This document shows, one piece after another, positions 1 through 64,000 of a stretch of 64,000 nt of DNA (its first letter is position 1; every line of letters starts with the position of its first letter). Under the pieces are notes generated by a model that was given only the letters and a program-made list of their open reading frames with translations, did not search any database and was not told where the DNA came from. The DNA is from a virus, in the IMG/VR virus record IMGVR_UViG_3300025383_001085, one strand, 5' to 3'. The position numbers and the translations under genes are program-made.

Positions 1-35
1 TTATTAAATTACCAGTAGTCGAATCAACTTGTGCA

Positions 36-1433
36 TTAGAAGTGGAATAACTTAAACACAGCCATACCAAGCAAAGCGCCAAGGCCAATATTTTTCTGAT
101 TGTCATCGAATTTTTCCTTCTCTTCTAATTTAGGTAATTTTTCTGGATTAGCTTCCCAGGCAGCCTTAGCTTGCTCGCCAATTTTGCCTTCATAAGGACA
201 AGGTGTACCAGCTGACATCATGGCATCAAATACACGACGATCTTGACACATAGTAGCAACTGCAGCTACTTTCATACCCATATCATAAAGAGTCTTTGAT
301 AGCTTTAAGCGTTCACAGTTCAAATCATGAATAGTACCGCCTGTGCTTACACCAAAGATTTGTGTTTGTACTGACCCACTGGTACCGGTAGTACATAAAT
401 CTTGATTACCACCACTCATCATAGCGGGTGCTACTGCAGTGGGAGGAGGTTGAATGACACGCTGAGTAATATCACTGCTATTGATATTGTTGTTTGTTAA
501 TGTACCACTTTGTATATTTTGATTAACATTAGTGTTGGCATTAGTGCTTGTACTTTGATTTACATTATTGTTATTATTTGTCATTGTACCGTTATTGGTA
601 TTTTGATTGATGTTTGTCATAGTACCAGTATTAATGTTATTATTTGTATTGCTAGTGGTAGCAGTTGTAGTATTAACATTATTATTGTTGTTATTATTGG
701 TCATTGTACCATAATTGTAATTGGTATTAGTAGCAGTACTGGTATTTTGATTGATATTTGTCATTGTACCGTACTGATAGTTTGTATTAGTACTTGTACT
801 GGTATTGACGTTATTATTATAATTTGTATTAGTACTGGTACTAGTATTGACATTATTGTTATTGTATGTCATTGTACCACTATTAATATTGTTATTTGTA
901 TTAACGTTGGTGCTGGTACTTGCACTAACATTGTTATTGTTATTATTGTATGTCATTGTACCGCTATTAATGTTGTTATTTGTATTAACATTATTACTTG
1001 TGCTAGTACTTGTACTGGTGTTGACGTTATTGTTATTATTTGTCATTGTGCCAGTGTTAACGTTATTATTATTAAACGTTTGTGTACCACTATTAACGTT
1101 ATTATTGTTATTGGTATAGGTAACACTACCACTCATAACATTGTTATTGTTATTATTGTTGGTCATTGTACCACTATTAACGTTGTTATTTGTATTAACG
1201 TTGGTACTGGTACTGGTTACTGCGGTGTTGTTATTGTTCGTAATAGTACCACTATTAACATTATTTGTGTTAACAGTGCTTACACTATTACTACTACTAT
1301 TGGTATCCACTAGACTAGTAGATCCATATCCGCCGGACAGAGAAGAACTTTGGTTTATGGTATTAGCTGTTTGCGCTGTTACCCCAAGGGCAAACAATGC
1401 AGAAATACCCATCATTATTATTTTTTTTATCAT
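36..1433 (-). CDS. Secreted/membrane-anchored Asn/Thr-rich repeat protein with Cys-containing C-terminal domain
   Basis: Signal peptide MIKKIIMMGISALFALGVTAQ; about 290 aa of N/T/S repeats (NNNVNSGTMT); globular domain with 4 Cys; hydrophobic C-terminal tail; GGAG RBS. Confidence 0.8.
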   Translation of the reverse strand: MIKKIIMMGISALFALGVTAQTANTINQSSSLSGGYGSTSLVDTNSSSNSVSTVNTNNVNSGTITNNNNTAVTSTSTNVNTNNNVNSGTMTNNNNNNNVMSGSVTYTNNNNNVNSGTQTFNNNNVNTGTMTNNNNNVNTSTSTSTSNNVNTNNNINSGTMTYNNNNNNVSASTSTNVNTNNNINSGTMTYNNNNVNTSTSTNTNYNNNVNTSTSTNTNYQYGTMTNINQNTSTATNTNYNYGTMTNNNNNNNVNTTTATTSNTNNNINTGTMTNINQNTNNGTMTNNNNNVNQSTSTNANTNVNQNIQSGTLTNNNINSSDITQRVIQPPPTAVAPAMMSGGNQDLCTTGTSGSVQTQIFGVSTGGTIHDLNCERLKLSKTLYDMGMKVAAVATMCQDRRVFDAMMSAGTPCPYEGKIGEQAKAAWEANPEKLPKLEEKEKFDDNQKNIGLGALLGMAVFKLFHF

Positions 1434-1511
1434 TTGATTGCTCCAATTTGGTAGGTCTTACCAAAATTATTTATGGAGCAAAATGCACTGTTTAAGTGCT
1501 AATACTAATGA

Positions 1512-1787
1512 TCAGTTGTGTTGCCAAATATATCTACGATCACCACGTGTGTCCAGCGCAGCTACTTCCATTGGTTTAACTGCCCAACGGCTATCTCGTT
1601 GTTTATTGCGTACTACTGCTATACAACTACTTCTTAAATCCAAATTTTGTATAGGTTCGCAGGCTGTAGCATTTGCATATTCGCTGGCTAAACAAAAAGC
1701 ACGCTGATCTGGCTTGTGTTCATTGATGCACTCATCGCCTTTGGCAAACGCAAGGATAGGGAAAAATAATAGTAAAAACAATTTCAT
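1512..1787 (-). CDS. Small secreted 4-Cys protein (paralog A)
   Basis: Probable start MKLFLLLFFPILAFA (signal peptide); C-x11-C-x10-C-x11-C pattern shared with next gene. Confidence 0.7.
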   Translation of the reverse strand: MKLFLLLFFPILAFAKGDECINEHKPDQRAFCLASEYANATACEPIQNLDLRSSCIAVVRNKQRDSRWAVKPMEVAALDTRGDRRYIWQHN

Positions 1788-1873
1788 AGTTGATATACAC
1801 AGTATACAGTATATATCAGTAAATACCATTACAAACCTATAATAAACTGCGTAGTTTAATTATATTTCTGTAA

Positions 1874-2101
1874 TTATTTTGTTGGGTGGAAACTATTAAC
1901 TTGGCGCTGGGCATCTCTGACTGCAAATATACAGGATGTTTTCATTTCCAAATTAGTTATTTTTTCACATTCGTTTGCACTCAATGTGGCTTTTGCTACA
2001 CACAAACTGTGCTGATTATGTTCGTGTATTTGATTGCATTGGTCTATGTCTCCAGCAAATACTGATAATGGAAACATTAAAATTACAAGTATGTAATACA
2101 T
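1874..2101 (-). CDS. Small secreted 4-Cys protein (paralog B)
   Basis: Signal peptide MYYILVILMFPLSVFA; same Cys spacing as 1512..1787; TAAATA 4 nt upstream. Confidence 0.7.
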   Translation of the reverse strand: MYYILVILMFPLSVFAGDIDQCNQIHEHNQHSLCVAKATLSANECEKITNLEMKTSCIFAVRDAQRQVNSFHPTK

Positions 2102-2111
2102 ACAGTATTTA

Positions 2112-3104
2112 TTACATATTGATTAAATTATTCTTAAATATTTCCCAAGCACGATCCCAAGTCCAACGCAAACTACCTTGGTATACACGATTTCTGTTTA
2201 ATTGTAAACAAGCTGAAACTGCATCTTCTAAATTTTCGTTTATGAATCCAGTTTCTCCTTGGTCTATTACATCTGCAGGTCCTTGGCAAGGATAAGCGGC
2301 AACAGGAGTTCCGCAGGCCATTGCTTCGATCATAACAATACCAAATGTTTCCCACCGACTAGGAAAAACAAACACTTCGGCATTGGCATAATAAAGTGCT
2401 AACTCAATCCCGGTCCTAAACCCGGTAAATGTTACGTCTGGATACTGTGCTCGATAAGTTTCCAGCATAGGACCATCGCCTACCATTATTTTTGCATATC
2501 CAGGGTAATCTAATTCAAAAAATGCTTCTAAGTTTTTTTCTTTGCTAACACGGCTTACACACAACAAATACTTTCCCGGAAAATTTTCTCTCAGTTCGGG
2601 TTTGAAAATATCACGGTCAACCCCACGTGTCCAAGGAACTATTTCTCCGTCAAATCCGTGTGCTTTTAATTCGGCTACCATACTGTCAGTAGTGGTTAAT
2701 ACTTTACCGCTATGCTTATGAAACCAGCGTACAAATCTCCAGGTAAGTGATTCGGGAATCCCAAATAGTTTGTTTAACCCTTCAGGAAACTTAGTATGAT
2801 AAGCGGTATTGTGCCTAATATTATGTAATGAAAGATGCCTTCTAGCCCACAGACCCAAAGGACCCTCTGTCGCGATATGGATATAATCCGGATTGATCTT
2901 CGCAATCTTCTTGCCCAAATTCCTGGGATAGCTAATCTTGACTTCGTTGTAGCCAGGACAACTAATGTAGCTGAACCACCCGGGATGCAGCACCACAACG
3001 TTATAACCGTCCAGAATCGCAAGTTTCTCAATATTTTTATATGTTGTGACAACGCCATTTATCTGCTCCGGTAAGTTGTCTGTGATTATTAGAATGGTTT
3101 TCAT
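2112..3104 (-). CDS. agt: GT4 glycosyltransferase, Agt-like (monoglycosyl-diacylglycerol synthase)
   Basis: TD..P.QINGVV, HIATEGPLG, YHTKFPE, WTRGVD, RVSKEKN, FPSRWETFGIVMIEAMACGTPV motifs; co-operonic with plcP-like gene. Confidence 0.75.
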   Translation of the reverse strand: MKTILIITDNLPEQINGVVTTYKNIEKLAILDGYNVVVLHPGWFSYISCPGYNEVKISYPRNLGKKIAKINPDYIHIATEGPLGLWARRHLSLHNIRHNTAYHTKFPEGLNKLFGIPESLTWRFVRWFHKHSGKVLTTTDSMVAELKAHGFDGEIVPWTRGVDRDIFKPELRENFPGKYLLCVSRVSKEKNLEAFFELDYPGYAKIMVGDGPMLETYRAQYPDVTFTGFRTGIELALYYANAEVFVFPSRWETFGIVMIEAMACGTPVAAYPCQGPADVIDQGETGFINENLEDAVSACLQLNRNRVYQGSLRWTWDRAWEIFKNNLINM

Positions 3105-3985
3105 TGAATCTTAAATTTCACATATTCCGTAATAATGTCAGCAACATTAACACTGCAATATTTTTCAAACCCAGCAAAGCCTGGATTACTATTAGCTTCG
3201 CATACACGGAATCCGCGTTTGTCAAATAATAAATCAATTCCTGCAATGTCTAGATTTAATACTCTGGAAGTTTCACGAGCTAGATATTCTATTTCTTCTG
3301 TTAACGGATAGTTCTCTCCAGTGCCGCCATTGGTAATATTAGCACGGAAGTCGCCGTCGGGTGCAGTACGTTTCATGGCACCTATCACTCGTCCTCCCAC
3401 TACTAGTACACGCAGATCTTCTCCGGGGTGATCATTTAGATATTCTTGTACAATCATGGTTTTCTTATTACCTAGATTGTCGATAAATTCCATTAATTTT
3501 TTATAGTCACGCTTACGTTCACAGAGATAAACACCTTCACCGTAACTGCCAGTAACCACTTTGACTACGCAAGGAAATCCAATATTTGCTTCTACCAAAC
3601 CATCGTCGATAGGTAATCTTACCATCATGGTGTTGGGGATAGGAATACTGGCTCTGCTTAAAATTTGGCTACTGCGCAATTTGTCTTTGACAATTTCGAT
3701 GGGCAAACTACCGTTGATACAAGGAACACCTGCTTGTTCAAAATGTCTTACTACTGCTAACTGGAATGGTAGTATACCTGCTCCTAACCTAACCAATACA
3801 AGTTTAGGTAGTTCCATATCCTGGCCTTTGTATTTGATGCCTTTGCGGATATCTCTATCCACGATAATATCAAAATCATCTGGGTGGCCCATCACGGCAT
3901 TGATTCCTTTTTCAGCAAAGGATTCTACTAGTTTGTTTGATTCGTATTCGTTACGATCCAGTTTTGTTAATATCAGTACTGTCAT
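3101..3985 (-). CDS. rimK: RimK-family ATP-grasp ligase
   Basis: KDKL, PCVVK..GSYGEGV, IVQEY, EDLRVLVVGG, FRANITNGG, AGIDLL, EANSNPG motifs. Confidence 0.85.
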   Translation of the reverse strand: MTVLILTKLDRNEYESNKLVESFAEKGINAVMGHPDDFDIIVDRDIRKGIKYKGQDMELPKLVLVRLGAGILPFQLAVVRHFEQAGVPCINGSLPIEIVKDKLRSSQILSRASIPIPNTMMVRLPIDDGLVEANIGFPCVVKVVTGSYGEGVYLCERKRDYKKLMEFIDNLGNKKTMIVQEYLNDHPGEDLRVLVVGGRVIGAMKRTAPDGDFRANITNGGTGENYPLTEEIEYLARETSRVLNLDIAGIDLLFDKRGFRVCEANSNPGFAGFEKYCSVNVADIITEYVKFKIQ

Positions 3986-4727
3986 TTGATTTAGTCCAAG
4001 TAATTATTTCCCATTCACCACTGTGATGTTCGACCAGTGCAGTGCAACTTTCAACCCAGTCGCCGTCATTCATATACATAACACCGTTGATGTATTTAAT
4101 CTCTGCGTGATGTATATGGCCACAAATTACTCCGTCGAAACCGCGTTTTTTACAATAGTCAGCTATTGTACGCTCAAATTGAAACATAAAGTCTATGGCT
4201 TTTTTGACTCGGTGTTTGAGGTATTTACTGAGACTCCAATACCCGAACCCCATACGATGACGTATCCAATTAAATCGGCTATTGATACCAAGAACGAAAT
4301 CATATGCTTTATCTCCAAGAAAACTTAACCAAGGCGCTAGTCTGGTGATCCCGTCAAACAAGTCACCGTGTGTTATAAGATAGTGTTTACCATCAGCACC
4401 TATATGTTCAATTTGATTACAAATTTCAACTTGTCCAAAACTAACACCATAAGGTATCATGGGACGCAGGAATTCATCATGGTTGCCAGCCACATACACA
4501 ACCCTAGTGCCCCGTTTAGCGTGACCAAGCACACGACGAACCACGTTAGTATGACTTTGTTTCCATCTGAGTTTGTTTTGTTGGATTTTCCAAGCATCTA
4601 TTATATCTCCTACTAGGTATAGGGTATTGCAGCTATTATGCTTGAGAAAATTATTTAGATGTTCAGCTTTACAATCTTTAGTACCTAAATGTACATCGCT
4701 AATAAAGATTGAGCGGTAAGTCTTCAT
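3951..4727 (-). CDS. plcP: Metallophosphoesterase, PlcP/LpxH2-like phospholipase C
   Basis: FISDVHLG, GDIID, GNHDEFLR, HGDLFD, YWSLS, CGHIHHAEI, NDGDWVESCTALVE motifs; adjacent Agt-like GT4 and upstream Pho box. Confidence 0.75.
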   Translation of the reverse strand: MKTYRSIFISDVHLGTKDCKAEHLNNFLKHNSCNTLYLVGDIIDAWKIQQNKLRWKQSHTNVVRRVLGHAKRGTRVVYVAGNHDEFLRPMIPYGVSFGQVEICNQIEHIGADGKHYLITHGDLFDGITRLAPWLSFLGDKAYDFVLGINSRFNWIRHRMGFGYWSLSKYLKHRVKKAIDFMFQFERTIADYCKKRGFDGVICGHIHHAEIKYINGVMYMNDGDWVESCTALVEHHSGEWEIITWTKSNDSTDINKTGS

Positions 4728-4750
4728 ATAGAGTATTTACCGCCCAATTG

Positions 4751-4768
4751 ATTACAGTTGTATTACAA
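4751..4768 (-). promoter_or_regulatory. Pho box (PhoB binding site) upstream of plcP
   Basis: Minus strand TTGTAAT-ACAA-CTGTAAT, an 11-bp-period direct repeat resembling CTGTCAT-N4-CTGT(C/A)A(C/T); 11 nt upstream of TAAATA (4734-4739). Confidence 0.65.
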
Positions 4769-4770
4769 TA

Positions 4771-4857
4771 TTATTTTCGTCGACGACCGGTTACATCTTC
4801 AAATACTAGGTATAGTACTATTAATATAAAAACAGCCCCAATAATTTGACCTATCAT
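4771..4857 (-). CDS. 28-aa single-TM peptide
   Basis: MIGQIIGAVFILIVLYLVFEDVTGRRRK; starts 1 nt after upstream stop; GAGG upstream. Confidence 0.5.
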   Translation of the reverse strand: MIGQIIGAVFILIVLYLVFEDVTGRRRK

Positions 4858-4858
4858 A

Positions 4859-5017
4859 TTAGATCCTCACAACTGTCCACTTTGCATCGAATGGTTTGCC
4901 TTCGGCGCGGTGTTTTAGTATCTTACGGTATTCTTCTTTACGAAGTTCCATAATTGCATCAGCATCGTGTCGGACGCAAGCCTGATACAACTTTCGAATT
5001 AACTTTCGTTGTTTCAT
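4859..5017 (-). CDS. 52-aa basic hypothetical protein
   Basis: [20 protein letters not shown]...; strong RBS AGGAGG; TATAAATA upstream. Confidence 0.65.
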
Positions 5018-5046
5018 ACTTTATCCTCCTTGGAATATATTTATAA

Positions 5047-5166
5047 TTATTTTACTGATATTAATAAAGGTTGTAATATTATGAACCAAACTATACCAAT
5101 AGTAAGAATAGATTCGCATAACAGTAACAACCCGAAAAATATCAATATTAATATATCTTTAATCAT
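5047..5166 (-). CDS. 39-aa hydrophobic peptide (tentative)
   Basis: MIKDILILIFFGLLLLCESILTIGIVWFIILQPLLISVK; no clear RBS. Confidence 0.3.
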   Translation of the reverse strand: MIKDILILIFFGLLLLCESILTIGIVWFIILQPLLISVK

Positions 5167-5168
5167 AT

Positions 5169-5191
5169 AAAAAAGGCTCCGAAGAGCCTTT
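5169..5191 (-). terminator. Rho-independent terminator, cUUCGg loop
   Basis: AAAGGCTC-TTCG-GAGCCTTT followed by T tract on minus strand. Confidence 0.85.
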
Positions 5192-5207
5192 GTATAATTA
5201 TCGAAAA

Positions 5208-6122
5208 TTAAGCTGGAATATAATCAATACCAGTTCCAGCCAATACACCGGTAGCAGGAGCAACGCCTACTAAACCAATGGTTTGTTGGAAGGTTGTCAA
5301 ATGTGCAGCTGCGGCCAACATTGCACCTTCTGTAGTAGCACCAGTTGCCAATTGTGTTACATAGGGTAATGCTTGTGCAGGAGTAGGTGCAGTACCAACT
5401 ACATTTGTGTAAACATAGTTAACAAAACTTGCATAGTCACTACCACCAGCAGCAGTTGCAAATACTGAAGAACCGGCAATTACTGCAGCAACTTGTGTGC
5501 TAGTTTGCCCAGCATCTTCCATCTTGATACCAAGACCTTCGTATGTAGGACTAACTGTTCCGCCCAATCCGGCTTTCAGCAATGCATAAACATCGCCAGC
5601 AGTTCCTGTTACATCAAATGCAGTTGCTTTATCAGTATATGTCAAACGCTCAAAGTTTTCTAGTTTGAAACTTACAGTAGTATCCAATGCACTGGTTACC
5701 AAAATTGCTTTATTGGTAGTGTCATTGACTACAGTGAAGTCTGCACTTTTATCGCCTAATACATAATTGTCGATTCCGGGAGTTCCGGTTACATCGATAA
5801 CAGTATTAACAATACCATTACCAATAGCACCTGTACCAACTGCGCCAAATGTTGCAATTTTGCCGTTAAGACCAACTGTACCTACTGTTAGGATTTCGTT
5901 GTTTGTTGGTGCAGCTCCACCTAAACTAGTACCTGGAATAGTAATAGTATCACCTGCGGCATATCCTGTGCCCAAGTGTGCCGAATCGATAGTCACGGAA
6001 TAAACACCATTTGTTTTTGTTACGTTAAACTCTGCTCCTGTACCGGTGCCACTGGTTGTGCCAGTTACATCTGTATAAGTTGCATTAATTGGAGTTACTC
6101 CGATTGTTACTGTTGTTGTCAT
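5208..6122 (-). CDS. Thr/Gly-rich protein with phage structural-type N-terminal module and DUF4214/S-layer-like C-terminus
   Basis: GTGAEFNVT..GTGYAAGDTITI.GTSLGG module; ERLTYTDKATAFDV.G.AG.VY and FVNYVYTNVVG.AP resemble DUF4214-type surface proteins. Confidence 0.55.
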   Translation of the reverse strand: MTTTVTIGVTPINATYTDVTGTTSGTGTGAEFNVTKTNGVYSVTIDSAHLGTGYAAGDTITIPGTSLGGAAPTNNEILTVGTVGLNGKIATFGAVGTGAIGNGIVNTVIDVTGTPGIDNYVLGDKSADFTVVNDTTNKAILVTSALDTTVSFKLENFERLTYTDKATAFDVTGTAGDVYALLKAGLGGTVSPTYEGLGIKMEDAGQTSTQVAAVIAGSSVFATAAGGSDYASFVNYVYTNVVGTAPTPAQALPYVTQLATGATTEGAMLAAAAHLTTFQQTIGLVGVAPATGVLAGTGIDYIPA

Positions 6123-6153
6123 TTTATTTTCCTTATTGAATTAGTAATGTAGT

Positions 6154-6182
6154 AGTATATAGCGTTTCCACTAGTATGTCAA
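6154..6182 (-). promoter_or_regulatory. sigma70-type promoter
   Basis: TTGACA-17-TATACT upstream of 6122. Confidence 0.75.
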
Positions 6183-6197
6183 ATATTTTTTAACCAT

Positions 6198-6223
6198 AAA
6201 AAAAGGCTCCGAAGAGCCTTTTT
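6198..6223 (-). terminator. Rho-independent terminator, same hairpin as 5169..5191
   Basis: AAAAAGGCTC-TTCG-GAGCCTTTTTTT. Confidence 0.85.
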
Positions 6224-6240
6224 AGTTGTTGTTCAATTGA

Positions 6241-6786
6241 TTAGAATGAACGTGTGTAGCTTACATTGTAGCTGTGATTTGTGCTGTCGCCTGTTACACG
6301 GTCGAAACGAACGCCAATTGCGTCTTTCTTTGTAACTGCATAACTAACACCAGCACGAGTTGTACGTGTAGCATCTAAATTGGCTTCATTGAACGCATCA
6401 CGGAAGCGGAATCCAACTTTAGCAGTCACTGCACCGATTGTGTATGTAACACCTGGCTCAACACTATAGTAACCAAAGTGCGTAGTGTTAGTGAACTTGT
6501 CACCAGCAGCTACACGAGTATAAACACCAACAGGACCAACTGGCATTGCCAATGTTAAACCTGCTTCATCACGTGTTGAAAGAGCGTGGGTACCAGCAGT
6601 AGTATATTGCGTAGAACCTACATCAACTGTCAACATTTTGTTTAATGATTCACGAACAGTAATTTGGCTGTTTGTTGAGTCTGTAGCACCTTTGTCACCA
6701 ATTTGATTTTGGCCTTCTAGTGTAACTGACGCAGCAAATGCTGATCCTGCCAATGCGATTAAACTTGCGATTACGATTTTTTTCAT
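6241..6786 (-). CDS. Outer-membrane beta-barrel (porin-like) protein
   Basis: Signal peptide MKKIVIASLIALAGSAFA; amphipathic strands; C-terminal YNVSYTRSF with terminal Phe (BAM signal). Confidence 0.8.
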   Translation of the reverse strand: MKKIVIASLIALAGSAFAASVTLEGQNQIGDKGATDSTNSQITVRESLNKMLTVDVGSTQYTTAGTHALSTRDEAGLTLAMPVGPVGVYTRVAAGDKFTNTTHFGYYSVEPGVTYTIGAVTAKVGFRFRDAFNEANLDATRTTRAGVSYAVTKKDAIGVRFDRVTGDSTNHSYNVSYTRSF

Positions 6787-6828
6787 TTTTAGATTTCCTT
6801 TGTTAAATGACACATTTGTCGTGTACAT

Positions 6829-6857
6829 ATTATATATTTATCCTACAAAAAAGTCAA
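6829..6857 (-). promoter_or_regulatory. sigma70-type promoter with embedded TAAATA
   Basis: TTGACT-17-TATAAT. Confidence 0.7.
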
Positions 6858-6866
6858 TATAAGATA

Positions 6867-7166
6867 TTATATTATTTTGCCCAATTTGATTAAATGGGAG
6901 TTTTGTCCTTCGCCAACAATACAAGCTACATTATCATTATATTGAATCATTGTCCAAGATAGTGTATTTTTGTTTACCATTAATAGATATTTGCTGTCTC
7001 CGGTACCGAGTCCATTCCAATAAGGAGATTCGTTGTATATTCCAGAAATGTTTTCAACAACTGTTTTAAGATCACTGCAAATAACCGGTTTCTTTGATTC
7101 TATTATCTGGGCGTTGGCTATAAGACTGGTTAGGGCTAATAGGAACGCTAATTTTGATTTCCACAT
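6867..7166 (-). CDS. Secreted hypothetical protein
   Basis: Signal peptide, 2 Cys, AAGGAG RBS before ATG 7166. Confidence 0.65.
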   Translation of the reverse strand: MWKSKLAFLLALTSLIANAQIIESKKPVICSDLKTVVENISGIYNESPYWNGLGTGDSKYLLMVNKNTLSWTMIQYNDNVACIVGEGQNSHLIKLGKII

Positions 7167-7187
7167 AGCCACTCCTTAAAATAATAT

Positions 7188-7490
7188 TTATTGTGCAAGC
7201 CTGGCGGCAATAATTTCATAGAAACTATCAAGCTCGCCACCGAATTTTCCCATTAGTTGGGGGATCAATAATCTACACTCGTTGTATTGATTGGCTTTGA
7301 ATTTATCAATAAAAAATTGATGCAGTTGTTTGTCTGCAGCTAAAGTAGGTAGTTCAGTTAACAAGATTTTTTCTTGTGGCACCACACAGTATGCAGTAGT
7401 AGCCTTACCATCTTGTTCAAATGTTTCCAACTCTAAAACAGTATATTCATTTTGCAGAATTTCTGCAGGTTCGCCTAGGATAATATACAA
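7188..7490 (-). CDS. Hypothetical protein
   Basis: 100-aa ORF tightly packed in operon. Confidence 0.65.
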   Translation of the reverse strand: MYIILGEPAEILQNEYTVLELETFEQDGKATTAYCVVPQEKILLTELPTLAADKQLHQFFIDKFKANQYNECRLLIPQLMGKFGGELDSFYEIIAARLAQ

Positions 7491-7900
7491 TCTAATTCTC
7501 CCAATGCATCGGTAATTTGATACAAGCTGATGTCGTGATCCTCGTAGCCTTCGATTACCATATCCAAGTAATGTCTACTGGGCCAACGATGCTCGTGTAG
7601 ATCTTTCATATAGTAAATCATAGCACGAATGATTCTACCATCGTGATTTACTTTTACTTCTTTTTTGCCGTAAAAATTCGGATAGCCCTCAAGGCGATCT
7701 AAACTCTTTTCGCATTCATCGGTAATTGACCATAATGCACACTCCATTGTTTCGCCAGGTGCTTCTACTACATCACAAAAAGTTCTAAAAGCCAATTTGT
7801 GATTTGGTAGAGTCACTTTGCCTAAACTACGAGCCTTGGGACATCGTTGTTCCATACCGTATAGATTAGAATTCATACCATAAGCAAGATAATATTTCAT
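7475..7900 (-). CDS. Gamma-glutamylcyclotransferase (GGCT/AIG2-like)
   Basis: YLAYGMNSN, LDRLEGYP..Y, PS..YL..V.EGY motifs. Confidence 0.8.
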   Translation of the reverse strand: MKYYLAYGMNSNLYGMEQRCPKARSLGKVTLPNHKLAFRTFCDVVEAPGETMECALWSITDECEKSLDRLEGYPNFYGKKEVKVNHDGRIIRAMIYYMKDLHEHRWPSRHYLDMVIEGYEDHDISLYQITDALGELDCILS

Positions 7901-8430
7901 AGTTCTTTTAGTTCAAACCTTTCTACTGCACTTTGAATTGCTTCAGCTTGTGCCACACAATCAGCCAAAGCGTTATGTGCCAGTGCGCCTGGCTTGCGAG
8001 TGTCTCCAAGAGCTTTCAACAAAGTTCTTGAATCACGAATTGAATAGTAAAACCAAGGAGCAGGTATTCCCAACTGTCTATATAAGTTTTCCAATATAAC
8101 AATATCAAACACTGGACCTTGCGCCCATATACGGTCAGCACCTACAACGAAACGATTTAGCTCTCGTGTAAAGTTAACTAAACCAATTCGGCCATCATCG
8201 CCTAATGCTTCTTCACGTACCTCTGGACTTTGTGTTCCCCACCAATCAACGGTGCCGGGATCTACGGCCCTTCCCAGGGCAATTTGTTCGTCAACGTCCA
8301 GACGGCAGTAAAGACCTTTGGTCATTGGTATACTGGCATTAAATGGATTAAATTTAACTGCACCGAACGTTAGCACTACTGCATCTGGAGATGTTGCCAG
8401 TGTTTCGATGTCCAGCATCACATCTGCCAT
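7897..8430 (-). CDS. DEDDh 3'-5' exonuclease (DexA/Rv2179c-like)
   Basis: MLDIETL, WAQGPVFD, RDSRT, HNALADC. Confidence 0.85.
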   Translation of the reverse strand: MADVMLDIETLATSPDAVVLTFGAVKFNPFNASIPMTKGLYCRLDVDEQIALGRAVDPGTVDWWGTQSPEVREEALGDDGRIGLVNFTRELNRFVVGADRIWAQGPVFDIVILENLYRQLGIPAPWFYYSIRDSRTLLKALGDTRKPGALAHNALADCVAQAEAIQSAVERFELKEL

Positions 8431-8742
8431 TTAAGCCACCGGTTCTAATTTGATTACCAAAGGAAACCCATTTGTACGGGCCAGTGATGTTACTTCAACA
8501 CCTTTTTGTTCTGCCATTTCAAATGGCAATGTAGCTGCAATACCGCTGCCAGTATCGTGTATTTTTTGAGTTAATGCTTCTGCATCAATTTGAGTGTAGT
8601 CAAAAATGATAACCAAAGTTTCAATTACAAATTCACGTGTAGTAACTTCGTCGTTGATATAAACTACATTATAAAGTACAGGTTCAGGAATATCTTCCCG
8701 TGGTGTAATTCTTGATTTGATTGTTGGGTCTGCTGTTGTCAT
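8431..8742 (-). CDS. clpS: Clp protease adaptor ClpS
   Basis: YNVVYINDEVTTREFVI, IH..GSG, EMAEQK, GFPL motifs. Confidence 0.85.
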   Translation of the reverse strand: MTTADPTIKSRITPREDIPEPVLYNVVYINDEVTTREFVIETLVIIFDYTQIDAEALTQKIHDTGSGIAATLPFEMAEQKGVEVTSLARTNGFPLVIKLEPVA

Positions 8743-8763
8743 AGTTATTAATAGTAAAACTAT

Positions 8764-8792
8764 ATTATACTATAAGATAGATTTATTGTCAA
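8764..8792 (-). promoter_or_regulatory. Consensus sigma70 promoter for clpS operon
   Basis: TTGACA-17-TATAAT. Confidence 0.85.
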
Positions 8793-8815
8793 CAGTTAGC
8801 GGACCCGCTAACTGT
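8792..8815 (-). terminator. Hairpin after hsp20, abutting the clpS -35 element
   Basis: ACAGTTAGCGG-ac-CCGCTAACTGT perfect inverted repeat; weak U tract. Confidence 0.6.
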
Positions 8816-8825
8816 ATATCACCAA

Positions 8826-9284
8826 TTACTTGGTAAATGTGATTGCAATTTTCTTGGGTTTTTGTTCTTCGGGAACAATCAACTCAAGTGCAACACTCAA
8901 AATACCGTTTTGAACTGTTGCAGCACGCACTTCTACGTTTTCCGCTAGGGGGAAATTACGTGTAAAGTTGCGGTTGCTAATACCTTTGTGTAGATATTTC
9001 AATTCTTTGGTATCGTCTTTTTTTGATTTCTCAGCTCTTTCACCTTTTACGGTTAAGATATTTTCTTTGAGTTCCACATCGATCTCATTTTGCTTGAAAC
9101 CGGCAACTGCAACTTCTACCACAAAATGTGTGTCATCCAATTGGATTACATTATGCGGAGGATAGTTATCCGAAGTACGATTAGAAGCAAAGCTACGCTC
9201 TAATTCTTCAAACATACGGTCGAAACCGATAGCGTGACGATGTAAAGCAGGTAAGTCGAGAGTTTGGAATGTAAATTGTGTCAT
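8826..9284 (-). CDS. ibpA: Small heat-shock protein Hsp20 (IbpA-like)
   Basis: IGFDRMF, NYPPHN, AVAGF, YLHKGIS.RNF.R.F.LA, NGIL; AAGGAG RBS before ATG 9284. Confidence 0.9.
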   Translation of the reverse strand: MTQFTFQTLDLPALHRHAIGFDRMFEELERSFASNRTSDNYPPHNVIQLDDTHFVVEVAVAGFKQNEIDVELKENILTVKGERAEKSKKDDTKELKYLHKGISNRNFTRNFPLAENVEVRAATVQNGILSVALELIVPEEQKPKKIAITFTK

Positions 9285-9312
9285 GTTTTTCTCCTTAATA
9301 AGCAAGTATGAC
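9280..9312 (-). promoter_or_regulatory. ROSE-like RNA thermometer hairpin sequestering SD and AUG of hsp20
   Basis: GUCAU-A-CUUGCUU-AUU-AAGGAG-AAAAAC-AUGAC: UUGCU pairs with the SD leaving a bulged G; GUCAU pairs with AUGAC. Confidence 0.65.
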
Positions 9313-9350
9313 GTTTGAAAATGTAGACCCCACCCGGGCATCTACAGCTG

Positions 9351-9381
9351 TATTTATACTAGAAAATCACCAATCTGTCAA
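9351..9381 (-). promoter_or_regulatory. Composite promoter (sigma70 -35 plus TATAAATA late box) for hsp20
   Basis: TTGACA-17-TATAAATA. Confidence 0.7.
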
Positions 9382-9408
9382 TAATCTAGTATAATTTTGG
9401 TAAACAAA

Positions 9409-9681
9409 TTAAATTTTGTCTACCAAATTTTTGACCCATACTGTTGGGTCTTGATCTTTGTAGTCTCTGCAGTCAACTACTAGTTTTGAATTGTTACGTA
9501 CACCTTCGTGCCAATTGATGTCGTTCATTTCGTTGTTGTAGTAGTACACATCAACCAATTTGTTTTCATCAACGGCATCAACTATTTCTTGGCATTCTTC
9601 TTGAGTCCAATAACAATTACGTACAAAAATCCTTGGGATTTCTGTACTGTATTCATAATCTGGGGGCGACAAAATTCTCAT
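9409..9681 (-). CDS. Hypothetical protein
   Basis: 90 aa; ATGA overlap with upstream gene. Confidence 0.65.
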
Positions 9682-10445
9682 AGTTTTGCTTTTATCATTA
9701 AGTGCCAGCCTAGAGCTTTTTCCATAATTTTGAATAGCTCGTCGGGCATCGCTTCAAACCAAGGTTGTTTTACATACTCGTATTTGACATAGTGTTCGAT
9801 GTTCCAAGGAAAGATAAAATCTTGTTTGACATCAACATCACTGAATGCGTGAAATAATTCGCGAACTTCGGCATCAGTATAGGTTACTGCTTGTGGGCAA
9901 CCATTTTGTGCTTCGGGCTGATCCCAACCTGCATTAATTAAAATGTTTTTCCAACTGTCTTTGGCATACAACATAACACGAACTTCACCACCAGGATTCA
10001 ATAATCCAGGCAAGCAGTCAACGATTCGTTGTGGATCTGGACTATGATGGATAACACCAAAACTATAGATCAAGTCAAACTTTTCGCCTGCCAATAGAGT
10101 ATCCAACTGTTCAGCATCGCCGGCAAATACACGACCGGTTAGACCAAACACATCTAAACGTTGTTGGCAAATTTTAACACTTTCTTCGCTAAGATCAATA
10201 CCAGTGTAGTCAGCACCTGCACGGCAGAAGCTAACAGCATCAGTGCCAATACCACAACCAATTTCTAATACACGAAGACCTTTCCAACTTTGGAAATCAG
10301 CAAACACATAACTATGTGGTTCGATTTTATATCTACGTGCTTCTACTTCATCAAAGTATTCTTTGGTTCCTACAGGACTTGTACTGTGTCTGATATTACA
10401 GGGTCTTGAATTCCAAAAATTCTTTACTTCATCAATTGTTACCAT
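9678..10445 (-). CDS. Class I SAM-dependent methyltransferase
   Basis: [35 protein letters not shown]. Confidence 0.9.
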
Positions 10446-11151
10446 TTGCTATCCTTAATCTAAGTTTAGTTTGCCATTCGGCTAAATCTCGTCTACGGTC
10501 AGGGTGACTGTAGTCTTCGGGGTTTGTTGGGTCTCTGCCGTCGGCAGCATAGCTTTGTTCTCGGAATGTTTCATCATTGTTACCGCCAGTGACATCTGCA
10601 CGATCATGATAAACAGTTACATTAAGGTTGCGCAATCTGCCCATTGGAGCAGTTACATTATAGATCCACCAGTCACTGTGGTTTACAGGACTGATACAAC
10701 CAAATTCCTCGATCCACCCTCTGGGGATGATAGGAAATAGTGCGAAAGGATGATTCATATTAACACAGGGCATACGCAGTAGTCCCCAGTAATCGTTATT
10801 TGCTAGAATTTCTGTATCCCAGTGATCGGTCAGCATCAACGCATCGTCATTCCAAAACATAATCCAATCTCCGGAAGCTTGTGTTCCCAAGAAGTTTACA
10901 TATTTGTATAAACGCAAATATCCAAATCTTTCAGACTCAAATACTTTGGTAGTTGCTCCGCTTTGTGTTACAAAAGGATGCCAAGTAGTAGAGAAAAACT
11001 CTTTACTTTCTTCATCGTCGTCATCATACGCAATTAATATTTCTATATTTTCAGGATTATCAGCTGCAGCTAACAAGCTGCCTATGCTTTTAACGACTGT
11101 TTCTGTGCGTTTACGTGTGGGTAGTAATATTGATATTTTAGGTGTTGTCAT
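10432..11151 (-). CDS. GT-A (GT2-like) glycosyltransferase
   Basis: [31 protein letters not shown]. Confidence 0.75.
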
Positions 11152-12910
11152 TTGTTAATTTTTTGAGTTCTGCTTCAACAAGCTCTTGTTCGCTTGCACT
11201 TAGTTGATCTAGTTCATATTCTCCAGTACTTAATTTTTGTATTAAGAACTGTATATATTGCTCATCGTAAGTATACGAGTCTGTTCTTGATTTGTCAATC
11301 TCTATCCAAATAAATCCATTGAATCGAAACAATTTATTTGGTAAAAAATCCACTCTTAGAAAGAGATCGCCCTTTGTTGCACTTGATGGAAATTCTATCC
11401 CAAAGGTGCTGCTGATGGTGGTTTTGTCTTCATTGTCTGCTACTAGTCCCATTTTGGGAATATGCATAGTTTCTGGAACACTGATGTGTTCGGCTTTTTT
11501 ACGTTGTGCAGTTTCAAGATTTACTGGAATATCACTGGCGGCAGGAAGTTCTAGTAGCTCATCCAAAGAAACAGGGCTTGTTGGTTCTGGAACTACTGCA
11601 GTTTCTACGGGCACTTCTATTTCAAATTCTGGCTCGGGCTCTTCTTCTGAAGATACTGTAAATAAATCACTTCGAGTAGTTAGGTTTCCAGTGGGTGCAT
11701 ATTGTTCAGCATCTTCTGCTAGTTCAGCAAGTTGATCTTCAGCAAGTGCTCCGTTATCCTCAGGATACAAAGGAGCTACCAATGGTTTTACACCATCTAA
11801 TCCTTCGCCCCAAGGTCTGTTCAAATAAGGGTGTAGTTCATATAGTGTGGGTTCAGGCTTGGGCAATTCCGTTGCAAATTCAATTGTTTCGCCACTGACT
11901 GCATCAGCCACATCACACTCTTTGTTAGGACAGAATGGACCTATGCCAGGAGCAATTATTAATGGTGTGCCGCACTTGTAGCAAGGATCTAATGTAGGGT
12001 CGCTAGGAGGTTCTCCTTCCGATTGCTCGGCCTGCGTATCTTTGGTCATCTCGCCAGATGTGTGTTCCTCCTCAACGCTTTGTAACTCTTCCGGTGTGGG
12101 CTTTTCACCAACAAATGTATCTAATTCTGCAATAGTAGGATGGGGTTCTTTTTCTTTTTTGACCCACCCAAATGTCATTTGTGCTGCCAATAACATCACA
12201 ACTGCCAGTGGATCAAATACAATAACGATTAAGATAATGACCCAGGTTACTGCTCGTTCCAGAATCGACGCATCTGGATTGTCGCCATATACAAAGGCTG
12301 CGATATACTTAATTGGACCTACTTCTGCTTCAACTTTACGATTCTCTGCACGTATAGGTGCCGCTTCGTCATTAAGCTGACTAATTGTTTTCTGGTTCGA
12401 TTCGATATCACGGGCAAGAGCCTGACGGTCTTTTTGTTGCGATTTGCGTACAACGTTTGCTTTATCGGCACCTTTTTCATCAGTGCTTCGGCCCATGATT
12501 TGGTCCACAGCATCATCCATTTGTTTAATTTGCTTGCGGTCAACTTCGATATTTTCTTTTGCCGTCTTAATCTTCTCATCATATATTGCAATCTTTGATT
12601 GTACGTCACCCGAAACCAATGTTTGGTCACTGTGTGCTTTACTTAAGAATCCAAAAATACCCAAGCTGGTAATAACCATTAGAATAGCCACTGCCACTAC
12701 CGCATAACTTTTCATCAGTACAGGTAGTCGACTCCAGTGTTGCTTGACCCAACTTGCAGTAACCAACTTACCAATTTCCAAACTAATACCCATGATCATA
12801 ATGGGTATAGCAGCTGCTGAGAAAATAGCCATTAAACCCATCACTGAGTAATAAATGGCCACTGCTGAAATGGTTAGGCCGGAAAATAGTAGTAAGACTG
12901 CAAGGATCAT
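11138..12910 (-). CDS. Multi-TM coiled-coil protein with acidic tail and Zn ribbon
   Basis: Three N-terminal TMs, coiled coil, fourth TM (IVIVFDPLAV), CYKC...CPNKEC, acidic linker. Confidence 0.7.
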   Translation of the reverse strand: MILAVLLLFSGLTISAVAIYYSVMGLMAIFSAAAIPIMIMGISLEIGKLVTASWVKQHWSRLPVLMKSYAVVAVAILMVITSLGIFGFLSKAHSDQTLVSGDVQSKIAIYDEKIKTAKENIEVDRKQIKQMDDAVDQIMGRSTDEKGADKANVVRKSQQKDRQALARDIESNQKTISQLNDEAAPIRAENRKVEAEVGPIKYIAAFVYGDNPDASILERAVTWVIILIVIVFDPLAVVMLLAAQMTFGWVKKEKEPHPTIAELDTFVGEKPTPEELQSVEEEHTSGEMTKDTQAEQSEGEPPSDPTLDPCYKCGTPLIIAPGIGPFCPNKECDVADAVSGETIEFATELPKPEPTLYELHPYLNRPWGEGLDGVKPLVAPLYPEDNGALAEDQLAELAEDAEQYAPTGNLTTRSDLFTVSSEEEPEPEFEIEVPVETAVVPEPTSPVSLDELLELPAASDIPVNLETAQRKKAEHISVPETMHIPKMGLVADNEDKTTISSTFGIEFPSSATKGDLFLRVDFLPNKLFRFNGFIWIEIDKSRTDSYTYDEQYIQFLIQKLSTGEYELDQLSASEQELVEAELKKLTNDNT

Positions 12911-12943
12911 AAGTTAGTATTTATTATCAATATTAAAGGCAAC

Positions 12944-13207
12944 TTAATATTCAATGCCGTAACTTTCTTTACCGTACCCATAGTATTCGGCCATCTCGGC
13001 AAGCTCTGCATCTGAAGGGTATTCGATTTCAGGAGCATTGTACAATGCATCAAATCGTTCTGCTTCGGCAACTGCACTCTGCAGATCAGTGGCAGTAAGT
13101 ATAACAGTTTCTGCTTCAATACTGTGTCCGCCTTCCAGTTGCACACTTAATCGCATTTCATATTTGCTGGTACGATTGTTAAATTTTACTGTGTAATCAC
13201 TGTACAT
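12944..13207 (-). CDS. Hypothetical protein
   Basis: 87 aa; AAGGA RBS. Confidence 0.6.
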   Translation of the reverse strand: MYSDYTVKFNNRTSKYEMRLSVQLEGGHSIEAETVILTATDLQSAVAEAERFDALYNAPEIEYPSDAELAEMAEYYGYGKESYGIEY

Positions 13208-13250
13208 AAATTATCCTTTTGTTGATGCGAGTTAAGAAATTGTTTTTGTA

Positions 13251-13508
13251 TTATATCTCTAAGGTTTTTCTTAAAGAGCGAATATTCTTGTATTGTACAC
13301 GAATTAGTGTTAAATGTAAACCGCTTTTAAGCCGCAGCGGCAAGTCTAAACTAATCATAACCATAGGGCCTTCTGCGGCATTGCGAATGTTGTCAACACC
13401 CACAGTACCAACAAACGGCACACCTTGATAAACACCGCTTACTCTATCGCCAAAACGATATCGCGGTTTATCAATGGTTCTTTCAAAGAACTCGGTTAGG
13501 TTGCCCAT
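13251..13508 (-). CDS. Hypothetical protein (SH3-like beta pattern)
   Basis: Probable start MGNLTEFF, 1 nt after upstream stop. Confidence 0.55.
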   Translation of the reverse strand: MGNLTEFFERTIDKPRYRFGDRVSGVYQGVPFVGTVGVDNIRNAAEGPMVMISLDLPLRLKSGLHLTLIRVQYKNIRSLRKTLEI

Positions 13509-13509
13509 T

Positions 13510-13677
13510 TTATCTATCTGCGTAGTCGGGATCTTGAGCAATGCCTGCTTCAAAATCATCTACAATAGCTGCTGCCATATCATTCAAATAAAGTATGTTA
13601 TATGGCAATCCGTGTGTATCAAAATACTGTGATATCCAATCTGCTAAATCGAACATATCTGGTTTATCTATTTCCAT
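13510..13677 (-). CDS. 55-aa acidic hypothetical protein
   Basis: MEIDKPDMFDLADW...; AGGAG RBS; below ORF-track cutoff. Confidence 0.55.
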   Translation of the reverse strand: MEIDKPDMFDLADWISQYFDTHGLPYNILYLNDMAAAIVDDFEAGIAQDPDYADR

Positions 13678-13686
13678 TTTTGGCTC

Positions 13687-13794
13687 CTAAGGGATTGATG
13701 CTACTAAAAAAATTAAAAATGCCCAACCAGGATGTCCAAATAATAAAGACAGCAAGGCGAGCATAGTTCCAAAGAATATGCGATCGTCGTTCAT
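13687..13794 (-). CDS. 35-aa membrane peptide
   Basis: MNDDRIFFGTMLALLSLLFGHPGWAFLIFLVASIP; ATGA overlap. Confidence 0.5.
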   Translation of the reverse strand: MNDDRIFFGTMLALLSLLFGHPGWAFLIFLVASIP

Positions 13795-13955
13795 TTAGAT
13801 TTGATACGATTGATTACTGATAACGCATCTTCGTAACCACTGGTCTCTACCTGTAGTTCGAAATATTGTTCTTGAAGTTTTTGATATTCATTTGCCCAAG
13901 TTTCAAATGCACCTTTGGGCATTGGTACTGGTACAGTATATTTGTATTTGTCCAT
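13791..13955 (-). CDS. 54-aa hypothetical protein
   Basis: MDKYKYTVPVPMPKG...; AAGGA RBS. Confidence 0.55.
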   Translation of the reverse strand: MDKYKYTVPVPMPKGAFETWANEYQKLQEQYFELQVETSGYEDALSVINRIKSK

Positions 13956-13967
13956 TGTGTGTTTCCT

Positions 13968-14606
13968 TTATGCTTTGTCTAAAAAGAACAAGTGTGTTAA
14001 CCGAGAATTTTCTCTGGTAGTACCAAACTGCTTGCCGATTGAATGCCACAACCAAGGTCTAAAAAATACAGCTCGATTATACTTGATCGGAACATTCATT
14101 ACTTCTGTCCATTTGCTTTCATCTAAGCCGTCGGTTTCAAAAAAGTTTTTTAACGCACCAACCCCGCGTAATTCGGGAATATTTACCAACGCATCTTCAC
14201 AGCCATATTTGTTGTGACGCCAAAATTTAGTGCCTGCATCTATTATTTTTCCACTGGGTAAAGTGTAATGTTCAGGCAAAGACAAATAGCAAACACCGGC
14301 CCAACGTTGGTTTACATTTGGGTCAAAATGTATAAGTTGTTTGCAAGGATCTTTTTTAGCAGTAATTCTAAAATTGCCACAACCACTGTTAGGAGTGGGT
14401 TTTACTTTTTCTCCTAGAATAGATTCAAATAATTCCATTGGAGGTAGCTCAACTGTGGTAGACTGTAACCCAGGCCAATTTTGCTCGTGTGTTATAGTTT
14501 TTTGATATTCTGCAGAGGTTAACGCATACTGTCTTACTACATCCGGATTGGGATAAAAGTTATCGACTATAACATACGTGGGGAAGTCAGGGTTAAACTT
14601 GTTCAT
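13968..14606 (-). CDS. DUF6445-like putative 2OG-Fe(II) oxygenase
   Basis: IVDNFYPNPD.VR, IHFD, WAGVCYL, GT.FWRH, YNRAVFF...WHS, RLT..FF. Confidence 0.7.
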   Translation of the reverse strand: MNKFNPDFPTYVIVDNFYPNPDVVRQYALTSAEYQKTITHEQNWPGLQSTTVELPPMELFESILGEKVKPTPNSGCGNFRITAKKDPCKQLIHFDPNVNQRWAGVCYLSLPEHYTLPSGKIIDAGTKFWRHNKYGCEDALVNIPELRGVGALKNFFETDGLDESKWTEVMNVPIKYNRAVFFRPWLWHSIGKQFGTTRENSRLTHLFFLDKA

Positions 14607-14627
14607 CGATGTTTACAATAGTTTCTT

Positions 14628-14942
14628 TTAATATTGATTTAATTGTGGAGCTAATTCTGCAATTAACTCACGCTCTCTGCTGTGTGCGGGCTTACGACCA
14701 CGTACAATTTCCATAACTTCAACTTCAAACGCTTCAGCACCGTGTGCTCTAATACTCTTACACAAATTCCAATCTTTGCCTTCTGTTAGGGCACGACGAA
14801 TGTGTTTTTGTACACGAACTTTTACTGCTTTTTTTACTGCTGAACCACATACAGTAATACCGATGTAGGATTCTGCGGTGTTAGTGTTTACTAACATATA
14901 CACAGCGTGTTTAGTATCTTGACGGCGTTTTCTTTTCATCAT
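14628..14942 (-). CDS. Stand-alone GIY-YIG nuclease-family protein
   Basis: AVYML...YIGIT, R...H, E..LI.....LN. Confidence 0.75.
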   Translation of the reverse strand: MMKRKRRQDTKHAVYMLVNTNTAESYIGITVCGSAVKKAVKVRVQKHIRRALTEGKDWNLCKSIRAHGAEAFEVEVMEIVRGRKPAHSRERELIAELAPQLNQY

Positions 14943-14947
14943 AATGT

Positions 14948-14977
14948 ATTATAACACAAATGGGTTATTTTAGTCAA
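14948..14977 (-). promoter_or_regulatory. sigma70-type promoter
   Basis: TTGACT-18-TATAAT with TG extension. Confidence 0.65.
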
Positions 14978-15013
14978 TAACCCTACGAAGAAAATGGGTA
15001 TCAAAAGTAATAC

Positions 15014-15265
15014 TTAGGTATTACTTTTTTTAGGTAATCTGGTGTTAATTTTAGTACTACTTTTGAACTCTTTTCGTACATAATACTGTACCATTTTGTA
15101 GTTAATACACGACGGCAAGTCCAAGTAGGGCTCTTCGAGTACAAATTGATAAGCACAATCTGCCCAAGTATTAGTCTTCAAAAAGTTAAAATACGCCCTA
15201 CGATGTTCTTGATTTTCAGCATCAAAAACAGTATAGGGGCGGGAAAGTAAAAAAGTCTTTAACAT
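15014..15265 (-). CDS. Hypothetical protein
   Basis: 83 aa; own promoter. Confidence 0.65.
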   Translation of the reverse strand: MLKTFLLSRPYTVFDAENQEHRRAYFNFLKTNTWADCAYQFVLEEPYLDLPSCINYKMVQYYVRKEFKSSTKINTRLPKKSNT

Positions 15266-15295
15266 AGATACCTTAATTAGTTGAACTTATCCAGT

Positions 15296-15324
15296 ATTAT
15301 AGCAGTAAACCGAAATATCGTCAA
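15296..15324 (-). promoter_or_regulatory. sigma70-type promoter
   Basis: TTGACG-17-TATAAT with TG extension. Confidence 0.75.
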
Positions 15325-15332
15325 CTGTTGTT

Positions 15333-15542
15333 TTAATGCAACGTTCCCGATGTAAATTCGCTTACACCGTAAATCTGCATAATTTTTAGCACCTGCTCGG
15401 GATATTCCATAGTATCAAAATCTTCGGGCATCAATACTGATTTAAGTTTACCATTTGGGCTAATAACAAAAATATAATCCTCGTCGTCGATGTTGTCAAC
15501 AATGTCGGCTTGGGATAAATCATATTGAGTTGTGTAAGTCAT
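15333..15542 (-). CDS. Hypothetical acidic protein
   Basis: 69 aa; overlaps upstream gene. Confidence 0.6.
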   Translation of the reverse strand: MTYTTQYDLSQADIVDNIDDEDYIFVISPNGKLKSVLMPEDFDTMEYPEQVLKIMQIYGVSEFTSGTLH

Positions 15543-16179
15543 AATATTGTCGCTCCAGTAGTTTATAATTTTTTTTGCTGAATCGTTTTAATTTGATTAA
15601 AATTGGATGATCCTTACCAAATGTTTTCGAGTACAATTTGAACACAGTGGTGTTTTCTATTTTAACTTTTTTATTCGGTAAAAAATCTGCCATATCAGCG
15701 GCTATGTTGAAAGCGTAAGCTTCTACCTCGTCAGGGATACCAAAGTACTCCTGTTTTTCTCTAAGAGAACTTGTTCGGGTAGTACTGTTATAATATCTGC
15801 CGTCTCTAAATTCTCTTCTTCTAAACTGATGCAAATGAATGTATTCGTGTCCCATAATGGTCACAATATCTCTTACTAAAATGGACCAAATGGCCCGAGT
15901 CAAATCTGTTTCTGCAAGTTGATATTCTATGGCGTTTCTGGGAAAGTCTATTTCGATTTCTATACAGGGCTTACCATCTTCGTCTAATTCAGGATCATAC
16001 AATCCACTGACCAAGAAGTTATTGCCGGTAACCAACAATGTGTTATTACCAACTATACGAACTTCGGAAAAAGGTAAGGCTCGATTCAATTTGCGGACTA
16101 TGGTTTTATAGTCTACAATCTTTCCCTCTAGCCTGGTATAAATCTTATCCAGTCGTTCGATGATCTCGAAATAATTCAT
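15520..16179 (-). CDS. HExxH (zincin-like) protein
   Basis: GHEYIHLHQ ... PDEVEAYA. Confidence 0.6.
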   Translation of the reverse strand: MNYFEIIERLDKIYTRLEGKIVDYKTIVRKLNRALPFSEVRIVGNNTLLVTGNNFLVSGLYDPELDEDGKPCIEIEIDFPRNAIEYQLAETDLTRAIWSILVRDIVTIMGHEYIHLHQFRRREFRDGRYYNSTTRTSSLREKQEYFGIPDEVEAYAFNIAADMADFLPNKKVKIENTTVFKLYSKTFGKDHPILIKLKRFSKKNYKLLERQYYDLHNSI

Positions 16180-16185
16180 TAGCGA

Positions 16186-16509
16186 TCACTTAAAAAGAAT
16201 AAGTGCCATCAATACGGCCTGGCCGATAAATCCTACACCTATTGTAATGATATTTAACTGATCTCGCAAAATTACTGCCCGTGCAAATAAGAGTACTAAG
16301 CCGGCCCACAAAAAGAATATAATGTCTAAACTGGGTAGTTTATCAGTTAATCCTCCCATAATGGCCAAGAATGTTGGTATCGTTGCACAATGTAACACGA
16401 TTGCTGCTAGCCAGCCCAGTGTATCTGCAGTTAGTTTCTTAAAGTGATCCATAAAAAATTTACGAATCATGGCGTACAATCTCAGAAGACTAAATTCATT
16501 GAAACTCAT
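16186..16509 (-). CDS. 3-TM membrane protein
   Basis: Three hydrophobic helices; follows cell-wall hydrolase. Confidence 0.65.
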   Translation of the reverse strand: MSFNEFSLLRLYAMIRKFFMDHFKKLTADTLGWLAAIVLHCATIPTFLAIMGGLTDKLPSLDIIFFLWAGLVLLFARAVILRDQLNIITIGVGFIGQAVLMALILFK

Positions 16510-16510
16510 A

Positions 16511-17086
16511 CTATTCCTTATAGAAAATGTGTTGACCTATTTGAGCAAGTTTTTCTTTATGCCAACCTGGGTTGATGTTGGCAGCGTGAAAATATAACGC
16601 TTGATTTAAGCTGGGCAATCTAAAGTTTTCCAATAAAACTTTTTTGGCCACTTCGGCACTTTCTGCGTACATCTGTGGGTAAACTGGGTGTGTTCTAAAA
16701 TTGTTTTCACAGGCCCAAGAGAATTGGCAAATGACTTTTTCGTACATTATGTTCTTTTGGTAAACAACCCCACAAACACCAGTGCCAAATCTGCCACTGT
16801 TAACGCGGTTCATAGTGACCTGTGCAACCGCAACCTTGCCTTCAAAAGGCTCACTACCGGCTTCCCAGTAGATGTTCTTGGTTAAACAGTCGAGTTGTTT
16901 AGTACGTTCTGCAGCAGTTACTACAGCAGCGTCCTGATGAGACATCGTCTCACGTAAATGATTCAATTTGTTTTCTGTTACTGCTACTAGCACACTGGAG
17001 CAAATAAAAAATCCAATGGCTAACAAAAGTAATTTGGTTGAAAGAATCACTCGATTATAATAGATAGTTGATACAGCTGACGCCAT
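16511..17086 (-). CDS. SleB/Hydrolase_2 cell-wall hydrolase with N-terminal TM
   Basis: CL..NIYWEAGSEP..GKVAVAQVT.NRV, CGVVYQ, CQFSW, ALYFHA, IGQHIFY. Confidence 0.9.
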   Translation of the reverse strand: MASAVSTIYYNRVILSTKLLLLAIGFFICSSVLVAVTENKLNHLRETMSHQDAAVVTAAERTKQLDCLTKNIYWEAGSEPFEGKVAVAQVTMNRVNSGRFGTGVCGVVYQKNIMYEKVICQFSWACENNFRTHPVYPQMYAESAEVAKKVLLENFRLPSLNQALYFHAANINPGWHKEKLAQIGQHIFYKE

Positions 17087-17172
17087 ATTTTTCCTTTCTT
17101 TTTTTCGGAGTGTAATTTATATACCGTGTAAAAAACAGAGTTAACTGCTAACTTTACTAGTAAACATACACT

Positions 17173-17201
17173 ATTATACGGGTAAAATCAGTATAAATCA
17201 A
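17173..17201 (-). promoter_or_regulatory. sigma70-type promoter
   Basis: TTGATT-17-TATAAT. Confidence 0.6.
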
Positions 17202-17219
17202 CTGATTTGAAGTATTAAA

Positions 17220-18950
17220 TCAAATTACACCGTTTATTTTGACACCAGCGTTGCTTAAAAGCGATGTATTTCGGGCTTGATCCAAAACTGCTTTTAACGT
17301 TTCGCCGGCAACGTTTGGCTGACTCATTCCGCGCAACATAAGGTCTGTGCCTATGTTTCCTTGGTCTGCTGCATAGTAAGGCAAGGTGCTTACAAAATTT
17401 AACAATAGGCTATTATCCCTAACTGAGCTAATAGCCAAATTAGCACGATTATAGTTTCTATGTTCGGTTGCAATGTGACTGCAAACATCAGCATAGTTAC
17501 TGTTAATTTGGTTAACAATAGCCGGCAAATTTCCGCTGGTGTTGGCTGCAATTTCGGAAATTAAACTGTAGTAAGACTGTTCTGCATCCAACAGTTGTTG
17601 ACTCCAATATTCTCCGACACCTTGATTTTCGTTATCAGTGTTGCTCAAACTTACCTGTGCAGCCAATCTGCTGATTTCGCTTAGGCTATCTCTAATAACT
17701 GGACCGTAATAGGTATTGTACAAATTGTTGATACCGGCATTGACTGCGGTCATTGAATCTGTCAAATATCCCGAAGCAGTACCAATTACATCTAGCATTG
17801 TGACCGGAGCGTTGTTAACTCCCAATGGCAAATAACTACGTAGGCTTTCTAATACAGAAGGATTGAGTAAACTGGTATTGGTAGTCAATGCTTCAATGTT
17901 TCCGGTTATTTCAACTTCAAGAGTTCTTAATAGTGCTGCCACATCAGATCCAACTTGATAGGTAAAATTTGGTGCTTTTGAATAAATGTCTGCACCAACT
18001 TCTGCCATATCGTTAAACAGACTATCATTAGGTAATCCACTGGCAGCTGAAATTGAACAGTAATCCAATGGCGATGTCAAATTTGGTACTGAAGTTTCCA
18101 GTACACCTTGAATAGTGTCTAAATCATTTGGGTTAGTAATTTCGCTTAGTACGCTGGCAATAGTGGCAGTGTATATGGGATTTGCTATATCTGCAAAGTT
18201 TACACCTGCACTCACCAAGTTGTCGGTCAAATTTCCGATTGCACCTAAGCCGGTATTGATCATACATCGTGCTATTCCGTTGGGAGTTCCGAATGTACCA
18301 TTGGGAATATCGCCAACCAAAAAGCCCATATTTTGAAATGCTTGTACCAGTGCTTTGCTGTTTTCGTATTTGTAAAATCCTTGAGTGATTAGATCTTGAT
18401 AACTGTTAGCACCAAAATATTGTAAATTGTGCAATTCTGCAGTCTTTAATGCGGAGGTATAATCATTGGCGGTGGTTACCCAGGCCAATACTTGATTGTA
18501 AGCATTTAAGAAATAAAATATGTCAAAGTAATTGCTACCAGTGGCTCTGGTTAACTGAAGATCCACATAGTAGTGAAAACTACCAGGCATATCAGTATAA
18601 CTGTCAGGCATAACACTGGTAATAGCAGGGATAGCAGTATTGGCGCCAAATGTAGTTTGTGTCGGATCTTTCCAATACTGTCTAAAATAACCAGTTAAGA
18701 AAGGTTTATATGTTTGACTACGGCCGTTTACTTGCACAAGATATTCACCGGAATTTAATTGTTCGGCCACTAAACTGCCTTGTGCACTTAGACTGCCACT
18801 GTACAATCCACTGTTTTCTCCGAGATCACTCGGAGCAGACGATCTAGAAATATTTTCTACAAAGTTCCCCCAAGACTCAGATCCAAATGTTGCAGGCTCT
18901 GCGGCAGTAGTAAGACCTTGACCTACTAGTGGTCCATAGTTTGTTGTCAT
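17220..18950 (-). CDS. Hypothetical (probable virion/baseplate) protein
   Basis: About 576 aa from MTTNYG (ATGA overlap); in operon after PAAR. Confidence 0.6.
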   Translation of the reverse strand: MTTNYGPLVGQGLTTAAEPATFGSESWGNFVENISRSSAPSDLGENSGLYSGSLSAQGSLVAEQLNSGEYLVQVNGRSQTYKPFLTGYFRQYWKDPTQTTFGANTAIPAITSVMPDSYTDMPGSFHYYVDLQLTRATGSNYFDIFYFLNAYNQVLAWVTTANDYTSALKTAELHNLQYFGANSYQDLITQGFYKYENSKALVQAFQNMGFLVGDIPNGTFGTPNGIARCMINTGLGAIGNLTDNLVSAGVNFADIANPIYTATIASVLSEITNPNDLDTIQGVLETSVPNLTSPLDYCSISAASGLPNDSLFNDMAEVGADIYSKAPNFTYQVGSDVAALLRTLEVEITGNIEALTTNTSLLNPSVLESLRSYLPLGVNNAPVTMLDVIGTASGYLTDSMTAVNAGINNLYNTYYGPVIRDSLSEISRLAAQVSLSNTDNENQGVGEYWSQQLLDAEQSYYSLISEIAANTSGNLPAIVNQINSNYADVCSHIATEHRNYNRANLAISSVRDNSLLLNFVSTLPYYAADQGNIGTDLMLRGMSQPNVAGETLKAVLDQARNTSLLSNAGVKINGVI

Positions 18951-19372
18951 GATCCTGTAGTTCCTGTAGTGTCCCAATTGGTGCCATCGGCCGCAGTACC
19001 GCCAAAGATATTTGGCCCGTAATAGCTAAATGTGTGAGGAGCGATTTGACTTCTAGGACCCAGTAATATTTTTTCATATCTGGGAGTGTCGTCGGGCCCA
19101 CAGTCGGGGGCAAGTCTGTACAGATATACATTTTCACCTATGCTAACAAAGCCGACACCATTCAAATTTGGTGCAATGTCACCGCGGTCCGGTGTTAGTA
19201 TGCCAGCACTAATAAACTGATTCATTGCGGCCAAAAACTCTTGATTAACAAATAGTGCTGGACTAGTGCCCTGCATTAAAAAGTTAGCAAGAGCCAACTG
19301 CAACGGACTCATACTACTGATGACTTTGGGAGTTAGGCCTGCATAGGCCTGAGGTATGCTGGTTGTGGTCAT
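18947..19372 (-). CDS. Hypothetical protein
   Basis: 141 aa directly downstream of PAAR. Confidence 0.6.
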   Translation of the reverse strand: MTTTSIPQAYAGLTPKVISSMSPLQLALANFLMQGTSPALFVNQEFLAAMNQFISAGILTPDRGDIAPNLNGVGFVSIGENVYLYRLAPDCGPDDTPRYEKILLGPRSQIAPHTFSYYGPNIFGGTAADGTNWDTTGTTGS

Positions 19373-19678
19373 TTATTTTAACCTAACTGCAGATAGTATG
19401 CCACCGCCTACTAATACGTCAGTACTTGCACTCATAACCATATGCCCGCAAGCAGCAAAACTGGTCTTAATAATCGGAGGCTTCCCATTAACTTTTATAT
19501 CTCTGGGCAAACTCAGTGTGGGTCCAGTTAGGTGTAATCCTGTAAATGGTGCGTGGGGAGTATACAAGCATCCGTCTAATGCCACCGGTCTACCGTTGAC
19601 TCTGACATCTGTACTTACAGGGGCCGTCAATAGTCCGCCTGCACCTACAACGTCTCCTAGTCTTGCAATTCCTGGCAT
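19373..19678 (-). CDS. PAAR-motif spike-tip protein (T4 gp5.4-like)
   Basis: ARLGD, V.VNGRPVA, PH...H, VNGKP, CGH..S.DV.VG. Confidence 0.85.
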   Translation of the reverse strand: MPGIARLGDVVGAGGLLTAPVSTDVRVNGRPVALDGCLYTPHAPFTGLHLTGPTLSLPRDIKVNGKPPIIKTSFAACGHMVMSASTDVLVGGGILSAVRLK

Positions 19679-19688
19679 AATTTAGTCC

Positions 19689-20003
19689 TTATTTAACAAT
19701 AGGACCTTTACTCATAGTTTGTATACCAGTTGTGGTCTGCAAGTAATGATCCTCTAATGCTTTGATCGTAGTACTGTGCATCATAACGTGCTCAGCTTTT
19801 AGCTCTACATTTTTATTTATATCAGCAGAAAATAGGCTCTGGATCAAGCCTAATCCTTGATTACTGGGCATTACTGTACAGGGCTTATGAATGGTCCACC
19901 CGAATCCAGTTTGATCTACAATTTTTGCTACGATCTCGTCACCATTGACCAGTTTGAACGCAACAATCTCCCCTACTGCATAGTTTGTCTTATTGATTAA
20001 CAT
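19689..20003 (-). CDS. Conserved T4-like hypothetical protein (Sm-like)
   Basis: KLVNGDEIVAK...Y...TTGI pattern. Confidence 0.6.
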   Translation of the reverse strand: MLINKTNYAVGEIVAFKLVNGDEIVAKIVDQTGFGWTIHKPCTVMPSNQGLGLIQSLFSADINKNVELKAEHVMMHSTTIKALEDHYLQTTTGIQTMSKGPIVK

Positions 20004-20244
20004 TTAGTTTTGCCTTGATTTCTTCTTCAGTTAGTTTTGATAGGCCTTGGAATCCACCTTCTACAAATAGGTTGGTGCCTTGATAAATTTGTGGTACAGT
20101 TCTGTGTCCCTGTGTTAAAATAAATTCCCGTGCTTCAGGAACTTCATCTATTTTGATTTCTTCAAATGCAATATTTTTCTTTGTGAGTAAATTTTTTGCT
20201 TGAGTGCAAAAACTGCAATTGTTTTTTGAATATACTGTCAACAT
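19990..20244 (-). CDS. grx: Glutaredoxin
   Basis: CSFC active site, RTVPQI, GGF. Confidence 0.9.
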   Translation of the reverse strand: MLTVYSKNNCSFCTQAKNLLTKKNIAFEEIKIDEVPEAREFILTQGHRTVPQIYQGTNLFVEGGFQGLSKLTEEEIKAKLNVNQ

Positions 20245-21371
20245 TATAAACTAAATCCTTTGAATGTATCTGTATTTACATCTTGTTTAGTACCGCCAAT
20301 AATATATGAACTGATTTCTGTTTCTTGTGGTGCCACTTGAACATCTGCTCCGGCAATCCATTTGGCAGTCCAAGGCAAAGGATTAGATCCAGTTTTAATA
20401 CCGCAACTGAGTCCTACCGCAGTCATACGCTTACAGGTCAACCAGTCTACATAGTCACACAACAACTGTGTGTTAAGACCAATCATTGATCCATCTTTGA
20501 ACAAATAATTTGCCCAGGTCTTTTCTTGTTCTGCGGCCTGCAAAAACATTGCTTCGCATTCTGCTTTGGTTTCTTCTTTAAGACGTGCAAAGTCAGGATC
20601 ATCACCTGGCAATAGTTTAATCAACATCTGTGTACTGCCAAGGTGTACATTTTCGTCTCTGCAGATCAATTTGATAATCTTGGCATTGCCTTCCATCTTT
20701 TTAAGTTCAGCGAATGCCCAGCTACACGCAAAGCTCACATAAAAACGAATACCTTCTAGTGCGTTAACACTATTGATGGCCAACCATAACTTGCGTTTGA
20801 GTTCGTAGTTACTGATAACCATTTCTTTGCCATTGATAGTGTGTGTACCTGCACCTAACAAATTGTAGTAGCCACCGTAGGTAATAACATCGTCATAGTA
20901 ACGACTGATGTCTCGTGCACAGTTGGCGATTTCTTCAATTTCCAATAGGCCATCAAACACTTCACTGGGATTGTTATAGACATTGCGAATAATGTGTGTA
21001 TAACTACGACTGTGAATTGTTTCGTTAAAGCTCCAAGTTTGAATCCAAGTTTCTAATTCTGGAATACTTACAAAAGGCAAGAACGCTAGGTTTGGACTGC
21101 GTCCTTGCACACTATCTAATAGAATTTGTCTTTTCAAATTACTAGTAAAAATATGTTGCTCAAATGGAGTTAGTTCTTTGAAGTCTTTGGCATCTCTCAA
21201 TACATCAACTTCTTCAGGTCTCCAAAAGAATCCCAACTGTTTATCTGTTAGTTTTTCAAATTGTCTATACTTTAATGTTTCATATCGTTGTAATGTCACT
21301 GACCCTGACGGATCTAAAAATGCCAATGCTTCTGTATGCTTCTTTTTATTATTAATATTAAATACGCTCAT
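20244..21371 (-). CDS. nrdB: Ribonucleotide reductase class Ia beta subunit
   Basis: FFWRPEE, LDSVQ, ETIHSRSYTH, LEGIRFYVSF, RDENVH, QVAPQE. Confidence 0.95.
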   Translation of the reverse strand: MSVFNINNKKKHTEALAFLDPSGSVTLQRYETLKYRQFEKLTDKQLGFFWRPEEVDVLRDAKDFKELTPFEQHIFTSNLKRQILLDSVQGRSPNLAFLPFVSIPELETWIQTWSFNETIHSRSYTHIIRNVYNNPSEVFDGLLEIEEIANCARDISRYYDDVITYGGYYNLLGAGTHTINGKEMVISNYELKRKLWLAINSVNALEGIRFYVSFACSWAFAELKKMEGNAKIIKLICRDENVHLGSTQMLIKLLPGDDPDFARLKEETKAECEAMFLQAAEQEKTWANYLFKDGSMIGLNTQLLCDYVDWLTCKRMTAVGLSCGIKTGSNPLPWTAKWIAGADVQVAPQETEISSYIIGGTKQDVNTDTFKGFSL

Positions 21372-21383
21372 TTTTTTACCTTG

Positions 21384-23687
21384 TTAAATTACACAACTAT
21401 CACAATCTTCTTGATCGACTATTTCAGCAGGAATATCTTGTTTGGCTGACATTTTGTCTACATCTATCTCGCCCTGCTGATCATTTGTTTGGAAGTAATA
21501 AAGTTGCTTAGTACCATACTTATAGCACATGATCAGGTGCTTGAGCATTTCACTCATAGGGATTTTTTCATCTTCATAAAATCTTGGATTATATGAAGTG
21601 TTGACACTAATGCCTTGATCAATATACTTTTGTAATATTGCACAAATTTTCAAATAGCCTTCTGGCGATTTTTGATCCCATAACAATTCATATTTGTTTT
21701 TAAGTTTACGATACTCAGGGACTACTTGTCTTAGAGCACCGTGTTTGCTTTGTTTAACACTTACATAACTACGTGGAGGTTCGATACCATTTGTAGCGTT
21801 GCTGATCTGTGCACTGGTTTCTGCTGGCATCAGTGCCATTAGTGTAGCATTACGCTGACCAGTTGTTTTGATTTGTTCACGCAACTCTGCCCAAGGCATA
21901 CGCTCCTGATGTGGCACTAGCTCGTCTACTTCACGCTTGCGAGTATCAATAGGCAGTCTACCATCTGCAGACTTCAAATCCTTCCAACGACCGCACGCAC
22001 CTTGTTCGGCGGCAAGATCGGCACTTGCTTTGATAAGATAATAACTCCACGCTTCGGCGTACTCATCTACCAATGCTAGTGCAGCTGGATCACTGTAGCT
22101 AACACCATTCTTAGCCAAGAAGTAAGCAAAGTTAATAATTCCCACTCCCAAGGGACGGAATTCTTGTGTGCTCAACTCTGCCGCACGAATTGGATAGTTT
22201 TGATAACTTAACAATGCATCTAATCCGCGAACCGCCAAACGGCAAATTCTTTCAAAGTCTGCGGGCGCTTTGACATTGCCCCAGTTAATAGCACTGAGTG
22301 TACATAATGCAATACGTCCGTTTTCATCATTAATATCAGTTAATGGTACAGTAGGTAAATCAATTTCACTGCAAAGGTTACTCATCTTGATAGGAGCAAC
22401 TTCTTCTTTGAAAGGACTGTGTGTATTTGCGTGATCCACATTCTGCAAATAGATACGACCAGTGTCTTTGCGTTCTTGCATAAATCTACTGAACAAGTCA
22501 ATGGCCTTGACTGTTTTCTTGCGCAATTTGGTGTTACGCTCTGCACGTTCATACAGTTCTTTGAACTTGTCTTGGTCATTAAAAAACGCTTCATATACTT
22601 CGGGAATATCGTGTGGGCTAAACAAAGTGATGTCGCCGCCTGTGATCAATCTTTCGTACATTAGTTTATTAAACTGTACTCCGTAATCCATATGACGCAC
22701 ACGATTGTCTTCAGTTCCTTTGTTGTTTTTAAGAACCAACAAATCTTCAACTTCCAAATGCCACAAAGGATAATACAATGTAGCCGCACCATTGCGTACT
22801 CCGCCCTGACTACAACTGCGTGTTGCTGCTTGGAATAATTTGAAGAAAGGTGTTACACCCGTATGGTATGCATCGCCGGACCTGATAGGCGATCCCAACG
22901 CCCGAATTCGTCCTGCACCGATTCCAATACCAGCTTTCTGGGAGACATACTTAACAATACTACTAGCAGTAGCATTAATACTATCAAGGCTGTCATCAGC
23001 TTCAATAAGAACACAACTACTAAACTGCTTTTGCGGAGTACGTACACCAGCCATGACCGGAGTTGGTAAACTAATATCGTGCGTGCTAATTGCATCGTAG
23101 TATTCCTTAACATATTGTAATCTTACTTCCTTGGGATAGCTTTGGAATAATGTGGCTGCAATTAGTACATAAGCTACTTGGGGTGTTTCTTTAATTTCTC
23201 CTGTAACACGATTTTGTACAAGATACTTACCTCGCCATTGTTCCATTGCAACGTAGGTAAAGTTTTCGTCTCGCTCGTGACGTATGAAACTATTGATCTG
23301 TGTCCACTCATCCGTATTGTAGGCGGCGAGAAGGCCCGTATCGTAAAATCCAGACTCCACATTCTTTTTAACTATATCTAATAGAGCCGCCGGGGTATAA
23401 TCGTTATAGACTTCTTTGCGTAGATGATAGTTAATTAGTCTACCAGCAACATACTGATAGTTAGGAGTATCTTCGCTGATCAAGTCAGCAGCTGATTTGA
23501 TTAGTGTTTCTTGAATATCTGCAGTTTTAATACCGTTGTAAAACTGTATGTGGCTTTTGATTTCTAATTCGCTTGCGCTGACTCCGGTAATATCCTTGGT
23601 TGCCCAAAATACCACTTTATGTAATTTCTCTAGATTTAACGGTTCTTTGTTGCCGTCTCGTTTTGTAACTTGAATGGGTGCTGTCAT
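21384..23687 (-). CDS. nrdA: Ribonucleotide reductase class Ia alpha subunit with ATP cone
   Basis: VTKRDG ATP cone, FSSCVL, SNLCSEI, PAETS, QLYY, C-terminal CDSC. Confidence 0.95.
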   Translation of the reverse strand: MTAPIQVTKRDGNKEPLNLEKLHKVVFWATKDITGVSASELEIKSHIQFYNGIKTADIQETLIKSAADLISEDTPNYQYVAGRLINYHLRKEVYNDYTPAALLDIVKKNVESGFYDTGLLAAYNTDEWTQINSFIRHERDENFTYVAMEQWRGKYLVQNRVTGEIKETPQVAYVLIAATLFQSYPKEVRLQYVKEYYDAISTHDISLPTPVMAGVRTPQKQFSSCVLIEADDSLDSINATASSIVKYVSQKAGIGIGAGRIRALGSPIRSGDAYHTGVTPFFKLFQAATRSCSQGGVRNGAATLYYPLWHLEVEDLLVLKNNKGTEDNRVRHMDYGVQFNKLMYERLITGGDITLFSPHDIPEVYEAFFNDQDKFKELYERAERNTKLRKKTVKAIDLFSRFMQERKDTGRIYLQNVDHANTHSPFKEEVAPIKMSNLCSEIDLPTVPLTDINDENGRIALCTLSAINWGNVKAPADFERICRLAVRGLDALLSYQNYPIRAAELSTQEFRPLGVGIINFAYFLAKNGVSYSDPAALALVDEYAEAWSYYLIKASADLAAEQGACGRWKDLKSADGRLPIDTRKREVDELVPHQERMPWAELREQIKTTGQRNATLMALMPAETSAQISNATNGIEPPRSYVSVKQSKHGALRQVVPEYRKLKNKYELLWDQKSPEGYLKICAILQKYIDQGISVNTSYNPRFYEDEKIPMSEMLKHLIMCYKYGTKQLYYFQTNDQQGEIDVDKMSAKQDIPAEIVDQEDCDSCVI

Positions 23688-23696
23688 TGATTTCTC

Positions 23697-24143
23697 TTAT
23701 TGTATTTTTTCTAAATTTAGATCTTCGGCTGTTACCAAAGATACCAACTGTAACTCTTTTGCAATTTGTGTAGTATTTACAACCTCGTCGTGTATATAAT
23801 TAAGCACATATTTTCCTTGCTCAACAAATACTAAATTATAGTGTTCTTTGGTTTCTGGATCATTATATACTCTTATTTCTAAGTCAGGCTGATGGCTGCT
23901 CAAGTACAAAGTATACACTATTCCAAGTGCTTTTGCAAGATCACAGTAATAATTTTCGTAAATTAATTCCCAAGGTCCGGGCCATTCACCAATATTATCG
24001 GTGTATAAGTAGTGTGCTACATAGGGTGCGTAGCTCCAAAGGTGCTGAGTATCTTGTACTGCTTCATTAAATGATTTTTGGCTAATAGATTTTCGAAAAT
24101 CCTGCCAACAACGAAGCCTCTCGTCTGGTAGTAGATTCCACAT
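23697..24143 (-). CDS. Hypothetical protein
   Basis: 148 aa; WPGPWELI..N.YC motif. Confidence 0.65.
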   Translation of the reverse strand: MWNLLPDERLRCWQDFRKSISQKSFNEAVQDTQHLWSYAPYVAHYLYTDNIGEWPGPWELIYENYYCDLAKALGIVYTLYLSSHQPDLEIRVYNDPETKEHYNLVFVEQGKYVLNYIHDEVVNTTQIAKELQLVSLVTAEDLNLEKIQ

Positions 24144-24164
24144 ATTTGTTTGATTTGGTAGAGA

Positions 24165-24680
24165 TTAAAAGGATAAAGTATTGAAACTGGTTTTCAGTGT
24201 AACATTGCTACCAGTGTTGGACACATTGGCATAAATCCTTACACCGTGACCGACCATAGTATAACCAACGCTAATTCCGCAGTTGCCGTTAACTGTTTGG
24301 TTTTGATCGTCAGCCGAAACAACACCGTTACCATTATTTAGAATAGTGTATGTTCCTGCAGTTAATGCAGAGCCATTGGTTGCTGCCCAGTTCATAATGA
24401 TAGATGCAACATTACTGCTGAATGTGCCGCCTAATACGGAAACATTAGTGCTGTTATAAGTGATAGTTTGAGCTTGAGTTTCTCCGCCCATATACAAAAT
24501 GTCGTGCTCAGTTAAAATTCGTGTGTTACCAACCTGCGGTGCACCTTCTGCTAATGTACCATTACCGATGTGTAGTTCTTGAGTGTCAACACTCCATCCC
24601 AATTCGGCGCTGGCTAACTGTGGTAGATCTTCCGATAATCCTCTGCGTGCTTTAACTTGACTTATTTGTACAATTGACAT
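24165..24680 (-). CDS. Virion protein with Mtd_N/hyaluronidase-like N-terminal anchor
   Basis: RRG...LPQLASAELGWSVDTQELHIGNG; TAAATA upstream. Confidence 0.6.
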   Translation of the reverse strand: MSIVQISQVKARRGLSEDLPQLASAELGWSVDTQELHIGNGTLAEGAPQVGNTRILTEHDILYMGGETQAQTITYNSTNVSVLGGTFSSNVASIIMNWAATNGSALTAGTYTILNNGNGVVSADDQNQTVNGNCGISVGYTMVGHGVRIYANVSNTGSNVTLKTSFNTLSF

Positions 24681-24706
24681 AGTTATATCATTCCCTATAA
24701 CTATAT

Positions 24707-25417
24707 TTAGTTTTTAAGATAGTACATCTCGACTCGCTTGAGCCACTCTTGGGACCAGAACTCAAATTCTTCGCCTTCGATTATGAATTCTTGATACACT
24801 GGTGTATCAAACACACCTGGAGCAAGTTGCGCAGGTTGTACACACATTAGGATAACGCCCATATTGATTTCAGTATTGTGCATATGATTATGTGCCATAG
24901 CATATGCAGCTAGCTGAATAAAATAATCGTCAATCCACTCGCGTTTTTTGGGCTTATTTGTTTGTTTGAAGTCTAAAATTGAGGGTTTTCCTTGCCATAA
25001 ACCCACACAATCTGTAGTACCAGCATATAGCCCACTGTAGTATAAAGGAACCTCTACACCCCAGAATTCTGTAACATTTACTAGCCCTTGTCGTATAACA
25101 CTATCAGCCATACTATGACTCTGTCGGCTATAAGGATTGGTACCTGGCTGATCAAATAAATCGTCTTTGATATAATTTTCCAGCCACTTGTGCATACGTG
25201 TTCCGCGGCCAGCAGCTTCAGTGGTAATTTCTTGCGCTTTGGCTTCACCTACACGTTTTTTCCAGTTCCATAAAGCCTGTTTCTTTTCTTCAGATTTAGT
25301 AGCATCGAGTATGGTTGTAACAGAAGGTACTTTGCTGCCGTCAGGGGTACAGTAGTGACGTTTACCTTCAATGGTAGTTCTGCTCATTGGTGAGTAATTG
25401 AATTTAGATAGTAACAT
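24707..25417 (-). CDS. PD-(D/E)XK exonuclease (T4-like phage type)
   Basis: PSVTTIL, RGTRMH, AGTTDC, ILDFKQ, QLAAYA. Confidence 0.85.
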   Translation of the reverse strand: MLLSKFNYSPMSRTTIEGKRHYCTPDGSKVPSVTTILDATKSEEKKQALWNWKKRVGEAKAQEITTEAAGRGTRMHKWLENYIKDDLFDQPGTNPYSRQSHSMADSVIRQGLVNVTEFWGVEVPLYYSGLYAGTTDCVGLWQGKPSILDFKQTNKPKKREWIDDYFIQLAAYAMAHNHMHNTEINMGVILMCVQPAQLAPGVFDTPVYQEFIIEGEEFEFWSQEWLKRVEMYYLKN

Positions 25418-25436
25418 TTTATTTTGTTAGTTAGTT

Positions 25437-25766
25437 TTATACACTAAAGCTGCTGCCGCAACCACAAGTGCTGGTAGCATTAGGATTGGTTATAACAAAA
25501 CTACTGCCCATTAAATCTTCTTTGTAATTTATAGTAGCGCCTTCTAGATATTGCATACTGATCGCATCTATTAGCAATGTAATAGATTCTTTTTGAATAA
25601 CAAAATCATCGTCATTGGCTACTTCATCAAAAGTAAATCCGTACTGGAATCCGCTGCATCCGCCACCTTGAACAAAAGTTCTAAGTTTAAGATTTGGATT
25701 ACCTTCTTCTGCAATTAAATCGGCAATTTTTGCAATTGCACTATCAGTTATCGTAAGTTGATCCAT
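25437..25766 (-). CDS. erpA: A-type Fe-S carrier ErpA
   Basis: [41 protein letters not shown]. Confidence 0.9.
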
Positions 25767-26139
25767 GTTTTTTCCTATAATCTGCTATTGCGGCTTTTAT
25801 AGCATCTTCTGCCAGAATTGAACAATGAATTTTAACAGGAGGCAAAGCAAGTTCTGAAGCGATTTCGCTATTTTTAATATTGCCGGCTTGATCTAATGTT
25901 TTCCCTTTGACCCATTCCGAGACCAAACTAGAACTGGCAATCGCACTACCGCATCCGTAGGCCTTGAATCGAGCATCGCTAATAATACCGTTTTTGTCTA
26001 CTTTAATTTGTAGTTTAAGAACATCGCCGCAGGCCGGTGCTCCCACCATACCTGTGCCTACATCTTCATCGTCCTTGGCAAAGCTACCCACATTGCGTGG
26101 GTTCTCGTAATGATCAATGACTTTCTCAGAGTAGGCCAT
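25744..26139 (-). CDS. iscU: Fe-S scaffold IscU
   Basis: [42 protein letters not shown]. Confidence 0.95.
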
Positions 26140-26303
26140 TAATTGTATCCTTGACCTTCGACGCAGGCTTCGCATTCACATTCGGTACAGTAATCGCAGT
26201 TTTGGCAACTGTGCCCGCAATGCTGTTTACAACTACATTTACAATTGTAAGTGTATCGTTTGTAATTTTGAAATTCATATGTGTCGTTTGTATCGTCGTT
26301 CAT
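26139..26303 (-). CDS. 54-aa Cys-rich metallothionein-like protein
   Basis: CKCSCKQHCGHSCQNCDYCTECECEAC (10 Cys, 2 His); starts 1 nt after iscA stop; TAATG-coupled to iscU. Confidence 0.65.
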   Translation of the reverse strand: MNDDTNDTYEFQNYKRYTYNCKCSCKQHCGHSCQNCDYCTECECEACVEGQGYN

Positions 26304-26304
26304 A

Positions 26305-26628
26305 TTATATCCTAAAACTTTCTCCGCATCCGCAACGGTCTCGCTCATTGGGATTTGAGAATTCGAATCCTTCATTAAGTCCGTTTTTAACATAGTCCAC
26401 TGTGGATCCTTTGATGTAAACACTATCCTTGGGGTCTACTAAGATAAAAAATTCAGGATATGTGATACGTATTTCTGGACCAGAGTTGTTGTTCTCAGTA
26501 ACGTATTCTAACACATAAGCAAGTCCAGAGCAACCGGTGGTTCGGACTCCGATTCGTATACCTACAAAGTTTTTTTTATTTAATAAATTTCGAAGTTTGG
26601 TGACTGCTGACTCTGTAAGAGTTATCAC
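26305..26628 (-). CDS. iscA: A-type Fe-S carrier IscA
   Basis: GVRTTGCSGLAY, GLNEGF.F.NPN...CGCGESF. Confidence 0.9.
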   Translation of the reverse strand: MITLTESAVTKLRNLLNKKNFVGIRIGVRTTGCSGLAYVLEYVTENNNSGPEIRITYPEFFILVDPKDSVYIKGSTVDYVKNGLNEGFEFSNPNERDRCGCGESFRI

Positions 26629-26632
26629 GATG

Positions 26633-27037
26633 TTACTGTCTTCTTTGCATTGCTGATTTAGCCATTCCGGAAACTACTGCTTCAGGATTGTCTACTGCAC
26701 TGGTGTACTCTTCGGGATTGGTAACCGACGGAATACTACTGGTATTGAACTGTACCATATCAGTGGTTATTTTTTTAATTAAATTTTTAACAGCTGGTTC
26801 GTCTTGATTGGCAGAAATCAAATCATCGTAAGTAAAGCCAGATAAACCGCTGTTATTGATATAACGCAAAACCAAAGCAGTCGGTACTTCGGGTTTGAGA
26901 TTGTGTGTTTTAATTTGGCTCTGTAATAAACTCAATGCTGTTAATATATTTGGATCTGAATCTGCATCCGTGTCAAAGTCCTGATTTGTGGGATCAGCAA
27001 GACTGTTGTCTTCAAATGCAAATTCACTTAAACGCAT
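26633..27037 (-). CDS. Hypothetical (putative head-internal) protein
   Basis: N-terminus MRLSEFAFE. Confidence 0.6.
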   Translation of the reverse strand: MRLSEFAFEDNSLADPTNQDFDTDADSDPNILTALSLLQSQIKTHNLKPEVPTALVLRYINNSGLSGFTYDDLISANQDEPAVKNLIKKITTDMVQFNTSSIPSVTNPEEYTSAVDNPEAVVSGMAKSAMQRRQ

Positions 27038-27714
27038 TAACGACGCTCTCTGCCTAAATCTTCTGCGCCACCTGCGGCTGCATCAGTTGCATCGAATCCG
27101 TCTGCTTGATCTAAGTCATTTTCTTCAGGAGCAGGTAATGCACCAGCTGCACCTTCGGGCGGCATACCGCCACCCATATCCATTGATTGACCAACATCTT
27201 CGCCAGCCAATTGACGTGAACCTTGATCTAACGCATCACGAGCAGTATTCAAACTATCCATTAGACCTTGTAGTGCACTGGTAACAGTATTCTTGAAACT
27301 GTCAGCCTGTGGTACACCAACTTGATCGCGGATAGTATCCAGCAATGGTGGTAATTGTTCGTTAAGCATTTTGCTAGCGTCAGTGATCATATCCTGAACA
27401 CTATCAACCATGTCTTTGGCAGCCAATACTGCTTCGGCGGTTTCTAGCTCGCCTTCCATCAATGCATAGTTTTGCTTCAAGTAAGATTTAAGTCCTTCTT
27501 GAACCATTAACATTTCCATATATTTAGGATTGCGTTCAGCACTATGAGCTCCATAGCTTTGACGAATTTTATTTAATTGTTCACTGATAGCAGTGCTCAA
27601 TCTTTTTGCTTTGCTAAGTGACATATTATCATAGTCAAGGGAAAATCCGAATCGACTCTCCATAACACGATTATATTTTTTAGCAGTTACTGGGGTTAGC
27701 TCTTTAAGGTTCAT
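27037..27714 (-). CDS. Hypothetical (prohead core/scaffold-like) protein
   Basis: Start MNLKEL via ATGA overlap; helical; LMEG and acidic tail ending LGRERR. Confidence 0.6.
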   Translation of the reverse strand: MNLKELTPVTAKKYNRVMESRFGFSLDYDNMSLSKAKRLSTAISEQLNKIRQSYGAHSAERNPKYMEMLMVQEGLKSYLKQNYALMEGELETAEAVLAAKDMVDSVQDMITDASKMLNEQLPPLLDTIRDQVGVPQADSFKNTVTSALQGLMDSLNTARDALDQGSRQLAGEDVGQSMDMGGGMPPEGAAGALPAPEENDLDQADGFDATDAAAGGAEDLGRERR

Positions 27715-28235
27715 AATATCTGATTCCAAAGTTTTATATATTTAGCAGACTTTAATCTTTTTTCCAATTCTTCTCTAGCAGTTGCTAGGCGAGACTTGGA
27801 GTCTGACAGTTTAATTAGCCATAAATCACGCTGAAATATGTCTGTTTTTTTAGATTTTTTATATATTTTTTTAGTATACAGTTCGTACTCGTCGGATAGT
27901 TTTGCCACTGTTTGGTCTTTTAATAAAATATCGTCTGCAGCTTTATAGTACTTAAATTTTGTAAACACCGCATAAAAAACTGCGGCCTGTTGACTATAAA
28001 AAATATGTATAACTTTATCGTCTTTGGTAACACGCCATTTGTGTTTGTCTAAATGGCATATTTCATAATCTGCTAATATCCAGTTGTATTTGTCCATTTG
28101 AACAAATATAGGATACACACTGGCACGACGCATTATTGCTAATTCATCTTCTGCCCAAGCATCGATTTTGCTCATAGCAAAATCTACTAAGCGTTCACCC
28201 AGTTCTTTTTTTGTATACGATTTTGCCGTTTTCAT
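27711..28235 (-). CDS. Hypothetical protein
   Basis: 174 aa in operon. Confidence 0.6.
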   Translation of the reverse strand: MKTAKSYTKKELGERLVDFAMSKIDAWAEDELAIMRRASVYPIFVQMDKYNWILADYEICHLDKHKWRVTKDDKVIHIFYSQQAAVFYAVFTKFKYYKAADDILLKDQTVAKLSDEYELYTKKIYKKSKKTDIFQRDLWLIKLSDSKSRLATAREELEKRLKSAKYIKLWNQIL

Positions 28236-28407
28236 GTTTTCTTGTGAGGAGGTCTTTATTGACTAGTTGATTGGCGATTATCTGCTGGCGTTCAGATAAG
28301 TCAGATTTTTCAATTATAGGTGTAGAATCGTCGAATTGAAGCAATACATCTGCTTCTTCGTTACTAATTGCAACAGAAGGTCTGTTAACCAATTCGATTA
28401 TTTTCAT
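28195..28407 (-). CDS. Hypothetical protein
   Basis: 70 aa MKIIEL... Confidence 0.6.
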   Translation of the reverse strand: MKIIELVNRPSVAISNEEADVLLQFDDSTPIIEKSDLSERQQIIANQLVNKDLLTRKHENGKIVYKKRTG

Positions 28408-28408
28408 T

Positions 28409-28669
28409 TTATTTCAAGTAGTTTACTAACAGGGTAATTATGCCCGCAATCAATACTCCCACAACAGAAGTGAAAATTGCAATTAGTTGTTTATCCGAAG
28501 AGTTTGATTTATTAGTGATAGAATCCCTAATGGCAATCAAATGTTCTTCGACAGCATTTAGACGTTTGTCCATTGAGTCTAGTTTTTGTTCCAAAGAATT
28601 ATACCTTTCAGCGCAAAGTTCCACGTGCGCCTCCAGATTTTTCTTTTCTATATCCGTAGATGATGACAT
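28409..28669 (-). CDS. Coiled-coil protein with C-terminal TM
   Basis: LEAHVELCAERY coiled coil, hydrophobic C-terminus. Confidence 0.65.
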   Translation of the reverse strand: MSSSTDIEKKNLEAHVELCAERYNSLEQKLDSMDKRLNAVEEHLIAIRDSITNKSNSSDKQLIAIFTSVVGVLIAGIITLLVNYLK

Positions 28670-28774
28670 ATTTTATTTGCTTCATATTATGCGATGCAAT
28701 TTCCAGTGTAAACTTATTCTGAGCCATAAAGAAAAACCATAAGGGGTGCCGTAGCATCTAAGTTATTTATGCTG

Positions 28775-29176
28775 TCAGTGTACATCAAAATATATGTTTT
28801 TTAAGGTGCCTGTCCCAAAAAATATAGGCAACATAAAGCGTGCAGTTTCTTCCAGTCCCAATATAATAGGAACTTCGGTAAAATCTTTTTCTAATTCTTC
28901 TATGTTATAAACATCAGTTCTGCCGCCTTGAAAACTAAAATACCACATTTTATGTTCACCTTGATAAAATTCACCAAATAAAGGATTATAATCGTCTAAA
29001 TTTAATACAATAGACTCAACTGGTTTTATAATTTCAGGTTGTGTTTTAAGGCCCAATACTTGTAATACTGTTTCCCAGTTACGTTGTTGATCTCTATCAG
29101 TTCCTGTACCCCGAATTTGATAAGTTGGGGTTATATCCACTAGCGTAATACATCTGAATATAGGGGTGTTTTCCAT
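28775..29176 (-). CDS. Hypothetical protein
   Basis: TLVDIT...RDQQRNWETVLQVLGL; TATAAATA 4 nt upstream of ATG 29176. Confidence 0.65.
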   Translation of the reverse strand: MENTPIFRCITLVDITPTYQIRGTGTDRDQQRNWETVLQVLGLKTQPEIIKPVESIVLNLDDYNPLFGEFYQGEHKMWYFSFQGGRTDVYNIEELEKDFTEVPIILGLEETARFMLPIFFGTGTLKNIYFDVH

Positions 29177-29193
29177 CAAGTATTTATAGGTCA

Positions 29194-29220
29194 AAAAGAA
29201 AGGCAACTAAAAGTTGCCTT
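29194..29220 (-). terminator. Rho-independent terminator
   Basis: AAGGCAACT-TTT-AGTTGCCTT followed by T-rich tail on minus strand. Confidence 0.75.
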
Positions 29221-29249
29221 GTCTTCGTGTTTACAGAGTAAACTACTGA

Positions 29250-29681
29250 TTAATTACCAGCTGTTGTAACAAGTTTCAAGCCAGGGGCTGCAACTTTGAT
29301 ACCAGTGTAGTTATAACCATTACCGTCAACTCCAAGAGCAACGATGTTAGCTTGAAGATCAGTTGCATTCCATGAACTGTCTTCGATCAATACGCTGATC
29401 AAACCTTGTGTAACACCACCGATAGCTGCACTGTCAACTTGATAAGCCAACAATGTGCTGTTAACACCGATAGTACGCAAAATTGTTTCAACTGCTTGAC
29501 CTGTACCAACTTGTGATGTCATTGACACGTTACTGTTGATAGTGAATGCTTGTACTGGCTTACCAATACCTGTGCTAACAACATAACCCAATGTACCAGC
29601 TGCTGAGCTGAAAGCTTGACCGCCGCTGCCAACGTTCTCTACGTTTTGAGCATTACCATTAATTCTTGTAAATACTGCCAT
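29250..29681 (-). CDS. Probable abundant virion protein
   Basis: Own TAAATA promoter, AAAGGA RBS and terminator; Gly/Ala/Val-rich. Confidence 0.55.
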   Translation of the reverse strand: MAVFTRINGNAQNVENVGSGGQAFSSAAGTLGYVVSTGIGKPVQAFTINSNVSMTSQVGTGQAVETILRTIGVNSTLLAYQVDSAAIGGVTQGLISVLIEDSSWNATDLQANIVALGVDGNGYNYTGIKVAAPGLKLVTTAGN

Positions 29682-29739
29682 TTTGTTTTTCCTTTAATAA
29701 AATCTGCGACCTAACGCATAAAATTATTTATGCCTAGTG

Positions 29740-31008
29740 TTATTTTTTCCAGGCCTGCCCAGCACTAAAATTCTCTTTACTGAACTCAATTCTGTCTACT
29801 AGTTTAACTGCACCGCCGTCGTGCCCGATAGCAACAAACCCTTCGGGTTTTGTAATTTTATAACCTGTATCTGTTTTAATAAAGGTGCCAGCAATGCTTT
29901 CAATTTGACGTAGTTTGTTGATAACTAAAAGCTTTAGTTCAACAATACGTTTGTACATTGCCAATATTCCTAATAGGGTATTACTGTTGTCAGCAATAAA
30001 CTGCTCTTTTTCCTGTATCTTTTTGATACGGTCTTGTGCAGCTTTGCTTTCGGGTCCGCCTTTTAATTTTGCGATTTCAGCTTCTTGCTTGCCTTTGTAG
30101 TAGGTAAGAAACTGTTTCAAAAACTCTGTAGGTTCTCCTACTTGATCAACTCCGCCTCGTACTAAGTTATTGATAAAAGGCTTGATATGTTTGGCAAACT
30201 CTGCATTTTTGAGAATAATGTCAAAATTGGATTTATTAATCTTTTTCAACGTGTTGGCACTTTGAATTAATCCTGCACGTAGTAAACTGTTTTCTTCTGG
30301 AGTTAAACTAGCTATACCTGTATAATCGTGGTAAAAAGCGTCATCAAACCATACATTTTTGCTTTGATTCAGGCCAGCTACACTATAGCCGTATTGTGCA
30401 GTCATATTGGAAATTTCGCTACCTTCGTAACTAGTGTGAAACACAATACCAACTTTTGCACTCATCATACGTCGAGCTAAATCACTGCTCTTGGGTACTG
30501 CGTAGGTAATAGTATTAGGTTGAAATACAATACATTCTTCGTTGTTGATTGTAGCAGTTTGCAGGTCACCTTCAGTAAACATCAGGTCACCTTTAATAAC
30601 ACCGCTAATACCAAGACTGGGCAAGTACTTCAAACACAATTCTAATTTTCTTGCAAGGTCGGGTTGCTCGCCATACCAGTTTTTAATATCTTTAGTTGAC
30701 TTGCACAACTTGGCTTCACCTTTGGCAAATACACTTTTAGTGCCTACAAAAAATTTACTGTCAGCAGGATCTAATCCACAATGTATAGCAGGAGCACCGT
30801 CCCACTTGACTGTGACTTGGCTGGGCTCGCCTGTGCCTTCGCTGAGCATTTTGCGCAATGCTTCAATATAGTTTAGTGCTCGTTGTGCACCAAGAAATCC
30901 TTCATTGAAGATTAAATCTTCAAGATGTTCCAAGTGTGTTGCTTTGTCCTCAGCGGATTCCAACAACTGCCATTTGGGTTGTAGATTCTTTATTTCAAAT
31001 AGTTTCAT
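29740..31008 (-). CDS. Conserved large-phage protein (DUF6267-like)
   Basis: HLEHLEDL, TVKWDGAPA, KGDLMF, FQPNTITY, PEGFVA, KLVDR.EFS (ligase-like K-x-D-G motif). Confidence 0.65.
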   Translation of the reverse strand: MKLFEIKNLQPKWQLLESAEDKATHLEHLEDLIFNEGFLGAQRALNYIEALRKMLSEGTGEPSQVTVKWDGAPAIHCGLDPADSKFFVGTKSVFAKGEAKLCKSTKDIKNWYGEQPDLARKLELCLKYLPSLGISGVIKGDLMFTEGDLQTATINNEECIVFQPNTITYAVPKSSDLARRMMSAKVGIVFHTSYEGSEISNMTAQYGYSVAGLNQSKNVWFDDAFYHDYTGIASLTPEENSLLRAGLIQSANTLKKINKSNFDIILKNAEFAKHIKPFINNLVRGGVDQVGEPTEFLKQFLTYYKGKQEAEIAKLKGGPESKAAQDRIKKIQEKEQFIADNSNTLLGILAMYKRIVELKLLVINKLRQIESIAGTFIKTDTGYKITKPEGFVAIGHDGGAVKLVDRIEFSKENFSAGQAWKK

Positions 31009-31637
31009 TCTGAGTAACCTTGAGTAAAGTTGGCCTGTTGGTCAAGGAATGTATCCAGGGCCGCGTCAACTTTTCTACGATTCTTGTGATTGATCCATTC
31101 GCCCATTCCGCCAAGTCTGTAAACAGCTCCTTGGAACTTGATCATTATAGGATCTTGATTTACAATCTCTACACCAGGTGCAAGTTTATGTGCGGCTGCT
31201 GGTGCCGGTGGTTCTTGTGCGGCCGCCGGCTCTGCGGGAGTATTTCCTGCTATCTGACTCTTAACTTTATTGGCCAGTGATTTTTTTTGACTATATTCTA
31301 TATCATCCGAGCGGTTGCCAGTTTGTGTATCTACTATGGCTTTATAGATATAATTTTTAATGGTATTACCGTCAATGGCAGTTAGTGTTCCTTCATAGGG
31401 CGGAGCACTTGTTCCGTTGTTTAACCAACGACCCAACCATCTATTAAGTTGTTCGCCGTAGACTGCAGGATCTTTCATATCATATCCAGCGGCAGCTAAT
31501 TTATTATCAATCTTGTCCCATTGGTCTATTGCAGACTGTACAACAGGACTGTGCTTTGCTTGAGATTGTTTGACTCCTTTAATTGCACCTTTGATGCCGC
31601 CCCACAATCCTTCATTAACGATTTCATTGACCTTCAT
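31005..31637 (-). CDS. Hypothetical (putative head-internal) protein
   Basis: N-terminus MKVNEIVNEG. Confidence 0.6.
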   Translation of the reverse strand: MKVNEIVNEGLWGGIKGAIKGVKQSQAKHSPVVQSAIDQWDKIDNKLAAAGYDMKDPAVYGEQLNRWLGRWLNNGTSAPPYEGTLTAIDGNTIKNYIYKAIVDTQTGNRSDDIEYSQKKSLANKVKSQIAGNTPAEPAAAQEPPAPAAAHKLAPGVEIVNQDPIMIKFQGAVYRLGGMGEWINHKNRRKVDAALDTFLDQQANFTQGYSE

Positions 31638-31875
31638 TCTTCATCCTTTTAACGCCTCTGTTGAACTTGTCAATATCCTGTGTGCGGATACTATTAAGTA
31701 ATTTGCGTTCAAGTTCTTCAGCCTGTTCTTGAGTGTAGTTTTCTCTGATAAATGTCATGAGATTAATAGCTCCCTGAATAACATGGTTGGCACGACTTTC
31801 CACAAGATTTTCTCTATCTTTGTGTAAGCGTAGACTTTCCAGTTCTTCAAAAAGACTGCGTGTTTTTTTCTGCAA
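31624..31875 (-). CDS. Hypothetical protein
   Basis: TTG start, GGAG RBS, TAAATA upstream. Confidence 0.6.
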   Translation of the reverse strand: MQKKTRSLFEELESLRLHKDRENLVESRANHVIQGAINLMTFIRENYTQEQAEELERKLLNSIRTQDIDKFNRGVKRMKNEGQ

Positions 31876-31899
31876 GATTAGCTCCGAAGTATGTTATAT

Positions 31900-33360
31900 T
31901 TATTCGGATTTGTTTTTTAGGCCTGCTAACATCTGCTTGAGCATAGTACCGTCAGCTTGTGCTCTAGGTGCACCGCCGGGTGCAATATCTAACGGATCAC
32001 GTATACCTTCTTTGAGTCTAGGCTTGTCCCAAGGTACAGTTTTAGAATCGCCGCCTTCCACTGTACTTTTTGCTTTGATTTGACTCATTACACTGCCAAC
32101 TTGGGGTCTTAAAGAGCCAGGAGTGCCTTGTGCTTCCTCGCCAGGGTCTGTGATACGTAAACTCTCAATATCAAAGTCTAAGTCCACTTTTGTGCCTACC
32201 CCACTACTGCTACGAGTTTTCATCAATTGTATTTGATAACGTCCACGTTCACGCATTGCACGACTTGTAAAAATACCAAACACATTATCAGCAGTATTAA
32301 TCTTAGAGATACCACCCGAAATATGACTATGGTCAAATTCAATTTCTTCAACTGCACTACGATTCAACTGACTAGCAGTGATCATCAATATATTAAATTC
32401 TCTGGCTAGGTTACGCAGTTCTTCTGACACATACTTGTCTTTGACAAACAAATCATTGGGGCTAACTTTGGCACTAACTGGCATAACCAAATCCAAGTAA
32501 TCCACCATAATAAAATCTGTTTTGCGTCCTGTTTGTACTTCTAGTTCTTTCAAATATGCACGAATTTGATTAACATTACTTTGTGCTGGCATATACTTGA
32601 TACGCAGATTGCCGGACTTTTTACCAACCATCTTGAGTTTTAGTTCCAATGTATCTAAGTCTTTGAAAATCTCTCTTGTGCTGATATTGGCCACCATACT
32701 GTCCATACGCATTGCACACAGTTCTTCACTGAGCTCCAGTGTTAAGAATACACCATTAAGTCCTTGTTGTATCCAATTGATAGCAATATTCTGCATAAAC
32801 AAACTCTTACCAGAACCACTTCCGCCTGCAAAGATGTTTAGCTCACCCCTGTTCATACCACCAAACAATCGTTTGTCCATGGTAGGCCAGCCTGTGCTGA
32901 TTTGTCCGTTGTTGCTTTTGATCTTTAACAATCTTGCACGGGGATCTTCAAAGTAGTCAGTGCCCATATCTTTTGTAAGGCTAATCTGTACTGCATCTTT
33001 GATAATCTTTTCTACTGGATCATACTCGCCCTTTTCCAACATATCTGCACATTTCAAAATTGCACGTTCAAGTTCTTGTTTCTTAGTAAATCCCTCAAAC
33101 TCTCCCATAAACCAATCATAATGACTGTCTGTTAAACTGGGCACTGGTTTCAATTCCACTGATGTTACTGCAAATATTTGTTCTGCAGTTGGCATTGCTT
33201 TGTGTGCATCCACGTGCTCTTTGATAAACTTTGCAGCTGCTTTTAGACTACGATCAAAGTTTTCTGCATTATAGATATTTTGTACACGCACATAGCTTTC
33301 TGCTTTCTGTAACATCATTTCCAGAAACAAGCGTTGTAAGTCGACTGAATATTCTTTCAT
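31900..33360 (-). CDS. DnaB-like replicative helicase (T4 gp41-like)
   Basis: GGSGSGKS Walker A, TLELSE, VDYLD, TASQLNR, KTR. Confidence 0.9.
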   Translation of the reverse strand: MKEYSVDLQRLFLEMMLQKAESYVRVQNIYNAENFDRSLKAAAKFIKEHVDAHKAMPTAEQIFAVTSVELKPVPSLTDSHYDWFMGEFEGFTKKQELERAILKCADMLEKGEYDPVEKIIKDAVQISLTKDMGTDYFEDPRARLLKIKSNNGQISTGWPTMDKRLFGGMNRGELNIFAGGSGSGKSLFMQNIAINWIQQGLNGVFLTLELSEELCAMRMDSMVANISTREIFKDLDTLELKLKMVGKKSGNLRIKYMPAQSNVNQIRAYLKELEVQTGRKTDFIMVDYLDLVMPVSAKVSPNDLFVKDKYVSEELRNLAREFNILMITASQLNRSAVEEIEFDHSHISGGISKINTADNVFGIFTSRAMRERGRYQIQLMKTRSSSGVGTKVDLDFDIESLRITDPGEEAQGTPGSLRPQVGSVMSQIKAKSTVEGGDSKTVPWDKPRLKEGIRDPLDIAPGGAPRAQADGTMLKQMLAGLKNKSE

Positions 33361-34400
33361 AGTAATTTTTTCTTCTTTAATTCAATTTTTAATCTATTGG
33401 TTTCCTTGGCATCAATTATTGTTTTTAACACAAACAATTTGCCATATCGTTGTACTGCTGCACTAACATCTTTGACATCTGGTTCCCACTCAGGAAAGCT
33501 AACACTCCATCCATACTCCAATGCATCATTGATTAACTTTGCACCAGCTCGGTCTCTATCAGGCACTACAATGACTTCTCGAGTTAGACTGTCAATAATA
33601 TCTGCTTGTATTTCGTTGCATTCATTGCTTAATATTGCAACTCCATCAACTGCCATTGCATCAAATGGTCCTTCAACTACAATAACAAACTTGGCGTCTG
33701 GATATTGGCGATCTATATTAAACACATAGTTGGGTTCGTACTGACTAAAATATTTGGGCTTAACATAGTCTTCGAAGGTTCTGGCAGTATAGCCAATGAC
33801 TTGATTATTCCAAGTAAAAGGAATAATAACACGTTTATTTAAGTTATGTTGTGCCTCAGGTGTCCACATTAGATTGTACTTGATCATATCAATGTGTCGG
33901 TCTGCGGCATAGATAACTGCTGAATGGTAATCCGCTGGCACATCGTACTCGTCGGTATTTTCTGCACTTAGTGTATAAAAGTTTTCCCACTTTGTAAAAT
34001 TCATTGCCTCCGCTGGTAATGATTTTGGTTTGAACTCAACTTCTAGTTTTGCTTCTTCTACAAATGTGTCTGTAGGTGTTACCAAATCTTTAATACGAAT
34101 AGCATCAATAACCAATCGTTTAACTTCGTTTTCGCTTGCACCTAACCAACTCAATAGTTTACGAAACTTATAAGTTAAATGGCGTCCAGGAACATAGCTG
34201 GCTTTATAGTTACAGTTGAAACAGTGATAGCTAATACCACCGCCGGGATTGGTGATCAATCCACCTCTACTACGTGTGTCTGCAGTTTCGCCGTTGTGAT
34301 GACAACAGGGCGCATTGAAACTGATCCAACCACTTGTGGGATTTGTTTTTCTTTTGGGAGGTAGTAATAGCGTTACTGCATCGAGAATGGTATTAAACAT
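33357..34400 (-). CDS. DNA primase (T4 gp61-like)
   Basis: N-terminal Zn motif (PCC...YHCFNC), RVIIPF, KY, VEGPFDA, PDRD TOPRIM. Confidence 0.9.
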   Translation of the reverse strand: MFNTILDAVTLLLPPKRKTNPTSGWISFNAPCCHHNGETADTRSRGGLITNPGGGISYHCFNCNYKASYVPGRHLTYKFRKLLSWLGASENEVKRLVIDAIRIKDLVTPTDTFVEEAKLEVEFKPKSLPAEAMNFTKWENFYTLSAENTDEYDVPADYHSAVIYAADRHIDMIKYNLMWTPEAQHNLNKRVIIPFTWNNQVIGYTARTFEDYVKPKYFSQYEPNYVFNIDRQYPDAKFVIVVEGPFDAMAVDGVAILSNECNEIQADIIDSLTREVIVVPDRDRAGAKLINDALEYGWSVSFPEWEPDVKDVSAAVQRYGKLFVLKTIIDAKETNRLKIELKKKKLL

Positions 34401-34407
34401 TCTACAC

Positions 34408-34436
34408 AGTATACGCTAAAACTTAAACTAAATCAA
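34408..34436 (-). promoter_or_regulatory. sigma70-type promoter, 7 nt before primase ATG
   Basis: TTGATT-17-TATACT. Confidence 0.6.
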
Positions 34437-34451
34437 TAGTTTTGACTGATA

Positions 34452-35945
34452 TTAACCGAAATTGGCGTAAGTGGCCAATACGTTTGCCCAACCTTGATCT
34501 GTACGCAACATTGTAAATCCATAGACTTCTGTTCTACGTGCAACAGGAGTAGGAACGTTGGTATTCAACCAATTTACGTTGGCTGCTACACCATTGATCT
34601 GAACTGAACTAGGATAGTGTGGGCTAGCACCTTGTGGGATAACCACAACTGCAACTGTACTTCTCCAAGCAGTGGTTGCTACATTGGTAAAGTTAGCAGT
34701 AACATTTCCACCCAATGCATTTGCGTAGAATGTGCCGCCTTGGTTCATATCAAAATTAATAGTCCCAGTAGAACCACTGTTATAACTGATCAACTCTTGA
34801 CTTTGTTGTAGAGTTGTAGCACCAGTAATAGTTAAAGTGCTTGCTGATACACTGGATGCAGAAACGGTACCATTTGCAGAAATATTTCCACTTGCAGAAA
34901 TGTTGTTTAGTTTAATAGAGTCTAATGCAATATTAGGATCTGTAAATGCAATTGTGCCGCCACCAGGTTCTGCGGCATTGCTAAAGAAATACCAATTACC
35001 GTCGACGTGATTTCTTACCACACCAGTGTGTTGATAGATATTACCAGTACCGCCAACAAAGTGACTATACAAACCTATATCATAACTGTAAGGATATGCT
35101 GGAGTTGCAGTCAAATATACTAACGGAGAGGTTACATTAAGAGTGGTTGTGCTAATACTTGTTAGATTGTTAGTAAACACTGTACCACCGACCCATAGGT
35201 CTTTGGTAATACTAGCACCGCCAGGAACAACCAGTGTACCAGTACCTGTACCAGTAGAATTTGTTGTACCAGTCAATGACATTGAAATCGGATTAAACGA
35301 TCCACTTATTGACACATTACCAAACGCAGCGTTTGACAAGAAATTAATATATCCGCCGCCTGAGGCTGCTTGGACGATAAAGTTTTGTCCCGATGTATGA
35401 CCGTAGATGCCGTCAACTTCAATTGGTTGGGAAAATGCAACGTGGCCGCCATCGCTGGACGTAATATTATAACCGTGTGTTAATGTTATAGTACCTTCTG
35501 CTTGTATGGTTCCAGTTCCTGTAGGATTCAATACAATGCTTCCAGATCCTGAAGTTTGTAAACTTAAATTTTGATTAACATCAGCACTAACAACAATAGT
35601 ACCAGAGTTACTACTCAATACCTGTTGTCCGTTAACATACAAAGAGCCTGGACCAACATATACGCTGTGGAACATCTGTGTGGGAGTTCCAAGATTAAAT
35701 GTATTATTGGTTGTTGGGATAATATTACCAGTTAAGTAAATATTAGCATTTGTAACAGTTGCGATTGAATTTCCGCCACTGGTTAATACTATATTTCCGT
35801 TAGCAGTTGGAATATCTACTTTGGTATTACCAGATAAAATAGTAGTAGGGGTGCCAGTATTTGCACCTACAATACCTGTACTTGGTTCGATCGTAATATT
35901 ACCAACATGAAATCCACCTTGTACCGTAAAATCAGCTGTTGCCAT
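34452..35945 (-). CDS. Tail-fibre-like structural protein
   Basis: Gly/Thr/Asn-rich beta repeats (GNIIP..NNTFNLG, TGTLVV.GGA.I.KDL.VGG). Confidence 0.7.
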   Translation of the reverse strand: MATADFTVQGGFHVGNITIEPSTGIVGANTGTPTTILSGNTKVDIPTANGNIVLTSGGNSIATVTNANIYLTGNIIPTTNNTFNLGTPTQMFHSVYVGPGSLYVNGQQVLSSNSGTIVVSADVNQNLSLQTSGSGSIVLNPTGTGTIQAEGTITLTHGYNITSSDGGHVAFSQPIEVDGIYGHTSGQNFIVQAASGGGYINFLSNAAFGNVSISGSFNPISMSLTGTTNSTGTGTGTLVVPGGASITKDLWVGGTVFTNNLTSISTTTLNVTSPLVYLTATPAYPYSYDIGLYSHFVGGTGNIYQHTGVVRNHVDGNWYFFSNAAEPGGGTIAFTDPNIALDSIKLNNISASGNISANGTVSASSVSASTLTITGATTLQQSQELISYNSGSTGTINFDMNQGGTFYANALGGNVTANFTNVATTAWRSTVAVVVIPQGASPHYPSSVQINGVAANVNWLNTNVPTPVARRTEVYGFTMLRTDQGWANVLATYANFG

Positions 35946-36029
35946 TTTTTTTCCTTTAATTCTGACAGATTAGCGTTAAACTAATATGATTGTTATGTGT
36001 ATTTATTGAAATCTTAAAATTTATTAGGC

Positions 36030-36058
36030 TTGACAGAACCAGGTTAAATAGTTACAAT
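36030..36058 (+). promoter_or_regulatory. sigma70-type promoter with embedded TAAATA
   Basis: TTGACA-17-TACAAT. Confidence 0.7.
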
Positions 36059-36082
36059 CAACTAATATTTTTAAGGACTTTT

Positions 36083-36823
36083 ATGGCAACAATCGTAGGC
36101 GCCGAAGATGACGTCGCTACTCTCCAATCTTCAACTACTATCTCCGGAGTTAGCTCCAACCCCCCACCAAGTGCCCCAATAAACAAAGCAGTATCTATAG
36201 AACCACTGTTTAGTAGTGGTATTTATCGTTGTGCAGCCACGGAATTCTTACCAGAAATAAAATTAGTGTTCAAAGATGCTATTGCTGAAATAAAAAAACA
36301 TTTTCCGTTGATAACAAAAAGTGTATATCCGGTTTTACAATCAGCAAATATTTACGATGACCCCAGAATTGCAAAGTTCACTGAATTTATTGGACAAACT
36401 GCTTGGGGAATCTTGAATAATCAAGGCTATAATATGGATGCTTACCATATGTTTTTCAACGATATGTGGTGTCAAGAACATCACAAATATTCAGGGCACG
36501 ATACACATACCCATCCAAATAGTGCAATTACTGGTTTTTATATTATAGAAGTGCCAGAAAATAGTTGCAGGATAGTATTCAAAGACCCACGTAGTGCTAA
36601 ATATCATAGCAATTTGATGGAAAGAGACATTAGTCAAGCTTCCATGGCTAGTAATGAAATTAACTACGGACCGGCGGCCGGAGACTGCTTTTTTACCAAC
36701 AGTTGGTTACCACATAGTTTTACTCGCAATGGCAATATGAAACCATTTAAGATGATACACTTTGATCTAGGAGTGAAATGGGCAGATGGTCCGTTACCAA
36801 CACAAACACAAACAAGACAATGA
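36083..36823 (+). CDS. Putative 2OG-Fe(II) oxygenase (TIGR02466-like)
   Basis: HTHPNS.ITGFY, F.DPR, GD.FF..SWLPH; AAGGA RBS before ATG 36083. Confidence 0.75.
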   Translation: MATIVGAEDDVATLQSSTTISGVSSNPPPSAPINKAVSIEPLFSSGIYRCAATEFLPEIKLVFKDAIAEIKKHFPLITKSVYPVLQSANIYDDPRIAKFTEFIGQTAWGILNNQGYNMDAYHMFFNDMWCQEHHKYSGHDTHTHPNSAITGFYIIEVPENSCRIVFKDPRSAKYHSNLMERDISQASMASNEINYGPAAGDCFFTNSWLPHSFTRNGNMKPFKMIHFDLGVKWADGPLPTQTQTRQ

Positions 36824-37080
36824 ACAAATATCACGTTAGATTTAATAAAAGTCGTGGACAACCTGGAAGAGGTAGTCTACAACACGTTTGGCGTGTGTTT
36901 GAAAACGGTGAGGAATTCATCGTCAAGCACGTTCGAATATCGGTCCCAGTACACGATGAAGTCACTGGGGACGGTAGAGGCAACGATGACTGGAACTTTA
37001 GTTGCGAAGGTTATATGACCTTGGACACAAAATCATCTACTGCTGTAATTACAGATAAACCTAGCAAACTTAAAAAATAA
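36820..37080 (+). CDS. Hypothetical protein
   Basis: ATGA overlap; RFNKSRG...HVWRVFE. Confidence 0.65.
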   Translation: MNKYHVRFNKSRGQPGRGSLQHVWRVFENGEEFIVKHVRISVPVHDEVTGDGRGNDDWNFSCEGYMTLDTKSSTAVITDKPSKLKK

Positions 37081-37084
37081 TAGA

Positions 37085-37903
37085 TTAGAAATAAGTTTGA
37101 TACCAAGTGGGTGTGCCACTGATGACGCCAGCGTATACCCAAGAAATAGGTTGAGCACCAAAGCCCGATACTAAATCCAAATATGCTGCAATCCCAGATC
37201 CGCCAGTGCCAATAACAAGTCCAGTACCAGCTCCGTTACCTTGATTTGATATAATTGCTTGTTGCCCACTTGCTGGTTTGAAAATTAGTTTGTTTACACC
37301 AGTTACTGTTGCAGCCGTGCCAGTTCCTGAACCAACTCCTGTTGCCGTAAATGTTTGCCCAGGATATGGACTAGTTGCACCTATACTAGAAAAATCAGTA
37401 GTTCCTTGGGTGACAATTACATATTCTGTACCAATTACGAAAGACCCTGCGTTAACAGTAGTAGTCGGGCATACTAATGGAACAACAAATGTATCACCTA
37501 CACTTGGGCTAGCGGGAAATTCAATTACCAAACCATATTTACTATTGGTATGAATTGGTGCATCATTTATACCTAATATTTTATCACCGGTAGTAACTTG
37601 ACGACCATATGCAGTTTGTGAACTTACTGTTAAATCAACAGGACTACCAGTTTGACTAAACATTTGTTTGATAGTGCCTGTCAATGAATAGCTAGTCCAG
37701 AAACTATCTGTTTTAGTACTGAATATCCAAACGTTCGAATAACCAGGTGATCCGGCTCCGGCCGGACTGGAACTACCACCAGCATAGGCTTTAAGGTTTG
37801 CTGCAGTAATTTGACTTGTGGTTCCTGATTGAACCACTGGAATTAATTCTGATCCAGATAAACTGCTTATACTTGGTAAAGCACTGATTTTTACGTTTGC
37901 CAC
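37085..37903 (-). CDS. Tail-fibre/virion protein
   Basis: N-terminus ANVKISALP...IPVVQSGTT typical of fibre adaptors. Confidence 0.65.
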   Translation of the reverse strand: MANVKISALPSISSLSGSELIPVVQSGTTSQITAANLKAYAGGSSSPAGAGSPGYSNVWIFSTKTDSFWTSYSLTGTIKQMFSQTGSPVDLTVSSQTAYGRQVTTGDKILGINDAPIHTNSKYGLVIEFPASPSVGDTFVVPLVCPTTTVNAGSFVIGTEYVIVTQGTTDFSSIGATSPYPGQTFTATGVGSGTGTAATVTGVNKLIFKPASGQQAIISNQGNGAGTGLVIGTGGSGIAAYLDLVSGFGAQPISWVYAGVISGTPTWYQTYF

Positions 37904-37917
37904 TTTTATTCCTTATT

Positions 37918-38076
37918 TTATATAATTAAATTATCCCCGGACTCAGTTAATATCTGAGTTACACCATCTTCTGTAGTCAAATCATTGTATATAACCACAT
38001 AGGCATTTAATAGGGTAACTGCAATGTTACCTATGTCAATGCCACTACCAATTTTTACACCAGATTCGATTATCAT
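37918..38076 (-). CDS. 52-aa virion-associated peptide
   Basis: [16 protein letters not shown]...LTTEDG..ILTESGD; ATGA overlap. Confidence 0.55.
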
Positions 38077-41000
38077 ACCAATCTTTCGATACTGATCATA
38101 TTGTTGTTGTAGCCTATACCAACTACCAATGTTATTCTCCAAGCAATAGAATTTGAAGTATCTCTAATTACCCAGGTATCGGTCAGACCAGCACCACTCA
38201 AATTAGCAGAAGCACTTAAATATGCCGGTGTGGTAGTAACACTTAATGGACTAGTACCGCCATCAATGTAGCCGCCGGCTGTGCTACTACCATAAACAGT
38301 AAGTGTTCCTGATACGGTTGATACTTGTAAACTTGCGTTTCCACTAGAAGCCATTCTTACTTTTAGATTGCCTAAAGTAACATCTACACCACGATTAACA
38401 AATCCTGAGGCTTTTGTTATAAGACTAGTACTTGTTCCAGTAACATTCAGGTTGCCACCAACTGACACATTGCCAGTTGTGGTCATTGTGCCAAGCGTGT
38501 TAAGGGCAAAGGCTTGGTTAATCTGTGTGATGGCAGCACGGCTAAAGTAGCCACCACGGTGTTTGGCATTTAGGCCTGACGTACCGCCTGTTACTCTAAA
38601 CTTGACAGTTTGATTTGTGCCGGGAGTATAAACAATATCTAAACTGATGTTGTTGACTTCATTGTAGCCGGTGTTGTATGCGGCCGATATCTGTTGGTTG
38701 CCGATTACTGCATTGGTTGTGGCATCAACCAGTTGAACTATCAAATATCCGTTGGCACTGTAACCAGCAAAGCTGAACATGCCCACAATATTGTAGGTCG
38801 ACCCTGCAGTCAATGTGAACTGACCGTTTGATGTGCTGTAGGCAATGCCTGAACTGGTTGACAAGGTGTCCCAGATAATATCTGTACCTGTGGCATATAC
38901 TGTTTGGTCAGCGGCATTGGTCACATTCACATACTGATTGTTTAAGGTGCCAGTAGCAGTGGCCTGAACTGCTATGGCCGGATTCAGTTGTTCAATTTCA
39001 ACCACCGCCCCACCATTGACACCGTTGAAGGTGATGGTATTGTCAATGCTGGTCAATCGATATGTGGTGGCCTGAGTGGGTGTTACATACGCAATGGTTT
39101 CGTTGTTACTTCCTATATGTCCGGCAGTACTGTCTACTGCTTCTGTAAAGCCACGAGTACCAACATAGGCACTGTCAGTCACACTATACCATTGGAATTG
39201 ACCCCAGGTGTTTGACGACACAAATCTTGAGGCAGTAAACTTCAGTTTGTATGTCCAGCCTGGTTGTAGAGTAAATGTTGATGTGGTTGGTTGTGTGATC
39301 AATGATCCCACAGAATACACACTATTTGAGAAAGGTACAGCACCACCGGCTGTGACTGCTACATCTCCACCAGTGTTAGTAGTCGCAAGCAATCTTGAAC
39401 CATTTACTACCCCATAAGTTGTTGGCTGACCGTTGACGATAATATTACTAACATTCAAATTGCCTGGAATAACAACATTACCGTTACTGGCAACTGTCAT
39501 TCTTGTTGCTAATATATTTGCACCTGCACCAGGAACTTTTGTAGCAAAGTTGATGTTGGCACTATAATCACCGTTGTCAATAGCAAAAATTCTTGCTTCT
39601 GGTGGGAATCCGGCACCACTATAGGTGTACAAATCAATAGCCGAGCCACTGCCAGCACCACCTCCAGTGTTGAATAAGTTCAATGTACTGACTACATTGC
39701 CAGCATTTGAAACAGTAACACTCATTGGAGATGCATAGTAAGCAGTGCCTACTGCGGTACCAACAAACAAACTAGTACCAGTTATAGTTCCGACTACACC
39801 CACATTAGTACCAAATGTAGCAGAGTTATTAACTGTTAAATTGTTAACAGTAACATTGCCACCATAAGTTGCAGTAGTACCGTATGCATTACCAAAATGT
39901 GATCCAGCAATATTGCCAGCAGTGATATTCCCTGTACCGCTACCAATACTAACACTCGCATTTGCTGCACCTGCATTAATTGCAGTAGCAACTCCGCCTA
40001 TATTCAAAGTAGTTGCAGTGGTATTGAATACCGAAACATTGGTAGTGGCTGCAATAATACTTGTTGTAGTTACATCCTGTCCTGCGGTTAGATGTTGTAG
40101 GCCACTTAATGTAGCAGTACTTGGATTGTAACGTAGCCCATTGCTCAATCCATTTAGCGAACTTGTTCCAGTATTGGCAAATACCACTGGATAATAATTG
40201 TTAACGCTGGTATTGGCTATGGTGCTAGTAACGGCCGACACATTTGTTATTTGTGTGCCATCACCAATTAAACTTGCACCAGCGTTACCGATAGTAGCAG
40301 CATTTACAGTTGTACCATTTAGTGTACTGGTTAGCGTTAAGCCAGCAAAAGAAGGCGAACCATTTGTTTGTAAATTTTGTGGGCTACTGATAGTTACGGT
40401 ATTACCGCTGGCAGTTATTGTAACACCATTTGTACTGGCAAATGCCAATGTTTGATTAATTAAACTAACTGATCCAGTTCCGCTTGTACCAGACATACTC
40501 AACGAGCTACTGACACTGGCAGTGCCGATATTGGCAACACGGCCATATGGGTCTAACGTAATTACTGGAATACTAGTGGCATTACCTGTAGTGCCTGCTC
40601 CAGGACCAGCAGTAGTTAAACTGATATTTGAACCAGTAATAGTTAAATTACCTGTACCTGATGAAGTCGAAACCACACGATTACCATTATCAGTAATCAC
40701 ATTGCCTGTAACGCTACCGGTTGTGCTGATTGGAAGATTGAAAGTCCACGCATTGCTGATACTGTTATATAATATACTGGCATTTGCACCGTTGGCAAAT
40801 ATACCTGCACCGTTGGCCTGTGTTGTAGTACTAGCGTTTGCAGCCAAAGTAATTACTAAATTACTCAATGTTAAATTGGTGGCATTTACTGTAGTAGTGG
40901 TACCACTAACCTGTAGATTTCCTAAAACATATAAACTGTTGCCTACAATAGCATTGCCACCTACTGTAGTATTGCCTGACGATTGTATTATAGTAGCAGA

Positions 41001-42050
41001 TAATACATTGACATTTGAAATGTTGCCCGATGACCCAGTGGTAGTGATATTACCACCTACATATAACGCTCCGCCAATACCAACTCCACCTACTACTTGC
41101 AATGCACCTGTTGTGGTACTGGTTGCAGGTGTGGTGTTTGTTGTGATAATTTGTTGTGTAGTTGTGCCTGAAAATATTCCAGTAGGTCCTTGTGGGCCTT
41201 GTGCCCCAGTTGAACCCTGTGGTCCTTGTGGTCCTTGTGCCCCAGTTGAACCCTGTGGTCCTTGTGGACCTTGTGTTCCTGCAGAGCCGGCGGTTCCTTG
41301 TGGACCTTGAGGGCCTTGTACTCCCGAAGAGCCTGCAGCTCCTTGTGGTCCTTGCGGTCCTTGTGCCCCAGTTGGTCCTTGTACTCCGGTGGCACCTGTC
41401 GGGCCTACTATTCTACCAGCATCGTGCCAAGTACTGTCTGCACCCCAAAACCAAACATTACCTGTATTTGAAGTAATATATCCATCGTCTAAATTATTGC
41501 TGGTATTTGGTAAGAATGTATAGTCTGTTACTGTACCCAATAATGTTACACTAACACCTTGTTGTCCTTGTGGACCTTGTGGTCCAGTTTGCCCTTGCGG
41601 TCCCTGTGGTCCTTGTGTGCCAATTGGTCCCTGCGGTCCTTGTATTCCCTGGGGTCCTTGAACACCTGCTCCAGTAGGTCCTTGTGGTCCTTGCGCTCCA
41701 GCGCTGCCATTACTTCCACTTGGGCCTTGTGGTCCTTGTACACCAGTAGGTCCTTGTGGTCCTTGCGCTCCAGCGCTGCCATTACTTCCACTTGGGCCTT
41801 GTGGTCCTTGTACACCAGTAGGTCCTTGTGGTCCTTGTACGCCAGTGGGTCCTTGCGCACCTTGTGGCCCGGGTACAGTACTAGCTGCACCTTGTGGTCC
41901 TTGTGGTCCAGTTTGTCCTTGTGGGCCCTGGGGGCCTTGCGCACCAATTCCAGCAACACCATTCCAATGAACGCCGTCAAATGTATAAGTAACACCATTG
42001 GGTGCTGAATAAGTTTGTCCGGTTGATGGACTTGCTGGAAAATTTAACAT
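38073..42050 (-). CDS. Collagen-containing tail fibre protein
   Basis: LNFPASP..GQTY N-terminus; two GPQ collagen blocks; long beta-rich fibre; C-terminal globular domains. Confidence 0.8.
41671..41837. repeat. Exact 72-nt tandem duplication in collagen coding region
   Basis: Unit starts at 41671, 41743 and 41815 (24 aa [24 protein letters not shown]). Confidence 0.8.
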
Positions 42051-42087
42051 CTATTACTCCGATATATTTTATATTTATTTTAACTCA

Positions 42088-43230
42088 TTAACAATTATAA
42101 TAGCTTTGCAGTGCGCTGATGGTTTGGGTTAAAGCAGCACCAGTCAATTTAGTTTGGTATTGTAAAATAGCATAAAGAGTGCCATTTATTTCCATATAAT
42201 TTGTGGAGGCGGCACTACTTGGCGAATAAGATTGTCCCCAGCTGGCATATTCACTTGGATATCCAGATAAAATAGTACTAGAAGCTTCAGCTCCATACAA
42301 CTCAGATGCACCCGGAGTTTGGTTAAGCATTCCACTTAATGCTCCAGTATTTGTTCCGGCAATATAAAATGTTGGTAAATTGATTGGATATCCTTGTGGG
42401 CTGGTACCATAAGCCATATTAAACACATAAATTGCAATTTTATTAGTCGATGCGCCCCAATTGAATGCACCCGATGCAGTACCACCTGGATTAGAATATA
42501 TATTAACTCTACCTACTATCGCAGGTAAGCCTGTTGCTGGATCAGTTTGAGGATAAGCAGGTGTTGTTGTTAACAAACTTACGCTAAAACCACTACCCGT
42601 TGATTGCTCTACGTCAGTGGCTAAAGTGCCAGCCCCACCTGTTAGGCTTGCAACCATAATAGTTGTACCGCCTATGTAATCGCTTTTAATAGTTACACGT
42701 TGATTACCACTTGCATTGGCAGTAAATTGTAGTCCAGCATCACCGTTACTGTTAACCACATAACCAGGAGAACCTACAATAGTTCCATTTCTATTGTGGC
42801 CTGACAGGTCTGTCCACGTAGAACTTCCGCTGGCAGGGTTTGACCATTGAAATAACAATAGTGAAGTAGATATTCCAGCCAATGGTCCTTTTGTTATAAC
42901 AAAAGATACCGTACTGGTTATAGGATTAACAATGCCGAATATGTCCTGTACTCCAAATGTAACAGATGTAGAAGAAGTCACTGGAGGTGCAGTACCCGAT
43001 ACTATTCCTGTAATAGGGTCTAATGTTATTCCTGTAGGCAGTGACCCATCTATAATAAAATATGTCATTGGTTCATTTCCACCAACAGAAACCAGTGGTT
43101 TGAACGGAGATAATACAGCATTCCAATATAAATTTTGAGGACTTACATACGGAGTAACAATCCAAGGAGGAGTTGTTCCATCAATTATAACGCCAGTATC
43201 AATAATTATTCCAGTTCCGATATTTGCCAT
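42088..43230 (-). CDS. Virion protein with He_PIG-type Ig domain and lectin/LamG-like domain
   Basis: GSLPTGITLDP.TG.VSGT; WTDLSGHNRNGT. Confidence 0.6.
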   Translation of the reverse strand: MANIGTGIIIDTGVIIDGTTPPWIVTPYVSPQNLYWNAVLSPFKPLVSVGGNEPMTYFIIDGSLPTGITLDPITGIVSGTAPPVTSSTSVTFGVQDIFGIVNPITSTVSFVITKGPLAGISTSLLLFQWSNPASGSSTWTDLSGHNRNGTIVGSPGYVVNSNGDAGLQFTANASGNQRVTIKSDYIGGTTIMVASLTGGAGTLATDVEQSTGSGFSVSLLTTTPAYPQTDPATGLPAIVGRVNIYSNPGGTASGAFNWGASTNKIAIYVFNMAYGTSPQGYPINLPTFYIAGTNTGALSGMLNQTPGASELYGAEASSTILSGYPSEYASWGQSYSPSSAASTNYMEINGTLYAILQYQTKLTGAALTQTISALQSYYNC

Positions 43231-43239
43231 TTATTTTTC

Positions 43240-45135
43240 CTAAGCGTGAATTGCATTTACACCAAATTGTACATCAAATTGATTGCTGGGAGATTCGTAA
43301 AATGTTACTTCATATTCTATGTTATACCCATCAGGGACCGGCAATCCTTTTGCTGACGGTCCGCTACTAGAATTAACTCCTTGCACACGAATTCTAAATG
43401 TCCTATTAGGAGCACTTCCGGATACCTGAGACCAAGCATTATTAGAATAGTTATCGCCTGTTGCCAACAATATTTTAGGCAATGCTGGATAAATGTTTGA
43501 TACATTTGTATAAATTGTTGAACCTGCAGTAAATGTTATATAACTGTTGGTGCCAACATAAAAGTCGTTGTAGGATGTGCCTAAATAATTTATACTAAAT
43601 GGTAAAGTAACATGCCAATAACCGTCGTCAAAATTACCAGTATCTAGCGGATTCAATGTGGTCATTCCCGAAGACCCTAAAATAGAATTTGTTATGCTGT
43701 TAACAGTTGCTGAACCTGTTGATGTTGTGATTCTATATCCAGTATGTGGCGCATTATCAAAATAACCGTGGGTGACTAATCCTTCTGCACTATCTACTCC
43801 ACTATATCCACCATTGGTGTAGTTAAACAATGTATTATTTGTGTTTGTCCCACTGGCTGTAGTTACATTAACACTGACCTGTCCAATTGGATGACTAGGT
43901 ATTACGCAGGTTATGCTGGTATCACTGTTAACAACCACTGATGTAGCCGGGTTACCTCCAAGGGTCACTGAAGTTGCACCAGTAAAATATTGTCCGGTTA
44001 TAGTAACTGTTAGACCACCACCACCGGTATTCGGACTAACACTAGTCACTATTGGTATAGGTGATGTATAAGTAAATTGGTCTGATGTCTGGACCGAACT
44101 GCCGCCGCCGCGTGCAGTAACTGTTATATCTATAATGCCAGCAGATTCGGCTGGTGCAGTTGCAGTGATCTGGGTTGAACTATTAACAGTATAACTTGAC
44201 GCATTTAATGTACCAAATTTAACTGCAGTAACACCAATAAATTCAGTACCAGTAATCACAACTGAAGTCCCGCCTAATGTAGTTCCGCTACTAGGTGAAA
44301 CCCCGGTAATTGTTGGAGGAGGATAAATGTAAGTCCATAAGGTATTAGACGAGTTACTACCATAAGAATTAGTAGCAATAACACTTGCAGTACCTATACT
44401 TCCAGCTGGAACTACACAAGTTAAACTGGTATCGCTGTTGACTACAACACTGGTAGCAGGTGTTCCACCAATTGTAACTGCTGTTACTCCCGTAAAATGT
44501 ACTCCAGTGAGAGTAACTGTAGTTCCGCCAGCAATATATCCTGATGAAGGACTAATACCAGTTATTAATGGAGCCAGACTCATATAGGTAAATTGATCAG
44601 CTGAGCTAGTAGCAGTGGTTCCGCCTGCAGCAGTTACTCGAATATCAATAACCCCAGCCGTTTCTGTTGGACTGGTTGCAGTAATTTGTGTTGTGCTATT
44701 GGCAGTAAAATTTGTGGCGTTTGTTGTGCCAAATTTAACTGCAGTAACATTGATAAAATTAGTACCTGTGATAGTAACTGTGGTATTGCCTTGTATTGGG
44801 CCACTGGTCGGAGATATACCGGTGATTGTCGGTACAGGGTACGTATAAGTCCATAATGTATTGGCCTTATTACTGCCGTACGGGCTAGTAACTACAACAC
44901 TAGCAGTTCCTGCACTACCAGACGGCACTGTACAAGTAATACTGGTATCACTGACCACAGTAAAATTAGTTACTGCAGATCCGCCTACTGTGGCACTAGT
45001 GGCCCAAGTAAAGTTTTTTCCGGTAATAGTAACATTAACACCGCCTGCTATTGTACTGGTATTAGGACTAATGCTAGATACAACAGGAATTAAACTCCCG
45101 CCATAACTAGCCATAACTGCAACTGCACCTGTCAT
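43240..45135 (-). CDS. Protein with five tandem IPT/TIG Ig-like domains
   Basis: Five P.ITGISP.SG...GGT.VTITG..F repeats plus C-terminal domain. Confidence 0.85.
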   Translation of the reverse strand: MTGAVAVMASYGGSLIPVVSSISPNTSTIAGGVNVTITGKNFTWATSATVGGSAVTNFTVVSDTSITCTVPSGSAGTASVVVTSPYGSNKANTLWTYTYPVPTITGISPTSGPIQGNTTVTITGTNFINVTAVKFGTTNATNFTANSTTQITATSPTETAGVIDIRVTAAGGTTATSSADQFTYMSLAPLITGISPSSGYIAGGTTVTLTGVHFTGVTAVTIGGTPATSVVVNSDTSLTCVVPAGSIGTASVIATNSYGSNSSNTLWTYIYPPPTITGVSPSSGTTLGGTSVVITGTEFIGVTAVKFGTLNASSYTVNSSTQITATAPAESAGIIDITVTARGGGSSVQTSDQFTYTSPIPIVTSVSPNTGGGGLTVTITGQYFTGATSVTLGGNPATSVVVNSDTSITCVIPSHPIGQVSVNVTTASGTNTNNTLFNYTNGGYSGVDSAEGLVTHGYFDNAPHTGYRITTSTGSATVNSITNSILGSSGMTTLNPLDTGNFDDGYWHVTLPFSINYLGTSYNDFYVGTNSYITFTAGSTIYTNVSNIYPALPKILLATGDNYSNNAWSQVSGSAPNRTFRIRVQGVNSSSGPSAKGLPVPDGYNIEYEVTFYESPSNQFDVQFGVNAIHA

Positions 45136-48100
45136 TATGACAATCCTGTTCCGTTAATGTACCAAGTTGTACTAGCAACTTTAACCATTGTGGCCATACC
45201 GTATGGGGCCAGTGTACGACTACCAGTATTGCCGGTGCCTGCCAAATACATAGTATCAGATGTAGTTGATATAGTCACTGTTGCGGTAGGACCTGCAACA
45301 ATTGTAATTGCACTGCCAATTGGGAACGCTACAGTACTGTTAGCAGGTACCGTTACAGTACTGTTTGCAGTTACATAAACGTGCTTGCCTTGATCTGCGT
45401 ATGCCAGTGTATATCCTGAACTTTGACTGTTTTGTGGTAAGCCAATATAGCCCAATGCTGTAGAAGTTGATGTACTAGTACCACTGGCAGCATTACTATA
45501 AATATTTCCTAGAACTCCTAGTGTTGTGCCAATGGTTACTGAATTATTAACAGTTAACGCATTTACTGTAGCATTTCCACTAACAGTAACTGTTGATAAT
45601 ACACCCAGCCCATTAATATTGCTTTGAATATTACCAGTGACATACTGTGCAACTCCTGAACTTACAATACTTGCATTACTATTCATTGGCACAAAACCTA
45701 ATGCATTAGTAACATTGGCAGCGGTTAATCCTGTTACATATTGTGCTGTAACTGCTGACAGTACAGTACCTGATACTGCAGAACCTAATATATATGTAAT
45801 ACCAGAACCATTACCAACAAATGTTGCAGCGTTTGCATAGCCAGTTACTACAATGTTATTACCAAAGTAATTTACAGCATTTGCATTACCAGTTAGTACA
45901 ATGTTATTGCCAAAGTAAGTAGCAACATTACTGATATTTCCGCTATTTCCCAGTGTTCTAATACCAGTATTAAATGTCCAATCATTGTAAGTTGAATTCC
46001 ATAACAAGCTGGCATTGGCACCGTCTACTAAAATACCCGAGTTGTTGGCCTGTAGGCTTGTAGTAGCAGTATTACTGAGTGTTAGCAATGCACCGTTAAA
46101 TGTAAATCCACCGCTACCGCCTCCACCACTGCCTCCGCCAGTTACAACATTACCTGCGCTAGTGATTGTACCAAGTACAACTAAGTTTCCGCCAATATAT
46201 AAGTTTCCGCCAATTCCGCCACCACCAGCAACCTGTAGTGCGCCAGTACTAGTACTAGTACTGATTGTGGTATTGGTAGTAATTAACGGTAAATTGGTTG
46301 TTCCGCCAAATGTTCCTTGTGGTCCTTGTGGTCCTTGCGGACCGTTTCCACCCACAGGACCGATTGGTCCAGTTGGTCCTTGAACACCTTGTGGTCCAGG
46401 TACAGTACTGGCCGCACCAGCTGGGCCAGCAGGTCCTGTAAATCCTACTGGTCCTTGAGGGCCTTGTGGGCCCGACGCACCGACATTACCAATTGGGCCT
46501 TGTGGTCCTTGTGTACCTTGTGGTCCTCGTGCCCCAGTTGGACCTTGCAGTCCTTGTGGTCCTTGTGGTCCTTGTACTCCATCGTTGCCGTTAACACCAC
46601 TTGGACCTTGTGGTCCTTGTAAGCCAGTAGGTCCCTGTGGACCAGCACTACCGACTGCACCATCTAAGTTAATAATCCAAGAACTATATGTTCCTGAGCC
46701 TAACGAGCCAGTGGTGCTGAAATGTAATCTACCATTAGCTGAATAATCAACAACTGCAGCCAATTGATAATTGTAAGCATCTTTTGCTACAAATATGTTT
46801 TGAGCTGCAGTATAACTTAGATTAGTACCGATAGTAATAGTGCCACTAGTACCGTTTACAGAAGTAATAGTCCAAGTACTGTTACTAGTTGTAGCATATT
46901 TGTCACCGTTGAAACCACTAGGTCCTTGCGGTCCTTGTGGGCCTGTTTGTCCTTGTGGACCTTGTGGTCCGGGTACCGAACTTGCTGCTCCTTGTGGTCC
47001 GCTTGGTCCTTGTGGTCCTTGTGTACCCTGTGGTCCAGGCACTGTGCTGGCTGCACCTTGCGGTCCTTGCGGTCCAGCATTAACAATTAAATTCCAATTT
47101 AGTCCGTCGGAAAGCGGAGAACCAGTGGTAGTTGAACCAACTTTAATGTATAAATTTCCACCTGAGGTTACAGTATCATAAGGAGTATATGCTACATTTG
47201 CACTATAAATGCCTTTATAAGTGTAGCCTTGGCCTTGCGGTCCCTGTGGACCTTGAGCTCCAACTGGACCCTGCGGCCCTTGTGCACCGACTGGACCGCT
47301 TGGCCCTAAAGGCCCAGTATTACCAGTTGCACCAATCGGGCCTTGCGGTCCTTGTGGGCCTTGTAAGCCACGTAGTCCGCTAGTTCCTGCAGTACCTTGT
47401 GCTCCGCTTGGGCCTTGCGGTCCTTGTGGTCCTTGTGCGCCTTGTGGTCCTTGAAGTCCTCTTATTCCGCCAACACCAGGTATTCCAGTGGGACCCACTG
47501 CTCCGCTAGGACCTTGTGGACCACTTGGTCCCTGTGGTCCTTGTATGCCCGATGGGCCAGCTGGTCCAACATTACCGTGTATACCTTGTGGTCCTTGTAC
47601 GCCTTGTGGCCCTTGTGCACCTACAGGTCCTTGGTATCCTTGTGAACCTGCAGGGCCTGTTGGGCCCTGTGGTCCGCTTGGTCCTTGTGGTCCCGATGGG
47701 CCGCCAGCTGGTCCTGTTGGTCCTTGTGGGCCGTCATTGCCTGCTGGTCCTTGTGGTCCTTGTGGTCCTCCTGAAGGGCCTGCAGGTCCTGTTGGTCCAG
47801 TCGGTCCCGCAATACCAGGATTTGCAGTTACCCAAGCATTACCGTAATAAATGTATATTTGACCTGCAGTTGGGTCGAACCATTGTTCACCTTGTGTAGG
47901 GCTAACTGGTGCTGAATTACTTAATATTGTACCAGTACTACTTCCGCCACCGCCGCCTAATATAGGCTGACCATTTGGATAAAAAATTCCAGTAGCAACT
48001 ATATTACCTGCAGTAATGTTACCTTGCAAATATGCCGCAACATTGGCATCACCGTAGTTACTAGTTGAAACTATTCCAGTTAAATAACGTCCATTACCAA

Positions 48101-48485
48101 AAAAGTAATTGGCAGTGATGTTTCCACTGGTGGCTACACTGGCATTACCGTTGTTTACCAATACAGGCTGACCGCCTACCAATAACCCACCATTTGGGTC
48201 TGTGCTTAACGGTACATTACCAATCCAAACTGTGTGATTACTTACAAATAACTCTTTCCACTGAAGATCTGGAGTACCTAAACTATAGGTCACATTGGCT
48301 GATGGCACTAGGTTACTGCTGATACTAGAAAGATTAATGTCGTTGATGGGGAAACCGCCAGCAGTTACTCCGTCATGAACTATTAAAGTCCAATTATCTG
48401 TGTTAACCGTGACCTCACCGGGCGCACCAACAAAAGTGCTGTTTTGTGCTGTGTTTCCACGTCTCCATTGTACTTGTTTAGCCAT
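45135..48485 (-). CDS. Collagen tail fibre with Mtd_N-like N-terminus
   Basis: QVQWRRG.T....[21 protein letters not shown]; three collagen blocks; C-terminal FPIG...SRTLAPYG tip. Confidence 0.8.
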
Positions 48486-48494
48486 CGTTCTTTC

Positions 48495-49019
48495 CTAAAT
48501 TGTTCCAAAATCTGCACCTGTAGCCGGGTCAGCTACAGATCCAAAATCTAATAATTCTGCTGCACCAGCGGCATACCCGCTGGGATTAATTTCTACTTGC
48601 CCAGACACACCATAATTATCATCTACATAAGCTGCAACATTTGCAGAACCATTATTGAATAATAGATTGTATGTATAATCTTGTCTATCTAAACTGTTTA
48701 ACTGTAATAATTCCAATTGTCCAATGGTAACTGAACCTAATCCGGACCTTGCATTGCTAACTGTCATTTGACTACTGAGTACAACATTGGCGTTGGCATA
48801 AACGTAACTGTCTATTAAATTGAAAGTTACGGTATAATCGGTGATATCTACAGGTTTTTGATCACTGTTCAAGACCTGAATCTTAACTATGTTGTCAACA
48901 CCTTGATAAAGCTTTAAGGGTCTGTTGTACACTACTCTGTTCCTTGTTGGTATAGTGGGATCTGTGTCAAATTGGACAACGACCACCGAATCGTAGAGAT
49001 AACTATAAATCTGCTGCAT
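48495..49019 (-). CDS. BppU-like virion protein
   Basis: LKLYQGVDN...V.NSDQKPVDIT. Confidence 0.55.
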   Translation of the reverse strand: MQQIYSYLYDSVVVVQFDTDPTIPTRNRVVYNRPLKLYQGVDNIVKIQVLNSDQKPVDITDYTVTFNLIDSYVYANANVVLSSQMTVSNARSGLGSVTIGQLELLQLNSLDRQDYTYNLLFNNGSANVAAYVDDNYGVSGQVEINPSGYAAGAAELLDFGSVADPATGADFGTI

Positions 49020-49066
49020 TAGATATTTAGCAGAATATCACATTCGTAATTAGCTTTGAATTTGGC

Positions 49067-49074
49067 TATAAATA
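49067..49074 (+). promoter_or_regulatory. T4-late-type promoter TATAAATA
   Basis: Exact TATAAATA 5 nt before GTG 49080. Confidence 0.65.
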
Positions 49075-49079
49075 TCATT

Positions 49080-49454
49080 GTGGAATTAGAATACCAAAAA
49101 TTATTAGACGAATTTCCTTTTCTCAGCCTAGTTACCTACGGTGGCAATGAGTACATAGGAATCATTCAAAACATCGACGATGTTATCACCAGCATTTACG
49201 ATTACGCTGCCTTAAAAACTTCAGATCAAAAACGACTTTATATGGAGTTGGCAGACACGTGGTGGTGGGAAAGCAACCGTATGGTTCCCATTAACATTTT
49301 CTTAAAACAAGATTGGATTCAGTTTAGGTTTACCTTAAAAACCCTAAACAGCAAGGACGTGGAATTAAAATACGGCCCAGCTATAAGTCTTAAAGAAAAC
49401 GCTCAAAAACGCGGTAAGCGTCGTAGTATAACCCTAGTTCGTAGGATCGTTTAA
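49080..49454 (+). CDS. Conserved hypothetical protein
   Basis: FPFLS...EYIGIIQN, WWWESNR..PINIFL. Confidence 0.7.
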   Translation: MELEYQKLLDEFPFLSLVTYGGNEYIGIIQNIDDVITSIYDYAALKTSDQKRLYMELADTWWWESNRMVPINIFLKQDWIQFRFTLKTLNSKDVELKYGPAISLKENAQKRGKRRSITLVRRIV

Positions 49455-50024
49455 CAAGTTCATATTAACTACTACAAGATGTGCATAGGCTAGGCTATGA
49501 GACTTCTTAAAGTAGTATTCATCGTCATCTGGTCGTTGCCACACAGTTTCAGCAACCTTAGCCCAGGGCAAGCCAATCAAGTGTCGTTTTCCCGGACGAA
49601 TAACTGCCAAAAACATAGCCATACGGGGTATAGTATTAACTGCTTCGGGCATTTTAATCAGTGTATCATAATGCTGATTGATGTGTATTAACTGCTCACA
49701 GAACTCACGCTGATATAGTTTATCCCACGGTGGCTCTTGTGCCATTAGACTATTCAAATGATCTTCGTCTCGTACTTGATTATACAGGCCGACATTCAAA
49801 AAGTCCAACTTGGTATAGCCTAGATCTTCAGCTGATTGATACTCTATACTGGCTACACCCAGCAAAGGATCTGTGGATACATCCGTGGCGTAGACTCCAG
49901 TATTATGCTTGATTAACTTGCCGTCTCGCATGATACTTGCAGGAGTTGTTTTAAGCAACGCCAATGCACGATTGCGGTCCCCGAAATCTATATCAATATC
50001 ACTGGAAAACTTCTTTTGATTCAT
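49434..50024 (-). CDS. Miniature DnaE-like (family C polymerase alpha) protein
   Basis: SDIDIDF, KHNTGV, KLDFLN, LAVIRPG, YFKKSHS.AYA motifs in 196 aa. Confidence 0.7.
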   Translation of the reverse strand: MNQKKFSSDIDIDFGDRNRALALLKTTPASIMRDGKLIKHNTGVYATDVSTDPLLGVASIEYQSAEDLGYTKLDFLNVGLYNQVRDEDHLNSLMAQEPPWDKLYQREFCEQLIHINQHYDTLIKMPEAVNTIPRMAMFLAVIRPGKRHLIGLPWAKVAETVWQRPDDDEYYFKKSHSLAYAHLVVVNMNLLNDPTN

Positions 50025-50704
50025 AGTCCTGCTGATTTCAATATATCTTTGATCCATTCAGTATCTGCCATAAAGTCTTGAAATTTTCTCTGCCAAAATT
50101 CTGGATCAATCCAAGGCAATATCATCGCAACTTGTTCTTCATTGAGTGTATCAAGTACTGCAATACCGCTGGCACAATTGTATACAATCCAAGGGCTAAT
50201 GCGGCCAGTGGTAATATGGTAACACACAAGACTATTGCCCGCAACACGGAAATAGTCGTTAAAATTAACTGTAGAACTTGTTTGATCGTCTGCATATTCC
50301 TGCATTTCTTTGAATGCTCTTTCCAGTGCGTCTTGCACTGATTCTTTTTTCATATAATCAAATAGCCATTCGGTATACAATGTATCTTTGCACCAATTGT
50401 CTAATTTCTTATTGTTTCTTAATAGCCATTCAGTAAAGCTAGTGGTATTTACCGCACGAATAGCAACCAAGTATCTGCCGTACTTGACAAACGCACTATA
50501 ATAAGGACTGGCAACAAAATCTTTGTAGGATTTTAATTTTGCACTACCTTGTGTTATTTCATAGAATCTCAAATAGGCTTTTAATCCTAACTGCACACCT
50601 GTTTCTTTTTCCTGTTGCCAACGTCGTTTAGGTTCGCAAAGATGTGCAAGAAGACTACTTTCTTTTCTAAAGTCTTTGTTACAGTAACGACAAGTAAAAC
50701 TCAA
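50021..50704 (-). CDS. Protein with N-terminal C2H2-like Zn finger
   Basis: FTCRYCNKDF..ESSLLAHLC. Confidence 0.65.
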   Translation of the reverse strand: MSFTCRYCNKDFRKESSLLAHLCEPKRRWQQEKETGVQLGLKAYLRFYEITQGSAKLKSYKDFVASPYYSAFVKYGRYLVAIRAVNTTSFTEWLLRNNKKLDNWCKDTLYTEWLFDYMKKESVQDALERAFKEMQEYADDQTSSTVNFNDYFRVAGNSLVCYHITTGRISPWIVYNCASGIAVLDTLNEEQVAMILPWIDPEFWQRKFQDFMADTEWIKDILKSAGL

Positions 50705-51165
50705 CCTAATTCCTTTTTAATTTCAGCTTCGGACATTCCCATACTACGAGCGTGTGCTTTAAGATCTGCAGTGGTGTTTAGTTCTGCCAATAGTTCAATT
50801 TCGTCTGCTTTCATTTCTGGATTTAGGCGTGTTAAAAACTTAATGGCCTTGTTGTTATTGCCTTCGGCTTTTTTGGCACCTTGCCAATAATGTCTTTTGA
50901 CTCCCATACCAGGACTAACAGAACTTAACAATAACCATTGTAATTTAGGATGATGATTCAAATCAAAGAAATTGATATTGGCACGTTCATTGGTAGCTCT
51001 AAGATACCATTCTTGGAAATCAGGATCTCCCTCTACGCTGGCACTATAACGCAACATTAAATATGTACTGAACTTTTTCTTTTCTTCGTCAGTTAACTCA
51101 TCATAAAATTCACGATTACGTGTATCCAGTTGTCGTAGTTCATTGTTAAGACTTAATTTATCCAT
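50701..51165 (-). CDS. Clamp-loader small subunit-like (T4 gp62-like)
   Basis: FSTYLMLRY.S...N...HPKLQWLLL...KRHYW pattern; replication context. Confidence 0.5.
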   Translation of the reverse strand: MDKLSLNNELRQLDTRNREFYDELTDEEKKKFSTYLMLRYSASVEGDPDFQEWYLRATNERANINFFDLNHHPKLQWLLLSSVSPGMGVKRHYWQGAKKAEGNNNKAIKFLTRLNPEMKADEIELLAELNTTADLKAHARSMGMSEAEIKKELG

Positions 51166-51166
51166 T

Positions 51167-51502
51167 TTATACCCTGTGATAAGCAACCGAATTGTTTTCT
51201 CTTTCTTGTTCTTCTTTAATCAAGTTATAGACTATTATAACACGTTCTAACTCTGACTGCAAGGTAACATTTGTCCGAGCCATCCGACGGATTTCGCCCC
51301 ACATCTGGTCTTCTTTTATTTGCTCGTGTACTGTTTTTCCGTCTACAAGTCTAGCATCAGGTGGAAGTTTATGTCCGCTAACTGGATCCCAATCGTGACC
51401 AATTGGGAATCTGGTACTGGGCTCAGAGCCCATTTCCCTAGCATAAGTGGTATTGCCCACTCGTTCGTATATGTAAGTAGCACCAGGTTTTAGTTGTCCC
51501 AT
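51167..51502 (-). CDS. Hypothetical protein
   Basis: LKPGATYIYER; coupled to upstream stop. Confidence 0.6.
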   Translation of the reverse strand: MGQLKPGATYIYERVGNTTYAREMGSEPSTRFPIGHDWDPVSGHKLPPDARLVDGKTVHEQIKEDQMWGEIRRMARTNVTLQSELERVIIVYNLIKEEQERENNSVAYHRV

Positions 51503-51506
51503 ACCA

Positions 51507-52010
51507 TTACCAACATTTAGTATAGTTAACAACCTCACTTTGACGACTAATATCTTTGATAAAAAATACGCAAAGTGGCTTTTTTACTCCGTGCTCTAAT
51601 GGTACTGCCAACATCTGGCCGGGCTTTAGTTTAGGAAAGTACCATTTGACATCTTGGTAAATGTCGATTACTTCCACAGGGAAGAACTCGGGCCTAAATC
51701 CTGCCATTGGATTAAAAGCAAATACACTGAATCCGCGGTCATTGATACTGGTAAGAGGAACAACTTCTAAGTCACCTAAGTCAGGTTCTCCAATTAACAG
51801 TTGCCAGTCTATGGGCATTTTAATTATATTACCGCCTATGTTCAATACTAATGCTGGGCTATTAAAACTTTCTAAAAAGATCAAAGGTATAAAAAAGTAA
51901 TCAGGTTCCTTGGGATCACTATTATCTAATACACAGAATCTGATATCATCTATTTCTTCGGGTATTTCATTTAATTCGTAGCTGGTATTTTCTAATGTTA
52001 ATAAACGCAC
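51507..52010 (-). CDS. Conserved hypothetical protein (possibly Hint-like fold)
   Basis: 167 aa; GTG start; own promoter. Confidence 0.6.
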   Translation of the reverse strand: MRLLTLENTSYELNEIPEEIDDIRFCVLDNSDPKEPDYFFIPLIFLESFNSPALVLNIGGNIIKMPIDWQLLIGEPDLGDLEVVPLTSINDRGFSVFAFNPMAGFRPEFFPVEVIDIYQDVKWYFPKLKPGQMLAVPLEHGVKKPLCVFFIKDISRQSEVVNYTKCW

Positions 52011-52036
52011 TTACTGTATCCTTGTTATATGTTGTT

Positions 52037-52065
52037 AGTATACACTAACGACCTGGCAATGTCAA
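52037..52065 (-). promoter_or_regulatory. sigma70-type promoter
   Basis: TTGACA-17-TATACT. Confidence 0.75.
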
Positions 52066-53519
52066 TGCCAAGTTATCTTTTCCACTTCGAATGGATAGTT
52101 CGCTTCTTTATAGAAAGCCTTTCTTTTAGTGAGATGCCTTTTTGCAAACTTACACGTCGATGTGATGTCCCAGATTTGGACAAAGTCTTTGTCCTCCGCT
52201 TTTCTAATGCCTCGCCCAATTGATTGTATAACGCGAACAAAGCTTTTTCCGGGCTCCAGAAGAACCAAATTAAAAATCCTAGGGATATTAATACCAACAG
52301 CGGCCACACCATAAGTCGCCACCAAAATCTTATTAGTACTTGTTGCAATCTCATCATATTCCTCTTTTCGATTCTTTGATTTAGTGGCTCCACTTACAAA
52401 TACTGCACGGTCGCCTAATTTGTTTACAATAAGTTTTCCGCTGGCAACTCTATCAACTAGTATTAATGTATTGCCTGACTCTTTGATGTTGTCAATAAAA
52501 TTAGCAATGTATTCTATACGCTCGTCATTTTCAGTAAGATACTTGAGCTCTTGTTGATAGTCCTTGTACTCTACATAGTCTACCAATTGACGTACTTTAA
52601 CGTGACAACTGGCCAAATGACCTGCTTCCTGTAGTTCACTGGCACTGAGTCTTCCCAATACTTCGCCTAAACTACAACGCAAGGACATAAACTCAAAATC
52701 CTCTTTGGGAATAGTGCCGGTCAATCCCCACCTAATAGGTACTCGGGCAAACACACTTGTGAGAATCGTCTTCAATGCGTCGGCTTTGGCCATATGTGCT
52801 TCATCGACCATTACACACACTACACCTTCAATAAACTCACCAACAGTTACTTCTGCAGTTCCTGCTTGTGTGTTTTTAAGCAGATTGTTTAGACTTTGCC
52901 AAGTACAAATAGTATGTGTACGGCCAAACTCTTTGCGGTCACCAAAGTAAACTCCAACATCTAATCCCATATTGATATAGTCAGCTTCAGTTTGAGTTAC
53001 CAAACTTTTGTTGGGAACAATAACAATACTGCGACCATACTTTTCAACACACGCACTCAGGCTGGCAGTCATAATAGTTTTACCTGCACCTGTAGCTACT
53101 TCTTGCAAGCATTGGGGGTTGGCTAAAAACTTGTTGATAATACCAACTTGATAGTCACGCAACATCACAGGCTGACCTGCACGTTCGTGTTTGGGTGGCC
53201 ACTTGATATGACTAAAACTGTCTTCGCGTATTTCATCAAAGCTGAATGTAGTGCTGTACTCACGTTGGTCAACAATTTCTACATCGTAGCCCTGTTCTTC
53301 CAAGTAAGGCAAAATTTCTGGCAGTAAGTTGATATAACTAGTACCGCCCAGTGCAAAAAATGCTACTTTGCCATCCCATCGTCCCAGCCTAACTGCAGGA
53401 GTATATCTGGCACCAGGTATTTCAAATTTGAATTTGTTAACTAGATTTTTTCTTGTGGTAAGATCCAGCCCCTCGATTTTCAAGTTGACTTCGTCTTTGA
53501 TTATTAGTGTACAGTTCAT
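52062..53519 (-). CDS. uvsW: SF2 helicase UvsW-like
   Basis: RDYQ, ATGAGKT, DEAH, GLTGT, GINIP, QSIGRGIR. Confidence 0.9.
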   Translation of the reverse strand: MNCTLIIKDEVNLKIEGLDLTTRKNLVNKFKFEIPGARYTPAVRLGRWDGKVAFFALGGTSYINLLPEILPYLEEQGYDVEIVDQREYSTTFSFDEIREDSFSHIKWPPKHERAGQPVMLRDYQVGIINKFLANPQCLQEVATGAGKTIMTASLSACVEKYGRSIVIVPNKSLVTQTEADYINMGLDVGVYFGDRKEFGRTHTICTWQSLNNLLKNTQAGTAEVTVGEFIEGVVCVMVDEAHMAKADALKTILTSVFARVPIRWGLTGTIPKEDFEFMSLRCSLGEVLGRLSASELQEAGHLASCHVKVRQLVDYVEYKDYQQELKYLTENDERIEYIANFIDNIKESGNTLILVDRVASGKLIVNKLGDRAVFVSGATKSKNRKEEYDEIATSTNKILVATYGVAAVGINIPRIFNLVLLEPGKSFVRVIQSIGRGIRKAEDKDFVQIWDITSTCKFAKRHLTKRKAFYKEANYPFEVEKITWH

Positions 53520-54553
53520 TCTAGTTTAATTATTTTTTCACTGTTGGCTAACCAACTTTGTTTTTTGGAACCTATCATCATTGCAGTATGTGTTACTATC
53601 AATTTAGGTTGTAGATCACTGGGGCTTGTTCTTGCCAAATACACAACTGCAGGATCGTCAACAACAACTCTATCAGCAGCATTGTCATATATGTAAACGG
53701 GCAATCTATTTACCAATTTAGCATACTTGACTATTGAACCAAGTTTGTCAGTTTCTTTACTGACAACTCTTTCAGTTAAATAATCTACGGTATCGGGATC
53801 GTACATACTGTATAACGTATTCAGTAGGTCTTGGTTTACATTATAACCTAATACCGAGCTGTTGTCTACTAATGTGAGTAAATTGTCTAAACCAAAGCCC
53901 CCCAATTTACTGTTAACATAGTCTATTAGACTATCGGCGGCGTTGGTAATAGTGTAGTGATCGCCCGTTTGTATCAATTCAATTGTATACCCTTTGGCTT
54001 CTACTTCGGTCAATTGATCATATTGTGCGAGAATACTGGGTGCTATTTCGAATTCATACGTGGGAGCTATAGTCACTAGCCAATTCAAATTGTATTCAGT
54101 TTTAGCAAGGCACCAAGCTCTTAGTTCTTTGTCGAACAGTATTTTGCCCTGGCCTTCTTTGATTTGCTTTTTGATTGTATTGATAAAATCATTATCGTAG
54201 GGGAATCGCATAACATAATATTCGTCGGTTTCTGTTATGCTCTTGGTCCTATCAACAACTCTAATGCCCATTCTAAACTGTAGGTCATCGGGCACTGCAA
54301 CAGGCGGAGACAGTCTAGACAGTTGTCTTGTGTATTTGATAACCAGTCTTTTGGCCAAGTCTGCTTGTTTGTCAGTGTAGGCTTTGTTATGATGAACCAC
54401 TTGCGAACTTAAACTGCTGACAATAGCAATATCGTATCTTGCAAGACTAATGGGAGATTTGTGACTGTCAAACAAACCAATGAGCGTGCCGGCGGCATCT
54501 CTGTCACCAGCAAAAAACTCTATGTAATCTTCTACGTAATTGAATTTTATCAT
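53516..54553 (-). CDS. Hypothetical protein
   Basis: 345 aa; ATGA-coupled to uvsW. Confidence 0.7.
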   Translation of the reverse strand: MIKFNYVEDYIEFFAGDRDAAGTLIGLFDSHKSPISLARYDIAIVSSLSSQVVHHNKAYTDKQADLAKRLVIKYTRQLSRLSPPVAVPDDLQFRMGIRVVDRTKSITETDEYYVMRFPYDNDFINTIKKQIKEGQGKILFDKELRAWCLAKTEYNLNWLVTIAPTYEFEIAPSILAQYDQLTEVEAKGYTIELIQTGDHYTITNAADSLIDYVNSKLGGFGLDNLLTLVDNSSVLGYNVNQDLLNTLYSMYDPDTVDYLTERVVSKETDKLGSIVKYAKLVNRLPVYIYDNAADRVVVDDPAVVYLARTSPSDLQPKLIVTHTAMMIGSKKQSWLANSEKIIKLE

Positions 54554-54559
54554 TTGTTA

Positions 54560-54588
54560 ATTCTAACACACTTGTAAAACAAAGTCAA
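54560..54588 (-). promoter_or_regulatory. sigma70-type promoter, 6 nt before ATG
   Basis: TTGACT-17-TAGAAT with TG extension. Confidence 0.65.
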
Positions 54589-54613
54589 AAAAAGCTCTAC
54601 CGAAGTAGAGCTT
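54587..54613 (-). terminator. Rho-independent terminator, cUUCGg loop
   Basis: AAGCTCTAC-TTCG-GTAGAGCTT-TTTTT. Confidence 0.85.
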
Positions 54614-54619
54614 ATAAAA

Positions 54620-54656
54620 GGTTGCCCGAGGAGCTAACTGAGAAAAGTAGGCAACC
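54620..54656 (-). ncRNA. 3'-UTR stem-loop presenting an anti-Shine-Dalgarno loop
   Basis: GGTTGCC stem; loop contains GTTAGCTCCT, complementary to the RBS AGGAGCTAAC at 55932-55941. Confidence 0.4.
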
Positions 54657-54672
54657 GAAACAGAAAAACAAC

Positions 54673-54900
54673 TTACTCACTTTGCAATCGATTCCATATG
54701 TATTCTTCTTCCTTAACGTATGCAACCAGTTTTAACCAACCCTTCATATGTGCTCGCCGAATCATCTGTATGTATTCTGCAGGACAATCAACACTGAATT
54801 CTATACTGGCACGGGGATAAGTAACCATACTATCTAAGATGGCGAATCCTTTTTCCCCTTCGCAAAGTTTCATCACTGCTTTATCTTTAGCAGTATACAT
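54673..54900 (-). CDS. Hypothetical protein
   Basis: TAATG coupling to AAA gene. Confidence 0.6.
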   Translation of the reverse strand: MYTAKDKAVMKLCEGEKGFAILDSMVTYPRASIEFSVDCPAEYIQMIRRAHMKGWLKLVAYVKEEEYIWNRLQSE

Positions 54901-55928
54901 TAAGCAGCTTTCATACAAGTTGTGGTAGCCATTGCTTTCCAGCGAGTAGGGAAACTCTTGCGCAAATCTGCAATCTTAAGAGCCATACGCAAACTCAATT
55001 CACGCAAACGGTCTTTGTTCTCATTCATAAACTCAATGATCTCGTCTTGTGTAACTTGCTCGAAATCATAGTCCGAAAACAATACGCCATCTTTGGCAAT
55101 CTGCTGAATACGCAACAATTTATCACGCTGTGTATCCAATGTCAAATCCAAATAGTGGCAACGTGACTGGAGTGCATCCAAGTGGTCACGTAACTTTTGA
55201 GATTTCATTTGGTCAAACTTCAAGTTGGTAATAAAGATAACACTACCGCTGAATGTAAAACTATCTGGGATACCTTCTCTACGCAACAAATTGCTGTCTG
55301 ACAACCAAGAGATTTTGCGTTTCTTACCTGAGTCAAGCGCACCTTTAAGCAAGTTGAGTGCAACATCATCTAGCAAAATACTGTCACAGTCGTCAAACAC
55401 CAACACACAATTACTGTCCGAATACTTGTAGAGTGTACTATACAATCCAAGAGCAGTTGCAGAACCTTTTACAACTTCTGCGCGGAGTTTCTTGCCTGCA
55501 ATTTGGTCGAACAAGCAAGCCTTTTCTATTTCTTGCTCTACGCCAAAACTCTTACCAACTCCAGGGGGGCCTGACACAATCATAGCACGAATGTCGCCAT
55601 TGGTAGCAGCTTTGGTCATTTCTGTAAGGATTTCAAAACGCTCTCTAATACGCTCAATGGCTTGCTCATCTGTTTCTACTACTGCCATTGGTGCGGTAAC
55701 TGTTTTTACCATTGTTGTATTCTCCGTCGAAGTTGTAAAATTGTAACTGTCCATTCCGCCGCATCTAATGCGAAGTTTTTCTGGAAAATCTGGGAAAGTG
55801 CCGTTATTTTTAACAGTAACAAAACCACCATTTGCACCTGATTTATACTGTTCTACTAGCTCAAACACCATACCGTTAACTGGCTGATTACGATAAGTGC
55901 CTTGTGTAATTTGAATAAACTGTGACAT
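54900..55928 (-). CDS. AAA-type P-loop ATPase
   Basis: GPPGVGKS Walker A, VLVFDDCD Walker B, IFITN, ALQSR. Confidence 0.85.
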   Translation of the reverse strand: MSQFIQITQGTYRNQPVNGMVFELVEQYKSGANGGFVTVKNNGTFPDFPEKLRIRCGGMDSYNFTTSTENTTMVKTVTAPMAVVETDEQAIERIRERFEILTEMTKAATNGDIRAMIVSGPPGVGKSFGVEQEIEKACLFDQIAGKKLRAEVVKGSATALGLYSTLYKYSDSNCVLVFDDCDSILLDDVALNLLKGALDSGKKRKISWLSDSNLLRREGIPDSFTFSGSVIFITNLKFDQMKSQKLRDHLDALQSRCHYLDLTLDTQRDKLLRIQQIAKDGVLFSDYDFEQVTQDEIIEFMNENKDRLRELSLRMALKIADLRKSFPTRWKAMATTTCMKAA

Positions 55929-55960
55929 TTTGTTAGCTCCTTTTTAATTACTATACAAGT

Positions 55961-55989
55961 ATTATAGCAAAAGACAGAATTTGTGTCAA
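55961..55989 (-). promoter_or_regulatory. Consensus sigma70 promoter
   Basis: TTGACA-17-TATAAT with TG extension. Confidence 0.85.
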
Positions 55990-56024
55990 AAACCCACCAA
56001 AATGGCAGGCTTTTAGTGTTGTTT

Positions 56025-56312
56025 TTATGCAACAGCTACACGACGTGCAAGTGTTTTGTATACATTATTGGGCATTTTAACACTAACATTTAAGGCGTTT
56101 GCACGAGTTTTTAGTGCTTCTACTGCTGCCTCTACTGTTAATAAACTTGCCGTTTTTGGGGGCAAATCTACTAAAAATAACGCATTGTTGCTGACAAAAT
56201 TGGAGTAAGTTTGGGCAACTATACGCAAAGCTGTAACGTCCCGTTTATAGGGACTACGCTTAAAATTAACTTTTACATACAAAGTACTAACAGGTGATGT
56301 GTTAAACTGCAT
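56025..56312 (-). CDS. Basic hypothetical early protein
   Basis: 95 aa; AAGGAG RBS; own promoter. Confidence 0.7.
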   Translation of the reverse strand: MQFNTSPVSTLYVKVNFKRSPYKRDVTALRIVAQTYSNFVSNNALFLVDLPPKTASLLTVEAAVEALKTRANALNVSVKMPNNVYKTLARRVAVA

Positions 56313-56337
56313 ACTAGCTCCTTGTTGTTAAGTTACA

Positions 56338-56366
56338 ATTATAGCAGAATGCCCAAATTTGGGCAA
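56338..56366 (-). promoter_or_regulatory. sigma70-type promoter with 16-bp palindrome over -35
   Basis: TTGCCC-17-TATAAT; TGCCCAAATTTGGGCA at 56350-56365. Confidence 0.6.
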
Positions 56367-56391
56367 ACTGCTTGTTACTTTTTTACAACAA

Positions 56392-56484
56392 TTACTGAGC
56401 TTTTTGCGGTGCGGGTTTTTTAGGTGCTTCGGTGCAAGTTTCGATGCCCTTGAAGTGCCATTTTCTGCAGAAAGTACATTCCAT
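56392..56484 (-). CDS. 30-aa CxxC-x3-H-x6-C micro-protein
   Basis: MECTFCRKWHFKGIETCTEAPKKPAPQKAQ; AAGGA RBS; own promoter. Confidence 0.55.
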   Translation of the reverse strand: MECTFCRKWHFKGIETCTEAPKKPAPQKAQ

Positions 56485-56514
56485 AATTAATTCCTTTATT
56501 TGTAGTGAACCATT

Positions 56515-56543
56515 AGTATAACACCATTGGGATTAATTTGCAA
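56515..56543 (-). promoter_or_regulatory. sigma70-type promoter
   Basis: TTGCAA-17-TATACT with TG extension. Confidence 0.6.
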
Positions 56544-56563
56544 TACCTTGCCAATTTGGCGGG

Positions 56564-56719
56564 TTATTCTTCGCTTTTGTTATCAGCTTCTAAATATTGC
56601 TTTAGTACTCTCATTGCCTTACGACTGGTATCGTAAACAAATTCTTTGCTTTCGTCTTCGGTATTGACGACTAAGATGAAGCCATTTGCGGCTTTACGGA
56701 TTTCAATTGATTCAAACAT
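56564..56719 (-). CDS. Small hypothetical protein
   Basis: MFESIEIRKAANGFILVV. Confidence 0.6.
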   Translation of the reverse strand: MFESIEIRKAANGFILVVNTEDESKEFVYDTSRKAMRVLKQYLEADNKSEE

Positions 56720-56750
56720 AGTAGACCTTTGTGTGGTTAAGTTATACATA

Positions 56751-56779
56751 ATAATAGCATATTATGCATTTTAGGTCAA
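56751..56779 (-). promoter_or_regulatory. sigma70-type promoter
   Basis: TTGACC-17-TATTAT with TG extension. Confidence 0.6.
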
Positions 56780-56787
56780 CGGTTATT

Positions 56788-57180
56788 TTAACCAATCTTG
56801 CTGAAAACTGTGTGTAATACCTGACTGGCCGTTTGGAAATTATGCTCCATAATTTCAATATTGGCCATACCGTATGCAGTGGTGCCCATATCCAAATAGT
56901 AAGTTTCGGTGGGCCAGCGTCTGCGTTTTAATGGGTAACTGTGAATTAGCAAACATTCATCTGCTATGGTTTGATAACGATCAAACTGTTTACCATTAAC
57001 CGCTTCCAACATCTGTATTGCAATTGGTTGTTCGCCGATATCAGTTCTTTGGAAATTTTTTGCAAAAAGATGTACAACATATTGTTCTACATCATTGTCC
57101 AAGTAAACTGCAGTTTGACCTTCACTTTCCAGTATAAGATCATAAGCAGCTTTTACATAGTCTTGCCAGTATGCACTCAT
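56788..57180 (-). CDS. Hypothetical protein
   Basis: Probable start MSAYWQ 5 nt after TAAATA. Confidence 0.6.
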   Translation of the reverse strand: MSAYWQDYVKAAYDLILESEGQTAVYLDNDVEQYVVHLFAKNFQRTDIGEQPIAIQMLEAVNGKQFDRYQTIADECLLIHSYPLKRRRWPTETYYLDMGTTAYGMANIEIMEHNFQTASQVLHTVFSKIG

Positions 57181-57191
57181 ACTGATATTTA

Positions 57192-57926
57192 TTAGACTTT
57201 GACTATCATTTCCGCAGATAATTCTTCGTCTGTCAAGAATGGTGTCATATCGTGTAACCCAGCTTGCTTGCCATTTTTCAATGCCTGTGCTGGCAAAATT
57301 TCCTGTTCGGCTTTGCAAATACAGTTGATGATAGCAGGACCTGGTGCTGATAATAATTGGGCAAAGTCAGCTAATCCCGCAACACCATTGACTTCTGCAT
57401 AACCAATTTCAAACGAATCTGCAATGTCTTTGAATTTAGGGAACCAAAGTCCAGTTTCGTTACTAGTACCAAACACTCGACCGTTAAAGTATTTGGTTTG
57501 TGTGTTTCTAATACTCAAGTATCCACTGTTATTCAAAATAATAAACTTGATATTTAGGTTGTGTTGGCGAACAACTGCTAGCTCCTGTAAGTTACTCATA
57601 AAACTACCGTCACCGATGATACTAATAACATTGCCTCCAGCAAGTGCCACTCCAATGGCCGCAGGCAGTGCCCATCCCATATCAGCTTGAGCAGGGTTAA
57701 ACACAAATCTTTGACCTGCTTTGGCCTTCAATGCTACTGGGCCTGCGTAGCTGATACTGCCAGCATCTCCCATTAACACTTGGTATGCACCGCTGTGTTG
57801 GTTAATTGCATCTAATACTGCGTAGATATTCACCGTACCATCGGCATCATCAAAGTATTCGGGCTGAATAACTGGCCAAGCAGATTTCCAATCATTACAT
57901 TTATTGATCCATTCTTCACGTGTCAT
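57192..57926 (-). CDS. TPP-dependent enzyme, C-terminal (diphosphate-binding) half; ALS/YerE-like
   Basis: MGWALPAAIG, GDGSFMSNLQEL...LNNSGY TPP motif. Confidence 0.85.
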   Translation of the reverse strand: MTREEWINKCNDWKSAWPVIQPEYFDDADGTVNIYAVLDAINQHSGAYQVLMGDAGSISYAGPVALKAKAGQRFVFNPAQADMGWALPAAIGVALAGGNVISIIGDGSFMSNLQELAVVRQHNLNIKFIILNNSGYLSIRNTQTKYFNGRVFGTSNETGLWFPKFKDIADSFEIGYAEVNGVAGLADFAQLLSAPGPAIINCICKAEQEILPAQALKNGKQAGLHDMTPFLTDEELSAEMIVKV

Positions 57927-58942
57927 AGCATTGCTCCGAAAAATTCTTTTAAGCTGATGTTGTAAGCAGCATCAATTTTAACAATATTCTTTTTTAATTC
58001 GTTTGAATCAATATCCACTACAATTTTATAACTTGCAGGACTAAACTGTTTTGGATCGTAGCCAATAACACTACCACCCAGACTACTGCCCAACACCAAT
58101 AACAAATCAGCATTGGTTAGTGCAAAGTTACCGGCACGACTGCCTTTGATGCCCACTGCACCAATACTTAAAGAGTGCGAGTCTGTAATATAGTCTCTCG
58201 CTCCATATGTACTAACAAAAGGCATTTGATACTGTTCGATAAATTCAACAAATTCATCTACGCAATTGGCTTGTCTGATGCCGTAGCCTGCCAATACAAT
58301 AGGCCGTTGACTATTTGCTATGGCAGTTTTAATTGCAGAATAATCTACCGCATTTTTTGCCACTGTGGGCAATGTCGGTGGAGTGTATTCTCTGTAGCGT
58401 GCGGGCATTTCTGCAGTTTGTATGTCTCCGGGAATATCAACCCAAACTGGACCTGGTCTTCCGGCCTGTGCAATATACACCGCATACTGCATAACATACG
58501 CAACATCTTTTACATCAGTGACAAAGTAACTGAATTTGGTCATTGACTTGTAGGTATCAACCACGTGGTGTTCTTGAATACCGTACTTGCGAATGTTAAT
58601 ACCTTGTGTTTGATTGATATAACCACTACAGGTGTTTAGTCTGACATTACCGCTGAGAAACAACACAGGTGTACTGTCTTGCCAAGCATCTAGTACACTG
58701 GTAGCACAGTTGGTGCCAGCACAACCAGTTGTGGGATTGACTACTGACAAACGGCCCGTGTATTTTGCTTCTCCAATGGCAGCATGACCTGCACCCTGTT
58801 CGTGGTGATAACAAATATAACCAATTTGTCCTTGTTTGATAAAGCCATCGTTTAGACCGCTTGCACCACCGCCCATAAGGCCGTGTACACGTTCTACTCC
58901 TTGACTATAAAGATATTCCGCAATCCAATCGCATACTCTCAT
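57923..58942 (-). CDS. TPP-dependent enzyme, N-terminal and middle half; ALS/YerE-like
   Basis: HHEQGAGHAA (catalytic Glu), GRPGPVWVDIP.D, RPIVLAGYG, ADLLLVLGS. Confidence 0.85.
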   Translation of the reverse strand: MRVCDWIAEYLYSQGVERVHGLMGGGASGLNDGFIKQGQIGYICYHHEQGAGHAAIGEAKYTGRLSVVNPTTGCAGTNCATSVLDAWQDSTPVLFLSGNVRLNTCSGYINQTQGINIRKYGIQEHHVVDTYKSMTKFSYFVTDVKDVAYVMQYAVYIAQAGRPGPVWVDIPGDIQTAEMPARYREYTPPTLPTVAKNAVDYSAIKTAIANSQRPIVLAGYGIRQANCVDEFVEFIEQYQMPFVSTYGARDYITDSHSLSIGAVGIKGSRAGNFALTNADLLLVLGSSLGGSVIGYDPKQFSPASYKIVVDIDSNELKKNIVKIDAAYNISLKEFFGAML

Positions 58943-60108
58943 AATTTTTCTGCCCATTGTTTAATTCTTGCAATTGCCGACATTATGCTATTTCTGTCTG
59001 TAGCATAGCATAGTCTAATGTGTCCGGCTCCGTGTTCTCCAAAACAACTGCCTGGAACAGTAACTACCCCAGCTTGATCCATTAGTTGTTCGCATACTTC
59101 AACATCAGTAAGTCCAGTGCCTGTAATATTGGGAAACACATAAAATGCTCCGCCAGGCTTTTGGCAAGAGAATCCAGGCACATTGTTTAGGCCCTCTACC
59201 AATAGATCCCTGCGTTGCTCATAGGTTTTCATCATTGAATATACTGCATCCTGTGGACCACGTATGGCTTCGGTACCTGCACTTTGAATAAAACTACTAA
59301 CGCAACTACTGGTGGTTTGTAACAACTGACTCATACGTTCCATAACTTCAGGGGGACCGATTAGTGCACCTAATCGCCATCCAGTCATAGCAAAGGCCTT
59401 GCTGAATCCATTACTTAATATAACGTGTGTGCGACATTGATCATACTGTGCAGGACTGCTAAAGTCATAGTCATCGTAAATCATACGACTGTAAATTTCA
59501 TCACTGTATAAGTAGATATCTTTTTCTACACAAAGATCGTAGATGTCTTTCAACTCCTGCCGAGTCATTACTGCACCAGTGGGATTGTTGGGACTGTTTA
59601 GAATCAGTAAACGTGTTTTGTCAGTGATACGTGCACGTACATCTGTGGCCTGCATTCTAAATCCGTTTTCCTCTAATAAAGGAACACGAACTGCGTTTAC
59701 TCCGCACATTTTAATTGAACTGTAGTAGGTAGCAAAGCCAGGATCTGGTACCAATACTTCCTCTCCGGGATCGCAAAGTGTAAACACCGCATAGTAAATG
59801 CCAATGTTAGCACCGGGTACTACCAATACTTGATTCAAGTCTGGCATAAACTTTCTACTTTTGTAAGTAGCAGTTCTAATGGTTTCTCTAAACTCCAAGT
59901 CGCCCCAACTGCTGGTATAGTGTGTACGTCCTTCAGCTAACGCTCGAACAGCCGCCATAGTGATGTTTGGTGGTGTGCAGAAATCTGGATCACCAATCTC
60001 CATATGTATCATTGAACGACCTTCAGCTTCTAGCTTACGGGCACGATCTAAATATTTGAACATTGGTTGTCCATCAATGTTCATTGCGGCAGTACTTAAT
60101 TTTTTCAT
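58939..60108 (-). CDS. PLP aminotransferase class I/II
   Basis: NSPNNPTG, SDEIY, GFSKAFAMTGWRLG. Confidence 0.9.
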   Translation of the reverse strand: MKKLSTAAMNIDGQPMFKYLDRARKLEAEGRSMIHMEIGDPDFCTPPNITMAAVRALAEGRTHYTSSWGDLEFRETIRTATYKSRKFMPDLNQVLVVPGANIGIYYAVFTLCDPGEEVLVPDPGFATYYSSIKMCGVNAVRVPLLEENGFRMQATDVRARITDKTRLLILNSPNNPTGAVMTRQELKDIYDLCVEKDIYLYSDEIYSRMIYDDYDFSSPAQYDQCRTHVILSNGFSKAFAMTGWRLGALIGPPEVMERMSQLLQTTSSCVSSFIQSAGTEAIRGPQDAVYSMMKTYEQRRDLLVEGLNNVPGFSCQKPGGAFYVFPNITGTGLTDVEVCEQLMDQAGVVTVPGSCFGEHGAGHIRLCYATDRNSIMSAIARIKQWAEKL

Positions 60109-61424
60109 GTGAATAGACTCATAAAACCATCTACTTTTTCTCCAATGTAAGCAATTTGTTCGGGTGTAATCACCGGACTTGTACCGTGGAAATAAGTATT
60201 TGTCATAGCGTGGGTAGCATTGGGGAAGTTGTTCTTGGCCAACTGTGGATCCATCAAGTGACTGTATGCGGGTTGTAGCATAATATTGCCAGCAAAGTAT
60301 GGACGAGTTTGAATTAGATTCTCTTCGAGATAGTCCACAATGTCACTGCGTTTGAAGTGTTCGCTTGACCTAATGGTAATAGGGAAAGCAAACCAGCTGG
60401 GATCACTCTTGGCCTGGGGCTTGGGAACAATAAAGAATTCTTCGTACTTGCTGTAGATATCATACAGCAATTGATAGTTACGACGGCGCAGTGCGTGAAT
60501 CTCTGGCAGTTTATCCAACTGTTTTAGACCCATAGCACATTGTAGTTCGATTGGTTTTAGGTTATAGCCGATCTCATCGTAAACATACTTGTGGTCGAAT
60601 ATTTCATCAGGTAGTGTTTCAATCCAATTGTTAAAACGCTTGCCGCAAGTACCGCATTTGAGTTTGTTGGCATCTGGTCCAACACAGTAACAACCTCTGC
60701 CCCATTCACGGAAACTGCGAAGTATTACATCTGTATTGGCATCATCTGTAGCAACATATCCGCCTTCGCCCATGGTCATATGGTGTGCAGGATAAAAACT
60801 GCAACTGGCCATTAGACCAAAACTACCCAAGGGCTTGCCATCATAAGTACTGCCCAATGCATCACAACAATCTTCTAGTAGTATAAGATTATACTTGTCG
60901 ACCAACTGCATCAATCGATCCATATTGGGAGGATTACCCAACACGTGGGCAAAAGTAATAACACGAATTTCTGGATCTGCAGCCAATGCTTGTTCAACTG
61001 CATCAAGATCGAGATTCAGAGAATCCAATTCAATATCCACAAACACTGGAGTAAATCCCACTTGTAGTGTAGGGTTTAGTGTAGTGGGAAATCCTGCAAT
61101 AGGCATCAGCACTTTTGTGCCTTTGGGCAGGTTATGTCCTCGCTTGCTGGTTAGTGCACTCATCATTAACAAGTTACTGCTACTACCACTGTTGGTAACA
61201 ATGCCCAACTGTTTACCAAACTGCTTGGGGAATCTACGCTCGAATTTTAATCCAGCATCTCCCATGGCCAGCCAGCCACCTAATAGACTTTCTACACCTG
61301 CGGCATATTCTTCCGCATCATAGTAAGCACCTGCATAGTTGACAAAATCCTTACCAGCAGTCCAAGTTTTCTTTGCAGATTTTTGTTCTGCATATTCACG
61401 CACGAGTTTTAATATTTCTTCCAT
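60105..61424 (-). CDS. rfbH: NDP-4-keto-6-deoxyglucose 3-dehydrase (E1, RfbH/DdhC)
   Basis: NSGSSSN, EDCCDALG, SFYPAHH (His in place of Lys), GCYC...CGTCG Fe-S Cys, DHKYVY..GYNLK. Confidence 0.9.
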   Translation of the reverse strand: MEEILKLVREYAEQKSAKKTWTAGKDFVNYAGAYYDAEEYAAGVESLLGGWLAMGDAGLKFERRFPKQFGKQLGIVTNSGSSSNLLMMSALTSKRGHNLPKGTKVLMPIAGFPTTLNPTLQVGFTPVFVDIELDSLNLDLDAVEQALAADPEIRVITFAHVLGNPPNMDRLMQLVDKYNLILLEDCCDALGSTYDGKPLGSFGLMASCSFYPAHHMTMGEGGYVATDDANTDVILRSFREWGRGCYCVGPDANKLKCGTCGKRFNNWIETLPDEIFDHKYVYDEIGYNLKPIELQCAMGLKQLDKLPEIHALRRRNYQLLYDIYSKYEEFFIVPKPQAKSDPSWFAFPITIRSSEHFKRSDIVDYLEENLIQTRPYFAGNIMLQPAYSHLMDPQLAKNNFPNATHAMTNTYFHGTSPVITPEQIAYIGEKVDGFMSLFT

Positions 61425-61427
61425 TGA

Positions 61428-62372
61428 TCACCAAATAAAGTTGTTCTTGTAGTATTGTACTATCTTCTTCAGCTCTTTGTCAAACTTTGCTTGTGGTTGC
61501 CAGCCCAAAGTTTTGAGTTTAGTATCATCGATACTGTATCTTTGATCCTGTCCCACACGCACCATATCAAAAAGATATTTGGCATAGTCCTTGTCACCGT
61601 TAAAGTATTCGATAATCTTTTGAACTACCACAATGTTTTGCAATTCAGCGTTGCCACTGATGTTGTAGATTTCGTTTTGAACCCCACTGTTGATAATGGT
61701 TAATACTGCACGAGCAGTATCTTCTGCGTGCAACCAAGTGCGAACAGGAAGGCCACGATCGTGTAGATCAATTTGTTTGCCAATGGTCAAATGTTTACAA
61801 CTTTTGGGAATAAGTTTTTCCACATACTGGCCAATGCCATAGTTGTTGGTAGGACGAACAATAACGTATGGTAAGTTAAAAGTTCTTGCCCAAGCCAAAA
61901 TCAACATATCTGCGGCTGCTTTAGTAGCACTATAGGGATTACTGGGTTTTAACAAATCTGTTTCCACGTGACTGCCTTCAAGGATATCACCGTAGACTTC
62001 GTCTGTACTAAAATGCAGTAGTGTGGGCATTTTGTATTTGGCTTTTTCGGTAATCAGCTTCAACAAGTGATGCACTCCGTTTACATTGCTTTTTAAGAAC
62101 ACATCACTGCTCATAATACTGTTATCCACGTGTGTTTCTGCGGCAGTATTAATGATATAATCACACTCATACAGTCTATCCAAATCGTTAATGTCTTTTT
62201 GTATAAACTGGAAATTGGGATTTGCCAAGAACTCATCTAGGAATTTTGTATTACTGGCGTAGGTAATTTTATCCACACCAGTTACATACCATCCTTGTTC
62301 AAGGCAAGCCCGGGTCACGTGGATTCCAATAAATCCCAAGCAACCTGTTACATAAACAACTTTTTTACTCAT
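61428..62372 (-). CDS. rfbB: dTDP-glucose 4,6-dehydratase
   Basis: TGCLGFIG, DKITYAS, AAETHVD, STDEVYG, PYSATKA, EKLIP. Confidence 0.9.
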   Translation of the reverse strand: MSKKVVYVTGCLGFIGIHVTRACLEQGWYVTGVDKITYASNTKFLDEFLANPNFQFIQKDINDLDRLYECDYIINTAAETHVDNSIMSSDVFLKSNVNGVHHLLKLITEKAKYKMPTLLHFSTDEVYGDILEGSHVETDLLKPSNPYSATKAAADMLILAWARTFNLPYVIVRPTNNYGIGQYVEKLIPKSCKHLTIGKQIDLHDRGLPVRTWLHAEDTARAVLTIINSGVQNEIYNISGNAELQNIVVVQKIIEYFNGDKDYAKYLFDMVRVGQDQRYSIDDTKLKTLGWQPQAKFDKELKKIVQYYKNNFIW

Positions 62373-63159
62373 ATTTTTTAATTCCTTTTATTAATCCTTC
62401 TAGTAGGATATCCAAATCTGCCAACACTTGACCATTGCCTGTGTAGTTTTTATTATCAGTGCCAATTACATTAATCTCAGCGTTGGTTATGTGATATCTT
62501 GCAAACAGTTTTAGTTGTTCGCTTAACAGTAATTTGTCTTCGTATACACAATTGATATCTTTGGGCAACACAATATCCTGCAGATAGTAATCAACTACTC
62601 GTGCAAAATCGCTGGCACTGATATAGTCAAAGTACCTATCAGTTACAGCAATTGCTTGTTGTAGCTTAAACTTTTTGAATAGTCTAAATGGGGGATCTGT
62701 GCGGTCAAAGCAACCAAATAATCTAAGATTATAAAAATTGTCTCTGTTGAGAACCATACGGGAAATGGTGTTTTTGGTAAAGCCGTATGACTCCAGTGGA
62801 TGGGAAAGCAGTATCGCAGATTCTGGTTTTTTGTCAATATCTGTACGACGATCAAACTCAGCACCACTACTAATATTTATGTACTTAAAACCACCGGTAT
62901 TGTTGTAAAAGTTAAGAAATATCTGTAGATCACGCTGGACATCCGAATAACTAATATCTTCTATTCCCTGACCACCGCCACTGATAGCACAATTAATAAC
63001 TGCATCAGGTTGTACGGTCATTAGCCATTGGCTAACACTAATGTAGTCAGTGAGATCGAGTATATTTCTTGTGACTTCTATGACTATGTGCTTTTTATTC
63101 AGCCAACGACAGAGAAAAGATCCTAAGAATCCTCTTGCACCTAAAACTGCTATTTTCAT
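62365..63159 (-). CDS. NAD(P)-dependent epimerase/reductase (extended SDR)
   Basis: GARGFLG, INCA, SSGAE, YGFTK. Confidence 0.8.
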   Translation of the reverse strand: MKIAVLGARGFLGSFLCRWLNKKHIVIEVTRNILDLTDYISVSQWLMTVQPDAVINCAISGGGQGIEDISYSDVQRDLQIFLNFYNNTGGFKYINISSGAEFDRRTDIDKKPESAILLSHPLESYGFTKNTISRMVLNRDNFYNLRLFGCFDRTDPPFRLFKKFKLQQAIAVTDRYFDYISASDFARVVDYYLQDIVLPKDINCVYEDKLLLSEQLKLFARYHITNAEINVIGTDNKNYTGNGQVLADLDILLEGLIKGIKKYE

Positions 63160-63929
63160 TTTAGTTCAGTGGCAGGTTCGATTCCCAACGCTTCGTTAAC
63201 CTGTTGCATACAAGCTAGCTTGGTGGGTGCGTGGCGACTGCTGTGCCAATGGATCACTTGTGCATCTTCGTATTTGCAACCGTTCCACTCGTCTTGAGTA
63301 GCTATGCTGGCCCAATTGGGAATCCACTGTGCTTGATAAAACAAGTCAGGACGATGTGCATCTTCCCACTCTAATCCCTGACTCCAGAACATGGTATTAT
63401 GGATGATCTGTTGATTGTTATAGCTGCCCATTCCGTCAGTTGTGTCCCAAGCTGCACGCATTTCACGTTCAATTTCCCACAACTTAGGATCCATATTGCT
63501 GGGATAATACTGTAGATCATTGTTAAACAAGTTATCGAATCGAGCATTATATTGGTTAGGTTCGTACCAGACTTTGGGATCAGTCCAGTTAAACAGTCTG
63601 AATTCATTGAACTCGCCAAACAGTTTTGTAGGCTTAACAAACTGCACGTCAGGTCCGACCCATAGAATGTTGCAGGGTTCACGGTGCCAAAGGTCGTGCA
63701 CACGATCATTATTCAATGGCATTGCGTCATTGATGTGTTCAATTTCTTCATCAAGTACAACATATTCCCAATCACCTTCGAGAAAATGTCTTGCACTGGC
63801 CAAACTGTTCAAACACATCTGTCGATACAGTTCGTAGATATCGCCCTCGTCTTTAGTATCTTTCCAAATCCATTTGGTACTTTTTATTCGGCGGTGAGCA
63901 CACACCACATAGTTTTTTACAGAATTCAT
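63156..63929 (-). CDS. Putative glycosyltransferase-like protein
   Basis: First gene of sugar operon; NILWVGPD (DxD-position variant), IHWHSSR. Confidence 0.4.
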   Translation of the reverse strand: MNSVKNYVVCAHRRIKSTKWIWKDTKDEGDIYELYRQMCLNSLASARHFLEGDWEYVVLDEEIEHINDAMPLNNDRVHDLWHREPCNILWVGPDVQFVKPTKLFGEFNEFRLFNWTDPKVWYEPNQYNARFDNLFNNDLQYYPSNMDPKLWEIEREMRAAWDTTDGMGSYNNQQIIHNTMFWSQGLEWEDAHRPDLFYQAQWIPNWASIATQDEWNGCKYEDAQVIHWHSSRHAPTKLACMQQVNEALGIEPATELK

Positions 63930-64000
63930 TGATTGTTAAGTTATAGTTGATACTATATATATTCGTAATTAACAGTATCAGTGTTAATCCTGAATACATT

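Follow-up and report, generated by a model that had tools for sequence, protein, structure and literature searches.

A 64,000-nucleotide stretch of viral DNA (IMG/VR record IMGVR_UViG_3300025383_001085; hereafter the window) encodes a three-gene module that is likely a phage auxiliary operon for renovating membrane lipids under phosphate starvation. The three genes lie on the minus strand and, in the list of open reading frames and translations of the window, span positions 2112–4727, each overlapping its neighbor. The first, plcP (3951–4727; 258 aa; Pfam Metallophos), encodes a predicted phospholipase C of the PlcP family, an LpxH-like metallophosphoesterase with a helical cap. It is followed by rimK (3101–3985; 294 aa; RimK and Rimk_N domains), which encodes a RimK-family ATP-grasp α-L-glutamate ligase, and by agt (2112–3104; 330 aa; Pfam GT4 domains), the product of which is a putative Agt/GTcp-type GT4 diacylglycerol glycosyltransferase of the EX7E variant. 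The plcP/rimK overlap is 35 nt and the rimK/agt overlap is 4 nt (ATGA), and because rimK overlaps both neighbors, it is apparently co-translated with them. A Pho-box-like repeat lies upstream, at 4751–4768 (minus strand), so that the initial annotation of three overlapping genes preceded by such a repeat is borne out by the reading frames, the Pfam and NCBIfam domains, and the repeat itself. Farther upstream on the same strand are a 52-aa open reading frame of unassigned function (4859–5017), which is often found directly 5′ of phage plcP (in 19 of 98 viral loci, a homolog is located no more than 150 nt upstream), and an intrinsic-terminator-like hairpin (5172–5191), which, as read from the sequence, appears to end the preceding unit. 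Elsewhere, the window contains genes for a ribonucleotide reductase (RNR), a DnaB-like helicase, a primase, an endolysin, a collagen-like tail fiber, and virion proteins; no tRNA genes were found in it. The genome had been described as lytic and T4-like. Its phage nature holds, and T4-like applies only loosely, as the nearest relatives of the helicase are those of the jumbo phages PA5oct, Atu_ph07, and Phosso (about 50% identity). Judged from these relationships, the source genome is that of a jumbo phage, nearest to PA5oct and Atu_ph07, and not of a classical T4 phage.

The phosphoesterase (P0001) contains all of the metallophosphoesterase motifs (DxH, GD, GNHD, H, and GHxH), and the metal ligands D11, H13, D41, N82, H83, H120, H204, and H206 are invariant in an alignment of P0001 with 31 relatives, in keeping with the PlcP motifs recognized initially. 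P0001 is 48–57% identical to bacterial PlcP-like proteins; validated PlcPs are 46–47% identical to one another (PMC8528852). In a phylogenetic tree, it falls within the proteobacterial PlcP-like group, and the phage PlcPs form one clade with 100% support. As stand-ins for validated members (SMc00171, MED193_17359, PB7211_983, and PA3219), the comparison covered genus-level Pseudomonas relatives, one of which (L146) has an adjacent GT4 gene. Published criteria for PlcP (PMC4796936) are a shared operon with a gene whose product makes a phosphorus-free lipid, and a Pho box upstream; phage plcP shows both.

The phage GT4 has GT-B domains, is about 330 aa long, and is 40–46% identical, well over 25%, to the bacterial GT4s encoded directly 3′ of plcP, an arrangement found in 48–53 of 80 bacterial plcP loci. 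Two motifs published for GTcp, GRVAxEKN and FPSxTDTFG, are found in these bacterial partners. Diacylglycerol contacts in GTcp are made by Thr162, Arg163, and Trp320 (bioRxiv 10.1101/2021.03.25.437072); the equivalents of these residues and of His104 are retained in the phage protein as T159, R160, W316, and H103, and the first three are invariant in all 26 phage GT4 copies. The GTcp catalytic dyad, His104–Asp256, is not intact, because the Asp256 position is occupied by Glu (E252). The same replacement is found in 24 of the 26 phage GT4s and in 6 of 52 bacterial partners. A D256E substitution cost GTcp >90% of its activity, and Glu at this position restores the general GT4 EX7E motif. This change in the dyad indicates that the phage GT4 is a variant of the Agt/GTcp clade. 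The Agt-family motifs claimed at the outset are thus present as regards His, Arg, and Trp and altered at the catalytic Asp. The concern that the GT4 might not use diacylglycerol finds no support, given its kinship with the plcP-linked Agt group and its predicted diacylglycerol-contact residues. In a tree, the phage GT4s all group together in one clade (100% support).

The RimK protein scores 164 bits against PF08443, 46 bits against PF18030, and 218 bits against TIGR00768 (cut-off, 143). It is 36% identical to a genomic copy from Pseudomonas and shares both domains with the RimK of E. coli and Pseudomonas; unlike the S6 L-glutamate ligase, it is encoded within a Pho-box operon and scores below the cut-off of the S6-ligase equivalog model (154.6 vs 331 bits, NF007764). 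On viral contigs that carry plcP–rimK, the PlcP alleles are 52–85% identical to P0001, and the gene that comes next varies (GT4, GT2, an OlsB-like acyltransferase, or a cyclase); in some related phages PlcP and RimK occur without a glycosyltransferase. In some phages, RimK is succeeded by a 312-aa protein that is unrelated to the GT4; a link to GT9 is a weak lead from the Atlas. We also searched for proteins with an S6-like tail and obtained one open reading frame, no more than chance predicts. RimK is an accessory gene, an optional insert in a minority of modules and not part of the core; of the PlcP-(RimK)-Agt operon proposed initially, the gene order stands and RimK is optional.

The repeat upstream of plcP, TTGTAAT-ACAA-CTGTAAT (4751–4768, minus strand), is made up of two 7-bp units repeated directly every 11 bp and occupies the −35 position, in accord with a Pho box, which stands in for the −35 some 10 nt 5′ of a −10 element (published consensus, CTGTCATNNNNCTGTCAT). 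The −10-like element, TAAATA (4734–4739, minus strand), begins 11 nt after the box and ends 6 nt before the plcP ATG. Within the 64 kb, the exact pattern TGTAAT-N5-TGTAAT occurs once, at this site; the looser TGTMAY-N5-TGYMAY has one further match, at 23749 (plus strand). With two mismatches allowed, the window contains 22 matches as compared with 18 expected, and for this reason a lone Pho-box-like site proves little; its significance comes from conservation among relatives. A box with at most one mismatch is present in 27 of 58 distinct TAAATA-anchored regions upstream of related viral plcP genes and in 2 of 1160 shuffled sequences. A clear box is therefore found in only about half of the regions, and it recurs 5′ of viral plcP even though the flanks are unrelated. 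Box and TAAATA are separated by 11 nt in 21 relatives and by 21–22 nt in 12, and the spacer from TAAATA to ATG is 4–7 nt in 43 of 46. These data uphold the site portion of the earlier claim of Pho-box control, namely, a predicted box that is conserved among relatives. Upstream of bacterial plcP, the strict Pho-box pattern was present at only 4 of 80 loci, and the phage box therefore cannot be assigned to one host group; at RimK-only viral loci, a consistent Pho box was not seen. Because the plcP start codon lacks a Shine–Dalgarno sequence, the mRNA is probably leaderless. Across the window, TAAATA stands ahead of 12 gene starts; it is the general promoter element of this phage, so that transcription of the module may not depend on PhoB.

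PlcP genes 82–89% identical to that of the window are present on at least 599 viral contigs, and related PlcPs are found in thousands of metagenomic protein clusters. The survey of plcP–agt synteny suggested by the initial annotation shows that a glycosyltransferase follows plcP immediately in all 79 viral loci whose sequence extends far enough downstream, GT4 in 30 and a GT2/GT21-like enzyme in 49; along the PlcP tree, the type of glycosyltransferase has switched at least five times. The fully supported single clades show that PlcP and GT4 have long resided in phages. At the DNA level, none of 50,697 GenBank phage records matched; at the protein level, plcP was detected among them solely in Pelagibacter phage Mosig, Synechococcus phage S-SRM01 (two records), and two uncultured records. 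In Mosig and S-SRM01 alike, plcP lacks a neighboring glycosyltransferase gene. In Mosig, plcP divergently adjoins pstS, an independent tie of plcP to phosphate.

From the gene identities, family placement, synteny, and box conservation observed here, we predict that PhoB binds the site and propose what the enzymes catalyze, which sugar is donated, how the phage gains phosphorus, and what RimK modifies, as follows. When a proteobacterial host is starved of phosphate, phosphorylated PhoB would bind the box at 4751–4768 and activate transcription from the weak TAAATA element, with the transcript probably starting at or beside the plcP ATG. The PlcP protein, a phosphoesterase with a binuclear metal center and a lipid-binding cap like that of LpxH, would cleave glycerophospholipids and so generate diacylglycerol together with a phospho-alcohol head group. 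The diacylglycerol would then be glycosylated by the Agt-type GT4 with a hexose or a hexuronic acid drawn from a UDP-sugar, yielding a phosphorus-free glycolipid that would replenish the bilayer, while the head-group phosphorus, released by host phosphatases, would supply the large demand of phage DNA. The co-transcribed RimK would most likely polyglutamylate ribosomal protein S6 or some other protein whose C-terminal tail is acidic, and this glutamylation would retune translation in the starved cell.

Other readings were weighed against this one. That the segment is host DNA joined by misassembly, or that a bacterial contig was mistaken for a virus, might be suspected from the bacterial type of the genes; this is barely credible given that the module is flanked left and right by phage genes of the same strand, that its GC content is that of the remaining window, and that none of the best 80 matches in species-representative bacterial genomes exceeds 57% identity to P0001, as against 82–89% for viral contigs. 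Misassembly, raised as a danger at the outset, is ruled out by the module and flanking genes common to independent viral contigs. Source annotations name the phosphoesterase LpxH (UDP-2,3-diacylglucosamine diphosphatase), the lipid A enzyme, in which case the module would change LPS. LpxH is indeed the closest solved fold, and a structure model of phage PlcP (pLDDT 88) matches it over the full length, with metal ligands and the helical lipid cap in common. The identification is nevertheless very unlikely to be correct, for sequence identity to LpxH structures is 16–19%, and the phage protein falls far below the cut-offs of both LpxH models (48.7 vs 134 bits and 34.5 vs 190 bits; NF003743 and TIGR01854). 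Bacterial genomes with a true LpxH (227–334 bits) carry the plcP-like gene as a separate paralog (44–55 bits), a very long branch parts LpxH from the PlcP-like group in the tree, and the conserved partner genes are diacylglycerol-type glycosyltransferases. The clustering with LpxH that would have spoken against the initial annotation is not seen, and model scores and tree alike argue that the phosphoesterase is of the PlcP type, not LpxH.

ATP-grasp enzymes activate carboxylates, and RimK could for that reason perform an integral step of the lipid pathway, for instance by coupling glutamate to a glucuronosyl lipid via its carboxylate, or to the released head group. In 18 of 26 RimK-bearing viral contigs, rimK directly follows plcP with overlapping codons, and it does so with varied PlcP alleles and downstream partners. 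However, rimK accompanies plcP at only 2 of the 80 closest loci and at none of 80 bacterial loci, the protein has the complete RimK length and N-domain, scores above the family cut-off, and matches a solved RimK (E = 8.5e-47), and another phage has rimK beside an IF1-like gene without plcP, with several further viral copies in unrelated contexts; we regard a lipid-pathway role as quite improbable. A broader proposal, in which RimK either couples membrane phosphorus mining to starvation-triggered polyglutamylation of S6 or makes a new glutamylated lipid head group, is somewhat less doubtful, though still unlikely. The coupling to the ribosome would follow from the recurrence of rimK right behind Pho-box plcP, and S6 polyglutamylation might favor the many apparently leaderless, TAAATA-driven mRNAs. 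Comparably unlikely, in our estimate, is that the module serves mainly to alter the envelope (a block to superinfection, a changed receptor, or a membrane stabilized until lysis) rather than the phosphorus supply. Three papers report that lipid remodeling changes phage attachment and predator interactions (PMC9938194, PMC9457565, PMC9804370). No phosphatase or transporter gene lies near the module; pstS, phoA, and other phosphatase genes were not found in the 64-kb window, and a query with Mosig PstS found no pstS in the window or the viral flanks. The conserved Pho box and the pstS neighbor in Mosig, on the other hand, link plcP to phosphate status. Envelope change and phosphorus mining are compatible and not mutually exclusive.

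PhoB-regulated plcP–agt operons of "type 2" are known from S. meliloti, Phaeobacter MED193, SAR11 HTCC7211, P. aeruginosa (PA3219–PA3218), M. trichosporium OB3b, and B. cenocepacia. The phage module resembles them in having both families in the order plcP then agt, a Pho box upstream, and sequence identities within the family range. It differs in its setting, a lytic-type jumbo phage; in genes that form clades of their own; in the Glu that replaces the catalytic Asp of Agt; in the rimK between plcP and agt; and in a promoter that uses the phage TAAATA element and is apparently leaderless. Zeng and Chisholm reportedly described in 2012 cyanophage pstS and phoA genes under host PhoBR control, which likewise tie a phage gene to the phosphate-starvation regulator of the host, a tie predicted here from the box; the plcP–pstS adjacency in Mosig extends the likeness. 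Those genes import or release external phosphate, whereas the phage plcP module would recycle the membrane phosphorus of the cell itself. Our literature search found no published description of a phage plcP–glycosyltransferase module, consistent with the earlier impression that it had not been described as a phage auxiliary system. Virome surveys enter viral plcP as lpxH under LPS biosynthesis, and as long as it is so filed, the influence of viruses on the cycling of lipids and phosphorus is misread. Aquatic microbes are often limited by phosphorus, the DNA of a jumbo phage demands much of it, and membrane phospholipid is a sizable store of it in the cell. A phage PlcP–glycosyltransferase pair switched on by starvation would represent a new class of auxiliary metabolic genes, in which the phosphorus recycled is internal, not external.

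The initial annotation described three overlapping genes, for a metallophosphoesterase, an ATP-grasp ligase and a GT4, with a Pho-box-like repeat upstream, and this arrangement is confirmed by the open reading frames, their domains and the repeat. All lie on the minus strand: plcP (3951-4727) encodes a 258-aa metallophosphoesterase (P0001), rimK (3101-3985) a 294-aa RimK-family ligase (P0002) and agt (2112-3104) a 330-aa GT4 glycosyltransferase (P0003). The first two share 35 nt, and rimK and agt overlap by ATGA. The repeat, TTGTAAT-ACAA-CTGTAAT (4751-4768, minus strand), stands 11 nt before a TAAATA element (4734-4739, minus strand), which is 6 nt before the plcP ATG; no Shine-Dalgarno sequence precedes that ATG. 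The preceding unit ends in a terminator-like hairpin (5172-5191, minus strand), followed before the Pho box by a 52-aa ORF (4859-5017, minus strand) and a 28-aa hydrophobic ORF. Of 98 viral loci, 19 have a homolog of the 52-aa ORF no more than 150 nt upstream of plcP; the ORF may accompany plcP as a conserved neighbor. Upstream of the module, at a distance of a few kb, are a gamma-glutamyl cyclotransferase-like gene (7475-7900, minus strand) and an Hsp20 gene (8826-9341, minus strand).

P0001 resembles LpxH in its fold and cap region: an AlphaFold model (pLDDT 88) matches LpxH structures over the full length at 16-19% identity, and the match takes in a two-helix insertion (residues 126-194) that is the counterpart of the lipid-binding cap. 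Against the LpxH equivalog model, P0001 scores 48.7 bits, where the cut-off is 134, and it stands apart from LpxH in the tree. On the same model true LpxH scores 334 bits in a Pseudomonas genome and 227 bits in a Limnohabitans genome, the second, plcP-like paralogs of these genomes score 54.5 and 43.8 bits, and an Azospirillum genome with a plcP-like paralog only gives 51.5 bits; by score, P0001 is like the plcP-like paralogs and not like true LpxH. In a maximum-likelihood tree of 134 sequences, a very long branch leads to LpxH, and P0001 forms one clade with 49 viral representatives (SH-aLRT 100). This clade is nested among proteobacterial PlcP-like proteins, where its neighbors are gammaproteobacterial proteins and the copies in phages Mosig and S-SRM01. 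Relatives in species-representative genomes number at least in the hundreds, and the best 80 among those listed are almost all from Proteobacteria, at 48-57% identity. The divergence of P0001 does not exceed that seen inside the family: PlcPs validated in P. aeruginosa, S. meliloti and Phaeobacter share 46-47% identity with one another (PMC8528852). Its metal ligands are all invariant in an alignment with 31 relatives. Taken together, scores, tree, ligands, structural model and identity range indirectly support membership of P0001 in the PlcP family, as first proposed.

At least 599 IMG/VR contigs, some above 500 kb, encode PlcPs 82-89% identical to P0001, and in a large protein collection related proteins number 8000 or more (E <= 1e-10), the best 120 of them 83-89% identical. 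The proposed plcP-agt synteny extends to these viruses in a broader form: in all 79 viral loci that extend far enough downstream, plcP is immediately followed by a glycosyltransferase, which is a GT4 in 30 loci and, in the other 49, a GT2 of 237-240 aa with GT21-family matches (for example at viral loci L022:6904-7620, L030:1333-2046 and L032:6904-7626). No homolog of the viral GT2 type was seen in 80 bacterial plcP loci, and the PlcP tree implies five or more switches of partner type, an approximate figure from a quick tree. That two unrelated transferase families occupy the same slot argues for selection to retain some sugar transferase behind PlcP. Among cultured phages only Mosig and S-SRM01 carry plcP, neither with an adjoining transferase; in Mosig the gene is divergent, beside pstS. 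The Mosig pstS-plcP intergenic region (L001, 4851-5000) contains two AAACTTAAC repeats 22 nt apart, with AATAAATA five nt ahead of the plcP ATG, and these elements may be a SAR11-type phosphate-control site.

The gene order plcP then GT4 is shared with bacteria, where a same-strand GT4 40-46% identical to P0003 directly follows plcP in 48-53 of 80 loci, the published "type 2" arrangement (PMC4796936). These bacterial GT4s contain the motifs GRVAxEKN and FPSxTDTFG reported for the characterized SAR11 enzyme GTcp (bioRxiv 10.1101/2021.03.25.437072). The phage GT4s, a single clade in our tree, have (S/A)RVSKEKN and FPS(R/Q)WETFG, and an alignment of 26 copies shows that the equivalents of GTcp His104, Thr162/Arg163 and Trp320 are kept. 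In contrast, Glu replaces the catalytic Asp256 in 24 of the 26, bringing back the general GT4 EX7E motif. D256E costs GTcp >90% of its activity (bioRxiv 10.1101/2021.03.25.437072), so the phage enzyme, although of the Agt type as annotated, is a variant of the GTcp type.

Upstream regions of viral plcP genes are otherwise dissimilar between loci, with TAAATA near the start in 58 of 76 distinct regions and its spacer to the ATG 4-7 nt in 43 of 46 cases. The exact repeat TGTMAY-N5-TGYMAY is present in 33 of the 58 (11 nt ahead of TAAATA in 21 cases, 21-22 nt in 12), and a box with at most one mismatch in 27 of 58 versus 2 of 1160 shuffles. Several boxes read TTGTCACATATTTGTCAC, nearly the published Pho-box consensus CTGTCATNNNNCTGTCAT (PMC8528852). 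In the window the exact Pho box is unique, and at twelve gene starts on the minus strand the ATG comes 3-9 nt after NNTAAATA (57193, 49031, 29732, 29188, 28771, 27528, 19821, 12925, 9358, 6842, 4741 and 2113), which suggests that TAAATA, favoring the coding strand 39 to 17, is a general promoter element of the phage with very short or absent leaders. The Pho box, not TAAATA, is the plcP-specific element. The repeat first noted is thus conserved in viral relatives; we infer that the promoter depends on PhoB.

P0002 is a full-length RimK-family protein (E = 8.5e-47 to the solved Pseudomonas RimK, 36% identity to the copy in a Pseudomonas genome) that falls under the S6-ligase equivalog cut-off. 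The core of the module does not include it, since rimK is present in 2 of the 80 closest plcP loci and 0 of 80 bacterial ones. Of 26 viral contigs encoding RimKs at 71-91% identity, 18 have rimK directly after plcP, codons mostly overlapping, and the PlcP alleles of these contigs differ, with 52-85% identity to P0001. The gene after rimK varies by contig and can encode a GT4, a GT2, an OlsB-like N-acyltransferase, a CHASE2 cyclase or a 312-aa viral protein. L199 and L200 (340-kb and 146-kb contigs, 3249-6891) have plcP-rimK-CHASE2 cyclase without an intervening glycosyltransferase, and their PlcP is the divergent type (52-55% identity to P0001) of L170, L171, L181 and L183. The 312-314-aa virus-only protein (L201:4885-5823, L178:4909-5853) has no Pfam match; its GGxxxLAHxLxxP stretch, together with a weak Atlas lead, points to a GT9-like fold. 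On a 362-kb contig (L197:3752-4882) rimK directly follows an IF1-like gene (eIF-1a Pfam) with no plcP nearby, which hints at a translation role. Most simply, the slot behind the Pho-box promoter would link rimK expression to starvation, with the translation apparatus as the predicted target; participation of RimK in lipid chemistry is a less likely possibility. A 61-aa ORF (56564-56749, minus strand) ends in ADNKSEE, resembling the ribosomal protein S6 tail extended by RimK, with ∼0.7 such ORFs expected by chance.

The window is phage DNA: it encodes a class I ribonucleotide reductase, DnaB-like helicase, primase, exonuclease, endolysin, collagen-like tail fiber and virion proteins, nearly all of them on the same strand, and GC content is uniform. 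"T4-like" is only loosely apt, because the helicase is ∼50% identical to those of jumbo phages PA5oct, Atu_ph07 and Phosso. Misassembly of the segment can be eliminated because its flanking genes are shared with independent contigs (∼70-75% nucleotide identity).

In the non-subscription literature searched, we found no paper treating PlcP together with auxiliary metabolic genes and, as initially supposed, no description of the module as a phage auxiliary system. Papers naming both PlcP and phage deal with host lipid remodeling, virome papers file "lpxH" under LPS biosynthesis, and the Mosig genome announcement does not discuss plcP. Although widespread, the module has apparently not been described in print. 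Our sequence analyses support the original interpretation. We regard the module as the phage counterpart of a known bacterial pathway, with variants of its own, its biochemical function and phosphorus benefit being predicted. In one phage lineage (L183:4885-5544) the OlsB-like enzyme, which matches the aminolipid synthase family at a score under the curated cut-off, stands between plcP-rimK and a CHASE2-guanylate cyclase; the OlsB-like enzyme would add a third type of partner for phosphorus-free lipid.
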